Virus record (IMG/VR): IMGVR_UViG_3300030095_004454
Location: 1-37,298 of that record
From: a virus
Lineage: Duplodnaviria; Caudoviricetes
Reading direction: 5' to 3' (one strand)
DNA length: 37,298 nt
This document shows positions 1 to 37,298 of this stretch, one piece after another (position 1 is the first letter of the stretch; the number at the start of each line of letters is the position of its first letter). Below the pieces are notes generated by a model. The model was given only the letters and a program-made list of their open reading frames with translations. It was not told the origin of the DNA and searched no databases. The position numbers were made by a program, and so were the translations under genes.

Positions 1-359
1 AAAAAGCAGATGAAATTCCTTTTGATGGTTGGACTCAATCAATGAATGATTACAGCCTATTCGTAAAGAGGATATGTAATCTAATAGGATATGATACTCG
101 CATGGTTGGTTATATTAAAGATAAGCAAATAAGTGCCAGAGCATATACTAATGGAAAGACTAAAATCACTTTTAATTTAGCACATTATAAAGGTGGTTTG
201 AATTTTGATCCCTACAATGAAGATAATCTGGGTACTATCTTACACGAACTAGCCCATCATAAGGTAGACGAAAAGCTGTCGCATGGAAGTGATTGGTATC
301 ACGAATTAGAGCGAATAGCCGGGAAATTCGTCAAACATCATCTAGTGAAATTAATGTAA
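1..359 (+). CDS. 5'-truncated protein with C-terminal zincin-like (HExxH) metallopeptidase motif
   Basis: Frame is open from position 3, upstream of ATG 42; motif TILHELAHH followed by HGSDWY, as in SprT/WLM-like domains. Confidence 0.6.
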   Translation, partial: KADEIPFDGWTQSMNDYSLFVKRICNLIGYDTRMVGYIKDKQISARAYTNGKTKITFNLAHYKGGLNFDPYNEDNLGTILHELAHHKVDEKLSHGSDWYHELERIAGKFVKHHLVKLM

Positions 360-377
360 ATTAAATTAGTTGATGTC

Positions 378-427
378 AGCATGGTAAAGGTTCGATTCCT
401 TTATCATGCTCTGTCGCATGGTGCGAC
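378..427 (+). ncRNA. tRNA-minihelix-like T-loop hairpin plus second hairpin in 5' UTR
   Basis: 13-bp stem 378-390/398-410 (one G-U) closing loop TTCGATT; then GTCGCA-TGG-TGCGAC 413-427. Confidence 0.65.
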
Positions 428-458
428 TAATCTCAACAAAATAAATGGAGGTAAACTT

Positions 459-899
459 ATGTTTACAGTTAATGTTAAAAATGAAATGTCGGATAAGACA
501 CTTTGTAACATCATACAGATTGCCATTGAAGGTGGTATCAATTATTGGTGTAGGTCAGTAATTGTCTGGGATAATGATAATCAATTCAGACCCCCTAATC
601 TACCAGAGCATTGTATGGATGATTTTATCAAAGAAAAACTCACATCAAATATATTCAATTTTGATAAGTGGGAAGACGCTGATTATGATAAATATTGTCT
701 TAGGTTTATATTATCTGAACCTTTTGAAAATGGGCAATTAGAATACGATATAAACTATCATGACTTAGTTGATGCTGTAGAAACATGGATGAATGATAAC
801 AAATTCGTTTCACTTGGAGTTGATGGCGATAATCTGGATGCCGGTGATTGTGATTCAATAGTGCAAATTGCTTTGTTTGGAAAGGTGGTGTTTGGATAA
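459..899 (+). CDS. hypothetical early phage protein (start reassigned from 381)
   Basis: AATGGAGGT RBS 444-452 precedes in-frame ATG 459; motifs EGGINYW and DSIVQIALFGKVVFG. Confidence 0.75.
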   Translation: MFTVNVKNEMSDKTLCNIIQIAIEGGINYWCRSVIVWDNDNQFRPPNLPEHCMDDFIKEKLTSNIFNFDKWEDADYDKYCLRFILSEPFENGQLEYDINYHDLVDAVETWMNDNKFVSLGVDGDNLDAGDCDSIVQIALFGKVVFG

Positions 900-1156
900 T
901 GGCATATATAGGATGTGAAGTAATACACAAATGCAGTAATGGATATGAGTATTACTACCACGAAGAGGAACTAATAGGATTAGTTCAAGATAGGATATAT
1001 GTAGATGAAAGTATCATACGAAAAGCAATAGATGATTTGTCGGAAATGAAAATCATATCAACAGAATGTGATAAAAATGGAGAGACAGTTTACGACGATG
1101 GAGACCTTGACCAGATAGTAGATGAAGTAGAATTTGCAAAGGAGTATGAAGGATGA
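899..1156 (+). CDS. small highly acidic protein
   Basis: 85 aa, about 23 D/E vs 7 K/R; TAATG overlap with upstream gene. Confidence 0.75.
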   Translation: MAYIGCEVIHKCSNGYEYYYHEEELIGLVQDRIYVDESIIRKAIDDLSEMKIISTECDKNGETVYDDGDLDQIVDEVEFAKEYEG

Positions 1157-1662
1157 AGAAATTATCATACCAAGCATTAATTCAATACTTTGATTTGGAT
1201 AGGAACAACTGTCTATTGACAAGAGAGGATTTCTGTAAAATCATTACCGATTTTATTAATAACCCAGAAAGAACAAGAAAGGCTTATCTGGACGGATTAA
1301 AAGGTTGGATAAATGAAAGAGCAGAAATGGGATGGCATATTAATGAACCCATAGAGACACATGATGAAGTTTTTGAATTTTGGAATACAGATACAAAACC
1401 AATTCATGTACCAGAAGTCATTGATACCGGAGCGAAAGGCAAAGTGTATCTAAGTGATTGGAAACGAGCAGTAGAAATAAAGGAGATGATATTGTCTAAT
1501 TTTGTACAATGGTATACATCAGATGAAGAAAAACGAAATCACCTTTATAAAGCTATTGATAGTTACATGGAAAATGAAGGATATGAATACATGGAGATTG
1601 ATGTGAAAAATATCTCAGAGATGTTTTGGGATGAAGATGAAGAAAAGGAAAGGGAAAGATGA
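1153..1662 (+). CDS. hypothetical protein
   Basis: ATGA overlap, AAGGAG RBS, 169 aa. Confidence 0.75.
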   Translation: MKKLSYQALIQYFDLDRNNCLLTREDFCKIITDFINNPERTRKAYLDGLKGWINERAEMGWHINEPIETHDEVFEFWNTDTKPIHVPEVIDTGAKGKVYLSDWKRAVEIKEMILSNFVQWYTSDEEKRNHLYKAIDSYMENEGYEYMEIDVKNISEMFWDEDEEKERER

Positions 1663-1844
1663 ACGAATACAGAACAAGACAGAAGTACATTGAAGAAGAG
1701 ATTGATAATGTAGTTTCAATTAGGGCAAACATTACAGAGCAAGATTACTTGCAACTGAAATCCAATGCCATGTTAAAAGGACTAACACTACAGCAATACT
1801 TTGGACAAGTGTTACGGAAAGTCGCTACGAAGAAGAGTAAATAG
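1659..1844 (+). CDS. ribbon-helix-helix-like DNA-binding protein
   Basis: beta strand VSIRANI then helices QDYLQLKSNAMLKG and TLQQYFGQVLR. Confidence 0.5.
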   Translation: MNEYRTRQKYIEEEIDNVVSIRANITEQDYLQLKSNAMLKGLTLQQYFGQVLRKVATKKSK

Positions 1845-1852
1845 AGGAGGTT

Positions 1853-1888
1853 AAAAAAGCCCCTAGCGTAATGCCGGGGGCTTTTTTT
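1853..1888. terminator. bidirectional intrinsic terminator
   Basis: AAAAAAGCCCC...GGGGCTTTTTTT between convergent operons. Confidence 0.85.
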
Positions 1889-1953
1889 GTTTCCTAGACA
1901 TTGGCGGTGCGTTTACATGCATGGCATAACTAGGTACTTGCAAGTAATATGAA

Positions 1954-2199
1954 TTAAACAGCCTCTTTACTGTCTTTCTTCTTAGCCAATCCTTGCAATT
2001 CTTTCCACCGCTTTCTAAGCAATGATAATAATATTTCAAATCTTGTAGGAGATAGATAAATAAGGAAATCTGTATATCCAAATTGAAAGTTCTTAACACG
2101 AATCAATTCATCTACTCCAATGATCAGTTCTGCTTCTATATACTTCCTGAGACATTCCTTCCAATGAGGGTCTTCTCCATAATACTTTTTCTCACTCAT
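1954..2199 (-). CDS. hypothetical protein (start reassigned to ATG 2199)
   Basis: In-frame ATG overlaps stop of upstream small ORF; GAGG RBS. Confidence 0.6.
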   Translation of the reverse strand: MSEKKYYGEDPHWKECLRKYIEAELIIGVDELIRVKNFQFGYTDFLIYLSPTRFEILLSLLRKRWKELQGLAKKKDSKEAV

Positions 2200-2344
2200 T
2201 AAGGGGAGTATTAACCTCAACTTCTACACCGCATTTATCGCAACTATATAAAGAAGATATTCCCTCCCCTTCATACCCTAACTCATCAAATCCAAAATCA
2301 TTATTCCACCTTAATTCAGTATTACACCTACCACATTTCCACAT
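2192..2344 (-). CDS. 50-aa zinc-ribbon protein (not in ORF track)
   Basis: MWKCGRC...YSCDKCGVEVEV, two CxxC pairs, coupled to both neighbours. Confidence 0.7.
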   Translation of the reverse strand: MWKCGRCNTELRWNNDFGFDELGYEGEGISSLYSCDKCGVEVEVNTPLNE

Positions 2345-2667
2345 TATAAATATTCCCCATGCATAGCTAGGTCTTTACCACAATCATCACAGTTTAAATT
2401 CTCTGAAACATTATTTTCTGGTTCTGCTGGTTGATAGGTATAATTAAGATGCTGACAGTTATCTTTTATTTGAATCAATTTAATAGCACAATAAACAAGA
2501 CCATCCATTACTTCCTCCAATGTTTCTTGTAACATATTCCTAGGGTCATCAACAGATATTGCATCACCATATTTTCTAGCACCTTCCATCATTCGTTCAG
2601 CTATCAAGTCAACTATTTTGTCATTAATAGGAGGCTTCTCCCCTACCCTTTTAGACATTTTGGACAT
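2344..2667 (-). CDS. putative all-alpha (MazG-like/dNTP diphosphohydrolase-like) protein with C-terminal zinc ribbon
   Basis: GARKYG and ETLEEVMDGLVY motifs; CQH...CDDC tail. Confidence 0.45.
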   Translation of the reverse strand: MSKMSKRVGEKPPINDKIVDLIAERMMEGARKYGDAISVDDPRNMLQETLEEVMDGLVYCAIKLIQIKDNCQHLNYTYQPAEPENNVSENLNCDDCGKDLAMHGEYL

Positions 2668-2906
2668 ACTTTATAATCCTTCCCAAGTTTTACATAAGAC
2701 TTGTAATACAAATACAGTCTTCTGCCATTCCGATATGTTTCTTCCCATCCAATATCACATTCTGGACAACGACCAATGCTTTTATCTGCATTATCAGTCG
2801 ATGTATCCGTTATTACATTCTTTTGAGGTACTTCTCTATTGTTACCTCTTTCAATGGCATCAATTACCCATTGAATAGTGTTTTTTTTATCATGTGTAGC
2901 CAACAA
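2643..2906 (-). CDS. zinc-finger hypothetical protein
   Basis: CPEC and CPKC pairs. Confidence 0.6.
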   Translation of the reverse strand: MLATHDKKNTIQWVIDAIERGNNREVPQKNVITDTSTDNADKSIGRCPECDIGWEETYRNGRRLYLYYKSYVKLGKDYKVCPKCLKG

Positions 2907-2929
2907 CTTCGCATCCTAACTACCTCCAA

Positions 2930-3160
2930 TTAATCACAAACACCATCTTCGCATTTAGAAGGTGCTAATCCTTTATACTCAGTAACTTCTCCCTTATCTA
3001 ATGCATGTCGAATCATAGAAGTCATTCTAAGTGCATTTTCAACATCATCTTCTTCTATCCAAGTAAACCTATTTTCATTGCCATGAAGAGATAACATCTT
3101 TAAAGATTTTAAAAGTAGGTCTACTCCTAAATCATCTGTTGTTATTTGTATCTTGCTCAT
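2930..3160 (-). CDS. hypothetical protein with terminal CxxxxC
   Basis: 76 aa ending CEDGVCD; ATGA overlap. Confidence 0.65.
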   Translation of the reverse strand: MSKIQITTDDLGVDLLLKSLKMLSLHGNENRFTWIEEDDVENALRMTSMIRHALDKGEVTEYKGLAPSKCEDGVCD

Positions 3161-3435
3161 TCTTTCTCCAACTTGGTTATCTTATATATTTCTCCCCGGT
3201 CTTCTTTAAATAAGACCCAATCACAAGTTCCCAGAGCTAACCATTTAGGAACTGTTTTTCTAACCTTACATTGTATCTTAATACCATCAGCTAGAATATC
3301 AACATCTTCAGCATGGCCTAACGCTAATCCATTAGAACCCCATGCTCTTTTAACATCTTTATAATTCATGCTTTTAAGTTTATCAACACACTCTTTTTCA
3401 AAGCGGTTGCCTTTTGCTTTTGATTTACTAGCCAT
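3157..3435 (-). CDS. Hjc-like Holliday junction resolvase
   Basis: SKAKGNRFE, DILA, IQCK motifs. Confidence 0.75.
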   Translation of the reverse strand: MASKSKAKGNRFEKECVDKLKSMNYKDVKRAWGSNGLALGHAEDVDILADGIKIQCKVRKTVPKWLALGTCDWVLFKEDRGEIYKITKLEKE

Positions 3436-3772
3436 CTTCTATTGCTCTCCCATATCTATAATACCACTCAATCGTAGCATTATCCCCATAAGTAATATCT
3501 CCCCAAGAGGTATCTTCTTTCTCTAAGGAATCCCAACACATCATTTCACATAATTCTTTTATAAGATATTTAGGCATCTTTCTCCAAGTATATCTATAGT
3601 CATAATGCAACACTAAAAAAGATGTTTTATAAATCGTGTCTCGTAATTTCCATCTTAGGTCTAAAGTAAACATTTCTTGCTTACGACTTTTAAACGAACT
3701 ACTTGATAATATTAATGGCTTATTATGAATCATTAGAAGTATGCCCTCCAGTAAATTCCGGGTATCGTTCAT
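3428..3772 (-). CDS. hypothetical protein (start may be ATG overlapping the 3723 stop)
   Basis: Fills the operon gap in frame. Confidence 0.55.
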   Translation of the reverse strand: MNDTRNLLEGILLMIHNKPLILSSSSFKSRKQEMFTLDLRWKLRDTIYKTSFLVLHYDYRYTWRKMPKYLIKELCEMMCWDSLEKEDTSWGDITYGDNATIEWYYRYGRAIEDG

Positions 3773-4220
3773 ATTGCCAAAACCAATTACGATTCCCTTG
3801 ATTGTTTTTTGCCACAGTTAAAGCAAGTGTTATACTGTTAGTGTTTTTATAAGGAACAAAAGCGACTGCTTCTTTGGGAGCAAAAAATACCGCTACGACA
3901 TCTACCCTATTTGATTTTGTATATTTACCCATCTTAACCTCTATCGATGTAGCCGTATTCATCTTAGTAACAGTTTTTATTTGCACACGATCAAATTTAT
4001 GTTGATTTGTTTCCACAACTAAATCGACATGGTTTTCATCTGAAATAGGTCTATAGATTTTATCGGCATAACCTTGCCTAATTAATGTGCGATACACACT
4101 TAGCTCACCATATACCCCAATGGTATTTGTAGAATACTTATTAGAAAAACCATGTTGTTGTTCCCAATTATCCAGAGCGATGTCAACTTCATCTTTATCA
4201 AATTTTACATTATCAGACAT
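3723..4220 (-). CDS. PD-(D/E)XK endonuclease (homing-endonuclease-like family)
   Basis: IGVYGE, HVDLVV, RVQIKT motifs. Confidence 0.7.
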   Translation of the reverse strand: MSDNVKFDKDEVDIALDNWEQQHGFSNKYSTNTIGVYGELSVYRTLIRQGYADKIYRPISDENHVDLVVETNQHKFDRVQIKTVTKMNTATSIEVKMGKYTKSNRVDVVAVFFAPKEAVAFVPYKNTNSITLALTVAKNNQGNRNWFWQYERYPEFTGGHTSNDS

Positions 4221-4481
4221 TTAATCTTTCCGACATAGTAAACATTTACGAATCACTAATTTGTACTTAGGGAAATCTTTGTATTTAACTACCATTTTTT
4301 TATTGGAGGTAGCCGAAGGTTTTACTTCCTCATAAACATAATTACAACCATCGCAATTATATACGGCATAGTTTTGTTTCCAATTCATATTCTTGCCATG
4401 TTTAATCTGCCAATTCTTATTACTTGATGTAGACTCCAATATCCAATCAATGATGTGCGTATCATCTATTTCATTATTCAT
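4221..4481 (-). CDS. zinc-binding hypothetical protein
   Basis: CDGC and CLLC. Confidence 0.6.
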   Translation of the reverse strand: MNNEIDDTHIIDWILESTSSNKNWQIKHGKNMNWKQNYAVYNCDGCNYVYEEVKPSATSNKKMVVKYKDFPKYKLVIRKCLLCRKD

Positions 4482-4483
4482 GT

Positions 4484-5578
4484 CTAACTAAAACTCTTTA
4501 TAAAATTATTCACTATTTGATAATCCTTATCATTCACTAAATCCTCATTATCATTAACAACCTTCTTTTTAGGTTGTGGATTTCTTATTGCTAATTCGTT
4601 CTCATATAATAACTTGTTAAATAAATCACCCTCATTACACTTAGGACATATCTTCTCAGCCTTCCCTTTTTTGTATTCTGTTTTCTCATGGCACTCAATA
4701 CAATACATTGTAATTGTTTCTGATTTGGCAATAACTGTTTCTTTCTGGAACATCTCATTATGTATGGCATAAATACCATCTGTCCAGAAATTCTTAGGAT
4801 GCTTATAAATAAACTTTTTATCCACCTCGCCCTTACCTACTTTGTCTAAATAAAAATCAATAGCCTCTCCTACTCTACCATGCCCACCAACTGTCATTAC
4901 TGCTTTCTCAACTAAATGGCTATACACCCCAAGTTGAATTGAATGATTAAAGAATATTTCATCTAACTTTTTCATTAATAAATGAATCTCTTCTTTATTT
5001 ATTTTTTCCTTCTTATGAGTATTCTTATTGTCTTCTTCTAGTGTAGTCTGCCCTGATTGTGTCCTGATTGTGCCTTCCGTTGTGACCGCCGTTGTGCCCT
5101 CCGTTGTGACCGCCATAGGCTCATTTACTCTCGACAAATGACTGCCCTCCGTTGTGCCTTCCGTACTGCCCTCCGTACTGCCCCCCATAGCGTTCCCCGT
5201 GGGGACTCCCATGTTGGAGTAATTCTTAGGGTCTTGATACGCATTATATTTATTAATTGTAATGACCAGACCCCTAAAACTTTTCTTAGTTCGTATCATT
5301 TCTCTATCTCTTAAGAAGTCTATAGCGGAGCGTATTTGTTTAGTACTATACTTGGTTTTGCGGAATCCTTCGTACCAATGCAAACCCTCCGCTATATGTT
5401 CATAAGTTCCAAACCATTGACCTCTTCTAAATTTTTTACTATCCGCAAAATTTGACCGATGTATAAGGTGGTCGAATACTTCTCTGGTTACTGGTGATGC
5501 GTGTGCAATATCACTTTCCATTATTTTTCTGGCTTTGATATAGTAGCCACCTCTTATTTTATTCTTGATCCCCAACAA
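4484..5578 (-). CDS. replication initiator (lambda O-like) with C-terminal zinc ribbon
   Basis: GYYIKARK...HLIHRSN...RGQ...ITINKYNAYQ winged-helix N-terminus; internal iterons. Confidence 0.75.
   Translation of the reverse strand: MLGIKNKIRGGYYIKARKIMESDIAHASPVTREVFDHLIHRSNFADSKKFRRGQWFGTYEHIAEGLHWYEGFRKTKYSTKQIRSAIDFLRDREMIRTKKSFRGLVITINKYNAYQDPKNYSNMGVPTGNAMGGSTEGSTEGTTEGSHLSRVNEPMAVTTEGTTAVTTEGTIRTQSGQTTLEEDNKNTHKKEKINKEEIHLLMKKLDEIFFNHSIQLGVYSHLVEKAVMTVGGHGRVGEAIDFYLDKVGKGEVDKKFIYKHPKNFWTDGIYAIHNEMFQKETVIAKSETITMYCIECHEKTEYKKGKAEKICPKCNEGDLFNKLLYENELAIRNPQPKKKVVNDNEDLVNDKDYQIVNNFIKSFS
5068..5187. repeat. 12-bp iterons, probable replication origin
   Basis: Two blocks of four units such as TTGTGCCYTCCG, TTGTGACCGCCG, TACTGCCCTCCG beside an AT-rich tract (~4960-5040). 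Confidence 0.75.
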
Positions 5579-6029
5579 TACCCTCCATTTTCATAAAATT
5601 GTCTATAGGTATATAAACACATGGCTCTCTATCTTGGTCATCTCTCATGTTATTCATACCACCCCACCTAACAGCCGATTTCCCTAAACTATTATTACCT
5701 ATAGCATGATGTCTTCTTACCTCTATATAACTAATACAATCATTGTGCCTGATATATAAATAACTCGGAATAGATGTAGACTCATAAAGGTCTATCATCT
5801 TTTTTATCTTATACTGAGCTATCATAAATTCTTTATAGACACCATGTTTATGTCTTCTCCATCTTAATTCTATCCAACCTACCGGTTTTTCATTGACCTC
5901 CGCTAAAAAGTCAACACTATATTTAATAGGTAGTTTGTACAAATCTATATTGTGATTTGATTTCATCCATTTCTGGAAGTTTACTTCTCTCTCTCTATCG
6001 AGATTGTTTTCATATGTTTGCCTTACCAT
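5559..6029 (-). CDS. PD-(D/E)XK-fold nuclease-like protein
   Basis: YSVDF...GWIELRWR. Confidence 0.55.
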   Translation of the reverse strand: MVRQTYENNLDREREVNFQKWMKSNHNIDLYKLPIKYSVDFLAEVNEKPVGWIELRWRRHKHGVYKEFMIAQYKIKKMIDLYESTSIPSYLYIRHNDCISYIEVRRHHAIGNNSLGKSAVRWGGMNNMRDDQDREPCVYIPIDNFMKMEGIVGDQE

Positions 6030-6035
6030 ATAATA

Positions 6036-6075
6036 AGGGGTGTTAAGTCACAAAAAATAAAGGCTCAACACCCCT
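6036..6075 (-). terminator. stem-loop after SSB-like gene
   Basis: AGGGGTGTT/AACACCCCT inverted repeat, weak T tail. Confidence 0.5.
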
Positions 6076-6086
6076 CCGACCCTTTA

Positions 6087-6572
6087 TTAGAAGGGCAACT
6101 CCATATCTTTCTTAATGCTACTTAATGATTCAATAACATTATTTAGCCTAGATACGAGTTCAGTTTTATCCTCACCATTATTACCTATATTTTGAGTAGG
6201 TGCTTGTGGTGTTACTGGTGCAACTTGCTGTACTGGAGGTTGCACCGCTACTGGATTATTGACTGCTTGTTGCTGTTGACCATTAGAACCAAGAGTATCC
6301 ATGTTTACATCATCTACATGAAACACTCCAAAATCAGTCTTAGTAGATGATTTTTTCTCGATTTTAACAGTTTGCCCACTCTTAACACCTTTGGCCATGA
6401 GTAAATCATGTAATCCGGGAGATGCTGTGAATTTGCATTTATCCCCAACATAGTATTGAGGCTTGTCATAGTTGTCTAGTCTAGTAAGATTCCCATCACC
6501 CCACGCTTGAATCGTGACGTTAACCGGGACATCCATATTAAACTTCAACTGCGTCCAATCTGACATCGGCAA
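6087..6572 (-). CDS. putative single-stranded DNA-binding protein
   Basis: Follows exonuclease; Q/P-rich linker; C-terminal DMELPF. Confidence 0.6.
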   Translation of the reverse strand: MPMSDWTQLKFNMDVPVNVTIQAWGDGNLTRLDNYDKPQYYVGDKCKFTASPGLHDLLMAKGVKSGQTVKIEKKSSTKTDFGVFHVDDVNMDTLGSNGQQQQAVNNPVAVQPPVQQVAPVTPQAPTQNIGNNGEDKTELVSRLNNVIESLSSIKKDMELPF

Positions 6573-7377
6573 TTTCCTTTCTTAAGTTGAATTGTACTCT
6601 AGGATTCCATTTTGCTTTCTGCTTATATCCACCATCTTTTGTCATATACTTATTTTGATAAATCTTAAGTATATCTATCCACATTTGAGGCTTTACTTGT
6701 TCTATCTTCAGCGAGTATGTAGGTTTCAATTTGAAGGAATCCTTAAGGTATAGCACAGCAATATGATCGACCTTGTAATCTGGATTTAATTCATTCCAGA
6801 GCATTGCATATGCATTACCTTGAATCATGTGACTATCTTGTTGAGAACCGGTCTTTATATCTAAGATAGTTCTTTGAGCTAAAGAACCTATCTCACAGAC
6901 TTCATCAGCCGTACCAGCAAATCCTAAAGATTCTGAATACATCTGATATTCACATTCTAAAAGTAGTGGCTTGTTATCCTCATAATACTGCATATACGAT
7001 TCAATGTACATGCAAATACTTCTGAGTAAAACACTCTTGCCACCACTCATGGCAATATCAATGATACTACAGTACCGAAATACTATATCTTTGATCTCGC
7101 CAAAACTTAATGTTTCACCATTTTTTAATTTTTCTACACAATAATGAACCGCAGTTCCTTTATTCGCTTTAAAGTTTCTATACCAATCAGCAAAGTGTCC
7201 GTAATTCTTTAGCCATGTATCAAAAGCATAACCTTTATTCATTACATTGCTAAGTACTGTAGTTACAGATGGTACTTTCAATGAGTCATGCCCCCTTAAT
7301 GAATAATATCTACCAAGAGTAGTTACATCTCTTTTAATTTTTTGATGGGTGAATGTACTTGGGTTAGGGTCTTTCAT
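6538..7377 (-). CDS. PD-(D/E)XK (RecB/Cas4-like) exonuclease
   Basis: PSVTTVL, GTAVH, FAGTAD, ILDIKTG, QGNAY motifs. Confidence 0.85.
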   Translation of the reverse strand: MKDPNPSTFTHQKIKRDVTTLGRYYSLRGHDSLKVPSVTTVLSNVMNKGYAFDTWLKNYGHFADWYRNFKANKGTAVHYCVEKLKNGETLSFGEIKDIVFRYCSIIDIAMSGGKSVLLRSICMYIESYMQYYEDNKPLLLECEYQMYSESLGFAGTADEVCEIGSLAQRTILDIKTGSQQDSHMIQGNAYAMLWNELNPDYKVDHIAVLYLKDSFKLKPTYSLKIEQVKPQMWIDILKIYQNKYMTKDGGYKQKAKWNPRVQFNLRKEIADVRLDAVEV

Positions 7378-7395
7378 CTATTCTCCTATATATAA

Positions 7396-7502
7396 AATCG
7401 GTTGCCAGACATGAATTGAGTGGAGGTTGTACCCAATTCGAATCTCATTGTGGTCATATGCGGAGGGTGATTAAGTCGAGATTTCTTAGCCGACAACCGA
7501 TT
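7396..7502. ncRNA. three-way structured intergenic element
   Basis: AATCGGTTG/CAACCGATT closing stem enclosing GAATTG/CAATTC and AATCTC/GAGATT hairpins. Confidence 0.5.
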
Positions 7503-7524
7503 AATAATTTGTGGTATTTTAGCT

Positions 7525-7713
7525 TTAAATGTTTGTGGTTTTTTGTGATATATATTTATCAAGTGATTCCTTTGGTATGCGGTAGGAGCGGTAACCTTGC
7601 TTTAAATAACCTATCTCCTTACTATGTATCATATCCAAAACACTCTGCCTATCTATCTTCAGTATTTCAGCAACTTCCGCAGTTGTGAAAAAAATATATT
7701 GCTCTGTATTCAT
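7525..7713 (-). CDS. excisionase/Cro-like HTH protein (start reassigned to ATG 7713)
   Basis: TTAEVAEILKI...GYRSYRIPKESL, HTH_17-type pattern; divergent from repressor. Confidence 0.8.
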   Translation of the reverse strand: MNTEQYIFFTTAEVAEILKIDRQSVLDMIHSKEIGYLKQGYRSYRIPKESLDKYISQKTTNI

Positions 7714-7759
7714 TATTATTGTTACTTTGTGTTTAATTATGATTAAATTAGTATGATGT

Positions 7760-7788
7760 AATTTAGTGGTAATTAGTGGCGTGTGCAA
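7760..7788 (-). promoter_or_regulatory. sigma70-type lytic promoter with candidate operator in spacer
   Basis: TTGCAC-17-TAAATT; spacer contains CCACTAATTAC. Confidence 0.55.
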
Positions 7789-7825
7789 TACTTTTAATTA
7801 GAATCGTTATAAATGGAGGTCTATA

Positions 7826-8614
7826 ATGGGAACAGACTTAGGAAATATGATAAGAGTTTTTAGAGAGTCTAAAGATTTGAGTCGAAAAGAGTTTTGTAAA
7901 GTAGTTGGTATAAGTACAAGTGGGTTAGCTTATTACGAGAAGGGTGATAGAGAACCATCGGGTAAGGTATTACATAAAATCAGAGAAGGGTTTAGTTTAC
8001 CAAATACATTTTTTACAAAAGAATCAGAGGGAGATATTAAAGGAGAACAATCAATGAATACACAGTTATATGAAGACCATATAAAATTACAAAAACGAGA
8101 AATAAGCAGATTGGAAACGGATATAGATCAGTTACAAGCGACATTGGAAAAATTGGATAAAAAAGAGCCAGAAGAGCATGTTTGGAATGAACTAAATTTT
8201 CATTTTATGGCAGACGTGGAGTTGCATTGGGACGCTTTTGGATTAAATATTGGTAGAACTATTACTAATGTTACCAATATTGAAAAACAATCTGAAATAT
8301 TAGGATATTCTACAAGCAAACTAGAACAGCTTTGGGATGTTGGAGTAAAACACAGAACGATGGACGACCATCCAATAAATTCAATATTACATCCTGAAAC
8401 AATTGAAAATATCAATAAGATTGCAATGTCTTTACCGGCCATGTTTGAAATGGTCAAAAAAATAGTTGGTAATTATTATATACCGAGCAAACTATTATAT
8501 GAGTGTAAGGATGGTTCTTTTATTGGAGGAATATCTTATAATAAAATTATTTGGAGCGAAAAGAAGGTTCGTTCTAAGGTGGAATATATAATCGAAACCG
8601 ATTTTAATCAGTAA
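7826..8614 (+). CDS. XRE-HTH repressor with coiled coil and PAS-like C-terminal domain
   Basis: LSRKEFCKVVGISTSGLAYYEKGDREP HTH; EILGYS, LHPE, KDGS motifs. Confidence 0.75.
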   Translation: MGTDLGNMIRVFRESKDLSRKEFCKVVGISTSGLAYYEKGDREPSGKVLHKIREGFSLPNTFFTKESEGDIKGEQSMNTQLYEDHIKLQKREISRLETDIDQLQATLEKLDKKEPEEHVWNELNFHFMADVELHWDAFGLNIGRTITNVTNIEKQSEILGYSTSKLEQLWDVGVKHRTMDDHPINSILHPETIENINKIAMSLPAMFEMVKKIVGNYYIPSKLLYECKDGSFIGGISYNKIIWSEKKVRSKVEYIIETDFNQ

Positions 8615-8630
8615 AGAGAGGAGGTATTTA

Positions 8631-9581
8631 ATGTATGGATTATATCAAAAACCTTCTGGAGTTTATTATTATTCAAAAGGAAGTGGGAAAAATCGTATAA
8701 GAAAATCTTGTCAAACTAAAGAAAAAAGAATTGCTAAAAAAAGAGCTAAAGAGTTTGATGAACTATATTGGAATTCAAAGGGTGTAATTAGAACAAAACT
8801 TAGCGTCTTAATAAAAGAGTATAAGGCGACAGTAGAACATTTAAAAGATGCTCGAGCTAATAAGCGTCATGTTGATAACTTTTTTAAGTGGCTTAAATCT
8901 GACCCAGATATAGATGAATTAAGACCAAGTGTATTTGACGACTATAAAAATTATCTGTTAACTGAGCTTAAACCAAAGGTCAACACCCCAAAGACAGCTC
9001 GTAATAAATTAATGGTATTAAATACGATGATGGATTATGCATACCATACAAAAGAGTATATAAATAGGAATCCGGTTAAAGGTATCAAGATGCCGTCAAA
9101 AAACGCAACAAACCCCAGAAGGCCAGTTCCTATTGAGGACATTAAAAAAGCGATAGCTGTAACCAATAATAGAAAAGATAAAATACTCTGGAGTTTATTA
9201 CTTTATACAAGTCTTCGGGTAAATCAAGCTAGTAACCTTACACCTAATCAAGTTAAGCAAGGTATTATTCAAGCAAAAAGCAACATACCTAAACCAATAC
9301 CCCTTCCAGACCACATACTCGCATTTGGCGATGAAATATATAACATATATCCAAATTCAAATTACTATGGTGATAGTAGAAAAAGGTATCAAAAGATCAT
9401 GAAAAGTTTTGGTTATGATACTGACTTCCATTCAATCCGACATAGTGTTACTACTCACTTAGCTAAATCTGGTATGAGCGAGGCCGATATAAAGAACATC
9501 ACCGGCCATGATTCTAAAGCCGTTAAGACCTATATACACATGGGTACTGATGATTTTGCTAACCTCATTGATAAAATATAG
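8631..9581 (+). CDS. int: tyrosine integrase
   Basis: TSLR, HSIRH, TGH, Y catalytic residues; N-terminal arm-binding-like region; GGAGG RBS. Confidence 0.92.
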   Translation: MYGLYQKPSGVYYYSKGSGKNRIRKSCQTKEKRIAKKRAKEFDELYWNSKGVIRTKLSVLIKEYKATVEHLKDARANKRHVDNFFKWLKSDPDIDELRPSVFDDYKNYLLTELKPKVNTPKTARNKLMVLNTMMDYAYHTKEYINRNPVKGIKMPSKNATNPRRPVPIEDIKKAIAVTNNRKDKILWSLLLYTSLRVNQASNLTPNQVKQGIIQAKSNIPKPIPLPDHILAFGDEIYNIYPNSNYYGDSRKRYQKIMKSFGYDTDFHSIRHSVTTHLAKSGMSEADIKNITGHDSKAVKTYIHMGTDDFANLIDKI

Positions 9582-9760
9582 GGTGACACATTTAAGGGGT
9601 GACAGAATGGTGACACATTATGCACCCAAATAGCATAGAATGAACTACAATGACAGTCTCGTTTTAGAGGGAAAACAAGTAAAAGCCTCGTGGAGAGAGA
9701 GGGATTCGAACCCTTAATGCTCCCTCAGTAAATAATTAAAAGTGACAGATAGGTGACACT
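9581..9760. mobile_element. attP with tRNA-Ser 3'-end core and arm-type repeats
   Basis: Core 9692-9714 reads AGGGTTCGAATCCCTCTCTCTCC on - strand; GTGACA at 9583, 9599, 9610, 9742, 9753. Confidence 0.85.
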
Positions 9761-9769
9761 AGTTGCGTC

Positions 9770-9830
9770 CTAATAATAAAAAAACCCTCAATAAATGGAG
9801 GTTACCAAATTTCGAGGGTTTTATTATTAG
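9770..9830. terminator. bidirectional terminator-like hairpin with anti-RBS loop on - strand
   Basis: CTAATAATAAAA(AAA)CCCTC / GAGGGTTTTATTATTAG arms; 24-nt loop. Confidence 0.75.
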
Positions 9831-9881
9831 CATTACTGCTATTCTCAACCCTTTAATATAAGTTAAACTACGGCATAAGAA

Positions 9882-10277
9882 CTAATCAATTCTTTCTATA
9901 TGAACTAAATCCATAAAGGTTTGATCGGTGATATTTCCATCGCTATCCCAATCAGCTCCAGACCTAATTTTTATATCCATCATGTGAGCAATGCCTCTTA
10001 ACATACCAGCCATATAATAGTGACGCTTTATACCCATTTTAGATTTCATATCAATCGGGTAGGGCGATAGATCAAGTGCATCGCCAGTAAGATGCTTTGA
10101 CTTCATTGTTTTAGATGCACCGGTCTTTACATAGTCTCTTTGTTTTTCGATAGAACGTACACCTTCAATAATGGATATATCCATTAAATGAAGACATTCC
10201 TCTACTACCTTAACTAAATCGGGATGAACACCCTTGAGTCTTCTTCGAGAGCGTTTCCCAAATTTGTACTTAGCCAC
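9882..10277 (-). CDS. endolysin, M15 family peptidase
   Basis: LKGVHPDL, EGVRS, SKH..GDALD, DLVHIE. Confidence 0.9.
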   Translation of the reverse strand: MAKYKFGKRSRRRLKGVHPDLVKVVEECLHLMDISIIEGVRSIEKQRDYVKTGASKTMKSKHLTGDALDLSPYPIDMKSKMGIKRHYYMAGMLRGIAHMMDIKIRSGADWDSDGNITDQTFMDLVHIERID

Positions 10278-10474
10278 TATTTAGAAATCTTAGCTTTTAA
10301 CTTAGATTTTTTCTTTGGTGAGTAGTTTTCTATAAAGTCTTTAATGTCTGCAACCATAGCATCATCTTTCTTACTTGTAGTTGTTCTAGCAACAAACTCT
10401 AAAACTCTTACAATATATCCAGTAACACCATATCTGCGAACTTGTCTTCTAACATATCCAGATACCCAACTCAT
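10277..10474 (-). CDS. small lysis-cassette protein (holin-like)
   Basis: TTSKKDD motif, basic tail, adjacent to lysin. Confidence 0.55.
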   Translation of the reverse strand: MSWVSGYVRRQVRRYGVTGYIVRVLEFVARTTTSKKDDAMVADIKDFIENYSPKKKSKLKAKISK

Positions 10475-10641
10475 GCTTCTTTTCCCTTCCCGACTAAGCG
10501 ACTAATTCCTTGCCATAGTACATCAACTATTATATCGTCTTTTTCAGAGGGTGACATTTTTACTGCCTTCTCTGCGACCATAAATGCTAATAGTACCCAT
10601 TGCCAGTTACTAGACATCCAATCGATTATTTGATTTTCCAT
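10471..10641 (-). CDS. 56-aa holin-like membrane protein (not in ORF track)
   Basis: MENQIIDWMSSNWQWVLLAFMVAEKAVKMSPSEKDD...; coupled at both ends. Confidence 0.7.
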   Translation of the reverse strand: MENQIIDWMSSNWQWVLLAFMVAEKAVKMSPSEKDDIIVDVLWQGISRLVGKGKEA

Positions 10642-10865
10642 TATATAAACCTCATTATTATTGTTACAATTAGCGGAACTATAAAAACGGCTATTGATCC
10701 AAACATCTTTATTTGAGTAATAGTGGTTTCATGTGTCGCTACTTTACTATTCAATACTTCTAAATGCTTATCAATTCTTTGGAGAGCAATAAAAATACTA
10801 TTTTGTCGTTCATCTAATTTTACTAAACGAGCCGTAACCTCATTTCGATAATCTTCTACATTCAT
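10641..10865 (-). CDS. coiled-coil plus C-terminal TM protein (XhlA-like)
   Basis: Heptad N-terminus, hydrophobic C-terminus. Confidence 0.6.
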   Translation of the reverse strand: MNVEDYRNEVTARLVKLDERQNSIFIALQRIDKHLEVLNSKVATHETTITQIKMFGSIAVFIVPLIVTIIMRFI

Positions 10866-10969
10866 TTTTTATTTAATATGCGTTTTTTCTTTTTACAGTC
10901 ATCGCAAATGCCATTCATCGGTTGAGGAACTGGCTTTGCACAATAGATACATTGAAATGGCATTGGCAT
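10862..10969 (-). CDS. 35-aa zinc-finger microprotein (not in ORF track)
   Basis: MPMPFQCIYCAKPVPQPMNGICDDCKKKKRILNKK; TAATG and ATGA overlaps. Confidence 0.6.
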   Translation of the reverse strand: MPMPFQCIYCAKPVPQPMNGICDDCKKKKRILNKK

Positions 10970-11235
10970 TATTTTTTCCTCATAGTCATATCAATATAAA
11001 CTTTTAAATCAGACTTAATCTCTGCGTTCCATTTTTTTACTTTACCAAGCTCATCCATAATCTTATCTAACCGATGCTGTAGGTTCTCATGTTTCTCGTC
11101 AAATCTATTTAAAGTGTCTTCTACTTTTTCTTTTAAAATAAATCTTACTACACTATATAAGGCAAAGGCCAATCCAACACTAATAGCGACTGGAAATCCT
11201 AGCTCTTGTATTAATGTTATAATATCAGAGGTCAT
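10969..11235 (-). CDS. holin-like membrane protein (YvrJ-like)
   Basis: IQELGFPVA TM start, coiled-coil tail. Confidence 0.6.
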   Translation of the reverse strand: MTSDIITLIQELGFPVAISVGLAFALYSVVRFILKEKVEDTLNRFDEKHENLQHRLDKIMDELGKVKKWNAEIKSDLKVYIDMTMRKK

Positions 11236-11526
11236 TTACTTCCTACTTAACATACCTTTTACTTCTTTTAAATCATCACTTACATCATGTATTTCAGAAA
11301 TCAATCTATCCTCAACTCTAGCCCATTTATCCAAATTCTTGATCTGAATATTTTGCAAGTTAGAAATAATGGTACTCTGTTGCTCCAGTTCTACGGCTAA
11401 ATTCTGTAATTGTTCTTGTTGTCTGGACGCTATTTTCCCAGACTGTATTACTTGGTACACTACAATCATTGCTATTATACCGCCAAACCCAGCTTGGAGA
11501 TAATAATTTAAAACAGCTTCTTCCAA
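11236..11526 (-). CDS. holin-like protein (N-terminal TM plus coiled coil)
   Basis: AGFGGIIAMIVVY TM; BhlA-like topology. Confidence 0.5.
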   Translation of the reverse strand: MEEAVLNYYLQAGFGGIIAMIVVYQVIQSGKIASRQQEQLQNLAVELEQQSTIISNLQNIQIKNLDKWARVEDRLISEIHDVSDDLKEVKGMLSRK

Positions 11527-11530
11527 AGAT

Positions 11531-11854
11531 TTATAATGCCTTTAAGTCTTTTTCTAGTTCTTCGCAGTCAGCTAAATCATTCTGCAAATCTGATATTTGC
11601 TCTTTAAGATATATAATTTCTTGAGCAATCTGAGACAAAGTTTTTTCTTGGGTAGAATCATCTAATGCTTTCCCAGTAGATGGGTCATATTGCTTTTTAA
11701 TTATCTGCAATTCTTCATGTGACTGTTCAGCAACTGCTTCTCTTACTACTTTTCCATCATCATCTTTAACTTCTGTAATAGCTGGAATATCGACAACTTT
11801 AACTTTTGCCACAGAAACACTTTTAGCAATTTTTAATGCTTTATAGTTTTTCAT
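11531..11854 (-). CDS. hypothetical tail-fibre-associated protein
   Basis: Directly after fibre gene; coiled-coil C-terminus. Confidence 0.6.
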   Translation of the reverse strand: MKNYKALKIAKSVSVAKVKVVDIPAITEVKDDDGKVVREAVAEQSHEELQIIKKQYDPSTGKALDDSTQEKTLSQIAQEIIYLKEQISDLQNDLADCEELEKDLKAL

Positions 11855-11855
11855 T

Positions 11856-14606
11856 CTATTTTTCCTTTAATTGTTTTTCTAGCTCATCAATTTTGGTACT
11901 GAGCTGTTGTACCGCCTTTACTAATGGTGTAATTAATTCTGTCACACCTAAACCTTGCATACCATCTTCACTTTCTGTCCATGCAGTAAAGTCAGAATGA
12001 TTTGCTTTATCCATTGCCTCTTTTACTTCTTGTGCAATAAATCCATATAATTTTTTATCGTTAGCTTTAGTTTTGTTTTCGTTATAATCATTAAATGTTT
12101 TTGGATATTCACTTTTTGATTTCTTTTTGTAAGTAACTGGTCTTAAATCGTTGATAAATAAAAGACCTAAGTCTAAATCTTTTATATCTTTTTTAATTCT
12201 TTCATCTGATACTTGTTGCCAAGTAGCATTGCTACTAAAATCACACCAGATATAACCATTTACACTACCAGTAGTTATTGTATCATTTCCTTTTCCAATA
12301 AGTAAATCATTATGTTCTCCAGCACCAAAAACCAATTCATTTGTAATGTCTACTGCTGATGATTTTGTATAAGCACCTACATAAACACTGTCCTCTCCAG
12401 TTGTCATTGTCGAATTAGCATTCATACCTATACTAGTATTATTTGTCCCCGTTGTCATTACATCAGCTGAATTATACCCAATAGCTACATTATTGTCTCC
12501 AGTAGTCATTGCAAGTAAACTTTCATGCCCTACCGCAACATTTTTAAGTCCTTCTGTAATTGCATATAAACTTTTATAACCTACTCCAACATTAGAGCCA
12601 CCAGTAGTAATTGACCTTAAACTCTGATAACCAACACCAACATTATATGAGTAGTTACTAGCACTGGTTCCAACCAAACTTTCATAGCCAAATGCTGTAT
12701 TATATTGTCCAGCTTCATTGTTGTATAAGCTAGTTGTACCTAATGATGTATTAGCTGAACCAGTAGTATTTCTAAATTGAGAATAAGCACCTATTGCCAC
12801 ATTATAATTTGAAGTTGTCATTGACTTTAAGGTATCAAATCCTAATGCCGTATTATGTAATGCACCATTTAAAGCTCCCAACATAGAATTAGCACCGATA
12901 CCAACATTTCCATCACTAACAGCCGTTACCCAAGTACCGCCCCCAGCACTATCTCCTATAAAAATATTTTGAGTACCACCGATAGTACCAGTTCCATCCA
13001 TTGCTAATGAACCTATAGCAATACATTTAACTAATGCTCCAGTTCCACCCTGACCAGATGAATTACCCACAAAAACATTATGGTCTGCATTTGAATTATT
13101 AATATATCTTCCTGCATCGTCTCCAATAACAACATTATTATTTTCACCACTATCAGCAGTATATAATGCTCTTCTTCCAATAGCGATATTATGTGAGTTG
13201 TCAGTTAGTTTATATCCAGCAGAAAAACCTATGGCTATATTGTAACTACCACTAACGATATGATACATTGAATCATAACCAACAGACACATTTTGTTGTG
13301 GCGTAGCATCATCCCCAGCGTAAAGTCCATACATAGCAGTAGTACCAACCGCTGTATTTGCTGAACCAAGTTCATTGTGATATAAAGCATTTGCACCTAC
13401 TGAAACATTCATAAGATTACTTCCGTTTTCAGTATAACCAGCTCTATAGCCAATTGCTGTACTATATCCGTTATTTGTACCGAGCTTCATTGCTTCATAA
13501 CCCAAAATGGTATTATGTCCACCAGTCGTTATAGCATTTCCTGATTTAAAACCAAGAGATAAATTGTTAGTACCAGTCGTAATTGCCATTAATGAAGCAT
13601 ATCCAACAGAAGTATTATTACTATGTGAATTACCACTTGCACCACCTTGAGAATCTCTACCAATAGCAACATTAAAGTTACCAGTTGCATTATGATATAA
13701 AGCTGAATTACCAATAGCAGTATTAGACCCCCCAGTTGTGATGCTATAATGAGCATTAGAACCCACCGCAACATTATAACTTCCCGAAGTGAGACTTCTT
13801 GAAGAGTTAGTTCCTATACTAACATTAAAATCACCACCATTTAATCCTTGATTAGCGACATCCCAACCCATTAAAACATTATAATTTGAACCCGATGCTA
13901 AATTGTTTCCAGTTCCATACCCATAAATTGTATTACCAGTTCCATTGTCATTATTAGCTAAACTAATTTTAGAATTGTTATCAAGAATCATTCTATCTGT
14001 TGTTCCACCAGTTTGAAATCTTAATTTTTTGCCACTAGCAGATTGAAGTTCTATAGAGTTAGTGCTATTATTAAATTGTAAATACCCTTTACTTCCTTGA
14101 GAGCCATCATTTCCATTAAAGTCTAATTTTAATCTTGCACTTGAATTACCACTCGTACTTTTCATTGATAAAGTATGACCAGTAGATGCTGAAGATTCTA
14201 ATTCTAACAAACTATCGGGAGAATCTGTACCGATACCAATGCCAGTATTTGTAATCCTCATTCTTTCGGCATTATTTGTATATATTGCTATTGGGTCATC
14301 TGTTAATGTACCCATTTGATAAACAGAAGTAGCTGGTATGTGAAAAACTGTAGTATTGCCAGTATTAACTAATTTAAGACCCGAACCACCAGTAACCTCT
14401 AAGGCAACTGATGGAGAACTTGTTCCGATACCAACCGACCCAGCCGTATAATATGCATCAGAACCACTAATTGAGAAAGCACTACTATCAGTACCCCATT
14501 CTACTCCAGTACCATTAGCAGAGACTTTAAGCACCTTCCCCGAAGCTGGGGAAGATGCTATGTCAGTAGCTGAAAGACCTTCTGTTAAGACTTTTTTCCA
14601 GCTCAT
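11856..14606 (-). CDS. tail fibre/spike with 14-residue beta-roll repeats and peptidase S74 chaperone domain
   Basis: GIGTxSP motifs, many NxAxG repeats, SDERIKKDI...GFIAQEV. Confidence 0.88.
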   Translation of the reverse strand: MSWKKVLTEGLSATDIASSPASGKVLKVSANGTGVEWGTDSSAFSISGSDAYYTAGSVGIGTSSPSVALEVTGGSGLKLVNTGNTTVFHIPATSVYQMGTLTDDPIAIYTNNAERMRITNTGIGIGTDSPDSLLELESSASTGHTLSMKSTSGNSSARLKLDFNGNDGSQGSKGYLQFNNSTNSIELQSASGKKLRFQTGGTTDRMILDNNSKISLANNDNGTGNTIYGYGTGNNLASGSNYNVLMGWDVANQGLNGGDFNVSIGTNSSRSLTSGSYNVAVGSNAHYSITTGGSNTAIGNSALYHNATGNFNVAIGRDSQGGASGNSHSNNTSVGYASLMAITTGTNNLSLGFKSGNAITTGGHNTILGYEAMKLGTNNGYSTAIGYRAGYTENGSNLMNVSVGANALYHNELGSANTAVGTTAMYGLYAGDDATPQQNVSVGYDSMYHIVSGSYNIAIGFSAGYKLTDNSHNIAIGRRALYTADSGENNNVVIGDDAGRYINNSNADHNVFVGNSSGQGGTGALVKCIAIGSLAMDGTGTIGGTQNIFIGDSAGGGTWVTAVSDGNVGIGANSMLGALNGALHNTALGFDTLKSMTTSNYNVAIGAYSQFRNTTGSANTSLGTTSLYNNEAGQYNTAFGYESLVGTSASNYSYNVGVGYQSLRSITTGGSNVGVGYKSLYAITEGLKNVAVGHESLLAMTTGDNNVAIGYNSADVMTTGTNNTSIGMNANSTMTTGEDSVYVGAYTKSSAVDITNELVFGAGEHNDLLIGKGNDTITTGSVNGYIWCDFSSNATWQQVSDERIKKDIKDLDLGLLFINDLRPVTYKKKSKSEYPKTFNDYNENKTKANDKKLYGFIAQEVKEAMDKANHSDFTAWTESEDGMQGLGVTELITPLVKAVQQLSTKIDELEKQLKEK

Positions 14607-14609
14607 TTT

Positions 14610-14810
14610 CTAAGCACTCACTTGCTCTGAATTCGCCTTACCAGACTTCTTATTGCTCTTGTCAGAAGATTTTATCATTGACTGATAACTTTCTCCTAGT
14701 TTTTCAAGAACACCTTGAGCAAATGCAGAATCCTTTGCTTGGATGCTTGTATTTGCTATAGCCTGAATTACGAACTCCATTTCTTGTTGAGTTAGCTTAT
14801 CCATATGCAT
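14610..14810 (-). CDS. hypothetical protein
   Basis: AAGGAG RBS, 66 aa. Confidence 0.65.
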   Translation of the reverse strand: MHMDKLTQQEMEFVIQAIANTSIQAKDSAFAQGVLEKLGESYQSMIKSSDKSNKKSGKANSEQVSA

Positions 14811-14828
14811 TCTCCTTATTTGTTATCA

Positions 14829-15917
14829 TTACGATTCCCATACTTTGAAACCGCCTATTGTACTATCAAACACAAGTTCACCGGGTGTGCCGGTGATCGA
14901 GTTTAGCTGTGTAGTTGTTTTGGATTTATATTTAACAGTGCCAGTGCTTTTAACTTCAAATGTTGTAGTACCAGCTTTATCTTTAACTTCTATTACACCA
15001 TCTTCAGTAACGGTAAAAACATCTGCATCATTACCACTATCATCAACGACAGTAGTTACTACTTGATTATCTGTATTATCTTTTTCGAATTTTATTTTTG
15101 GTGAATCATTGTCTGCGGATTTTATTGTACCAGATGCTGTTTTTAATTCATTACAAGTAATGTTTCCATCTGTAAAAATATCACCATCAGTTTGTATTGT
15201 AAGCCCAGTTGACCCATAACCACCCCCAAATTGAGATTCTCCATTTATCGTAAGTGTTCCATTTGCTTGAATATTCCCAGTAGAAGAAATCGTTACCCCA
15301 GTAGAGCCATAACCACCTCCAAGAGTTGCACTACCAGCAACTATAGCACTTTGAGTCTCAACATTATCTTGAGCAATAAGTTTAGTACCAGATTGAATAG
15401 TTCCCCCGGTAGTTATAGTACCATCTACAGTCTGATTTCCATTCATCAATAAATCACCATCAGACTGAAATGTCAATCCAGTATTTCCGTAGCCACCACC
15501 AACTTTGGTTTGACCAGCTATTGTAGCAGTACCATCTGTGGTAAGATTTCCATTCATTAGTAAATCACCATCAGACTGAATTGATAGCCCAGTACTACCA
15601 TATCCACCTCCAAAAGTAGAACCAACAGTCACCGCTAAAGAGTTACCACTTATTAAATCTGTAACTGTTAAATCGTCACCAACATTCAAATCACCAGTAA
15701 GTGTTGCATTAACACTATTTAATGTTCCAGCTATCTCTAATGTTTTACCACTTGGAATCTTTAATGTAGTTGTAGAAAGCTGTATAGCTGTTTCTACTCC
15801 CTCACCATCTCTTACTGTTTTTAAACTAGATTCAATGCCCTCATTTTGATCACCATCAAAGACAGTTAATAGATCTTTATAGGTGTTAGCAACTGACTTT
15901 CCGGATAAGGTAGACAT
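14829..15917 (-). CDS. tail fibre/shaft-like repeat protein
   Basis: Four GGGYG(S/N)TG repeats; G/T-rich. Confidence 0.65.
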   Translation of the reverse strand: MSTLSGKSVANTYKDLLTVFDGDQNEGIESSLKTVRDGEGVETAIQLSTTTLKIPSGKTLEIAGTLNSVNATLTGDLNVGDDLTVTDLISGNSLAVTVGSTFGGGYGSTGLSIQSDGDLLMNGNLTTDGTATIAGQTKVGGGYGNTGLTFQSDGDLLMNGNQTVDGTITTGGTIQSGTKLIAQDNVETQSAIVAGSATLGGGYGSTGVTISSTGNIQANGTLTINGESQFGGGYGSTGLTIQTDGDIFTDGNITCNELKTASGTIKSADNDSPKIKFEKDNTDNQVVTTVVDDSGNDADVFTVTEDGVIEVKDKAGTTTFEVKSTGTVKYKSKTTTQLNSITGTPGELVFDSTIGGFKVWES

Positions 15918-15956
15918 ACTATTAATTTCCCTCTTTATACATTATGAAAAAATTCA

Positions 15957-18900
15957 TTAGCGATTTTCCCTTCTATTTCTAGCCCTACTTCTTCTCGCTC
16001 TTTTCTTTCTCCCAGAACTTGAAACACTATCTTTCTTATCATTTCTTCTTCTAGCATACCCAAATGCCGACCAAGGAAGATTTTCTGGTACTTTACCTAA
16101 ATAAGAAGGCCACCAATGCAAAAACTTCCCAACAAAAGGGATATGCTTTGGAGTGCGTAACCCAAGTTTTCCAATGTCTTGTTTAACCGCACCCCATGTA
16201 TCTCTTAAATCTTTATTTTTATAATACGACTTCCCTATTTTATCTATATCTCTAAGAGGGTCATCTATAATATCTACTGGAGGCATTACTAATTTTATAA
16301 CGGCTTGAGATAATCCATCTTTTCTAAAGCTGTAAAAGTGATACCTTGATATACCTATTAATCTTAACAAGTTACTAATAACTCGATCCGATAGAGTTGA
16401 TTCCCTACCAGCCATAAAATCTTTAATCTCATCTGCTCCAGCTTCTGCTAACATTAAAATAAATCCTAAAGTTGCCAATCTTTGAGCCTTGCTCATCCTC
16501 ACCATTTTTGCTCTAGCCTTATTACCAGTAGCTTCGTAACTATCAGCTACCTCATCTAACATCCTCATCTCATCCTTAAATACATCAAATCTCTTTAATT
16601 GATATGTCTTAAGCATATAGAATATTCTACCATTTGAAGAAGCTAGGTAGCCTACCGGCATTTGTGATTTCGCTACTGGCTGAACTCCAAGTATCTCACT
16701 ATAAGCAAGTAATCTTATATTGTCCGTTTTTTCGCCAGACCTCAACTCTTCTAACACATCTTGAGTCTGCATAGATTCACCAAAAGCCTCTTCAAGCCTT
16801 ATCATTAGCTCACGATATTCCCTACTACCCTCTTTTCCTTTACGAGCAACTTTTCTATACTTATCAATAATACTATTCACAGTAGTTTCTTTACCTAATC
16901 TGTCAAATGCCTTTATACCAGTATATTTAAAAACTATTTCTAAAGCATTTTGTAGTGCGTTCTGATCTTGAAACTCTTTTCCTATACCCTCAATACCTAA
17001 GTCTTCAAGTGAAATCCAATTTTTATCTAACTTCTTAGCTTGAGTTAACGACTTTAGAAAATTCTTCATTGTTCTGAAACCACCGGCTCTCGCTGTAGAT
17101 ATACCTAAGTCACCAAGTTGAGTAACTGCCGAAAAGAAAGTACCCATCGTGTCTATGTAGCTAAGAGATTTATATCCTTTTAAGAATGGATTCATTTGGT
17201 CACGATTAAAATATGCTTTTAAAAGACTTTGCAATCTTTCTTCATTTTTACCATCTAATTGGTATTTGTTTTTCATGTTAATAACAAATCCCGGTATCAT
17301 ATCATCAAGAGCTAATATGGGCATACCAGCTAAACTTTGTTCTTTTATTCGTTCCTTTTCTAATTCTTTATAGGCTTGGTTCTTACTATATCCACCATCA
17401 TTTGTATATTTACCAATTTTATTATCCTTAACAAAATATCGATTCCCTTTTTTATGTACAGCATATCGCTTACTAGAACCCATTAAGAATTGTTTTGCCA
17501 TAGCAAGTTCACTTACATATCCGGCATATTGCATAAGAGATTGTTGAGGTAAAGCATAAAACTTTAACATCTCCGCATCTATCTTTTCAATTTTTCTCTT
17601 TTTAAAGTTACCTATACCTTCTTTTGATTGATGATGTCCATGTAGTACAGCGTTAGCTATGTGTGCTTTTTCTTCATAGGTTAAAGGTTCATTGCCCGGG
17701 CGAGAATTCTCTGCCTCTTTAAAAGCATCCGTAATCTGCACCCATCTCGAAGTCCCTCCATACTTACCTTCTAAATATTCAACTAATCCAGCGTGGTCAG
17801 CCACTAATCTCGGAAAATAATTCTCTAAATAACCAAGGTCATAACCAACAGATTTAGCTACATCGTATAATTGTTCTAATGCTTTTCTAGCTTGTCTAAA
17901 CTCTTCCATCATGCCATACTGCTTAAATAATCGAGTCGTTCTATAGAATTCTCCATTATTTAAAGCTAAAACAATAGTCATAAAATCTTTTCTTACTTGA
18001 GGGTCTTTAAAAGAACGCTTGTACAGATCGTCTAATTTCTTTGAAAACTCTATTGTTTGACCTTCAAACTTTTTAACAAGTTCTATTGTCTTAAACTCAA
18101 AATCCTTGAATTGTCTAGGTAAATCTTTGTGGATTCTTCTAACTTGACTGCTAAAGGTTGCTACAGTATCCCTTAATTGCTTTGGTCTATACTCCCTATT
18201 GTTCCACCAAGTTCTTATTTTTTCAAAAATAGTTCTTTGATTATCAAACTGATCTTCCACATTGTCATAACTAACTTCATTATCGTAAGCATTTTCTTCA
18301 GTTTTTCTATTTGATAAGCCAATATTATAAGATTCACTAAGTTCCGCAAAAAAAGTATCCATATCTTGAGAGTTTCTCCAGCTTAAATTCTTTTCTTTTC
18401 CGGATTCAATATCAAGTAATAATTGCTGTAATTGCTCATATATCCTCGCCCTACCAGTAGGTAAGGTCGGGTCTTCACCAAATAACGTACTTAAATCATT
18501 ATTTATCTGTTGTAGTATTACCTCCTGAGTATTCATATGCATTAATTCATTGTTATCATATAGAACCGATTGAACCACACCCTCCTTTATAATTTTATTA
18601 TACTTTGCAGACTTACTTCTGACATCTTTCCTTTCTTCTTTATTGTTTATACTAGCTAAATCATCTAAGTATCTTTGCTTACCCTCTTTTTGTCTTTGTT
18701 GTGAAGTTGTAAATCTATCACGAGAAACCCAGCGTAATATTTTTCCGCTCATTACCTCTTTGCCGGTTACTGCGTCAGTAAAAGAATAAAGCACCTTTCC
18801 ATTTCTTTCAGTTACTCCGGAAATCTTTGCTCTACCATTAGGATTTTTCTTTGTAGGATTTGATATACCTTCGATTACCATCCCTATAGGAAGTACTGAT

Positions 18901-21476
18901 TCTTTAATACTTGTAGTATCTTTCGTTTCTTTTTTAGGTTTTGTTTTCTGAGTCTTTTGCTTATTATCTACTTTTTGCTCTTTTACCGGCTCTGATTTGG
19001 GCTGGTCTTCTAATGTTAATTGATCTTCCTTTAAAATCTTCTCAATCTCTTCAGAATTATTTTGATATGCTTGGATTTCCTCTGGTGTACCTCTATAATC
19101 TCCAGACTTTAATTTTTCAGCAAGTACCTCCGCTTCATTTACTTTAGGAGCTGATAAAAGTTTTTGTTCAGTAGATTGCTGTTCCTCTTTTACTACCGGC
19201 TCTTCTTTTTGTGTTTTAGTTTTTTTCGGCTCTGTCTTTACTTTCTTTTTACGATATTGCTCCCTTGCCTTTTTCGCCTTTTCCTTTGTCCATTTATTTC
19301 CCTTTTTTAATTCTGCTTGACGCTTTTTATTTACAAAATTCTCTAAGGTTTCTAAATTTTCTTCAGTAGTAATTCGTTGTTCTACTAATACTGGTAGTTC
19401 CCCAACTAGAGCGTTGTTTTCTGTTTTAAATTTTGCAAGTTTTGTTAAAAGATTTCTATCCCCAGATGTAAACAATTCAAAAATTTCCAGAGCAATACCA
19501 TCTGGAAGAATGTCCGATTCTGAAACATCTCTACTAAAACCTAAATTATTTGCAACAAAAGATTTTGATAATAGCTCAACCCCATTGTAGGTGCTATTTG
19601 GATTTTGTTCTTTATGCCTTTTAAGCCATGTATCTATCCGGCTTTTTAATTCTGGATTTTTAGAACCAAGTATTTTATAAATGGATTCAACCATCTCTTC
19701 AATGATAATGCTTTCATCTTTTGTAGAATCAATAATAATATCAACTGTACCATCTGCATTAGGTATGCTTTGTCCGGGGATAGAAACATCTTTGTAAATA
19801 GTTCTACCATCAACATATCCATCATCCTCTGGAGTTAATTCAGTAAGGTTACTAAAGTCTGTATAACCAGCTTTTATTAAATCTTCTTTATCTATATTGT
19901 CGACTACTTTACCATCAACAAACTTTACATTTATTTCATCAAATAGCTTTCCAAATGGTTCAGATTCTTGTTGGATTCGAGTTACCGCATCATTATTAGC
20001 TTTTTTTCTTGATTCTTCTCTAGTTAGATAAATCTCTTGTTGCTCTTCAATGATTGCGTTGGTTTCTTCTGTGGTGAGCTTTCTAACTCCAGCACCAGCA
20101 ACTTGAAAACCAGTACCAAATATTGTACCTATTGCGAATTCTTCTCTTTGTTGTGGAGTGGCTAAACTAATTGCTTCTATTAATTCTGGTTCAGCTTCAC
20201 CAGTTACTGCTGATTTACCAAGTTCGCTAAAATAACCTTGAATTACTTCTTCATAACCTTCAAGTCCAGCACCTACCGCACCTTTTCCCAGCCCAACTAT
20301 AGTTTTAGCTATTACACCTCTAAATGGTTTTGGAACTCTAGCAAATGCCAAAGTAAGCTCACCAGCATCCAATGCAGATAGATACATATTCTTTTTAAAT
20401 ACATCTGACGCACCTACACCAGCTTCTTCATGGTTATAACCTTCGTCCATTAACTCATTATATAAACCTACTGCTTCAGTTGCTGATTCAAATGGTCTCA
20501 TTAATAATGCAGTTGAAACCGCTCCGGCTATTGTACCCATTCCAGCTAATTGCGTTCCCCCCATAACTGCTAAAGAACTAGCTAAGAACGAACCGGTTAC
20601 TGGAATACCTTGAACTACCTTTGTTTGGTAAAAATCCGGATTAGCAAGATCAGACCATTCAAATTCTTTGCCCATCTCTGGAATATAATTTTTTTCCATT
20701 ATTGCTCGTGCATTTTCTCTCATCTCTTCACCTAGCTCACCATAATTGAATATTCCTTCAGCATCTAAATATTCTAATGCACCACCGGCAAGGTCTTGAG
20801 CTTGAGCTACACCAGTTTTCCACGATTTTTCTATTAACTCCGGTTCATATGCCTCTTTTGCTTGTTCCCACCAATTAGGGTCGTTTGTATCTAATTGAAA
20901 CTCGTTAGGTTGTTCTTCTTGCTCTGGTTGAGAGTCTGCTTCTTTTTGTCCAAGTTCAGCAACCATCTCATTTAAGCTATAGTATCCATCCTTTGCCATC
21001 TTCTTTATATCAGAAACAAAATCTGGAAATTGTTCTATTAAATTTTGTACCTCTGGCTCAACTTCTTGAAAGTTGTTTACCCTTTTTACAGCATTGCGTA
21101 CATTATTGACTTCATCAAACTTTCGTTTATTGATGTTAATCTGTTTAGCATAGTTTTGAACTGTTTCATTATCCTCTGGTAATCCAGACCAGCCACTTGC
21201 AAATGTTAAACTATCGCCATTACTTTTTTCCCATCTATCCCTAACGATTTCATTTAAGGCTTCTTCACCGGTTTCAGCATCTGGGAATCTAGCGGTATGA
21301 TATGTTTTACCTTCGTGATCTGTAAATGATTCTCCCGGCATAGCTCCAAATGTCTCACCAAGATAATTGGTGTATATCATTGCACCGGGATTTAAGTGTT
21401 GGTCACTACGACCCCCAGTTCCCCAGCCCTCAAACTGTTTTATTGCATCAGTTATAAATGATAATTCTGGAGGCAT
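15957..21476 (-). CDS. large internal virion (DNA ejection) protein with N-terminal lysozyme-like domain
   Basis: 1839 aa; AIKQFEG, NPG, RFPD..TG, NYA motifs; hydrophobic helical segment; position after tail genes. Confidence 0.7.
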   Translation of the reverse strand: MPPELSFITDAIKQFEGWGTGGRSDQHLNPGAMIYTNYLGETFGAMPGESFTDHEGKTYHTARFPDAETGEEALNEIVRDRWEKSNGDSLTFASGWSGLPEDNETVQNYAKQININKRKFDEVNNVRNAVKRVNNFQEVEPEVQNLIEQFPDFVSDIKKMAKDGYYSLNEMVAELGQKEADSQPEQEEQPNEFQLDTNDPNWWEQAKEAYEPELIEKSWKTGVAQAQDLAGGALEYLDAEGIFNYGELGEEMRENARAIMEKNYIPEMGKEFEWSDLANPDFYQTKVVQGIPVTGSFLASSLAVMGGTQLAGMGTIAGAVSTALLMRPFESATEAVGLYNELMDEGYNHEEAGVGASDVFKKNMYLSALDAGELTLAFARVPKPFRGVIAKTIVGLGKGAVGAGLEGYEEVIQGYFSELGKSAVTGEAEPELIEAISLATPQQREEFAIGTIFGTGFQVAGAGVRKLTTEETNAIIEEQQEIYLTREESRKKANNDAVTRIQQESEPFGKLFDEINVKFVDGKVVDNIDKEDLIKAGYTDFSNLTELTPEDDGYVDGRTIYKDVSIPGQSIPNADGTVDIIIDSTKDESIIIEEMVESIYKILGSKNPELKSRIDTWLKRHKEQNPNSTYNGVELLSKSFVANNLGFSRDVSESDILPDGIALEIFELFTSGDRNLLTKLAKFKTENNALVGELPVLVEQRITTEENLETLENFVNKKRQAELKKGNKWTKEKAKKAREQYRKKKVKTEPKKTKTQKEEPVVKEEQQSTEQKLLSAPKVNEAEVLAEKLKSGDYRGTPEEIQAYQNNSEEIEKILKEDQLTLEDQPKSEPVKEQKVDNKQKTQKTKPKKETKDTTSIKESVLPIGMVIEGISNPTKKNPNGRAKISGVTERNGKVLYSFTDAVTGKEVMSGKILRWVSRDRFTTSQQRQKEGKQRYLDDLASINNKEERKDVRSKSAKYNKIIKEGVVQSVLYDNNELMHMNTQEVILQQINNDLSTLFGEDPTLPTGRARIYEQLQQLLLDIESGKEKNLSWRNSQDMDTFFAELSESYNIGLSNRKTEENAYDNEVSYDNVEDQFDNQRTIFEKIRTWWNNREYRPKQLRDTVATFSSQVRRIHKDLPRQFKDFEFKTIELVKKFEGQTIEFSKKLDDLYKRSFKDPQVRKDFMTIVLALNNGEFYRTTRLFKQYGMMEEFRQARKALEQLYDVAKSVGYDLGYLENYFPRLVADHAGLVEYLEGKYGGTSRWVQITDAFKEAENSRPGNEPLTYEEKAHIANAVLHGHHQSKEGIGNFKKRKIEKIDAEMLKFYALPQQSLMQYAGYVSELAMAKQFLMGSSKRYAVHKKGNRYFVKDNKIGKYTNDGGYSKNQAYKELEKERIKEQSLAGMPILALDDMIPGFVINMKNKYQLDGKNEERLQSLLKAYFNRDQMNPFLKGYKSLSYIDTMGTFFSAVTQLGDLGISTARAGGFRTMKNFLKSLTQAKKLDKNWISLEDLGIEGIGKEFQDQNALQNALEIVFKYTGIKAFDRLGKETTVNSIIDKYRKVARKGKEGSREYRELMIRLEEAFGESMQTQDVLEELRSGEKTDNIRLLAYSEILGVQPVAKSQMPVGYLASSNGRIFYMLKTYQLKRFDVFKDEMRMLDEVADSYEATGNKARAKMVRMSKAQRLATLGFILMLAEAGADEIKDFMAGRESTLSDRVISNLLRLIGISRYHFYSFRKDGLSQAVIKLVMPPVDIIDDPLRDIDKIGKSYYKNKDLRDTWGAVKQDIGKLGLRTPKHIPFVGKFLHWWPSYLGKVPENLPWSAFGYARRRNDKKDSVSSSGRKKRARRSRARNRRENR

Positions 21477-21478
21477 TA

Positions 21479-22984
21479 TTACTTAGGAAAGTAAGGATTA
21501 GCGTATCCTTGATCCGAGCCGGATGGTAATTTAGATTTTAAAAACTTATTTACAGTCTTAGTATCTCTAGCTAGACCAGAACCCCAACCAAGTAACGCTT
21601 TTTTATAACCACTTAACATCTTATGACTAGCAATCCTATCTTCTGGTGTTGAACCAGTTAATTCATTGACCCCATGTGCATAGTATCCAGTTTTTTCATA
21701 AGGATTTCCATATTTAGCATAGTGATCTACCAGTCTATCAACTCCTTCTCGCATTTCCTTACTACCCACAGTACCGGATTTTCTATTATTGGTTAATGTG
21801 CCACCCTTCATTTCTTGTAATCCGGTAGGCATACCGGTCATAGTCCCAACAGTCATACCACCGCTACCAGTAGGAGTAACACTAATACCCATCTGAGGAT
21901 CAACTAGAGAAACCTTTTTAGTATTAGTGTCTTGAAATTTTCTTAAACCTCTACCTTCTAATCCTAATTCAGTTGCTTTTTTTGATAAAGCTAATGCTCT
22001 TGCCCTACCAAATGGAGACACTTGGTTTGGGTCATTTATTGTTTTTGCAGTACTATCAAACTGAGGAGAATACTGATCTAATCCATATCTTTCATAATTT
22101 AACTTATCCTCTATGGAACTATATTCATTAACTCCTTCATTTCTAAGCCTTATTAAATCTTGCTTGTCTTTGTTACTTAATTTGTCCCATCCCGGCATAT
22201 TCTCAATAGTATCTGTGCTACCTAAAGACATTCCATAATTACCCGGTAAACTGGCTAATGTAGGAGTCTCTGGTAAACTTTGCATTGCGTTGTGTTGCTC
22301 CATTACCATTTTGCCCTCTGGTGTATTTCTTAATGCTTCACCTTCACTAATCTTTTTTCCAGTATCTAAATTATAATATTGGTCAGTATTCTTAATTTTT
22401 ACAGCATTACCAATCATATTATTCTTATCAAGAACCATCCCTTGACTTACTGTTTTAAGTGAACCACTTTTTATATTCTTAGCTTCTTCTTTTATAATCT
22501 CGTTCGTAGCATCTTCTTCTGCTTTATTTGTAATCTCATCAACAGTTTTGCCATTTAAGGTTAGATCACCATCTTTATTTTCAGTTATGGTGTCTTTAGG
22601 TGAGGTTTTATCCTTAGATGAAGTAACACCGGCATACTTAAATAAGTTATCATATCCTTTTATACCTTTAGCATATCTAGTTGCATTTTCTTCTATTTCG
22701 ATATTTTCTTTATCATACTGATCGTAAACTGTTTTACTGATTTTCTTTTCTCCAGTACCATCACCAAAGTCAACATAGTATATTCCATCTTTTATTGATA
22801 TTAAATTTTTTGGATATTTAGCTGTATAGTTTGCATATTTAGTAAACATATCCATTTTAGCTTTATAGTTATCCATAATTCTTTTTGCTTTAGAATTAGA
22901 AGTATAAGCCTCTCTATAATCTTGCATTGACTTAGCTTCCAATAAGCCACCATATGCTTTTCTAAACTCATCGCCCCTACCCAT
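21479..22984 (-). CDS. putative internal virion protein (likely start ATG 22984)
   Basis: GAGG RBS; overlaps upstream stop; synteny with podovirus ejection genes. Confidence 0.55.
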   Translation of the reverse strand: MGRGDEFRKAYGGLLEAKSMQDYREAYTSNSKAKRIMDNYKAKMDMFTKYANYTAKYPKNLISIKDGIYYVDFGDGTGEKKISKTVYDQYDKENIEIEENATRYAKGIKGYDNLFKYAGVTSSKDKTSPKDTITENKDGDLTLNGKTVDEITNKAEEDATNEIIKEEAKNIKSGSLKTVSQGMVLDKNNMIGNAVKIKNTDQYYNLDTGKKISEGEALRNTPEGKMVMEQHNAMQSLPETPTLASLPGNYGMSLGSTDTIENMPGWDKLSNKDKQDLIRLRNEGVNEYSSIEDKLNYERYGLDQYSPQFDSTAKTINDPNQVSPFGRARALALSKKATELGLEGRGLRKFQDTNTKKVSLVDPQMGISVTPTGSGGMTVGTMTGMPTGLQEMKGGTLTNNRKSGTVGSKEMREGVDRLVDHYAKYGNPYEKTGYYAHGVNELTGSTPEDRIASHKMLSGYKKALLGWGSGLARDTKTVNKFLKSKLPSGSDQGYANPYFPK

Positions 22985-23540
22985 TAGTCCACCTCTGATT
23001 GTTTCGGTAAAACTTATTTGTACCATAAACATCTGCCATATCAGTTATACCGCCTAACATTTTATCTCGAGCTTCTCCATATGCTTTATATTTTTGCTCC
23101 ATTAAACCTCTTGTAAGTAAAGCGTTCTCTTGATGATATTGGTTTGCAAATTCATTTTTACTCATTTCATTCTGCACACCTAAACTCATCGCTCTATCAC
23201 TCATACCCCTAGCCATACTTGCGTCCATGTCAGCACCTACTTGAGTAGCTACTACACTATTTTCCAATCCTTGATTTGTAAGATTGCCCATCATATTAGC
23301 CTTAGATGTATTCGCAATATTGAAAGCCGGTCTATTGGCTAATGCTAAAAGTTTACTTTGTTGGTCTGGAGGTATTGCACCCTCCTTAGATAATTTCTTT
23401 AAGTAGCTCAACCTAGCTTGTTCAGCCGGTGTTTTCTGGCTCATTTTTTTTGCTCCAGCCCATTGGAAACCGCCTTGGATTACATCGCCAAGAGCTTTCC
23501 CTCCATAAGCTAAAGTCATCATTGTTAGTGGGTCTGCCAT
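22977..23540 (-). CDS. putative ejection/pilot protein
   Basis: MADPLT start, A/G/Q/M-rich helical composition. Confidence 0.55.
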   Translation of the reverse strand: MADPLTMMTLAYGGKALGDVIQGGFQWAGAKKMSQKTPAEQARLSYLKKLSKEGAIPPDQQSKLLALANRPAFNIANTSKANMMGNLTNQGLENSVVATQVGADMDASMARGMSDRAMSLGVQNEMSKNEFANQYHQENALLTRGLMEQKYKAYGEARDKMLGGITDMADVYGTNKFYRNNQRWTNG

Positions 23541-23773
23541 TATACTTTACTCCCTATAAATTTATATACTTGATTGTCATTGTCTTTAAAATAGATACGA
23601 GCCTCATCACTTGAAGGTAATCCGGGGCTTTCAGAATCTTTTCTAACACTAACAAAAACAAATTGTCCAACAGACAACTCATTGCTATTTGGTATTGTTT
23701 TACTTGTTCTTACATTATCTTGCTTTGTTCTAATTTTTTCTTCTACAAAACTAATTTTAGCCATCTGCTTCAA
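23540..23773 (-). CDS. small virion-associated protein
   Basis: Coupled ORF between tail and ejection genes. Confidence 0.55.
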   Translation of the reverse strand: MKQMAKISFVEEKIRTKQDNVRTSKTIPNSNELSVGQFVFVSVRKDSESPGLPSSDEARIYFKDNDNQVYKFIGSKV

Positions 23774-26261
23774 TCTCCATTCTGTTTATTTTTACATCAT
23801 TAGCTGATGCACTTGTTGATAGTTTAATCATAAGCTGATTACATCTTATTGGTACTTTTATCTCAGCTTGTTTTTTCGATGATGTAAATGTTGAATTATC
23901 TGTATAAACAGCGGTTGATGAGTCACCATCTTTATAAAAAGTAGCTGTAATTGTATCACCACTATCATAACTCAGATTAAATCTTCTTAATTGAATATCA
24001 TATTGGTCTGAAAGACTTGAAAAATTAATCCAACCAGTAGTTCTTAAAGTTTGTAAGGTCGCAGATGATGTTGAATCATCTAATTTGACAATCGAAGCCT
24101 CAGTAACCCCATTATTATTCACAGAACTGAGTACATTAATATCCTTATCTAAAAAGATAAATTTTCCAGTATTGTTACCAGAAAAATCATTTTTAAACTT
24201 TGACCATGTTGCTGTATCTAAATTGTATTCCCATAATCCAGCATTAGTAACTGCACTACCTAATTCACCAATTAGACAAGATATTGAATTTCTTTTTGAA
24301 TTATATACAAATGTACTCGCTTTTTTATAAGCGGATGAAAACCCTTGCCAAATATCTTTAATAGCTTCACCAATGGCTATTATCTTCCAATCATTTGTTA
24401 GTTGGTAAATATTATGTTCCCCAGCAAAAAATAAGCTCGTTTTTGTACGAACAACAGAATAAGGAGCAATACAACCAATATTCTCCTCAGACTCTACCAA
24501 AGACCACATTTTAGGGTCATTTGAAGGTATATATAGCTGATATATTCCATTTTCCATTAATACAGCTAAACTATCACCTATTTTTTTTAAAGCGACAATA
24601 CCACCACCTTGCTTGTCTTTTATCTGTATATAGTTTGATATTGGATGGATATCCGGTTGGTTAAGGTCGCTATAAACTAAAAAGTTTGAATGGTCTTCTG
24701 CGTCTTCGTCTGGGTCTAGCCTCACATTTCCATAAAATCTTCTAGCACCAACATCCTCAGAAACAATATGCCTTAATGACAGTTTATCCTCATTAACACT
24801 ATGCGGTGTTTGATCAATAAGCCCATCATCGTATAATGTAACTTTAACGACACCAGTATTTGCGGTGTAACCTACATGGTAGTTATTAAAAACAACTTCA
24901 ATATTTTCAGCGGTATTAGCAGTACCCATCGACTTTGACATCTTCAAGGCATTGGTATCATTATCTATAATAGATGCGAATTCACCACTAGCTCTTTTAA
25001 TTATAAATGAATCGTATTCAGATTTCTTTGTAAAAGCACCCGGTTTATATAAAACATTTTCACCAGTATATCCACCGGTTTGATTTGCATTAAAATAGCC
25101 AACTATCTGTTGCCCAGCCTGATCTTCGTTATAGTTTATTTGAAATTCAGCGTTCATTAAATCAAGACCGGTAATATTTCCACCAGTAACCTTTAAATAT
25201 TGTTTACTATTATTAGAATCTGTACCAAACCAAACATTAGTACTAATCTCTGATATATCCGTTCCATTAACTAAATATGAGCCATCTGGATTATATAAAA
25301 TTAATTTGGGAGTATAGTTTGAAGATTGACCCATCAGCGTATTAAAGTCAGTAGCGTTAGTTATTGGATTTCCATTCATGTAAAAACGCTGATAGCATGG
25401 AGTAACAGTATTAATTGTTTCTTGAGTATTTGTAGTTGATTTTGTATTAAGCGTAGCCGAAGATACTTTGTAATATGATTTTGTAGCAGAAGTGCTATCC
25501 GCTATTGCCCGATATATATTAACTCCGGTCAATCTTTTATTCATATCGTTAACAAGCATATTTAATTCAAATAAGACAGCCTTATCTGCCCCAATAAGGT
25601 TTTTAAATATATTGTTATCATTATCGTTAAACTTATATTCTTGATTTCCATCAAATATCGGCACAGCCTTATAAAAATAATATTTAGTAGCATCTATAGT
25701 AGAACTTTCTCGAGCTACTGTATCAATAGCATAAGTCCATGTAGCTGGATAACTTGGTTCTTGACGATCAATTACAACATAATCATCATCAGAATTTCCA
25801 GTTGAGTAAGGATTGTATGTACCTCCAAACCACTTTCTATCCTTTAAAAATTGTATAATCTGGGAGTCCTCATTCAATCCCATAGCTAAACGAACTTCCT
25901 CACCCACTTGCTCAATGCGTATGTCGTCCGGCTGAGTACCGGTAAAAGTTTTTAAGAGCAGTATATTTGCAAAATCATGGTCAGCAAACCAAATCTTCTT
26001 TGGAGTTTTTTCATAAAATATCCAACCATACCCCTCTTCTAGTTTTGGGTGTGTCCATTGAATAGCTTGTTCTATATTGAAAGGATTACCGCCATTTGAT
26101 GCGGTCAAGTCTTTTACAACAGTATGCCCATCTTGCTTAATAAGCCTACCGCTAACATCGGTTTTGAAGTTAAGCATATTGATACAAGCGTTATTCGATA
26201 TATCTTCCGGGTCAGCATTCGTTACAATCCCTCCATTAAAATTTCCAATAGGTATAATCAT
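23757..26261 (-). CDS. tail nozzle/packaged-DNA stabilisation protein
   Basis: FNGG..N..P start, YSDLNQP, NIGCIAPYSV beta-propeller motifs. Confidence 0.7.
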   Translation of the reverse strand: MIIPIGNFNGGIVTNADPEDISNNACINMLNFKTDVSGRLIKQDGHTVVKDLTASNGGNPFNIEQAIQWTHPKLEEGYGWIFYEKTPKKIWFADHDFANILLLKTFTGTQPDDIRIEQVGEEVRLAMGLNEDSQIIQFLKDRKWFGGTYNPYSTGNSDDDYVVIDRQEPSYPATWTYAIDTVARESSTIDATKYYFYKAVPIFDGNQEYKFNDNDNNIFKNLIGADKAVLFELNMLVNDMNKRLTGVNIYRAIADSTSATKSYYKVSSATLNTKSTTNTQETINTVTPCYQRFYMNGNPITNATDFNTLMGQSSNYTPKLILYNPDGSYLVNGTDISEISTNVWFGTDSNNSKQYLKVTGGNITGLDLMNAEFQINYNEDQAGQQIVGYFNANQTGGYTGENVLYKPGAFTKKSEYDSFIIKRASGEFASIIDNDTNALKMSKSMGTANTAENIEVVFNNYHVGYTANTGVVKVTLYDDGLIDQTPHSVNEDKLSLRHIVSEDVGARRFYGNVRLDPDEDAEDHSNFLVYSDLNQPDIHPISNYIQIKDKQGGGIVALKKIGDSLAVLMENGIYQLYIPSNDPKMWSLVESEENIGCIAPYSVVRTKTSLFFAGEHNIYQLTNDWKIIAIGEAIKDIWQGFSSAYKKASTFVYNSKRNSISCLIGELGSAVTNAGLWEYNLDTATWSKFKNDFSGNNTGKFIFLDKDINVLSSVNNNGVTEASIVKLDDSTSSATLQTLRTTGWINFSSLSDQYDIQLRRFNLSYDSGDTITATFYKDGDSSTAVYTDNSTFTSSKKQAEIKVPIRCNQLMIKLSTSASANDVKINRMEIEADG

Positions 26262-27196
26262 TAATAGAGTGACCCTCCAGATAGGTCTGTAACAGTCATA
26301 GTCATATTACTAGAACCCTTACCAACATGAGTTTCTTTAGCTTTTTCTCTATTTGCATAATATCTATTTAAGTAGATAGTTGCTCTTTGTTGGTCGCCTA
26401 CATCCTCTGCCATCATTGCCTTTGCATAATCGACTAAGTAATCATGGTAAATAGAATCAATTATCGGAGATTGACCAGCTTCTGTAAAATCATATATAGC
26501 ACCAATCACCTTCGCTTTTGCACCCAACCCATAATCATCCCAACTAGCAAATAAAGTGTCAAATGAACCTAGTGATGTTGTCCACATACCAACCTCATTA
26601 TTATTAGTGTATATATCTTCAGCTTGTTGAAAAGTCCCAGAAACAGAAGAAAGAACCAATGTCCCACTACTCTCATCTGATTCATCATGCTCAATTATAG
26701 CAGTAGCATTTGAAGTTTTACCCTTGATTTGATCGCCATCTCTAAACATTCCAGATGTTAATGTGTTATACTGTAATTTTTTGTAAGCGGTTTCACTTTC
26801 CTCTACATTATGAGGAATAGCTGAATATCTAAAATGTATCTTTCCGTCTACTTGCGGTTTAGGATATAAAGCTAAATTATTGTTTTCTATAAAGTAATGT
26901 GACGGCTTTCCCTGAAGTAATGTATTAGATGCATTTCTTCTAGGGTATTGATTGTTAAACTGATCTAAAACCAGACCATCATATTCAACATTCCATTTTA
27001 ATTCTATAAAATCATCTGGTAGTTTGTTCTTAACAACACCACCTTCTGCGTATATAAGTCTTTCCCTCTCGTAACATTTAGTATATAAAGAAAAATCTCT
27101 TTCTGCCTCAACTAAATATTTCTTTGCTTTTTTCCTATGTATCATGTCACTACCAAATGGTAGGACAGCTTTATCTACTAATATTGACCACTTCAT
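26261..27196 (-). CDS. head-tail adaptor-like protein with inserted domain
   Basis: LPDDF, GKPSHY, LYPKP, YHDYLVDYA. Confidence 0.65.
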   Translation of the reverse strand: MKWSILVDKAVLPFGSDMIHRKKAKKYLVEAERDFSLYTKCYERERLIYAEGGVVKNKLPDDFIELKWNVEYDGLVLDQFNNQYPRRNASNTLLQGKPSHYFIENNNLALYPKPQVDGKIHFRYSAIPHNVEESETAYKKLQYNTLTSGMFRDGDQIKGKTSNATAIIEHDESDESSGTLVLSSVSGTFQQAEDIYTNNNEVGMWTTSLGSFDTLFASWDDYGLGAKAKVIGAIYDFTEAGQSPIIDSIYHDYLVDYAKAMMAEDVGDQQRATIYLNRYYANREKAKETHVGKGSSNMTMTVTDLSGGSLY

Positions 27197-27846
27197 GCTG
27201 TATATGCGTTAATTATGTCCATAGCGTTTGAGTACGCTAAATTGGCTCGTTCCATTCTATTGTCTGATTTCCAACAGATATACTCAGCAAAATCAACTAT
27301 CGCATAATGCAAGGCACTATTTAATTCGTGAGTAGTATCATCGGCTGAAATAGCTGTAGGCTCTTTTAAATAATAAACTGTTACATTAGCTGAAGGTGTA
27401 GGATTCAAATGAATTGTCGTCCCAAGTCGATGAAAGTACCCCAGTTTATCTGTAGCACTTGGAGCTAAAAAAGAATTCTCTATTCTTTCTAAATCGCTTA
27501 ACTCTATCTCATGCCATATTATAGCGTTAGAACCTTGAACGATACGCATAATAGCATTGCGAAATGGTTTAGCACCAAGTTTTTCAACTGAACTGGCAGA
27601 TTCAAATACAAAACTACTCTTATATGAACCGCTCACATTCATATCTATCTCAGTAGAAGTCGTTAACTCCGTTATTAAAGAAGGAGGTACGATACTACAA
27701 ACACGAGAAAGCCCATCATTTAGGGCTTTTAATTTGTCAGCAGAAGAAAAAATATCTTCGTTTGGGTCTTCCAATCTGAACTTTAGTTCAGCTAACATTT
27801 CATTAGGCGATAAGCCTATTGTATTTGAGCTGTTTTCTTCAGCCAT
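27193..27846 (-). CDS. head-tail adaptor-like protein
   Basis: LKALNDG, VYYLKEP, LHYAIVDFA. Confidence 0.65.
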   Translation of the reverse strand: MAEENSSNTIGLSPNEMLAELKFRLEDPNEDIFSSADKLKALNDGLSRVCSIVPPSLITELTTSTEIDMNVSGSYKSSFVFESASSVEKLGAKPFRNAIMRIVQGSNAIIWHEIELSDLERIENSFLAPSATDKLGYFHRLGTTIHLNPTPSANVTVYYLKEPTAISADDTTHELNSALHYAIVDFAEYICWKSDNRMERANLAYSNAMDIINAYTA

Positions 27847-27865
27847 TTATTAATTCCTTAATATA

Positions 27866-27887
27866 CCCCCGGGCAGAAAACCGGGGG
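27866..27887 (-). terminator. GC hairpin after capsid genes
   Basis: CCCCCGG-N8-CCGGGGG. Confidence 0.55.
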
Positions 27888-27908
27888 CAAGTTTTTGATT
27901 TACTTTAC

Positions 27909-28292
27909 TTAGTGAAGTACTAGTTTACCAGCACCAGTACAAGTACCGATTGCATCAGCACCATTACTAGCGGATAAAGCACCAGATGTTAAAACACCGG
28001 CATTACTAACAGCGGTAACTACTTGTCCAGCAGTACCACCACTAACAGCAGTAGCTTCACCTCTTACTGTAACCCATCCATAAACTGTATCAGCAATCGC
28101 TTCTTCTGCGATGCCGTATTTACCCGGCATTGAAGTTGTAGCAACTGCGTGTACCTTACATACCCACTCAGAACCATCAGCACTTAATGCCAATGCGACT
28201 GGGTATCCAGCGGTAACAGCTCCACTAGCCTTTGCCCAAACTTTTTGTTGGGCTGTAGGGTCACCAGCAGATTTACCAAAAGGCATACTCAT
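27909..28292 (-). CDS. capsid decoration/cement protein
   Basis: A/G-rich, GIAEEAIA, YGWVTVRG; follows major capsid gene. Confidence 0.65.
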   Translation of the reverse strand: MSMPFGKSAGDPTAQQKVWAKASGAVTAGYPVALALSADGSEWVCKVHAVATTSMPGKYGIAEEAIADTVYGWVTVRGEATAVSGGTAGQVVTAVSNAGVLTSGALSASNGADAIGTCTGAGKLVLH

Positions 28293-28303
28293 ATCAGCAA
28301 CTC

Positions 28304-29281
28304 CTAATAAGACTCAGCAAGATCGTCAATTAGACCTTGCCTTGAAGGGTTTGAGCAAGTTAAAGCACCTAACCAAAGAATTTTTGCAATTCTTGCGTCT
28401 TGGTTAACCGGTTTCTGAAAACCTTCAAAAGTAAAATCTCTTTTTCTGTGATGACGAAAACCTAAGTAATTCTCATTCAAGAAATACATTTGTCCGGGTG
28501 GACAATGTTCGTCTACAAAAACTGGGATTCCACGATATTTAAGTTCCATAAAACCAGCGTCACCAACACCAGCAGTTGAACCAGCAAACCTTTTCTGGTC
28601 AGAAAGAGCTTCTTCAAGAGCATCAAAAATAATCTGTGTTGTCACGATCATTGTTGGTGAATCAGAGCCTTTGGTCAATGAACCAAATGCCCTTCTCATT
28701 TCACTTTCAATAATAGTAACAGTTTGAGCATAACTAGCTACATCAGTTACGGCAGAATTACTCCCAGCGTCCCTTATATAACCACCATCCCACCAAGGAT
28801 AATCAGTACTATTGATTCCCCCAAGTGTGCGGTCTACTTTGATTAAATGTTGAAGTCCTACGAATTTGCCATCAGACCCAGTACCAGTACCATAAAGCGT
28901 GTCACCAAAAAGTTCTTTTAATCCAACTTCCATGTTCTTCACTTTAGCTTCTAGTAGGTCGATAACTCTCTCTTTACCATCATTCAAGGCTTCTTCTTTA
29001 CCACTTATAGTGATTGTACCATAGGCTTGTACCCAATCGTACTGAGCATCCGTAAAAACTTCAGTTGGAGATGTATCAAGTACATCATATCCAGAATAGA
29101 AGCCTTTAGCTGTTTGCCTAGCATATTCGACTGGTTGTAAGACTTTGTTACCACCGGCAGTAGCTTTAGAAGCACCGAGAAGTCTATGAGTTAACACATT
29201 AGATTTCTTAATGTTGTCAACCATATTAGGTATATACTGATCTTTAGTTAGTGCAGATAAATTATCATAATTTAGAGCCAT
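28304..29281 (-). CDS. major capsid protein
   Basis: 325 aa after scaffold; ISGKEE..N.G, GLQ, DAGF..L.YRG.PV..D..CP. Confidence 0.88.
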   Translation of the reverse strand: MALNYDNLSALTKDQYIPNMVDNIKKSNVLTHRLLGASKATAGGNKVLQPVEYARQTAKGFYSGYDVLDTSPTEVFTDAQYDWVQAYGTITISGKEEALNDGKERVIDLLEAKVKNMEVGLKELFGDTLYGTGTGSDGKFVGLQHLIKVDRTLGGINSTDYPWWDGGYIRDAGSNSAVTDVASYAQTVTIIESEMRRAFGSLTKGSDSPTMIVTTQIIFDALEEALSDQKRFAGSTAGVGDAGFMELKYRGIPVFVDEHCPPGQMYFLNENYLGFRHHRKRDFTFEGFQKPVNQDARIAKILWLGALTCSNPSRQGLIDDLAESY

Positions 29282-29292
29282 TTATCTTTTCC

Positions 29293-30186
29293 TTACTTAA
29301 AAACATTATATTTATCAAAAGCTAATTCCCTCGCCTCATTATAATTTTCCGCTTTCTTGATTTTAACCTCGTGATCACCACGAGCTTTTCCATCAGACTC
29401 CGGAATAGATTTAAGTTCTTTAGCTTCTGTTTCTAATTTCATTGCCTTTAATACTGAACTTTCTGAAGACCCAGAATTCGATGCCAAAGTAAATGCATCC
29501 TCTAAGTTGGGAATATTACGCTCGATTGCTGTATTAATTACTTCTGCTACAGCATCCGGACGCTCACCCAATTCGGGGTGTTCGTTGATTAGCTGGGCGA
29601 TTTCAGCGTCAACCGCCTTCTGCACTTCCATTTGAGCGATTCGATCCTCTAGTTGAGTAACACGATCATCCGATTTAGTGTTTACCTCTTCTTCTGGTTC
29701 ATTCTTATTAGACACTTCAATAGTTTCATTTAGCGACTGTAATATTGGATGGTCATCCCCAAGCACATCTTTCAATGTATTTATTGTGTCTTCATCATTA
29801 ACAACAGCGTTTATATTATCAATTTTAGCTTTGAGAGCTTTCCGTTCATCTGATAAAGATTGTGCTTTTTGTGTATTTGATGATTGCCATTCCTTTTTAT
29901 TCCTAGAGTCTTCCATCGCCTCCCTTATTTGTTCGACACTATAAACTTCTCCATCGAGAGTTAGTTCATTCAAATGTTGAGGCTCTGGTTGTTCTTCTAT
30001 TGAAGGTTGCTGTTCAGAATTCTCTGGTTGCTCCTCGGAGGGAGTCGCAGATTGTTCTTCGGTAGTTGACTCACCGACGGCTTCCGTTGTGGTGTCAGAA
30101 GTTTCATCCGCTGTAAACAACGAATCAGCCACTTCGCCCGACACTTCCACACCATAAGTTCCACCTATTATATTTTCTGAAGACAT
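29293..30186 (-). CDS. scaffolding protein
   Basis: Acidic disordered N-terminus, LDGE, TQKAQSLS..RK, coiled coil. Confidence 0.75.
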   Translation of the reverse strand: MSSENIIGGTYGVEVSGEVADSLFTADETSDTTTEAVGESTTEEQSATPSEEQPENSEQQPSIEEQPEPQHLNELTLDGEVYSVEQIREAMEDSRNKKEWQSSNTQKAQSLSDERKALKAKIDNINAVVNDEDTINTLKDVLGDDHPILQSLNETIEVSNKNEPEEEVNTKSDDRVTQLEDRIAQMEVQKAVDAEIAQLINEHPELGERPDAVAEVINTAIERNIPNLEDAFTLASNSGSSESSVLKAMKLETEAKELKSIPESDGKARGDHEVKIKKAENYNEARELAFDKYNVFK

Positions 30187-30242
30187 ATATACTCCATGTT
30201 ATTACTTAAATTTCTTATTGTACTCATTAGGATAAAATTCAA

Positions 30243-31991
30243 TTAACCAGACACTTCTGGCGGTAAGTTTGCCATTTGTTCCGGGTTTTTTCTAAGGTTA
30301 TCAAAAACCTCATCTTCTGTTCCCCCATATTGACTTAATGGATTCTCTGCTTGTTTAGCTTCCTCTTTTTGTTGACGCATTAAAGCAATCAATCTTTCTT
30401 TTGCTGGAAGATTCATATGTTCAACAACATACTCTGGGTCAGTAACAATCCCTAATTGAGCTAGTTGCAATATCTTATTTTCAACAAATTGTTTATTCTC
30501 CGGCATCATCGAACCAGCCCTACATCTTATATGCATATCAAAGTCAGCAAACATAATTCCCATAACAGAACGAACCTCTTGATTCCCTTCTGTATCATAA
30601 TAAGGAACATTTAAAACTGTAGTACCTAAGTTCTTAAACATGGCCATCCACATTGTTCCAAGGCATTGTACTGCTTTTTCAACAGACCTAGACTTATAAT
30701 CTATCTTTGTTGTACTTGCTTGGCGGTAAATTTGAGCCTGAACACCCGATGTTACATTACTTGAGTCCTTACCTTGCGTAGCTTTATTTACACCGCTAAT
30801 TGTCTCAAATACATTTTCTAATTGTTGGTAAAAGTTGAATACATAATTAGGCATTGAGGCCGGTTGTTGCATTGAAACTTGTCCAGAGCCACGCTTTCTT
30901 ATTATTTGTCCCGGTTTATTTGTGATCTGGTCTTGAACATCTGTATTTTGGTCAACTATCCACATCGGATTAGCGGTCATATGGATATTATCCATTGTCT
31001 GACTAATAACTCTATCCATTGCCAAGTTAATTGATTTCAATCTTCTTGGTTCTGGCTTTCCCCAAAATGAATGTGCTGAACCACCATTTTTTATATTGAT
31101 AAATGGGAATGGATGCCCAATATGATTTTTCTTATTGAAGAAAGGATACTTAGAACGACCTTCATACAAAAGTACGTTATTTGCCACAGCACACATTTTA
31201 ACTTGTCCGGGTACATAGTCCTTATCATCTTCTTTATATCCACCTCTACTGTATATTTCAATTAATAATGCCCTTTCTTCCAAGTCTTTCATTGCATGAG
31301 CTTTATCCTTAAAGTAATTAGTCTCCTTACTTTGAGTGTCAGTAACTTGGACATAACTGTCTCCACCGCCTTTTTGATTCATCTTTAAGGCTTCATGCTT
31401 TGATAAATTGCTTTCTGATTTAACATATTTACCATTTTCATACATTTCCTTTAATTTCCATATCGGAGTAGGTGTAGCGATTAAGCACCAGTCAGCATTT
31501 TCAAGTTTAGTAGCAGAAGGATTTGTATAAAAATTAAATGGGTCAACAACATCACAATCCGGTAAATCATCGTCCGGATTCCAATGCACTTTTAAAATTC
31601 CATTACCATATATTAAATAATCAAGTAACCACTCAGAAACTAAGTTCTGCATATCCCTTATCATCCAGAATTCATCCATAACAGCTTGAGCTGTATCTGC
31701 ATATGTCTGTGCTTTTTGGTCGTTTCCTATTGCAATTACATCAATTCTTGGCGGTCTGGAAGATAAAACCGGTATCATAGTGTCTATAGCAGAGGCAATA
31801 AACTCCAAAGTAATCTGATTCTTAAATTCCGGCATATTCATACCTTCCCAATGATGCCCCATATATAAAGCCTCAGACTCTCTCCATATCTTTTCGGTGC
31901 TTTCCCTAGCTTTTTTTGCTACAGAAAACATATTATTAACACGATCAATCGTCTTTTGCTCTTTTTCGCTAGGCTTATATTCTTTATCCAT
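30243..31991 (-). CDS. portal protein
   Basis: 582 aa after terminase; Y.G.HW, YGNGILKV, VDPFNF, ISGV....QG. Confidence 0.88.
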   Translation of the reverse strand: MDKEYKPSEKEQKTIDRVNNMFSVAKKARESTEKIWRESEALYMGHHWEGMNMPEFKNQITLEFIASAIDTMIPVLSSRPPRIDVIAIGNDQKAQTYADTAQAVMDEFWMIRDMQNLVSEWLLDYLIYGNGILKVHWNPDDDLPDCDVVDPFNFYTNPSATKLENADWCLIATPTPIWKLKEMYENGKYVKSESNLSKHEALKMNQKGGGDSYVQVTDTQSKETNYFKDKAHAMKDLEERALLIEIYSRGGYKEDDKDYVPGQVKMCAVANNVLLYEGRSKYPFFNKKNHIGHPFPFINIKNGGSAHSFWGKPEPRRLKSINLAMDRVISQTMDNIHMTANPMWIVDQNTDVQDQITNKPGQIIRKRGSGQVSMQQPASMPNYVFNFYQQLENVFETISGVNKATQGKDSSNVTSGVQAQIYRQASTTKIDYKSRSVEKAVQCLGTMWMAMFKNLGTTVLNVPYYDTEGNQEVRSVMGIMFADFDMHIRCRAGSMMPENKQFVENKILQLAQLGIVTDPEYVVEHMNLPAKERLIALMRQQKEEAKQAENPLSQYGGTEDEVFDNLRKNPEQMANLPPEVSG

Positions 31992-32120
31992 TAAAAAATT
32001 TCCTTATGTTTCTATTTACGAAGTAAAGATGATTGAGGTCATTTTCACTTAACTTAATATTTAAGGTTAAATCATACATATTCTTTAATTTATTAAGTTT
32101 ATTTTTAATTTTCTTTCTTA

Positions 32121-32312
32121 TCACGACTCTGGGATACCGATCTCAATATTTTCACTAAAATCTTTAGCAATAAAAATATCCACCACTTTTTCAATCGCCT
32201 TAGAAAGTTCATACTGTTCGATTTCGTTTTCAGATATTTCAATAAGGTCGTCCGCATCTATTTCCCTTTTTATCCATTTTTTTGTAGTGGTGTTATATGT
32301 TTCTATTATCAA
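32121..32312 (-). CDS. small acidic hypothetical protein
   Basis: Overlaps terminase stop; TTG start. Confidence 0.5.
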   Translation of the reverse strand: MIIETYNTTTKKWIKREIDADDLIEISENEIEQYELSKAIEKVVDIFIAKDFSENIEIGIPES

Positions 32313-33691
32313 TTCCTTACTCCAGAATAATCATCATCTAGTTGCTTTAACTTATCTAATTCTTTTTGCAACCAAGGTTTTGGCTTCTCTGGTTCATTAG
32401 GGCTACCAAGATGCATCAGTCCGTAACGCAAACTATCAACAGCGTGATCCTCCCCATGCGTATTTAGGTCTTCCGGTCTAGTATTGCTATACGTTTGCAT
32501 CGGAAAAGTTTTAATTAAGTACTTGCATTGTGGGAATATTTTAAGCATAGGTTCTTTACCTTCCTTTTCATTCCAATCCAAGTATTCTCTTACAACATTC
32601 CAGCCGGATGCCCGGTCATTATTTGCTCGTTGGCAAGGAATTCCATTCACTAACATAATGTCAGCAATAGACATATGAGAAGGCATGACACCATCTGATC
32701 TGTTTGTGTTTTGAGGATTGCGAATCCACATAGAAGGGTCACATATGGTACTCATATATTCCTCATCACCACTTAATTCATTTATTTTAGCTATATGTCT
32801 ATTTAATTCTGTTTCTTTTTCAGCGTGTTCACGATATACATACACATTCCGGTCATTATCTACTGCTACCCATAGGCAAACAAAATAGTTTCTAAATCCA
32901 TAGTCAATCATTCTGTACTTATACCACGATTCTGGAATTTCAAATGGTTCTATTACATGCTTTTCTTGTCTAAATCTTGTAAAAAACTGACCTTCATATA
33001 CATCCCAATCTCCTTCATACCACATCTTTCTCATTTCTTCCGGTAAGGATTTCAAATAATTAACATAGTCCGGGTCAGTATCTACTAAAGTGGGATTATC
33101 TTCAATTTTAGATGGTATAAATATCTTCGTTCTGCCGGAATCCTTATCTTTTACAATTTTATTTCTACCACATTCAATAAATCTATCTTTTACCCACGCA
33201 TGTCCAATGTTTCCGGGGTTAGTAGTTAAGAAGATTCTTGGTTTTAGGCTCTTACTTGAACTTCTACATGAACTAATTAAGCGTAAATAGTCCATTTCAG
33301 TAGGGATAAGAGTAAGCTCCTCTATTAGTATTGAGCTATATTCGTGTCCTAAATACTTTGTATAGGCTTGATCTTCTGATAGGTGTCCGGTTCTAAACTT
33401 TGCTCCGGAAGGAAACCTAAATTCTGCCGGGTTACCGGTTACTTGAACACCCATCGTACGATAAAAGAATCTAGCCCGGTCAATCCAATCTCGTAAATCA
33501 TCATAATTCCTACGCACAACTAAAGCTCTATAACTTGGGTTTGTTATATAATCCGGATGCACTAACCAAGCCATACCGGCCATCGTCTTACCACCCCCCC
33601 TAGCACCTCCAAATAATACTTCGAACGCATCTACTTGTAAAGCAAAGGTTTGTTGACCAGCATGAGGCTTCCAGACTACTTTATCTTTCAT
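32309..33691 (-). CDS. terL: terminase large subunit
   Basis: GGARGGGKT Walker A, LIEEL Walker B, TTNPG, IDYG and DHAVDSLRY nuclease motifs. Confidence 0.95.
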   Translation of the reverse strand: MKDKVVWKPHAGQQTFALQVDAFEVLFGGARGGGKTMAGMAWLVHPDYITNPSYRALVVRRNYDDLRDWIDRARFFYRTMGVQVTGNPAEFRFPSGAKFRTGHLSEDQAYTKYLGHEYSSILIEELTLIPTEMDYLRLISSCRSSSKSLKPRIFLTTNPGNIGHAWVKDRFIECGRNKIVKDKDSGRTKIFIPSKIEDNPTLVDTDPDYVNYLKSLPEEMRKMWYEGDWDVYEGQFFTRFRQEKHVIEPFEIPESWYKYRMIDYGFRNYFVCLWVAVDNDRNVYVYREHAEKETELNRHIAKINELSGDEEYMSTICDPSMWIRNPQNTNRSDGVMPSHMSIADIMLVNGIPCQRANNDRASGWNVVREYLDWNEKEGKEPMLKIFPQCKYLIKTFPMQTYSNTRPEDLNTHGEDHAVDSLRYGLMHLGSPNEPEKPKPWLQKELDKLKQLDDDYSGVRN

Positions 33692-33975
33692 TTTCGTTTC
33701 TTTTTAAATCCGGTAAGTGGGTTTAGTGATAATTCTTCATACCAACTCATTACTTTAGCAATCTCCTCTTCATGTTTTGCCTCAAGTTTTAATACTCTTT
33801 CGTGAAGTTCAGTTACATCCATGTGAAGCTGTCCAATTTTGCTTTGAGTATTATACCAGTAATAAGTAGCCGTAGAGACAAGAAAAAACAAATAAAGCAA
33901 AGCCCGGATATTGATACGCACGATATAGTTATCGTCCACTCGATCCATTTTAACCGACCTCGCATCAGCTTTCAA
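33688..33975 (-). CDS. membrane-anchored coiled-coil protein
   Basis: ALLYLFFLVSTATYYWY TM. Confidence 0.6.
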   Translation of the reverse strand: MKADARSVKMDRVDDNYIVRINIRALLYLFFLVSTATYYWYNTQSKIGQLHMDVTELHERVLKLEAKHEEEIAKVMSWYEELSLNPLTGFKKKRK

Positions 33976-33976
33976 A

Positions 33977-34282
33977 CTATGCCTCTGCTGAATTATTTTT
34001 ATTTTTTTCTATTTTAGGAACAGCTTGTGACTCTCTAGTAATGCTTTTTTCTGGTAAAACAATAACACCCGGTGATATATCACCCTCGATCTTAAGCTCA
34101 GATGCTTTTAAGCTAGGAGCAATTCGGTCGATAAGGATGTTAATAGCCTTGACGTGATTCGGATGTTCTTCATTCATCGCTATATTAAATAGTTTTTGTA
34201 GTAGGTCTGGGGTCTTTGGATGATTTCTTATCCACTCACCCCAATGAGTAGCGTTCTTTTTTATAGGAGGTTTCTTAGCCAT
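33977..34282 (-). CDS. putative terminase small subunit
   Basis: Position; KAINILIDRI helix, VIVLPEK tail. Confidence 0.6.
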   Translation of the reverse strand: MAKKPPIKKNATHWGEWIRNHPKTPDLLQKLFNIAMNEEHPNHVKAINILIDRIAPSLKASELKIEGDISPGVIVLPEKSITRESQAVPKIEKNKNNSAEA

Positions 34283-34364
34283 TAGAAACCAACATTATTA
34301 TAATGTAAATAGTTAGTAAGATGCATATATATACCGCTATAGCTGTTAGTTCGTGTTTTTTCAT
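34275..34364 (-). CDS. possible 29-aa single-TM peptide
   Basis: MKKHELTAIAVYICILLTIYIIIMLVSNG overlapping next start; weak RBS. Confidence 0.35.
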   Translation of the reverse strand: MKKHELTAIAVYICILLTIYIIIMLVSNG

Positions 34365-34723
34365 AGTGTCAATTAGTGATAAAAGTTAAGCAAAAACTCT
34401 GCCTGAAAAAATTAATACCTTACCATGAATGAAATGACCGGTACAATTCCGATCATGGGGGTGGGGGTCTTCGTCTATATATATTGTTCGTGAACGTCTT
34501 TTATCTTATGCGTAATGGCACTATTATGTCACCTTTTCTACTTTCTCCCTCGGTACATCGAGGGTTCTAAACCCTCAATGATATACTTCCACCCTCGGCA
34601 TAGCCTCGAGCGTTAACAAATCTAAAATAGTTGGGAGTTTGTGCGGTTTAAAATGGTGACTTTTGACGCTCAATTTTACACACTTTGCCACACTAAATAA
34701 AATTATTTTACTGTCGTGAACTA

Positions 34724-34773
34724 CCACTAATTACTAAATACTTCTTGCATCAATTGCTACAAATGTGTAGTAT
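34724..34773 (+). promoter_or_regulatory. early sigma70-type promoter with upstream candidate operator
   Basis: TTGCAT(34745)-17-TAGTAT(34768); CCACTAATTAC at 34724-34734. Confidence 0.65.
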
Positions 34774-34817
34774 GTGGCATTAGTTTTATTGCTTTTTCTC
34801 AATTTATGATTTCTTAA

Positions 34818-35080
34818 CGGCCTCCGAGCTAGTCGCCATGACGGGGTTGGAAATCTGAAGGCGTCCCGAGGGACAGCGTCTAAAAACTCTAAGCAGTCGA
34901 GCCGACTAATACTATCAATAAGCAAACAACGACACACCAACCGCAGAGCGTATATAAACGACACGAACAACAAAGCCTATAAATAAAAGCACGAAGACGA
35001 ACCGCCCGACTGAAGCAGAGTATAAAAAATACCTCCTCCATTTATGAGAGGCGACCCGGGACGCTTTCCCCTTTCCCGGG
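34818..35080 (+). ncRNA. structured leader/ncRNA of unknown class
   Basis: GC-richer non-coding tract with several local and long-range helices. Confidence 0.55.
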
Positions 35081-35114
35081 AAAATTTATTTTACTAACTA
35101 ATGGAGGTTATCAA

Positions 35115-35339
35115 ATGAAAGCTATATTAAAAATCGAAGAAGATTTCTTTACAGTAGTGGCTTATTGGTCTTATGAATTGCAAGAATATAAAATCGTTAT
35201 TAGGTACTATAACGAAGACCGGAAAAAATACAAGACCGAAGAATGCTTCGAGACAGAAAAAGAACCGGCACAAGATACAGCGTACGCAATTTATAACAGC
35301 TTAAAAAACAAGAGTTGCTCAGAGCTTAAAAGATTATAG
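35115..35339 (+). CDS. early hypothetical protein
   Basis: GGAGGT RBS, 74 aa. Confidence 0.75.
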   Translation: MKAILKIEEDFFTVVAYWSYELQEYKIVIRYYNEDRKKYKTEECFETEKEPAQDTAYAIYNSLKNKSCSELKRL

Positions 35340-35435
35340 AAAAATATAAATCTATGATCTATTGATAAAAACCCTAGCCCCGAGGGTAAACGGGGCAAGA
35401 ATTTTAATAAAAAACCAAATAATGGAGGTTATCAA

Positions 35436-35615
35436 GTGGATAAGGAAATAAAAGCACTCTGGGACTACTTAATAGAAACGCAACTAGTGACAGCAGACGA
35501 AGTTCGACTAGTTACGGCTATTAATGGGACGAACTTAGAATCGTTTGAAGACATGCTATATGTTAGAACCGGATACAGAGATTTAGAACAAATCTTAGAA
35601 GCTGAAGCTGAATAA
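35436..35615 (+). CDS. 59-aa early protein (not in ORF track)
   Basis: GTG start after GGAGGT; MDKEIKALWDYLIET...LYVRTGYRDLEQ. Confidence 0.8.
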   Translation: MDKEIKALWDYLIETQLVTADEVRLVTAINGTNLESFEDMLYVRTGYRDLEQILEAEAE

Positions 35616-35686
35616 AAAGACCTAGCCGGGAGGCTAATAAAACCCGGCAAAATTTTTCTCAATAAAAACAAAATGGAGGTTATACA

Positions 35687-36130
35687 ATGTCAACAAGAGC
35701 AAATATCGCTGTAGAAGGAACAGAAATAAAAATATATAAGCATTCAGACGGCTACCCGGAATATATGATTCCTAGATTAATCAAGATTGCTGATAAATTT
35801 TTAGAGAATAGAGGGAACGACCCCCACTATCTCCCGGCCTATATTCTTAGGGAATTTAAGATAATAGAAGAAGAAGAATCTAAAGACTGGTACACAGACT
35901 ACAAAGACCCTATCAAATCAAAAGACAGAAATGATTGTCTAGGTTGGGGAATTCAAACTGACTTCAGCGAAGATATTGATTTTATGTATAAGGTTAATTT
36001 AACAGAAGATAATCATTTCATAAATGTCTATAGGATTTATGGGGATTTTAATGATCATATTTTAAGTCGTTTTAAAGTAATAGATACTATTGATTTAAAC
36101 ATGAAGGAATATGATTATAAACTAGATTAA
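35687..36130 (+). CDS. early hypothetical protein with YxHxDGYP motif
   Basis: MSTRANI...IYKHSDGYPEY; strong RBS. Confidence 0.8.
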   Translation: MSTRANIAVEGTEIKIYKHSDGYPEYMIPRLIKIADKFLENRGNDPHYLPAYILREFKIIEEEESKDWYTDYKDPIKSKDRNDCLGWGIQTDFSEDIDFMYKVNLTEDNHFINVYRIYGDFNDHILSRFKVIDTIDLNMKEYDYKLD

Positions 36131-36199
36131 CAAAACCAGACCCGCTCGGGGGCAAATAATACCGAGCAAAATTTTTCTTAACTAATGGAGGTAATAATC

Positions 36200-36523
36200 A
36201 TGTTTAACAATCAAGTAATAACAGTTAGAACGCCCAACAGAGACGGACTTTGTGGAGTCTATACGGATTGGCTAGAGTTCTCTGAGGACTTAGACAAATT
36301 CCACTCTAAAATAAAAAATAGTATGGATGATTTTATTAAAAATTCTAAATATTTGAAGGATGGTGATATAATCTTGCCAACGCCGTCAATACTAAGAAGA
36401 AGAGTCACAAATGGATTACTAGCAGATGGCTTTGCAAGTGTTCCTATTGAGGATGCAGAAGGCGAATTCTATTTAGAAATTGAATTATGGGATAAAAATA
36501 GTTCTAGGTACTTTACAGAATAG
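36200..36523 (+). CDS. early hypothetical protein (start reassigned from 36185)
   Basis: ATG 36185 is part of the RBS motif; in-frame ATG 36200. Confidence 0.75.
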   Translation: MFNNQVITVRTPNRDGLCGVYTDWLEFSEDLDKFHSKIKNSMDDFIKNSKYLKDGDIILPTPSILRRRVTNGLLADGFASVPIEDAEGEFYLEIELWDKNSSRYFTE

Positions 36524-36596
36524 TTAACAAACCACGACCCAACCCGGGGGCGAACAATACCGGGAAAGATTTTTCTTAAACAATGGAGGTAATAAC

Positions 36597-36824
36597 ATGA
36601 AAACATACGATGTAGTCGTTTATGAAACTGTGAAAAAAGTAATCGAAGTAAAAGCTAAATCAAACGAAGATGCTGAAGATTATTTTTATCATGAATGGGA
36701 AAAAGGTTACCCAGATAATCATAAACTTGTAAGAAAGCAAGTAGTTGATTATGAAACAATAAGTGTCAATATAACCCCTCCCGGTATTCTCCGTAGAAGA
36801 AAGGAAAGGCGGTTAAAACTATAA
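36597..36824 (+). CDS. DpnD/PcfM-like small protein
   Basis: KTYDVVVYET..KVIEVKAKSNEDA. Confidence 0.6.
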   Translation: MKTYDVVVYETVKKVIEVKAKSNEDAEDYFYHEWEKGYPDNHKLVRKQVVDYETISVNITPPGILRRRKERRLKL

Positions 36825-36895
36825 CCACAACCCTACCCGGGAGGGTAAACCCGGGAAAGATTTTTCTCAATAAAAAAACAAATGGAGGTAATACA

Positions 36896-37075
36896 ATGGA
36901 AACGAATAGTATCTATGAAGTATATCTAAAGATAGTTCCAGAGAAGGGACACAAAAAGACCCTTGATTTTATACTAGATGTTTTAACTATGGGATTTAGT
37001 GCATCATGGGATGATGACCAACGCAAAACCCAAATTAAAATATTAGAAAATAAAATAAATGAGGTAATACAATGA
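36896..37075 (+). CDS. 59-aa early protein (not in ORF track)
   Basis: ATG after GGAGGT; METNSIYEVYLKIV... Confidence 0.7.
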   Translation: METNSIYEVYLKIVPEKGHKKTLDFILDVLTMGFSASWDDDQRKTQIKILENKINEVIQ

Positions 37076-37298
37076 AAATAGTAGAGCTAAAACTGAATAA
37101 AGGTATTGATATTACGGCTAGGGAATTCGACAAGATAACCGGAGAGCCGATTTATAGAATACTTGGAAGCGGTCGAAGTGTTGCTGATACTGTAATAAAA
37201 TTGGATTTATATGGTGATGGTGTATTTGATATAAAATTTCGAGTACATGATGCTTTTATTGAACAAGATTATAAAATGTATTATAACAGAATTAGCAA
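37072..37298 (+). CDS. 3'-truncated early protein
   Basis: GAGGT RBS, ATGA overlap, open to window end. Confidence 0.65.
   Translation, partial: MKIVELKLNKGIDITAREFDKITGEPIYRILGSGRSVADTVIKLDLYGDGVFDIKFRVHDAFIEQDYKMYYNRIS

Follow-up and report, generated by a model that had tools for sequence, protein, structure and literature searches.

The C-terminal part of a probable phage immunity repressor, predicted to adopt a PAS fold, is a cassette exchanged by recombination among related phages. It is well supported that this is a real PAS-tailed protein with an exchanged input domain, encoded at the position of a CI repressor. The protein comes from an IMG/VR whole-virus record of 37,298 bases (the window, meaning the entire stretch of DNA that was analyzed), which is estimated to be 96% complete and has 35% G+C. 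The record contains genes for a terminase, a P22/SU10-like portal, an SU10-type capsid, a tail fibre, and an endolysin, and its capsid and integrase relatives are ≤33% and ≤23% identical, respectively, and give no information on the host. Marine metagenome runs carry near-identical DNA (at least half of the words in 4 of 21 runs, among the matches listed, of which one may be the source), and there was no RNA run among the matches listed. The window phage is likely a temperate marine phage.

The regulator and its predicted PAS domain

The regulator gene (7826..8614, plus strand) is a single intact open reading frame of 262 aa, encoding an XRE-type helix-turn-helix (HTH), a heptad helix, and a predicted PAS domain. 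The HTH (aa 9 to 54; 7850..7987, plus strand) matches Pfam HTH_3 with an E value of 2.7e-11, and its structural matches include C.AhdI, SinR, and P22 c2 (Z of 8.9 for the latter). A 35-residue helix follows (aa 78 to 112; 8057..8161, plus strand), which is a predicted coiled coil by the structure model and by its heptad pattern (the best of seven registers has hydrophobic residues at 8 of 10 a/d positions). Behind it lies the exchanged cassette, assigned from the structure model and from relatives as a predicted PAS domain of type T1 (8168..8611, plus strand), with an N-cap helix at aa 115 to 122 and a core at aa 127 to 254. The original prediction had proposed an N-terminal XRE HTH, which was borne out, and a coiled coil at about aa 80 to 112, which corresponds to the single predicted helix. 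The motifs that it quoted (EILGYSTSKL, SILHPET, and YECKDGSFI) are all present in the translated reading frame. A homodimer prediction for aa 113 to 262 gave a median of 0.35 against a mark of 0.42 and carries no weight here. In three loci of relatives the HTH and PAS parts are split or frame-shifted (L010:9029-9827, L004/L030, where the reading frame ends at 207 aa, and L037:9645-10433); assembly errors, defective genes, and programmed frameshifting are all conceivable causes.

A Pfam scan of the full protein returned seven families at E≤1, none of them PAS, and aa 115 to 262 alone matched no Pfam family at E≤0.01, no NCBIfam model, and nothing convincing in PHROG. Because no Pfam PAS model matches the regulator, the PAS call rests on structure. 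An AlphaFold2 model of aa 115 to 262, built from a 75-row alignment, had a pLDDT of 91.0 and a pTM of 0.84 (the whole protein had a pLDDT of 90.5). Its elements run strand-strand-helix-helix-helix-long helix-strand-strand-strand, and it has the five-stranded antiparallel sheet with helices C to F between strands B and G that defines a PAS fold. Foldseek with this domain found 20 PDB matches at E≤0.001 (top E value of 1.5e-4), and all those among the matches listed are PAS or LOV domains. A Foldseek search with the full-length protein likewise had PAS domains as its leading matches. A Foldseek-independent search of 48,161 chains gave seven chains at Z≥8, the best being 3h9w (Z of 9.2, rmsd of 2.8, 103 residues aligned). 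From their titles and what is known of the entries, we take the best 50 rows of that search to be PAS or LOV domains or PAS-bearing sensors throughout. The background of this aligner is at Z 7 to 8, so a Z of 9.2 is just modestly higher, and it is the unanimity of both structural lists that carries the call. The C-terminal domain is thus predicted to be a PAS fold, as the original prediction had proposed for AlphaFold and Foldseek to check; what emerged was neither a non-PAS fold nor a cryptic S24 domain. TM scores by query of 0.36 to 0.50 suggest a divergent PAS domain that has a longer helical region and no close solved relative.

Relatives were collected by a HMMER scan of aa 115 to 262 against 1.84 billion representatives, which yielded 67 proteins at a cutoff of E≤0.001. 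These are 225 to 285 aa long, except for shorter, probably partial records and one 1993-aa repeat protein (P0051), which was dropped as spurious. The lengths indicate that, at that sensitivity, no fusion to longer sensor proteins is seen. PDB sequence searches with the regulator returned HTH matches only, as did a search of cultured phages, in which eight records matched. An Atlas search with the regulator's own domain gave no usable match (the Atlas model had a pLDDT of 0.50).

Conservation was scored over 95 family sequences with less than 80% identity. The original prediction had recognized a PAS signature of three stretches. Two of them, LGY (84, 94, and 85%) and YxxKDG (91, 94, 57, and 73%), are conserved, but the HPED-like stretch is not: H189 is kept in 17%, and P190 is outside the top four residues of its column. 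This HPET stretch sits at the canonical helix junction, yet it is no family signature. Invariant polar residues are R144 (97%), H182 (93%), and Y225 (91%), and positions 235, 237, 239, and 250 hold small residues. From strand alternation and the usual PAS register, these polar and small residues would line the helix-ward face, as a pocket needs. The presumed pocket residues are matched in invariance by K211, K240, K251, and W243, and in the same strand register K240 and K251 would point outward, as at a protein interface. No Cys column exceeds 22% in the 95 sequences and the LOV motif is absent, so this is no LOV or Cys-cluster PAS domain. H182 directly precedes a short helix (aa 183 to 187) and is at most a candidate for the conserved His ligand of heme-binding PAS domains.

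Position opposite the early operon

The regulator gene diverges from an excisionase-family HTH_17 gene of 62 aa (7525..7713, minus strand; TIGR01764 E value of 2.2e-13 and HTH_17 E value of 2.6e-14), which is the first gene of a divergent early operon that continues with exonuclease and replication genes (PHROG exonuclease and DnaD-like matches). An AT-rich spacer of 112 bp (7714..7825) separates the divergent genes and is expected to hold promoters and operators. Operator searches of the locus, including a palindrome survey, found none, and none was shared within HTH classes. The 150-bp gap between the excisionase and exonuclease genes contains an imperfect 20-nt inverted repeat (7396-7415/7483-7502), possibly an RNA structure or attenuator, for which Rfam had no match.

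On the other side, a tyrosine integrase gene (8631..9581, plus strand; PF00589 E value of 3.1e-10 and phrog_1 E value of 1.3e-35) starts 16 nt past the end of the regulator gene and is likely cotranscribed with it. Three 11-nt direct repeats follow (family D2, 9582..9619), which are likely arm-type sites of the integrase, and a second arm-type set (family D1, 9742..9758) lies on the opposite side of a 25-nt att core (9690..9714, minus strand) that reads as a tRNA 3' end. By its anatomy, the core flanked by direct repeats is likely attP. It is identical to the 3' end of a stretch in L121 that resembles tRNA-Ser(GGA), and two relatives of the window phage, L003 and L005, have kept it. The arm-type repeats (9582-9619 and 9742-9758) show one- or two-base differences between these three phages. 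Since they vary while the att core is constant, the arm specificity of the integrase seems variable too. A 25-nt inverted repeat with A/T tails (9774-9829) lies between attP and the end of the endolysin gene and is likely a bidirectional terminator.

We also surveyed this layout in relatives. An integrase (PF00589) was found in 29 of 34 carrier records and in all six that are ≥90% complete; the five records without one are 20 to 57% complete. Among 81 distinct loci, searched with an integrase profile seeded from 12 of those same loci, the integrase is directly behind the regulator in 47, elsewhere in the stretch in 13, and not seen in 21. One HTH class has no adjoining integrase (L007, L017, L026, L029, L046 to L048, L062, L085, L086, and L100), and neither do L010, L027, and L035; where an integrase was seen in this subgroup, it is 9 to 10 kb upstream. 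ParB-like genes lie downstream of the regulator in L010 and, weakly, in L026. Motifs of tRNA 3' ends occurred in 61 of 138 loci (a count that includes duplicates and short loci and has no shuffle control), and these att cores match the 3' ends of several different tRNAs. They are a ready bait set for assigning hosts.

Seven short divergent open reading frames in relatives, picked by eye as Cro-like, all match HTH_3, which points to a cI/cro/xis layout in those seven loci. The regulator is the sole HTH_3 match of the window genome. Its being the only HTH_3 gene, its divergence from the excisionase gene, and the nearby integrase and attP suggest that it is likely the immunity repressor, an assignment well supported by position. 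That it is a repressor with a PAS fold we consider highly probable.

The PAS part is exchanged by recombination

Up to the coil, L003 and L005 share 96.8% identity across 5,992 nt, and from the integrase onward they share 95.1% across 3,158 nt. Between these two matching blocks lies the C-terminal domain, in which their sequences do not align. Their regulatory neighbourhoods differ in the PAS part only, and no small gene nearby was exchanged with it. The window phage is 75 to 80% identical to both over longer blocks. It shares their HTH class and att core and carries a third domain type.

Three domain types (T1, T2, and T3) occupy this one slot behind shared HTHs, and searches with the exchanged domains gave 10 matches for T2 and 24 for T3. 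HHalign identified T1 and T2 as homologues (98.3%, E value of 2e-14) and linked T3 to neither (0.5% and 1.4%). T3 matches PAS_3 weakly in 16 of 21 members, with a best E value of 0.0011, below the curated cutoff, and its comparison with Atlas PAS_3 clusters gave a feature score of 0.94 and TM scores of 0.74 to 0.76. T3 thus looks like a standard PAS_3 domain, and the slot holds two sequence-unrelated kinds of PAS domain. Our alignments A2 and A3 omit 12 of 87 proteins (near-duplicates, fragments, P0051, and three T3 proteins) and keep three T2 proteins.

We compared HTH and C-terminal domains in 93 full-length proteins (4,278 pairs). Different domain types follow HTHs that are ≥70% identical in 37 pairs, one of them at 100%, and the converse, domains ≥75% identical behind HTHs ≤30% identical, occurs in 121 pairs. 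T3, for example, stays at 76% identity behind HTHs that share 24%. Mixed domain types were found in 9 of 15 multimember HTH clusters, and HTH and C-terminal identities are uncorrelated (r of 0.01 to 0.18).

Both flanks are ≥85% identical in 15 locus pairs, and eight of these are near-clonal throughout. In the other seven, from four independent groups, the domain drops to 72 to 79% identity or does not align. Two exchanged groups keep the HTH, and in the group of L017, L046, and L047 the whole gene was exchanged. The pS/pN values in exchanged pairs are 0.40/0.17 and 0.63/0.28 for the domain and 0.15/0.05 and 0.16/0.02 for the HTH. Since synonymous and nonsynonymous differences rise together, the domains seem to have been imported by recombination while purifying selection acted on them; nothing points to positive selection. 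In four public runs the contigs were too fragmented for an exchange joint to be seen.

Possible inputs to the repressor

The original prediction noted no recognizable S24 motifs in the regulator, and we indeed found no S24 peptidase, either in the protein or in any of 47 carrier records. ImmA/IrrE-type M78 was likewise absent from all 47, and neither family occurs in the 12 near-complete records. As positive controls, 14 genomes were scanned, of which nine matched S24 and seven matched M78. Scans of 59 open reading frames of the window found no known antirepressor family. A 105-aa reading frame with an HExxH motif (42-359, plus strand) has weak matches to M60/WLM metallopeptidases (E values of 0.026 to 0.056); it is not in the M78/ImmA family and is a remote candidate for a repressor-cleaving protease. 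A search of 7000-9900 with general SOS-box motifs, which may not fit the host, found none. Repressors that lack a peptidase can still respond to SOS when another gene supplies an antirepressor or peptidase (PMC10432266), so the loss of S24 alone would be compatible with SOS control through an antirepressor. The suggestion that a small molecule or partner, in place of RecA cleavage, may govern lysis-lysogeny therefore holds for autocleavage, but it does not extend to SOS control as such. Since relatives have exchanged the PAS tail, a wake-up cue other than self-cleavage is likely.

The regulator resembles lambda CI, P22 c2, and LexA-type proteins (HTH_3 plus Peptidase_S24, PF00717) in its XRE HTH, its size, its two-domain build, and its position opposite the early operon. 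Those proteins carry an S24 domain with a Ser-Lys dyad, whereas here there is a long heptad helix and a predicted alpha/beta PAS domain, and it is the C-terminal domain that is exchanged in this family. The original prediction drew an analogy to VqmA of phage VP882, which with Qtip is likewise a phage-encoded PAS and HTH system tied to the lysis-lysogeny choice. VqmA has an N-terminal PAS domain and a C-terminal HTH and activates the antirepressor gene qtip, and a separate cI coexists with it (10.1101/2021.04.15.439952; PMC12802170). The analogy stands insofar as both are phage PAS regulators, but it is loose, because the domain order is reversed, with the PAS domain C-terminal on the likely repressor itself, and VqmA is an activator. 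PDB searches with the regulator found no sequence match to VqmA.

MmyB/MltR (PDB 3pxp) shares the order of an N-terminal Xre HTH and a C-terminal PAS-related domain. MltR ranked 23rd in a full-length Foldseek search, with a poor overall fit (TM score of 0.25 and rmsd of 19.5), and neither an MmyB-type Pfam model nor a PDB sequence match of this kind was found for the regulator. MltR has a short extended linker (residues 81 to 91) and is chromosomal, mostly in actinomycetes (PMC3406030), whereas the window-phage regulator joins its domains by the 35-residue helix. The regulator belongs to neither VqmA nor MmyB/MltR. SaPI Stl is another modular XRE repressor without autocleavage that has separable DNA-binding and input domains, and it is inactivated by helper-phage proteins (PMC6695447); structure and sequence searches with the regulator matched just its HTH. 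A BFVD match to Cellulophaga phage phi19:1 gp108 (identified by protein length; L119:4203-4925) is a protein of 240 aa that has a hydrophobic stretch and, by this match, resembles PAS domains in its C-terminal part. We rejected it as a repressor, as it has no HTH and lies near a lysozyme gene.

Our preferred mechanism, to which we give somewhat less than an even chance, is that the PAS domain of the immunity repressor binds a host small molecule and thereby switches DNA binding through the coil, in place of RecA-triggered self-cleavage. The repressor would form a dimer through its heptad coil and bind the 112-bp spacer, where it would shut off the early operon and autoregulate its own and the integrase message. 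The PAS domain would take up the host molecule, and this signal would pass down the coil to the pair of HTHs, causing their allosteric release from DNA. Granted a repressor with a PAS fold, small-molecule input is about an even bet. It is supported indirectly by the recruitment of PAS domains to the slot twice, by the invariant polar residues that would line a cavity, and by the failure to find a known antirepressor or protease. There is precedent in MltR, an XRE and PAS-like protein with a fatty acid bound (PMC3406030), and the PAS domain of VqmA binds DPO and also dimerizes (10.1101/2021.04.15.439952; PMC12802170). Counting against it are the absence of a conserved Cys or LOV motif, the probable outward position of K240 and K251, the negative operator searches, and the HTH class of 11 loci without an adjoining integrase.

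The PAS domain might instead be a docking site through which a small phage antirepressor or a host protein disrupts the dimer, as in Stl, with SOS dependence possible and with domain exchange altering which partner is recognized. We judge this rather unlikely, though much is consistent with it. Inactivation by an antirepressor or peptidase encoded elsewhere is common for peptidase-less repressors (PMC10432266), and in Stl the specificities for DNA and for the partner reside in different domains (PMC6695447). The uncoupled HTH and C-terminal identities and the mixed types within HTH clusters would also be expected, Y238, K240, and K251 are conserved and probably outward facing, and the window has many small unnamed reading frames besides the HExxH protein. 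An arms race over a protein partner would account for the frequent exchange no less well than the sensing of a fixed metabolite would. However, no known antirepressor family or M78 protease was found, and L003 and L005 differ in the PAS part without a co-exchanged small gene nearby; the negative SOS-box search also speaks against docking, weakly.

A purely structural role, in which the PAS domain replaces the C-terminal domain of CI as a module for oligomerization and cooperativity, appears quite improbable. Exchange would then be neutral mosaicism or reflect self/nonself dimer pairing between coinfecting phages, and induction would be stochastic or through host proteolysis. PAS domains often serve dimerization and can act purely as dimerization modules (PMC3406030), the pS/pN pattern shows purifying rather than positive selection, and the conserved coil is a natural crossover arm. 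Yet the coiled coil would suffice for a dimer, two unrelated kinds of PAS domain were recruited to one slot, and the conservation of T3 across dissimilar HTHs exceeds what a passive spacer needs. Finally, it is very unlikely that the regulator is an activator or fine-tuner of integrase and excisionase expression with VqmA-like logic, the true repressor being another, unrecognized protein: the sole characterized phage PAS regulator is an activator, 34 of 81 loci lack an integrase directly behind the regulator, and the operator searches were negative, but the regulator is its genome's only HTH_3 gene, no carrier record has an S24 repressor, several relatives have divergent Cro-like and excisionase genes, and the HTH falls into distinct classes, much like immunity specificities.

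One of T3's structural neighbours in the Atlas is a cluster of 796 proteins of 233 aa (PAS_3 in 65% and Phage_CI_repr in 58%), which suggests that proteins with a CI-type HTH and a PAS domain far outnumber the relatives sampled here. Its commonest recorded phylum (26 members have one) is Fidelibacterota, the former Marine Group A/SAR406 (PMC11652737), a weak hint to the host of the wider group. A single GTDB match, L037 in a Porticoccaceae MAG, was set aside as host evidence, being a phage-sized contig of 39.6 kb in a MAG without the window att core. We offer only as a speculation, and a doubtful one, that a large group of temperate phages in the sea, probably infecting SAR406/Fidelibacterota, carry one-component repressors that respond directly to a host metabolite and whose HTH heads (immunity type) and PAS tails (wake-up cue) are shuffled independently.

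The XRE plus PAS architecture (MmyB/MltR, PMC3406030) and phage PAS signalling (VqmA, 10.1101/2021.04.15.439952; PMC12802170) are already known. Our literature search, in which subscription journals were thinly covered, so that prior annotation is possible, found no paper on a PAS-bearing phage repressor. A term search of a 2026 review of SOS-independent induction (PMC13760530) found no passage on PAS domains, and PMC9782041 has none either.

The natural combinations of HTH and PAS domain are ready controls, and chimeras would separate immunity from inducibility. The PAS domains are small and soluble and could be purified and screened without culture of the host. Many ocean lysogens probably do not respond to DNA damage, and a repressor with a sensor bears on how marine prophages come to be induced. 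Having the sensor domain on the repressor itself would connect cell state to lysis by the shortest possible route, with a simpler circuit than VqmA-Qtip or arbitrium. If the small-molecule reading is true, coresident prophages would respond to different chemical cues without SOS, an antirepressor, or a signalling peptide.

What the first reader, a model, noticed from the sequence alone, without database searches (positions are those of the whole stretch)
9770..9880. Late-operon terminator loop is antisense to early-gene and repressor RBSs
Seen: the hairpin ending the - strand late operon has the loop 5'-GAAAUUUGGUAACCUCCAUUUAUU-3'. Its segment 9794-9810 pairs over 17 nt with RBS plus start of the first early gene (35100-35116, one G-U) and the second (35421-35437, two G-U). 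It also pairs 13 nt with 440-452 and 12 nt with the repressor RBS (7809-7820). The + strand copy of the RBS has no suitably spaced start codon, so it is not serving a gene. Inference: a 3'-UTR-derived or independently transcribed small RNA that silences the uniform AATGGAGGT RBS class in trans, either late shut-off of early genes and repressor, or silencing in the lysogen. This could explain why the RBSs are so uniform. Caveat: part of the match is ordinary Shine-Dalgarno consensus.
Basis: partly seen in the sequence, partly recalled or inferred. Interest (0 to 1): 0.85.

Follow-up and report, generated by a model that had tools for sequence, protein, structure and literature searches.

The report
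Two-site phage RNA against early cassettes
Between its lysis gene and attachment site, this uncultured marine temperate phage and its relatives keep a 73-base structured element whose two exposed ends are complementary to two separate signals in the standard leader of the phage's interchangeable early genes, so it is likely one small RNA that would switch off that whole gene class, though no transcript has been seen.

Summary
Observation confirmed, and larger than reported. The hairpin is the 3' half of a conserved minus-strand element (9849-9777) with four parts: an unpaired 5' tail GUUGAGAA, a small hairpin, a terminator whose loop holds ACCUCCAUU, and a U-tract. An invariant TATATT lies 5 nt upstream. 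Across 8 loci, tail (8/8), loop core (15/16) and TATATT (6/6) columns are invariant, against 37/129 endolysin third positions. Stem wobbles fit the minus strand.

New: the tail is complementary to a second signal, a TTCTYAAY box upstream of the RBS (rank 4 of 65,536 8-mers; same rank in a held-out relative). The targets are repeated cassette leaders (pseudoknot or T-loop hairpin, box, AATGGAGGT) before 7-12 variable early genes. The seven cassette starts rank 1-7 of 53 gene starts. The repressor is 8th, lacks the box and is probably not a main target.

Best reading (0.6): a trans-acting RNA that blocks translation of the cassettes by two-site pairing. It works like P1 C4 but is not a C4-family member. 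Not shown: expression, timing, host, RNA-target covariation. A plus-strand peptide was rejected.

The parts
9777..9849 (-). Predicted 73-nt small RNA (5' end inferred): 5' tail, small hairpin, terminator with anti-RBS loop, U-tract
9842..9849 (-). Unpaired 5' tail GUUGAGAA, complementary to the TTCTYAAY box of early leaders
   Evidence: 8/8 invariant; rank 4 of 65,536; opening cost 0.01-0.28 kcal/mol
9828..9841 (-). Hairpin 1 (5 bp here and in L044; 7 bp with one G-U in the G002/G004 lineage)
9778..9818 (-). Intrinsic-terminator-like stem (9818-9812 with 9791-9785), 20-nt loop (9811-9792), U7 tract (9784-9778); also the first such hairpin after the endolysin stop
9794..9802 (-). Anti-RBS core ACCUCCAUU, partly held in a UGG/CCA mini-stem
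9855..9860 (-). Invariant TATATT 5 nt upstream of the tail: sigma70 -10-like hexamer, or an AU-rich cleavage site; no -35 found
   Evidence: 6/6 invariant, flanks 1/5 and 4/21; no full promoter
9882..10277 (-). Endolysin, last gene of the late operon; stop codon 32 nt upstream of the tail in all 9 sources listed
   Evidence: phrog_465 E 1e-37
9691..9714 (.). attP core matching a tRNA 3' end (tRNA-Ser type, read by eye), with GTGACA arm-type repeats on both sides
   Evidence: host junction in L040
8631..9581 (+). Integrase
   Evidence: phrog_1 E 1e-35
7809..8614 (+). Repressor-like HTH gene and its RBS; weak predicted target (no box)
34745..34773 (+). Candidate sigma70 promoter of the cassette operon (TTGCAT-17-TAGTAT; TTGACA-17-TAATTT in G002, G004, L071)
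35048..35117 (+). Cassette leader 1: H-type pseudoknot, degenerate box, RBS, start 35115
35371..35438 (+). Cassette leader 2: pseudoknot, degenerate box, RBS, GTG 35436
35618..35689 (+). Cassette leader 3: pseudoknot, box 35656-35663, RBS, start 35687
36139..36202 (+). Cassette leader 4: pseudoknot, box 36175-36182, RBS, start 36200
36535..36599 (+). Cassette leader 5: pseudoknot, box TTCTTAAA, RBS, start 36597
36830..36898 (+). Cassette leader 6: pseudoknot, box 36864-36871, RBS, start 36896
378..461 (+). Cassette leader 7: 13-bp hairpin with a tRNA T-loop-like loop, small hairpin, box 430-437, RBS, start 459
35031..35043 (+). Second conserved anti-SD segment at the front of leader 1 (unexplained)
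1844..1851 (+). Conserved gene-less GAGGAGGT just before the early-operon terminator; complement of 35031-35038 (unexplained)
9809..9856 (+). 15-codon ATT frame; rejected as a gene
   Evidence: lost in relatives

Best explanation
The element is likely a phage-encoded trans-acting small RNA, predicted to block translation of the interchangeable early genes by pairing with their standard leader at two places. Shown from sequence: an accessible 5' tail complementary to the TTCTYAAY box, a terminator loop complementary to the AATGGAGGT(T/A)A RBS, conservation of exactly these segments, and the same leader in front of different cargo genes. Inferred: (1) The RNA exists as a discrete ~73-nt species. 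It most likely starts from its own -10 (about 50%), so it would be present in the prophage as well as late; processing from the lysis mRNA 3' UTR is the main alternative (about 35%). Late read-through would produce the same sequence either way. (2) Tail and UAACCU loop seed the contact, the mini-stem opens, and the SD is covered. Because the RNA's 5' end is free, the two helices could stack end to end on a continuous target even though the sites are in parallel order. (3) The masked loop plus the second site would limit action on host SD sequences. (4) Strong early transcription after infection or induction (7-12 sites per operon) would titrate the RNA, giving a threshold switch.
For: Conservation: tail 8/8, loop core 15/16, TATATT 6/6 invariant columns in 8 loci, against 37/129 endolysin third positions, 4/21 spacer and 22/63 att-arm columns. 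Window and G001 are identical over 9777-9849 but 24% identical in the adjacent spacer. Strand: each of three intact lineages has one G-U in the terminator stem, at a different pair, that would be A-C on +; hairpin 1 is kept with changed sequence. Second site: GUUGAGAA ranks 4 of 65,536 8-mers over 30 unique leader regions; 17 of 1500 random 8-mers match its duplex energy. Per genome it ranks 29, 3, 6, 3 and 4, and still 4 in L071 after dropping the 3 of 12 leaders that matched the search pattern. Opposite the tail's three G, 111 of 114 box positions are C or T (38 of 41 leaders had the motif). The one change in the loop core (A to G in L044, L040) keeps pairing with target U. Loop flanks beat 1491 of 1500 shuffles. 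Cassette starts rank 1-7 of 53; tail term alone -6.5 vs -3.0 kcal/mol, p 0.003. Precedent for two-site RBS-plus-upstream pairing: C4 as described in PMC5320573 (passages).
Against: No transcript evidence. No compensatory RNA-target change is shown: window and G002 RNAs pair equally with both leader sets. 8 of 42 leaders have A or C where the loop needs U before GGAGG, and 10 of 42 have A after GGAGGT. The box motif alone is not enriched in the genome (30 vs 26 expected) and is exact in 4 of 7 window leaders. C/T variation is also the commonest mutation, and the leaders are related copies, so the counts are not independent. Only three RNA lineages (endolysin 80-98% identical); stem changes are one-sided, none double. 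The L040 remnant has an A-C on the minus strand and has lost tail and hexamer. No -35. A loop-only genome scan ranks non-start sites (7425, 4305) above five of the seven leaders. The loop term in the 53-start ranking is partly circular. Tail and loop strengths do not compensate significantly (rho -0.18, p 0.25, n 44).
Confidence: 0.6

Rival explanations
1. The RNA pairs as predicted but acts on transcription or processing: the tail covers the U-rich run after each leader hairpin and changes attenuation, polarity or cleavage of the early transcript (P4 CI-like).
For: The box is the U-run just after the GC-rich stem; leader 6 scores as terminator-like on +. P4 CI causes termination by pairing with two sites (PMC4825925, passage). 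Leader 7 and the G006 cassettes carry T-loop hairpins that could be processing sites.
Against: The longer and stronger contact covers the SD itself. Only 1 of 6 pseudoknot leaders scores as a terminator on + through its S2 stem.
Confidence: 0.12
2. It is only the late-operon (bidirectional) terminator; the matches are remains of leader copies moved by recombination and do nothing.
For: Leaders are repeated and shuffled. The + strand reads CTCAATAAATGGAGGTTA, like leaders 3 and 6. The L040 remnant keeps the terminator alone.
Against: Box and RBS lie in the reverse order to a leader. Unpaired loop and tail are invariant while stems, spacer and synonymous sites vary. A terminator needs neither a 20-nt loop nor an upstream hairpin and tail.
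Confidence: 0.13
3. Both motifs are binding sites for a phage or host protein (on DNA or on plus-strand RNA), and the copy near attP is an operator or decoy.
For: All 9 copies are in one orientation. Mycobacteriophage SAS repeats are similar and were left open as RNA or protein sites (PMC3203893, passages). Arm-type sites are close by.
Against: The wobbles favour the minus strand. On + the box lies beyond the + strand U-run. The loop stays the same when arm repeats change from GTGACA to CGGACA or CTGACA. No operator shared between the immunity gap and the early promoter rose above null.
Confidence: 0.08
4. The RNA is a general anti-SD inhibitor aimed at host mRNAs late in infection.
For: The loop holds CCUCC. 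Host targets could not be examined because the host is unknown.
Against: The loop follows the phage-specific departures from a generic SD (-16.4 vs -11.2 kcal/mol for a recalled generic anti-SD 15-mer). The CC of the core is masked by the mini-stem, and the tail matches a phage box.
Confidence: 0.05
5. The plus strand encodes a 15-residue hydrophobic peptide from an ATT start (type I toxin-like), with the minus strand as antitoxin.
For: ATT at the standard 7-nt spacing; both changes against G001 are synonymous.
Against: Start lost and frame broken in the G002/G004 lineage; 1-nt insertion in L044.
Confidence: 0.02

Closest known systems
C4 antisense RNA of phages P1/P7 (Rfam RF01695; described second-hand in PMC5320573, passages read; primary papers not read)
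   Same: About 75 nt, phage-encoded, two separate segments: one covers the RBS, the other binds upstream for specificity; role in lysogeny and immunity (here inferred).
   Different: No Rfam match. C4 has three stem-loops and is cut from a longer transcript by RNase P. This RNA has a free 5' tail, two hairpins and its own terminator, lies about 12 kb or more from its targets between lysis gene and attP, and has 7-12 predicted targets of one standard design.
CI RNA of phage P4 (PMC4825925, passage)
   Same: Small antisense RNA with two complementary sites that silences lytic genes in the lysogen.
   Different: CI is processed from the transcript it controls and causes termination; here the RNA gene is unlinked and covers SD sequences.
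3'-UTR-derived sRNAs and phage sRNAs (OppZ, CisR in PMC13501541, passages; lambda OOP, PreS, StxS, VpdS in bioRxiv 10.1101/2024.10.31.621285, passages)
   Same: Shares a terminator with an mRNA 3' end; made from an internal promoter or by cleavage; pairs near the RBS.
   Different: In the passages seen, none addresses a repeated, standardised phage leader class through two sites. Hfq or RNase E dependence could not be tested.
PeSL cassettes of T4-type phages (PMC2839356, passages; PMC4122927, search listing only)
   Same: Repeated stem-loop plus SD elements between variable small early genes, which allow gene shuffling.
   Different: PeSLs each hold a sigma70 promoter. Here the leaders are pseudoknots or T-loop hairpins under one upstream promoter. 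The word 'antisense' does not occur in the PeSL paper's main text.
Start-associated sequences (SAS) of Cluster K mycobacteriophages (PMC3203893, passages)
   Same: Over-conserved asymmetric RBS class on non-structural genes; partner (RNA or protein) left open; four genomes have one opposite-strand copy not at a gene start.
   Different: No partner RNA was identified there; the extended element is a DNA-like inverted repeat, not a pseudoknot.
STAXI repeated pseudoknot motif (PMC2864571, passage)
   Same: Repeated pseudoknots in mobile DNA, at times near c4 RNAs.
   Different: STAXI repeats are tandem; here there is one pseudoknot per gene. No Rfam hit at E<=10.

Membership tests
C4 antisense RNA (RF01695) | Match to the Rfam model | tested here: not met
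   No hit at gathering; not among 15 hits at E<=10 over 9600-9950
C4 antisense RNA (RF01695) | Three-stem-loop fold | tested here: not met
   Tail, one small hairpin and a terminator in all 5 variants folded
C4 antisense RNA (RF01695) | Two segments pairing with RBS and upstream sequence | tested here: met
   Predicted by complementarity only
C4 antisense RNA (RF01695) | RNase P processing; role in immunity | not testable with these tools
   No RNA runs; host unknown
P4 CI RNA | Encoded inside the controlled transcript between its two targets | tested here: not met
   Lies between endolysin and attP, on the strand opposite to the targets
3'-UTR-derived sRNA | Overlaps an mRNA 3' UTR and shares its intrinsic terminator | tested here: met
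   32 nt after the endolysin stop; no other terminator-like site between
3'-UTR-derived sRNA | Internal promoter or endonuclease site giving a discrete RNA | tested here: inconclusive
   Invariant TATATT fits a -10 and also the recalled RNase E consensus RN/WUU; no -35
3'-UTR-derived sRNA | Demonstrated expression, chaperone binding and target repression | not testable with these tools
PeSL cassette (for the leaders) | Repeated stem-loop plus SD between variable small genes | tested here: met
   44 leaders in 5 records, different cargo behind like leaders
PeSL cassette (for the leaders) | Sigma70 promoter inside each cassette | tested here: not met
   8 promoter-like sites vs 11.3 expected in 34300-37298, none inside the six pseudoknot leaders
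PeSL cassette (for the leaders) | Recombination between elements, mini-circles | not tested
   Only inferred from cargo exchange
Type I toxin-antitoxin | Conserved small hydrophobic ORF opposite the RNA | tested here: not met
STAXI motif | Match to the Rfam model; tandem repeats | tested here: not met

The most novel reading that the evidence does not exclude
The phage family has a plug-and-play regulon built wholly of RNA. Any gene that recombines into the early array acquires a standard two-part address, and one prophage RNA silences the whole address class. Because RNA and address are shared across lineages whose repressors and integrase arm sites differ, a lysogen would also mute the early cassettes of heteroimmune relatives: family-wide, repressor-independent superinfection control.
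Probability: 0.3. Interest if true: 0.9.

Novelty: new variant of a known kind. Interest (0 to 1): 0.78.

Why it matters
Phage early regions are full of small unknown genes behind near-identical start signals (PeSL, SAS), and the partner that reads such signals was left open in the SAS paper. Here a candidate partner, its two recognition segments and 44 target leaders are defined to the base, so a two-plasmid reporter test with compensatory changes can be built without culturing phage or host. If true, it shows how a temperate phage can swap accessory genes freely and keep them under one switch, and it suggests an RNA route to cross-immunity. The pseudoknot leaders are an unlisted repeated RNA motif in their own right.

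Tried and rejected
Expression: no RNA holder listed among 5 runs. Laying contigs of 4 of the 5 runs gave nothing usable on variation inside the element.

Host: the integrase profile found no relative in genome contigs (0 of 111 stretches confirmed). The att-core pattern gave 14 genome hits, 11 titled Bacteroidota; none has the L040 flank. TTGACA-type promoters and SD use sit badly with Bacteroidota (recalled). Host not assigned. No cultured phage is above 33% (capsid) or 38% (terminase) identical.

Out-of-sample test: I predicted that G006/G007 (terminase 62-63%), which have another leader class (AAACACAC box, AAGGAG), would carry a matching RNA. Their contigs lack lysis, att and integrase, so the test is inconclusive. 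The model found 0 of 5 distant records. A G006 hairpin shows the anti-box in its loop on +, but on - it is the RBS hairpin of a gene; not counted.

Possible covariation: 3 of 12 L071 leaders read GGAGGTCA, matching the GGUGACC loop of L044/L040, but L071 and L044 do not overlap and could not be linked.

Cognate preference: none. Tail-loop compensation: not significant. Shared operator between immunity gap and early promoter: not above null in 3 of 3. Integrase RBS as target of the leader segment: window and L051 only, absent in 7 other sources.

Dropped rows: 8 of 17 metagenome pattern hits lacked the att core and were dropped as chance; L085 likewise. One search used a misregistered structure string and a misaligned stem; neither is used. 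The pseudoknot script picked a wrong stem for 2 L071 leaders and found none for 2 T-loop-type leaders.

Full report
Context. The window is a 96% complete virus record of a temperate phage. It has a minus-strand late operon from terminase to endolysin (34282 to 9882), integrase and repressor on + (7826-9581), a minus-strand replication block, and a plus-strand block of small unknown genes from 35115 that continues at the window start to 1844, as it does in G001. Relatives carry Tara labels, so the habitat is marine. The host is unknown. The att core at 9691-9714 is a tRNA 3' end, and L040 shows it joined to non-phage DNA.

Observation. AATGGAGGT occurs 9 times on + and never on -, against 0.36 expected; eight are RBSs and the ninth is this loop. 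With CCUCC fixed, only 9 of 1500 flank shuffles pair as well with 41 unique RBS regions, so the match goes beyond SD consensus. The 17-nt run is special to two leaders; the shared core is 9-13 nt. The ATT frame on + is not conserved.

Relatives. Pattern scans gave 3 of 3 viral and 9 of 17 metagenome hits beside the same att core. A covariance model over 53 sources found 13 hits at 53.8 bits or more, all at this position, and no paralogue. I aligned 8 loci, leaving out three duplicates (L050, L051, L052), a truncated one (L056) and the remnant L040. They fall into three RNA lineages. Invariant columns: tail 8/8, loop core 15/16, TATATT 6/6, the 5 nt between 1/5, upstream spacer 4/21, att arm 22/63, endolysin third positions 37/129. 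Each intact lineage has one G-U in the terminator stem at a different pair, which would be A-C on +; L040 shows the reverse. Hairpin 1 is kept with changed length. No pair shows a double change. This supports a minus-strand RNA from about 9849 to 9777; its existence is inferred.

Targets. The early genes sit behind a repeated leader: 44 leaders in window, G001, G002, G004 and L071, with different cargo behind like leaders. In the window, 6 of 6 leaders at 35048-36898 form an H-type pseudoknot (S2 5-7 bp, S1 4-6 bp) with sequence changes that keep both stems. Over 36 unique pairs the cognate S1 score is 11.1 against 6.3 +/- 0.45 for swapped partners, 0 of 5000 (the cognate was optimised, so this is biased upward). 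The seventh leader has a 13-bp hairpin with a T-loop-like loop. Each structure is followed by a U-rich box and the RBS. One candidate sigma70 promoter lies upstream in 4 of 4 records examined.

Second site. The first 8 conserved bases of the RNA, GUUGAGAA, are unpaired (opening cost at most 0.28 kcal/mol) and complementary to the box. They rank 4 of 65,536 8-mers over 30 unique leader regions; with 66 8-mers in the RNA that is about 0.004 by chance under a uniform model (my estimate). By duplex energy, 17 of 1500 random 8-mers do as well. The rank holds per genome (29, 3, 6, 3, 4) and in the 9 L071 leaders not used to find that contig. Box variation opposite the tail's G is C or T in 111 of 114 slots. 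Against this: transitions are common anyway, the leaders are related, the box is not enriched genome-wide, and leaders 1 and 2 pair poorly with the tail while pairing best with the loop. Summing both contacts, the seven cassette starts rank 1-7 of 53 window gene starts and the repressor 8th (-18.2 vs -19.0 for the weakest cassette). The tail term, which is not circular, gives -6.5 vs -3.0 kcal/mol, p 0.003. Starts came from the ORF list and some may be misplaced. With opening costs, repressor leaders give -3.5 to -5.5 (loop) and 0 to -2.2 (tail).

Mechanism. Shown: anatomy, conservation, complementarity. Inferred: a discrete RNA; seeding by tail and UAACCU; opening of the UGG/CCA mini-stem; SD occlusion; titration by strong early transcription. 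Target order (box, then RBS) is parallel to the RNA's order (tail, then loop). Because the RNA's 5' end is free, both helices could form as a nicked duplex; this is a geometric argument, not a computation. Timing is open. TATATT at fixed distance with variable flanks fits a -10, but there is no -35 and the hexamer also fits the recalled RNase E consensus. Late transcription would produce the sequence in either case. I found no operator shared by the immunity gap and the early promoter; that leaves room for an RNA to act in the prophage but does not show it. There is no cognate preference between lineages. This removes covariation as evidence and is what the novel reading, family-wide cross-silencing, would predict.

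Comparison. It works like P1/P7 C4 as described in PMC5320573 (one segment over the RBS, one upstream), but fails C4 membership on Rfam match and fold and P4 CI on location. It meets the positional test for a 3'-UTR-type sRNA. The leaders resemble PeSL and SAS elements but lack per-cassette promoters. Nine full-text searches listed no paper on a phage RNA that addresses a repeated leader class through two sites; the library lacks most subscription papers, and I read passages only, no supplements. Earlier notes of this scan report anti-RBS hairpin loops in other phages. They are unchecked AI notes and show that the idea recurs, not that it is right. In the few lines shown, none mentions a separate 5' tail site.

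Verdict. A real, conserved, unlisted RNA element with a specific and testable two-site match to a standard early-gene leader. Probability of the translational-silencing reading 0.6; new variant of a known kind; interest 0.78.

Noticed in passing
window 35048-35080, 35371-35396, 35618-35648, 36139-36167, 36535-36566, 36830-36855; same in G001, G002, G004, L071: One compact H-type pseudoknot in front of each early cassette gene, with changes that keep both stems; no Rfam match. Could be a 5' stabiliser, processing signal or protein site (the T4 gene 32 operator is a recalled comparison).
   Followed up: partly
window 35031-35043 and 1844-1851: The front of the early leader has a conserved ACCTCCTC (4 of 4 records with that region) and the operon end has a conserved gene-less GAGGAGGT before its terminator (window, G001, G002, G004, L071, L047, L050, L052, L054): a possible 5'-3' pairing or decoy. 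The front segment also competes with pseudoknot stem 1.
   Followed up: partly
window 378-410; G001 about 2870-2900; G006 24690-28500: tRNA T-loop-like hairpins in front of cassette genes; in G006 most cassettes use this type with an AAACACAC box and AAGGAG RBS. Possible RNase P or RNase Z processing sites.
   Followed up: partly
L040 1-300: Prophage remnant at a host junction: att core, right arm and terminator kept; tail, hexamer and lysis gene replaced by a glycine-rich gene. A lead to the host.
   Followed up: partly
window 9582-9760 and relatives: Integrase arm-type repeats differ between relatives (GTGACA, CGGACA, CTGACA) while the att core is identical, and integrase N-termini differ.
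   Followed up: no
window 9872-9878 (-) and left of the att core in G002, L044: An ATGCCGTA-like motif occurs upstream of the TATATT and, inverted, left of the att core in some lineages; absent in G001.
   Followed up: no
window 34880-35025: About 140 nt present in the window's early leader and absent in G002, G004 and L007.
   Followed up: no
G006 29758-29790: Hairpin whose + strand loop is the complement of that phage's own leader box; on - it holds the RBS of a small gene.
   Followed up: partly

Follow-up and report, generated by a model that had tools for sequence, protein, structure and literature searches.

Why should one small gene after another in the early region of a phage be parted from the next by an RNA element of the same fold, and what would such an element do for the message that carries it? 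The window, that is, the whole 37.3-kb (37,298-nt) stretch of DNA that was analysed, encodes terminase, portal, capsid and endolysin, together with a repressor-like gene and a tyrosine integrase, and has a tRNA-like attP core at 9691–9714. Transcription of its small-gene cluster, in which the first-pass annotation had described six consecutive genes each led by a covarying H-type pseudoknot, is directed away from the terminase genes; the cluster exits the right end of the window and continues at position 1, with some sequence missing by comparison with the near-complete relative G001. Where labelled, the metagenomes containing this DNA are marine or seawater. The array has no relative in the GenBank phage collection, in which the best pieces span 1–2% of the query. 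No cultured relative was found, the capsid relatives reaching at most 33% identity among the 12 of 58 listed, and a genome scan with terminase alignment found no host (best among the matches listed, 47%).

Detection and geometry of the six units

All six units were found with the claimed stems at the claimed places, S2 starting at 35055, 35377, 35625, 36144, 36543 and 36836 (Table 1). The distance of 32–40 nt to the start codon was likewise recovered, at 34, 39, 38, 32, 32 and 40 nt from the end of S2, and AATGGAGGT is present in six of the six units. A strict descriptor, allowing no bulges, found three of the six units and gave no match in 200 dinucleotide shuffles. With a relaxed descriptor, which permitted one bulge and ignored the tail and whose thresholds were chosen after the units had been seen, all six were found on the + strand and none on the − strand of 34901–37000; 296 of 300 shuffles gave no match and 4 of 300 gave one. 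Elsewhere in the window, on both strands, this descriptor returned two further matches that are unrelated to the array, and in a model search across the window the six units were the only matches. Contigs of run X2, from a study other than the possible source of the window, span units 2–3 and unit 4 with no letter differences and units 5–6 with one; because these contigs bridge them, units 2–3, 4 and 5–6 are not an assembly artefact.

The stems as first drawn stand with some corrections of detail. Unit 4 as drawn has an L1 of 0 nt, so that one pair probably must open, and the outer S2 pair that is kept in relatives is lost in unit 5. Units 2 and 6 were drawn with an S1 of 5 bp, which is probably 4 bp, since the fifth pair is broken in several relatives.

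Table 1. Positions of the junction units, early genes, leader elements and leader-complementary sites in the window
Feature	Position	Strand	Description
Candidate sigma-70-type promoter of early operon	34745..34773	+	aligned with TTGACA-17-TAATTT/TAATAT in 4 relatives
Non-coding leader	34780..35045 (start approximate)	+	length and sequence variable among relatives
Anti-Shine-Dalgarno-like leader segment	35031..35043	+	invariant in 5/5 aligned leaders
Unit 1	35046..35087	+	pseudoknot 35046-35080 and A/U tail; both stems invariant in 5 aligned leaders
Cassette gene 1	35115..35339	+	74 aa, without family
Unit 2	35371..35405	+	pseudoknot 35371-35396 and tail
Cassette gene 2	35436..35615	+	59 aa, without family
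Unit 3	35618..35657	+	pseudoknot 35618-35648, bulged A in S1, and tail
Cassette gene 3	35687..36130	+	147 aa, weak PHROG matches only
Unit 4	36139..36176	+	pseudoknot 36139-36167 and tail
Cassette gene 4	36200..36523	+	107 aa counted from SD-led start, without family
Unit 5	36535..36574	+	pseudoknot 36535-36564 and tail
Cassette gene 5	36597..36824	+	75 aa, DpnD/PcfM-like, 24.1 bits, just under the Pfam cut-off of 25
Unit 6	36830..36865	+	pseudoknot 36830-36855 and tail
Cassette gene 6	36896..37075	+	59 aa; in relatives 71-72 aa, then a further unit
Second junction module, early operon	378..452	+	13-bp helix closed by tRNA T-loop, small hairpin, then shared spacer and SD
Hairpin-plus-U-run terminator	1853..1890	+	ordinary, closes early operon; -20.0 kcal/mol
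Repressor-like gene start site	7807..7819	+	11 nt perfect complement to leader segment
Repressor-like gene	7826-8614	+	PHROG and sub-cut-off NCBIfam matches
Integrase start site	8618..8629	+	12 nt perfect complement to leader segment
Integrase gene	8631-9581	+	tyrosine integrase

Stem covariation and fold class

For comparison across relatives, the clade was taken as six records with 92–95% terminase identity and further metagenome contigs. It yielded 64 units in 11 non-redundant loci, or 71 units with two outside groups, and 45 units were distinct; duplicates (L003/L004/L005, L139, L140 and overlapping loci) were removed from the unit and linkage counts. As had been proposed, both stems change sequence yet pair. 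Ten units with the same geometry were picked by hand. Among these, both partners vary in 8 of 11 pairs, S1 contributing 3 of its 5 pairs and S2 5 of its 6, and the covariation score was reached by none of 500 shuffles, with slid controls at no more than 0.14; because the ten units are related, this figure is not a probability.

Loss of S1 pairing in homologues had been named as one observation that would speak against a pseudoknot. The S1 helix occurs in 37 of the 45 distinct units, in whose detection S1 was not used, compared, in a control with swapped 5′ flanks, with 16 on average and 23 at most. Eight units fell below the S1 threshold; by eye, seven of them are plain hairpins and one has an A-U-rich S1. 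By the CPK-1 definition given in PMC3835772, S2 has the required 6–7 bp in 39 of the 45 distinct units; among the 37 S1-positive units, L1 is 1–2 nt in 35 and the inter-stem gap is 0 in 36, counts for which the script permitted only an L1 of 0–2 and a gap of 0–1. These comparisons support an H-type pseudoknot of CPK-1 layout that appears to be real at the RNA level.

The same geometry is described for T2/T4 gene 32 (PMC3014915, PMC3835772), with an S2 of 6–7 bp, an L1 of 1–2 nt, stacked stems and an A/U-rich stretch leading to the RBS, and to this extent the analogy made in the first-pass annotation holds. Its second half, the operator, does not carry over: here many copies stand before unrelated small ORFs, with none before a replication gene or an SSB gene. 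In a gene 32-type operator, a phage protein would bind the pseudoknots, spread over the A/U spacer and shut the cassette genes together. The layout, the A/U-rich spacer, the A at L1 in 38 of 45 units and the G that begins S2 in 28 of 45 would all agree with such a protein, but the arrangement is not autogenous, the loops vary, family scans identified no gp32-like gene and the core is spread over phages of 33–71% G+C, which leaves this operator decidedly improbable. Plain hairpins also take the slot in 7 of the 45 variants, and stability therefore seems to matter more than a binding pocket. In T4 gene 32 the RNase E cut at −71 lies 5′ of the pseudoknot, whereas the candidate site here is 3′ of it.

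Placement between stop and start codons

For 65 of the 71 units a stop codon lies within 45 nt, S2 starting a median of 11 nt past it, and in 63 of the 64 clade units S2 is separated from the start codon by 30–41 nt. At overlapping stop-start junctions the unit is absent. Pseudoknots that stimulate readthrough are spaced a few nucleotides after the stop, and a CPK-1 pseudoknot in this position resembles them. A recoding signal, fusing neighbouring ORFs by stop readthrough or frameshift, is nevertheless scarcely credible here: the frames are mixed (20/18/25) and in-frame and open at 2 of 63 junctions, the downstream frame stays open as far back as the stop codon in only 14 of 53, slippery heptamers occur in 9 of 53, and each gene has its own SD.

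Beyond S2, an A-run and then a U-run begin 4–6 nt away in 71 of 71 units, a range that is partly set by the detection pattern. The U-run is 3–8 U long and does not exceed 5 nt in 64 of the 71. Searches made without the tail recovered it both in the window and in a group with 55% terminase identity. A match to the RNase E consensus RN/WUU (PMC5222698) lies 3–6 nt after S2 in 71 of 71 units, against a shuffled mean of 19 and maximum of 29; this count is partly by construction, the tail having been the detection anchor. The motif is also loose, being present in any A-then-U run. The spacer that follows is weakly structured, with a mean MFE of −1.4 kcal/mol that is weaker than the shuffled −1.9, and predicted pairing of the SD is 0.62, against 0.48 with a shuffled spacer, and is higher in 37 of 55. 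A tail-SD hairpin as designed repression was considered and set aside as too weak.

The G+C-rich hairpin of the units has a stability of −8 to −11.5 kcal/mol and is followed by the U-run; on the + strand, unit 6 and a short hairpin at unit 1 were picked up by a simple scan for terminators. Stem-loops of the PeSL type terminated in a lacZ test (PMC2839356), and the units could be attenuators or pause sites of this kind, S2 and the U-run partly terminating and so grading expression along the array. We consider this improbable. The U-run stands off the stem by the 4–6 nt given above and is short, promoters in the array are not in excess (9 against 11.3 expected), up to 12 units follow in a row behind one promoter, the covariation of S1 would be left without explanation, and the U-run is missing from most of the wider family. 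A canonical intrinsic terminator, with its U-run 0–2 nt after the stem, was rejected on the same offset. With the U-run set off from the stem, transcription would be expected to read on.

Cassette exchange and linkage

In close relatives the arrays hold up to 12 units and the genes are reshuffled. Comparison of gene content, which had been suggested with cassette-swapping homology in mind, bore this out, with 33 downstream families and 46 junction classes in the 11 loci. G003 has an extra gene with a short repeat, comprising stem end and tail, on either side, and in L006 two units stand without an intervening gene.

A core identity of at least 0.8 was found in 7 of 13 families with a common upstream gene and in none of 8 with a common downstream gene, two of these eight averaging 0.78–0.79. 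By pairs, the linkage is less clear (13 of 22 for upstream and 13 of 36 for downstream), and 6 of the 13 upstream families are exceptions. The description of each gene as led by its pseudoknot is not supported by these counts, which put the gene first and the pseudoknot after it. As the pseudoknot tracks the upstream gene, crossovers seem to fall mostly in the stretch from the tail to the SD, which is shared and is the most alike part of all junctions. This tail-plus-SD stretch is likely to be where recombination crosses over, a by-product that makes the cassettes exchangeable. The location of greatest homology alone can, however, produce upstream linkage.

A gene that moves together with its 3′ structure as a cassette, a tyrosine integrase in the same phage and the repeat around the inserted G003 gene might also be explained by a site that acts at the DNA level only, be it an integron-like site for single-strand recombination or simply a repeat. 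Such a site is very unlikely, given that the G-U pairs hold solely on the sense strand, that junction differences are scattered over tail and SD and not confined to one base, that single core copies occur outside arrays, and that the integrase has no integron-integrase-specific match above cut-off. Integron cassette arrays encode an IntI integrase and have attC boxes in which the crossover point is fixed. An integron array was rejected for this locus, where the integrase gave only sub-cut-off Xer-type matches and no attC-type box was seen by eye after the stem.

In the near-complete relatives G001 and G002, strong model matches are limited to the early cluster. The sister phages G008 (72% complete) and G009 (98% complete), with 61–62% terminase identity, contain no model match, and among 78 terminase loci searched L159 alone matched strongly. 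A metagenome scan with the tail-plus-SD stretch, covering 37 of 64 parts, found at least 121 loci; 154 sequences were examined and 30 had a match, 24 of them in the clade and 6 as single weak matches elsewhere. T-loop tRNA-like modules (top-half mimics) occupy the junction slot in the window and in four sister phages. At the window copy (Table 1) ARAGORN calls no tRNA and Rfam gives no match.

Occurrence beyond the clade

The group with 55% terminase identity contains one copy, with the same tail, a different SD and 53–78 nt to the next start. Unrelated phages of 50–55% G+C were found by a tail-free core pattern to have one core copy each. A looser S2 pattern, run over 20 of 64 collection parts and with six clade loci left out, gave 102 distinct non-clade matches, of which 20 have an S1 of at least 4 bp in strict geometry, compared with 4.2 expected (maximum 12 in 2000); L510, which is among the 20, probably belongs to the 55% group. 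A stop lies within 30 nt in 17 of these 20 S1-positive matches, as against 32 of the other 82.

The tail is absent from 25 of 36 S1-positive core matches. In wider-family copies with a called start, this start is 11–17 nt after S2 in 10 of 17, and the starts cluster at 11–17 and 31–34 nt. Locus L438, from an unrelated phage, contains a pistol ribozyme in one junction and the pseudoknot in the junction before. Judged from these sequences, the pseudoknot occurs widely at junctions and the tail is a local feature of the clade; that the tail is missing from most of the wider family argues against a general function as a dedicated cut site. A small RNA family with good covariation appears to mark gene junctions in phages that differ greatly in base composition, and one clade amplifies it up to 12-fold, where it bounds exchangeable early-gene cassettes.

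A possible 3′ barrier for each cistron

Common to all contexts is a stable sense-strand structure directly after a stop, within an operon, and the T-loop mimics and pistol ribozyme found in the same slot suggest that these junctions are concerned with RNA processing. The reading preferred here, with a probability of about 0.42, is that each unit may serve its cistron as a 3′ barrier that does not stop transcription, the tail in this clade being where an RNase E-type cut would fall. One promoter would give a polycistronic early RNA, in which a host RNase E- or Y-type enzyme would cut the A/U tail and leave 3–6 nt beyond S2. The pseudoknot would then stall 3′-to-5′ exonucleases, and the upstream cistron would, as proposed, stay intact when the message is cut further down. 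After the tail cut, single-gene messages would be released, each capped by a pseudoknot, and each cistron would retain its stop codon and gain its own half-life. If the units are non-terminating 3′ caps, they would show how many small host-takeover genes can be tuned by a phage that uses a single promoter for them, and would provide a 26-nt part for stabilising cistrons. Stabilisation of 5′ ends, which the first-pass annotation had offered, is disfavoured, as the candidate cut is 3′ of the pseudoknot and the pseudoknot moves with the upstream gene.

Other points, too, count against a 3′ barrier. Predicted overhangs are 5–6 nt in 13 of the 71 units, and at an E. coli stem-loop end five added A residues suffice to stimulate exonucleolytic decay (PMC3997798). 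A terminating ribosome would, moreover, be expected to melt S1 every time.

The main rival is a translation-initiation element, in which the pseudoknot and A/U spacer would recruit protein S1 or 30S, insulate the SD, or couple initiation to the upstream ribosome. A precedent is the tisB mRNA, which needs a 5′ pseudoknot for standby binding of protein S1 and 30S and has, like the units, an H-type pseudoknot upstream of a single-stranded stretch and RBS (PMC7708055); here, unlike in tisB, the RBS lies nearby without being strongly sequestered, and copies of the element recur from one gene junction to another. The near-constant distance from S2 to the start codon in the clade, the grouping of the wider-family starts and the absence of units where an overlap couples the genes are all consistent with this rival, and the starts 11–17 nt after S2 suit a translational role better than they suit a 3′ barrier. 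It is, however, somewhat unlikely. The core tracks the upstream gene, in the 55% group the start lies further off with the tail still at its fixed distance from S2, and the SDs are strong and weakly structured, so that a standby site seems unneeded. Withdrawal of the pseudoknot bases also shifts predicted SD pairing little, from 0.64 to 0.58. The natural variants and the plain-hairpin substitutes make the choice between a 3′ barrier and a role in translation directly testable.

Comparison with known elements

The RNase III sites of the T7 early region and the REP stem-loops of E. coli are intercistronic structures. Like these, the units would split or differentially stabilise a polycistronic message while transcription is not ended; unlike these, they contain a pseudoknot, joined in this clade by a fixed A/U tail, carry no REP sequence and have helices of insufficient length for RNase III. 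In type III antitoxins (ToxI), tandem pseudoknot repeats lie directly ahead of a toxN-type gene. A ToxI reading was rejected, as whole genes separate the units and no ToxN-type Pfam match was found among 16 proteins. The pistol ribozyme (RF02679) has a first hairpin and pseudoknot that form an H-type unit of similar size, with an A-rich linker, but the units are without its two further stems and conserved core. No Pistol match was obtained in the region at E up to 10, and this reading was also rejected.

The PeSL cassettes of the T4-type phages RB49/phi1, as described in PMC2839356, similarly place a repeated intergenic module after a stop and before the following SD, in an early region that is variable and contains small unknown genes, and provide homology for gene shuffling. 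The units differ from PeSL in having no sigma-70 −35/−10 promoter of their own, one upstream promoter serving the array, and in having a pseudoknot instead of a simple stem-loop, with the U-run offset from the stem.

The expectation that the units match no known Rfam motif was upheld, with no hit at gathering in the window and five related loci (Rfam 15) and no match over the core in 20 unrelated loci. Five weak Rfam matches at E 1–9 fall in the region, one of them antisense over unit 2 at 20.8 bits against a cut-off of 45. A literature search found no description of this junction pseudoknot in the portions of the sources available, and the elements described in the available part of the Minerva preprint differ from these units. 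For PMC10690425, which contains ten thousand viral RNA candidates, three of six supplements gave no match, and the family may still be among its candidates. The module principle, from PeSL, and the fold class are already known; this RNA family is not in Rfam.

The leader ahead of unit 1

No gene lies upstream of unit 1, which instead ends a non-coding leader starting at a candidate sigma-70-like promoter. The window copy of this promoter is degenerate and was missed by a promoter scan. Among relatives the leader is variable except for short blocks, an invariant 13-nt anti-SD-like segment and unit 1; in a consensus fold of four leader sequences none of 21 pairs was compensatory. When duplex partners of the segment were ranked over 14,890 windows of the record, the integrase start was best and the repressor start fourth. 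When GGAGG-led starts are compared, that of the repressor has rank 2 of 14 in the window and rank 1 of 17 in each of G002 and G010, whose repressor site is the same and was counted once. Both repressor ranks were reproduced by 8 of 1000 flank shuffles, a post hoc figure drawn from two independent phages. The repressor sites of the window and G002 pair with the same segment in different registers, and the two repressors have 79 identities in 199 aligned residues. The complementarity between leader and integrase is not kept in G002 or G010, neither a repressor-like gene nor a like segment was seen in G009, and G001 is without its leader. In cis, the segment can pair with S1a of unit 1 at −5.4 kcal/mol, compared with −5.9 kcal/mol for the isolated S1 duplex.

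On these complementarities, the early operon might be read more broadly as an RNA-punctuated device, in which pseudoknots of an unlisted, widespread RNA family would cap processed units and the first of them would cap a trans-acting leader RNA. Folding of the unit 1 pseudoknot would free the anti-SD segment of the leader, which would pair in trans with the repressor start site, and here with that of the integrase too, tipping the phage to lysis. This broader reading is doubtful; if true, it would give the lysis-lysogeny switch an additional, antisense arm. An inverted repeat overlaps the candidate early-operon promoter and is a possible operator.

Repressor-like proteins and the integrase region

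The repressor-like protein of the window is only about 33-40% identical to those of three compared phages (L400-L402), even though the terminases of the same phages are 92-95% identical, and this disparity in protein sequence suggests different immunity types. The candidate early promoter is overlapped by an inverted repeat that varies in sequence between relatives and is possibly a repressor operator. The leader ahead of the first pseudoknot unit carries an A/C-rich insertion of ~130 nt with repeated TATAAA-like words, which is missing from relatives.

The attP-like region 3' of the integrase gene contains several GTGACA direct repeats and, in reverse-complement orientation, the 3' end of a tRNA, and could lead to host identification. 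A hairpin also found 3' of the integrase, flanked on both sides by A- and U-runs, has a counterpart in L400-L402; the SD-like ATGGAGGT in its loop is kept in all four phages seen. The window hairpin matches the invariant anti-Shine-Dalgarno-like leader segment over 11 nt.

Locations of the features described
Feature	Locus	Position
tRNA-top-half mimic	window	378-452
tRNA-top-half mimics	L398	2880; 4407
tRNA-top-half mimics	L154, L155, L156, L184	
Repressor-like gene	window	7826-8614
attP-like region	window	9575-9760
tRNA 3'-end complement	window	9691-9714
Post-integrase hairpin	window	9778-9815
Inverted repeat	window	34753-34780
Leader insertion	window	34895-35025
Gene 6	window	36896-37075
Pseudoknot and pistol junctions	L438	802-1137

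Elements at gene junctions

Several early-gene junctions carry a mimic of the tRNA top half (four copies in L155), consisting of an acceptor-like stem, in many cases a short UGG loop, and a T-arm with T-loop, followed 3' by a CTCT-like linker and a small hairpin. Neither ARAGORN nor Rfam called these mimics, which are possibly RNase P or Z signals.

Cassette gene 6 of the window is shorter than its counterparts in relatives and overlaps the gene after it; a deletion appears to have removed the unit that relatives carry downstream of gene 6. In an unrelated phage (L438), one junction holds a pseudoknot core and the next a pistol ribozyme (63 bits). Two phages of 53-54% G+C (L522 and L482) have 2 or 3 copies of the pseudoknot in a stretch of about 0.6 kb; these copies lie between small genes and lack the A/U tail.
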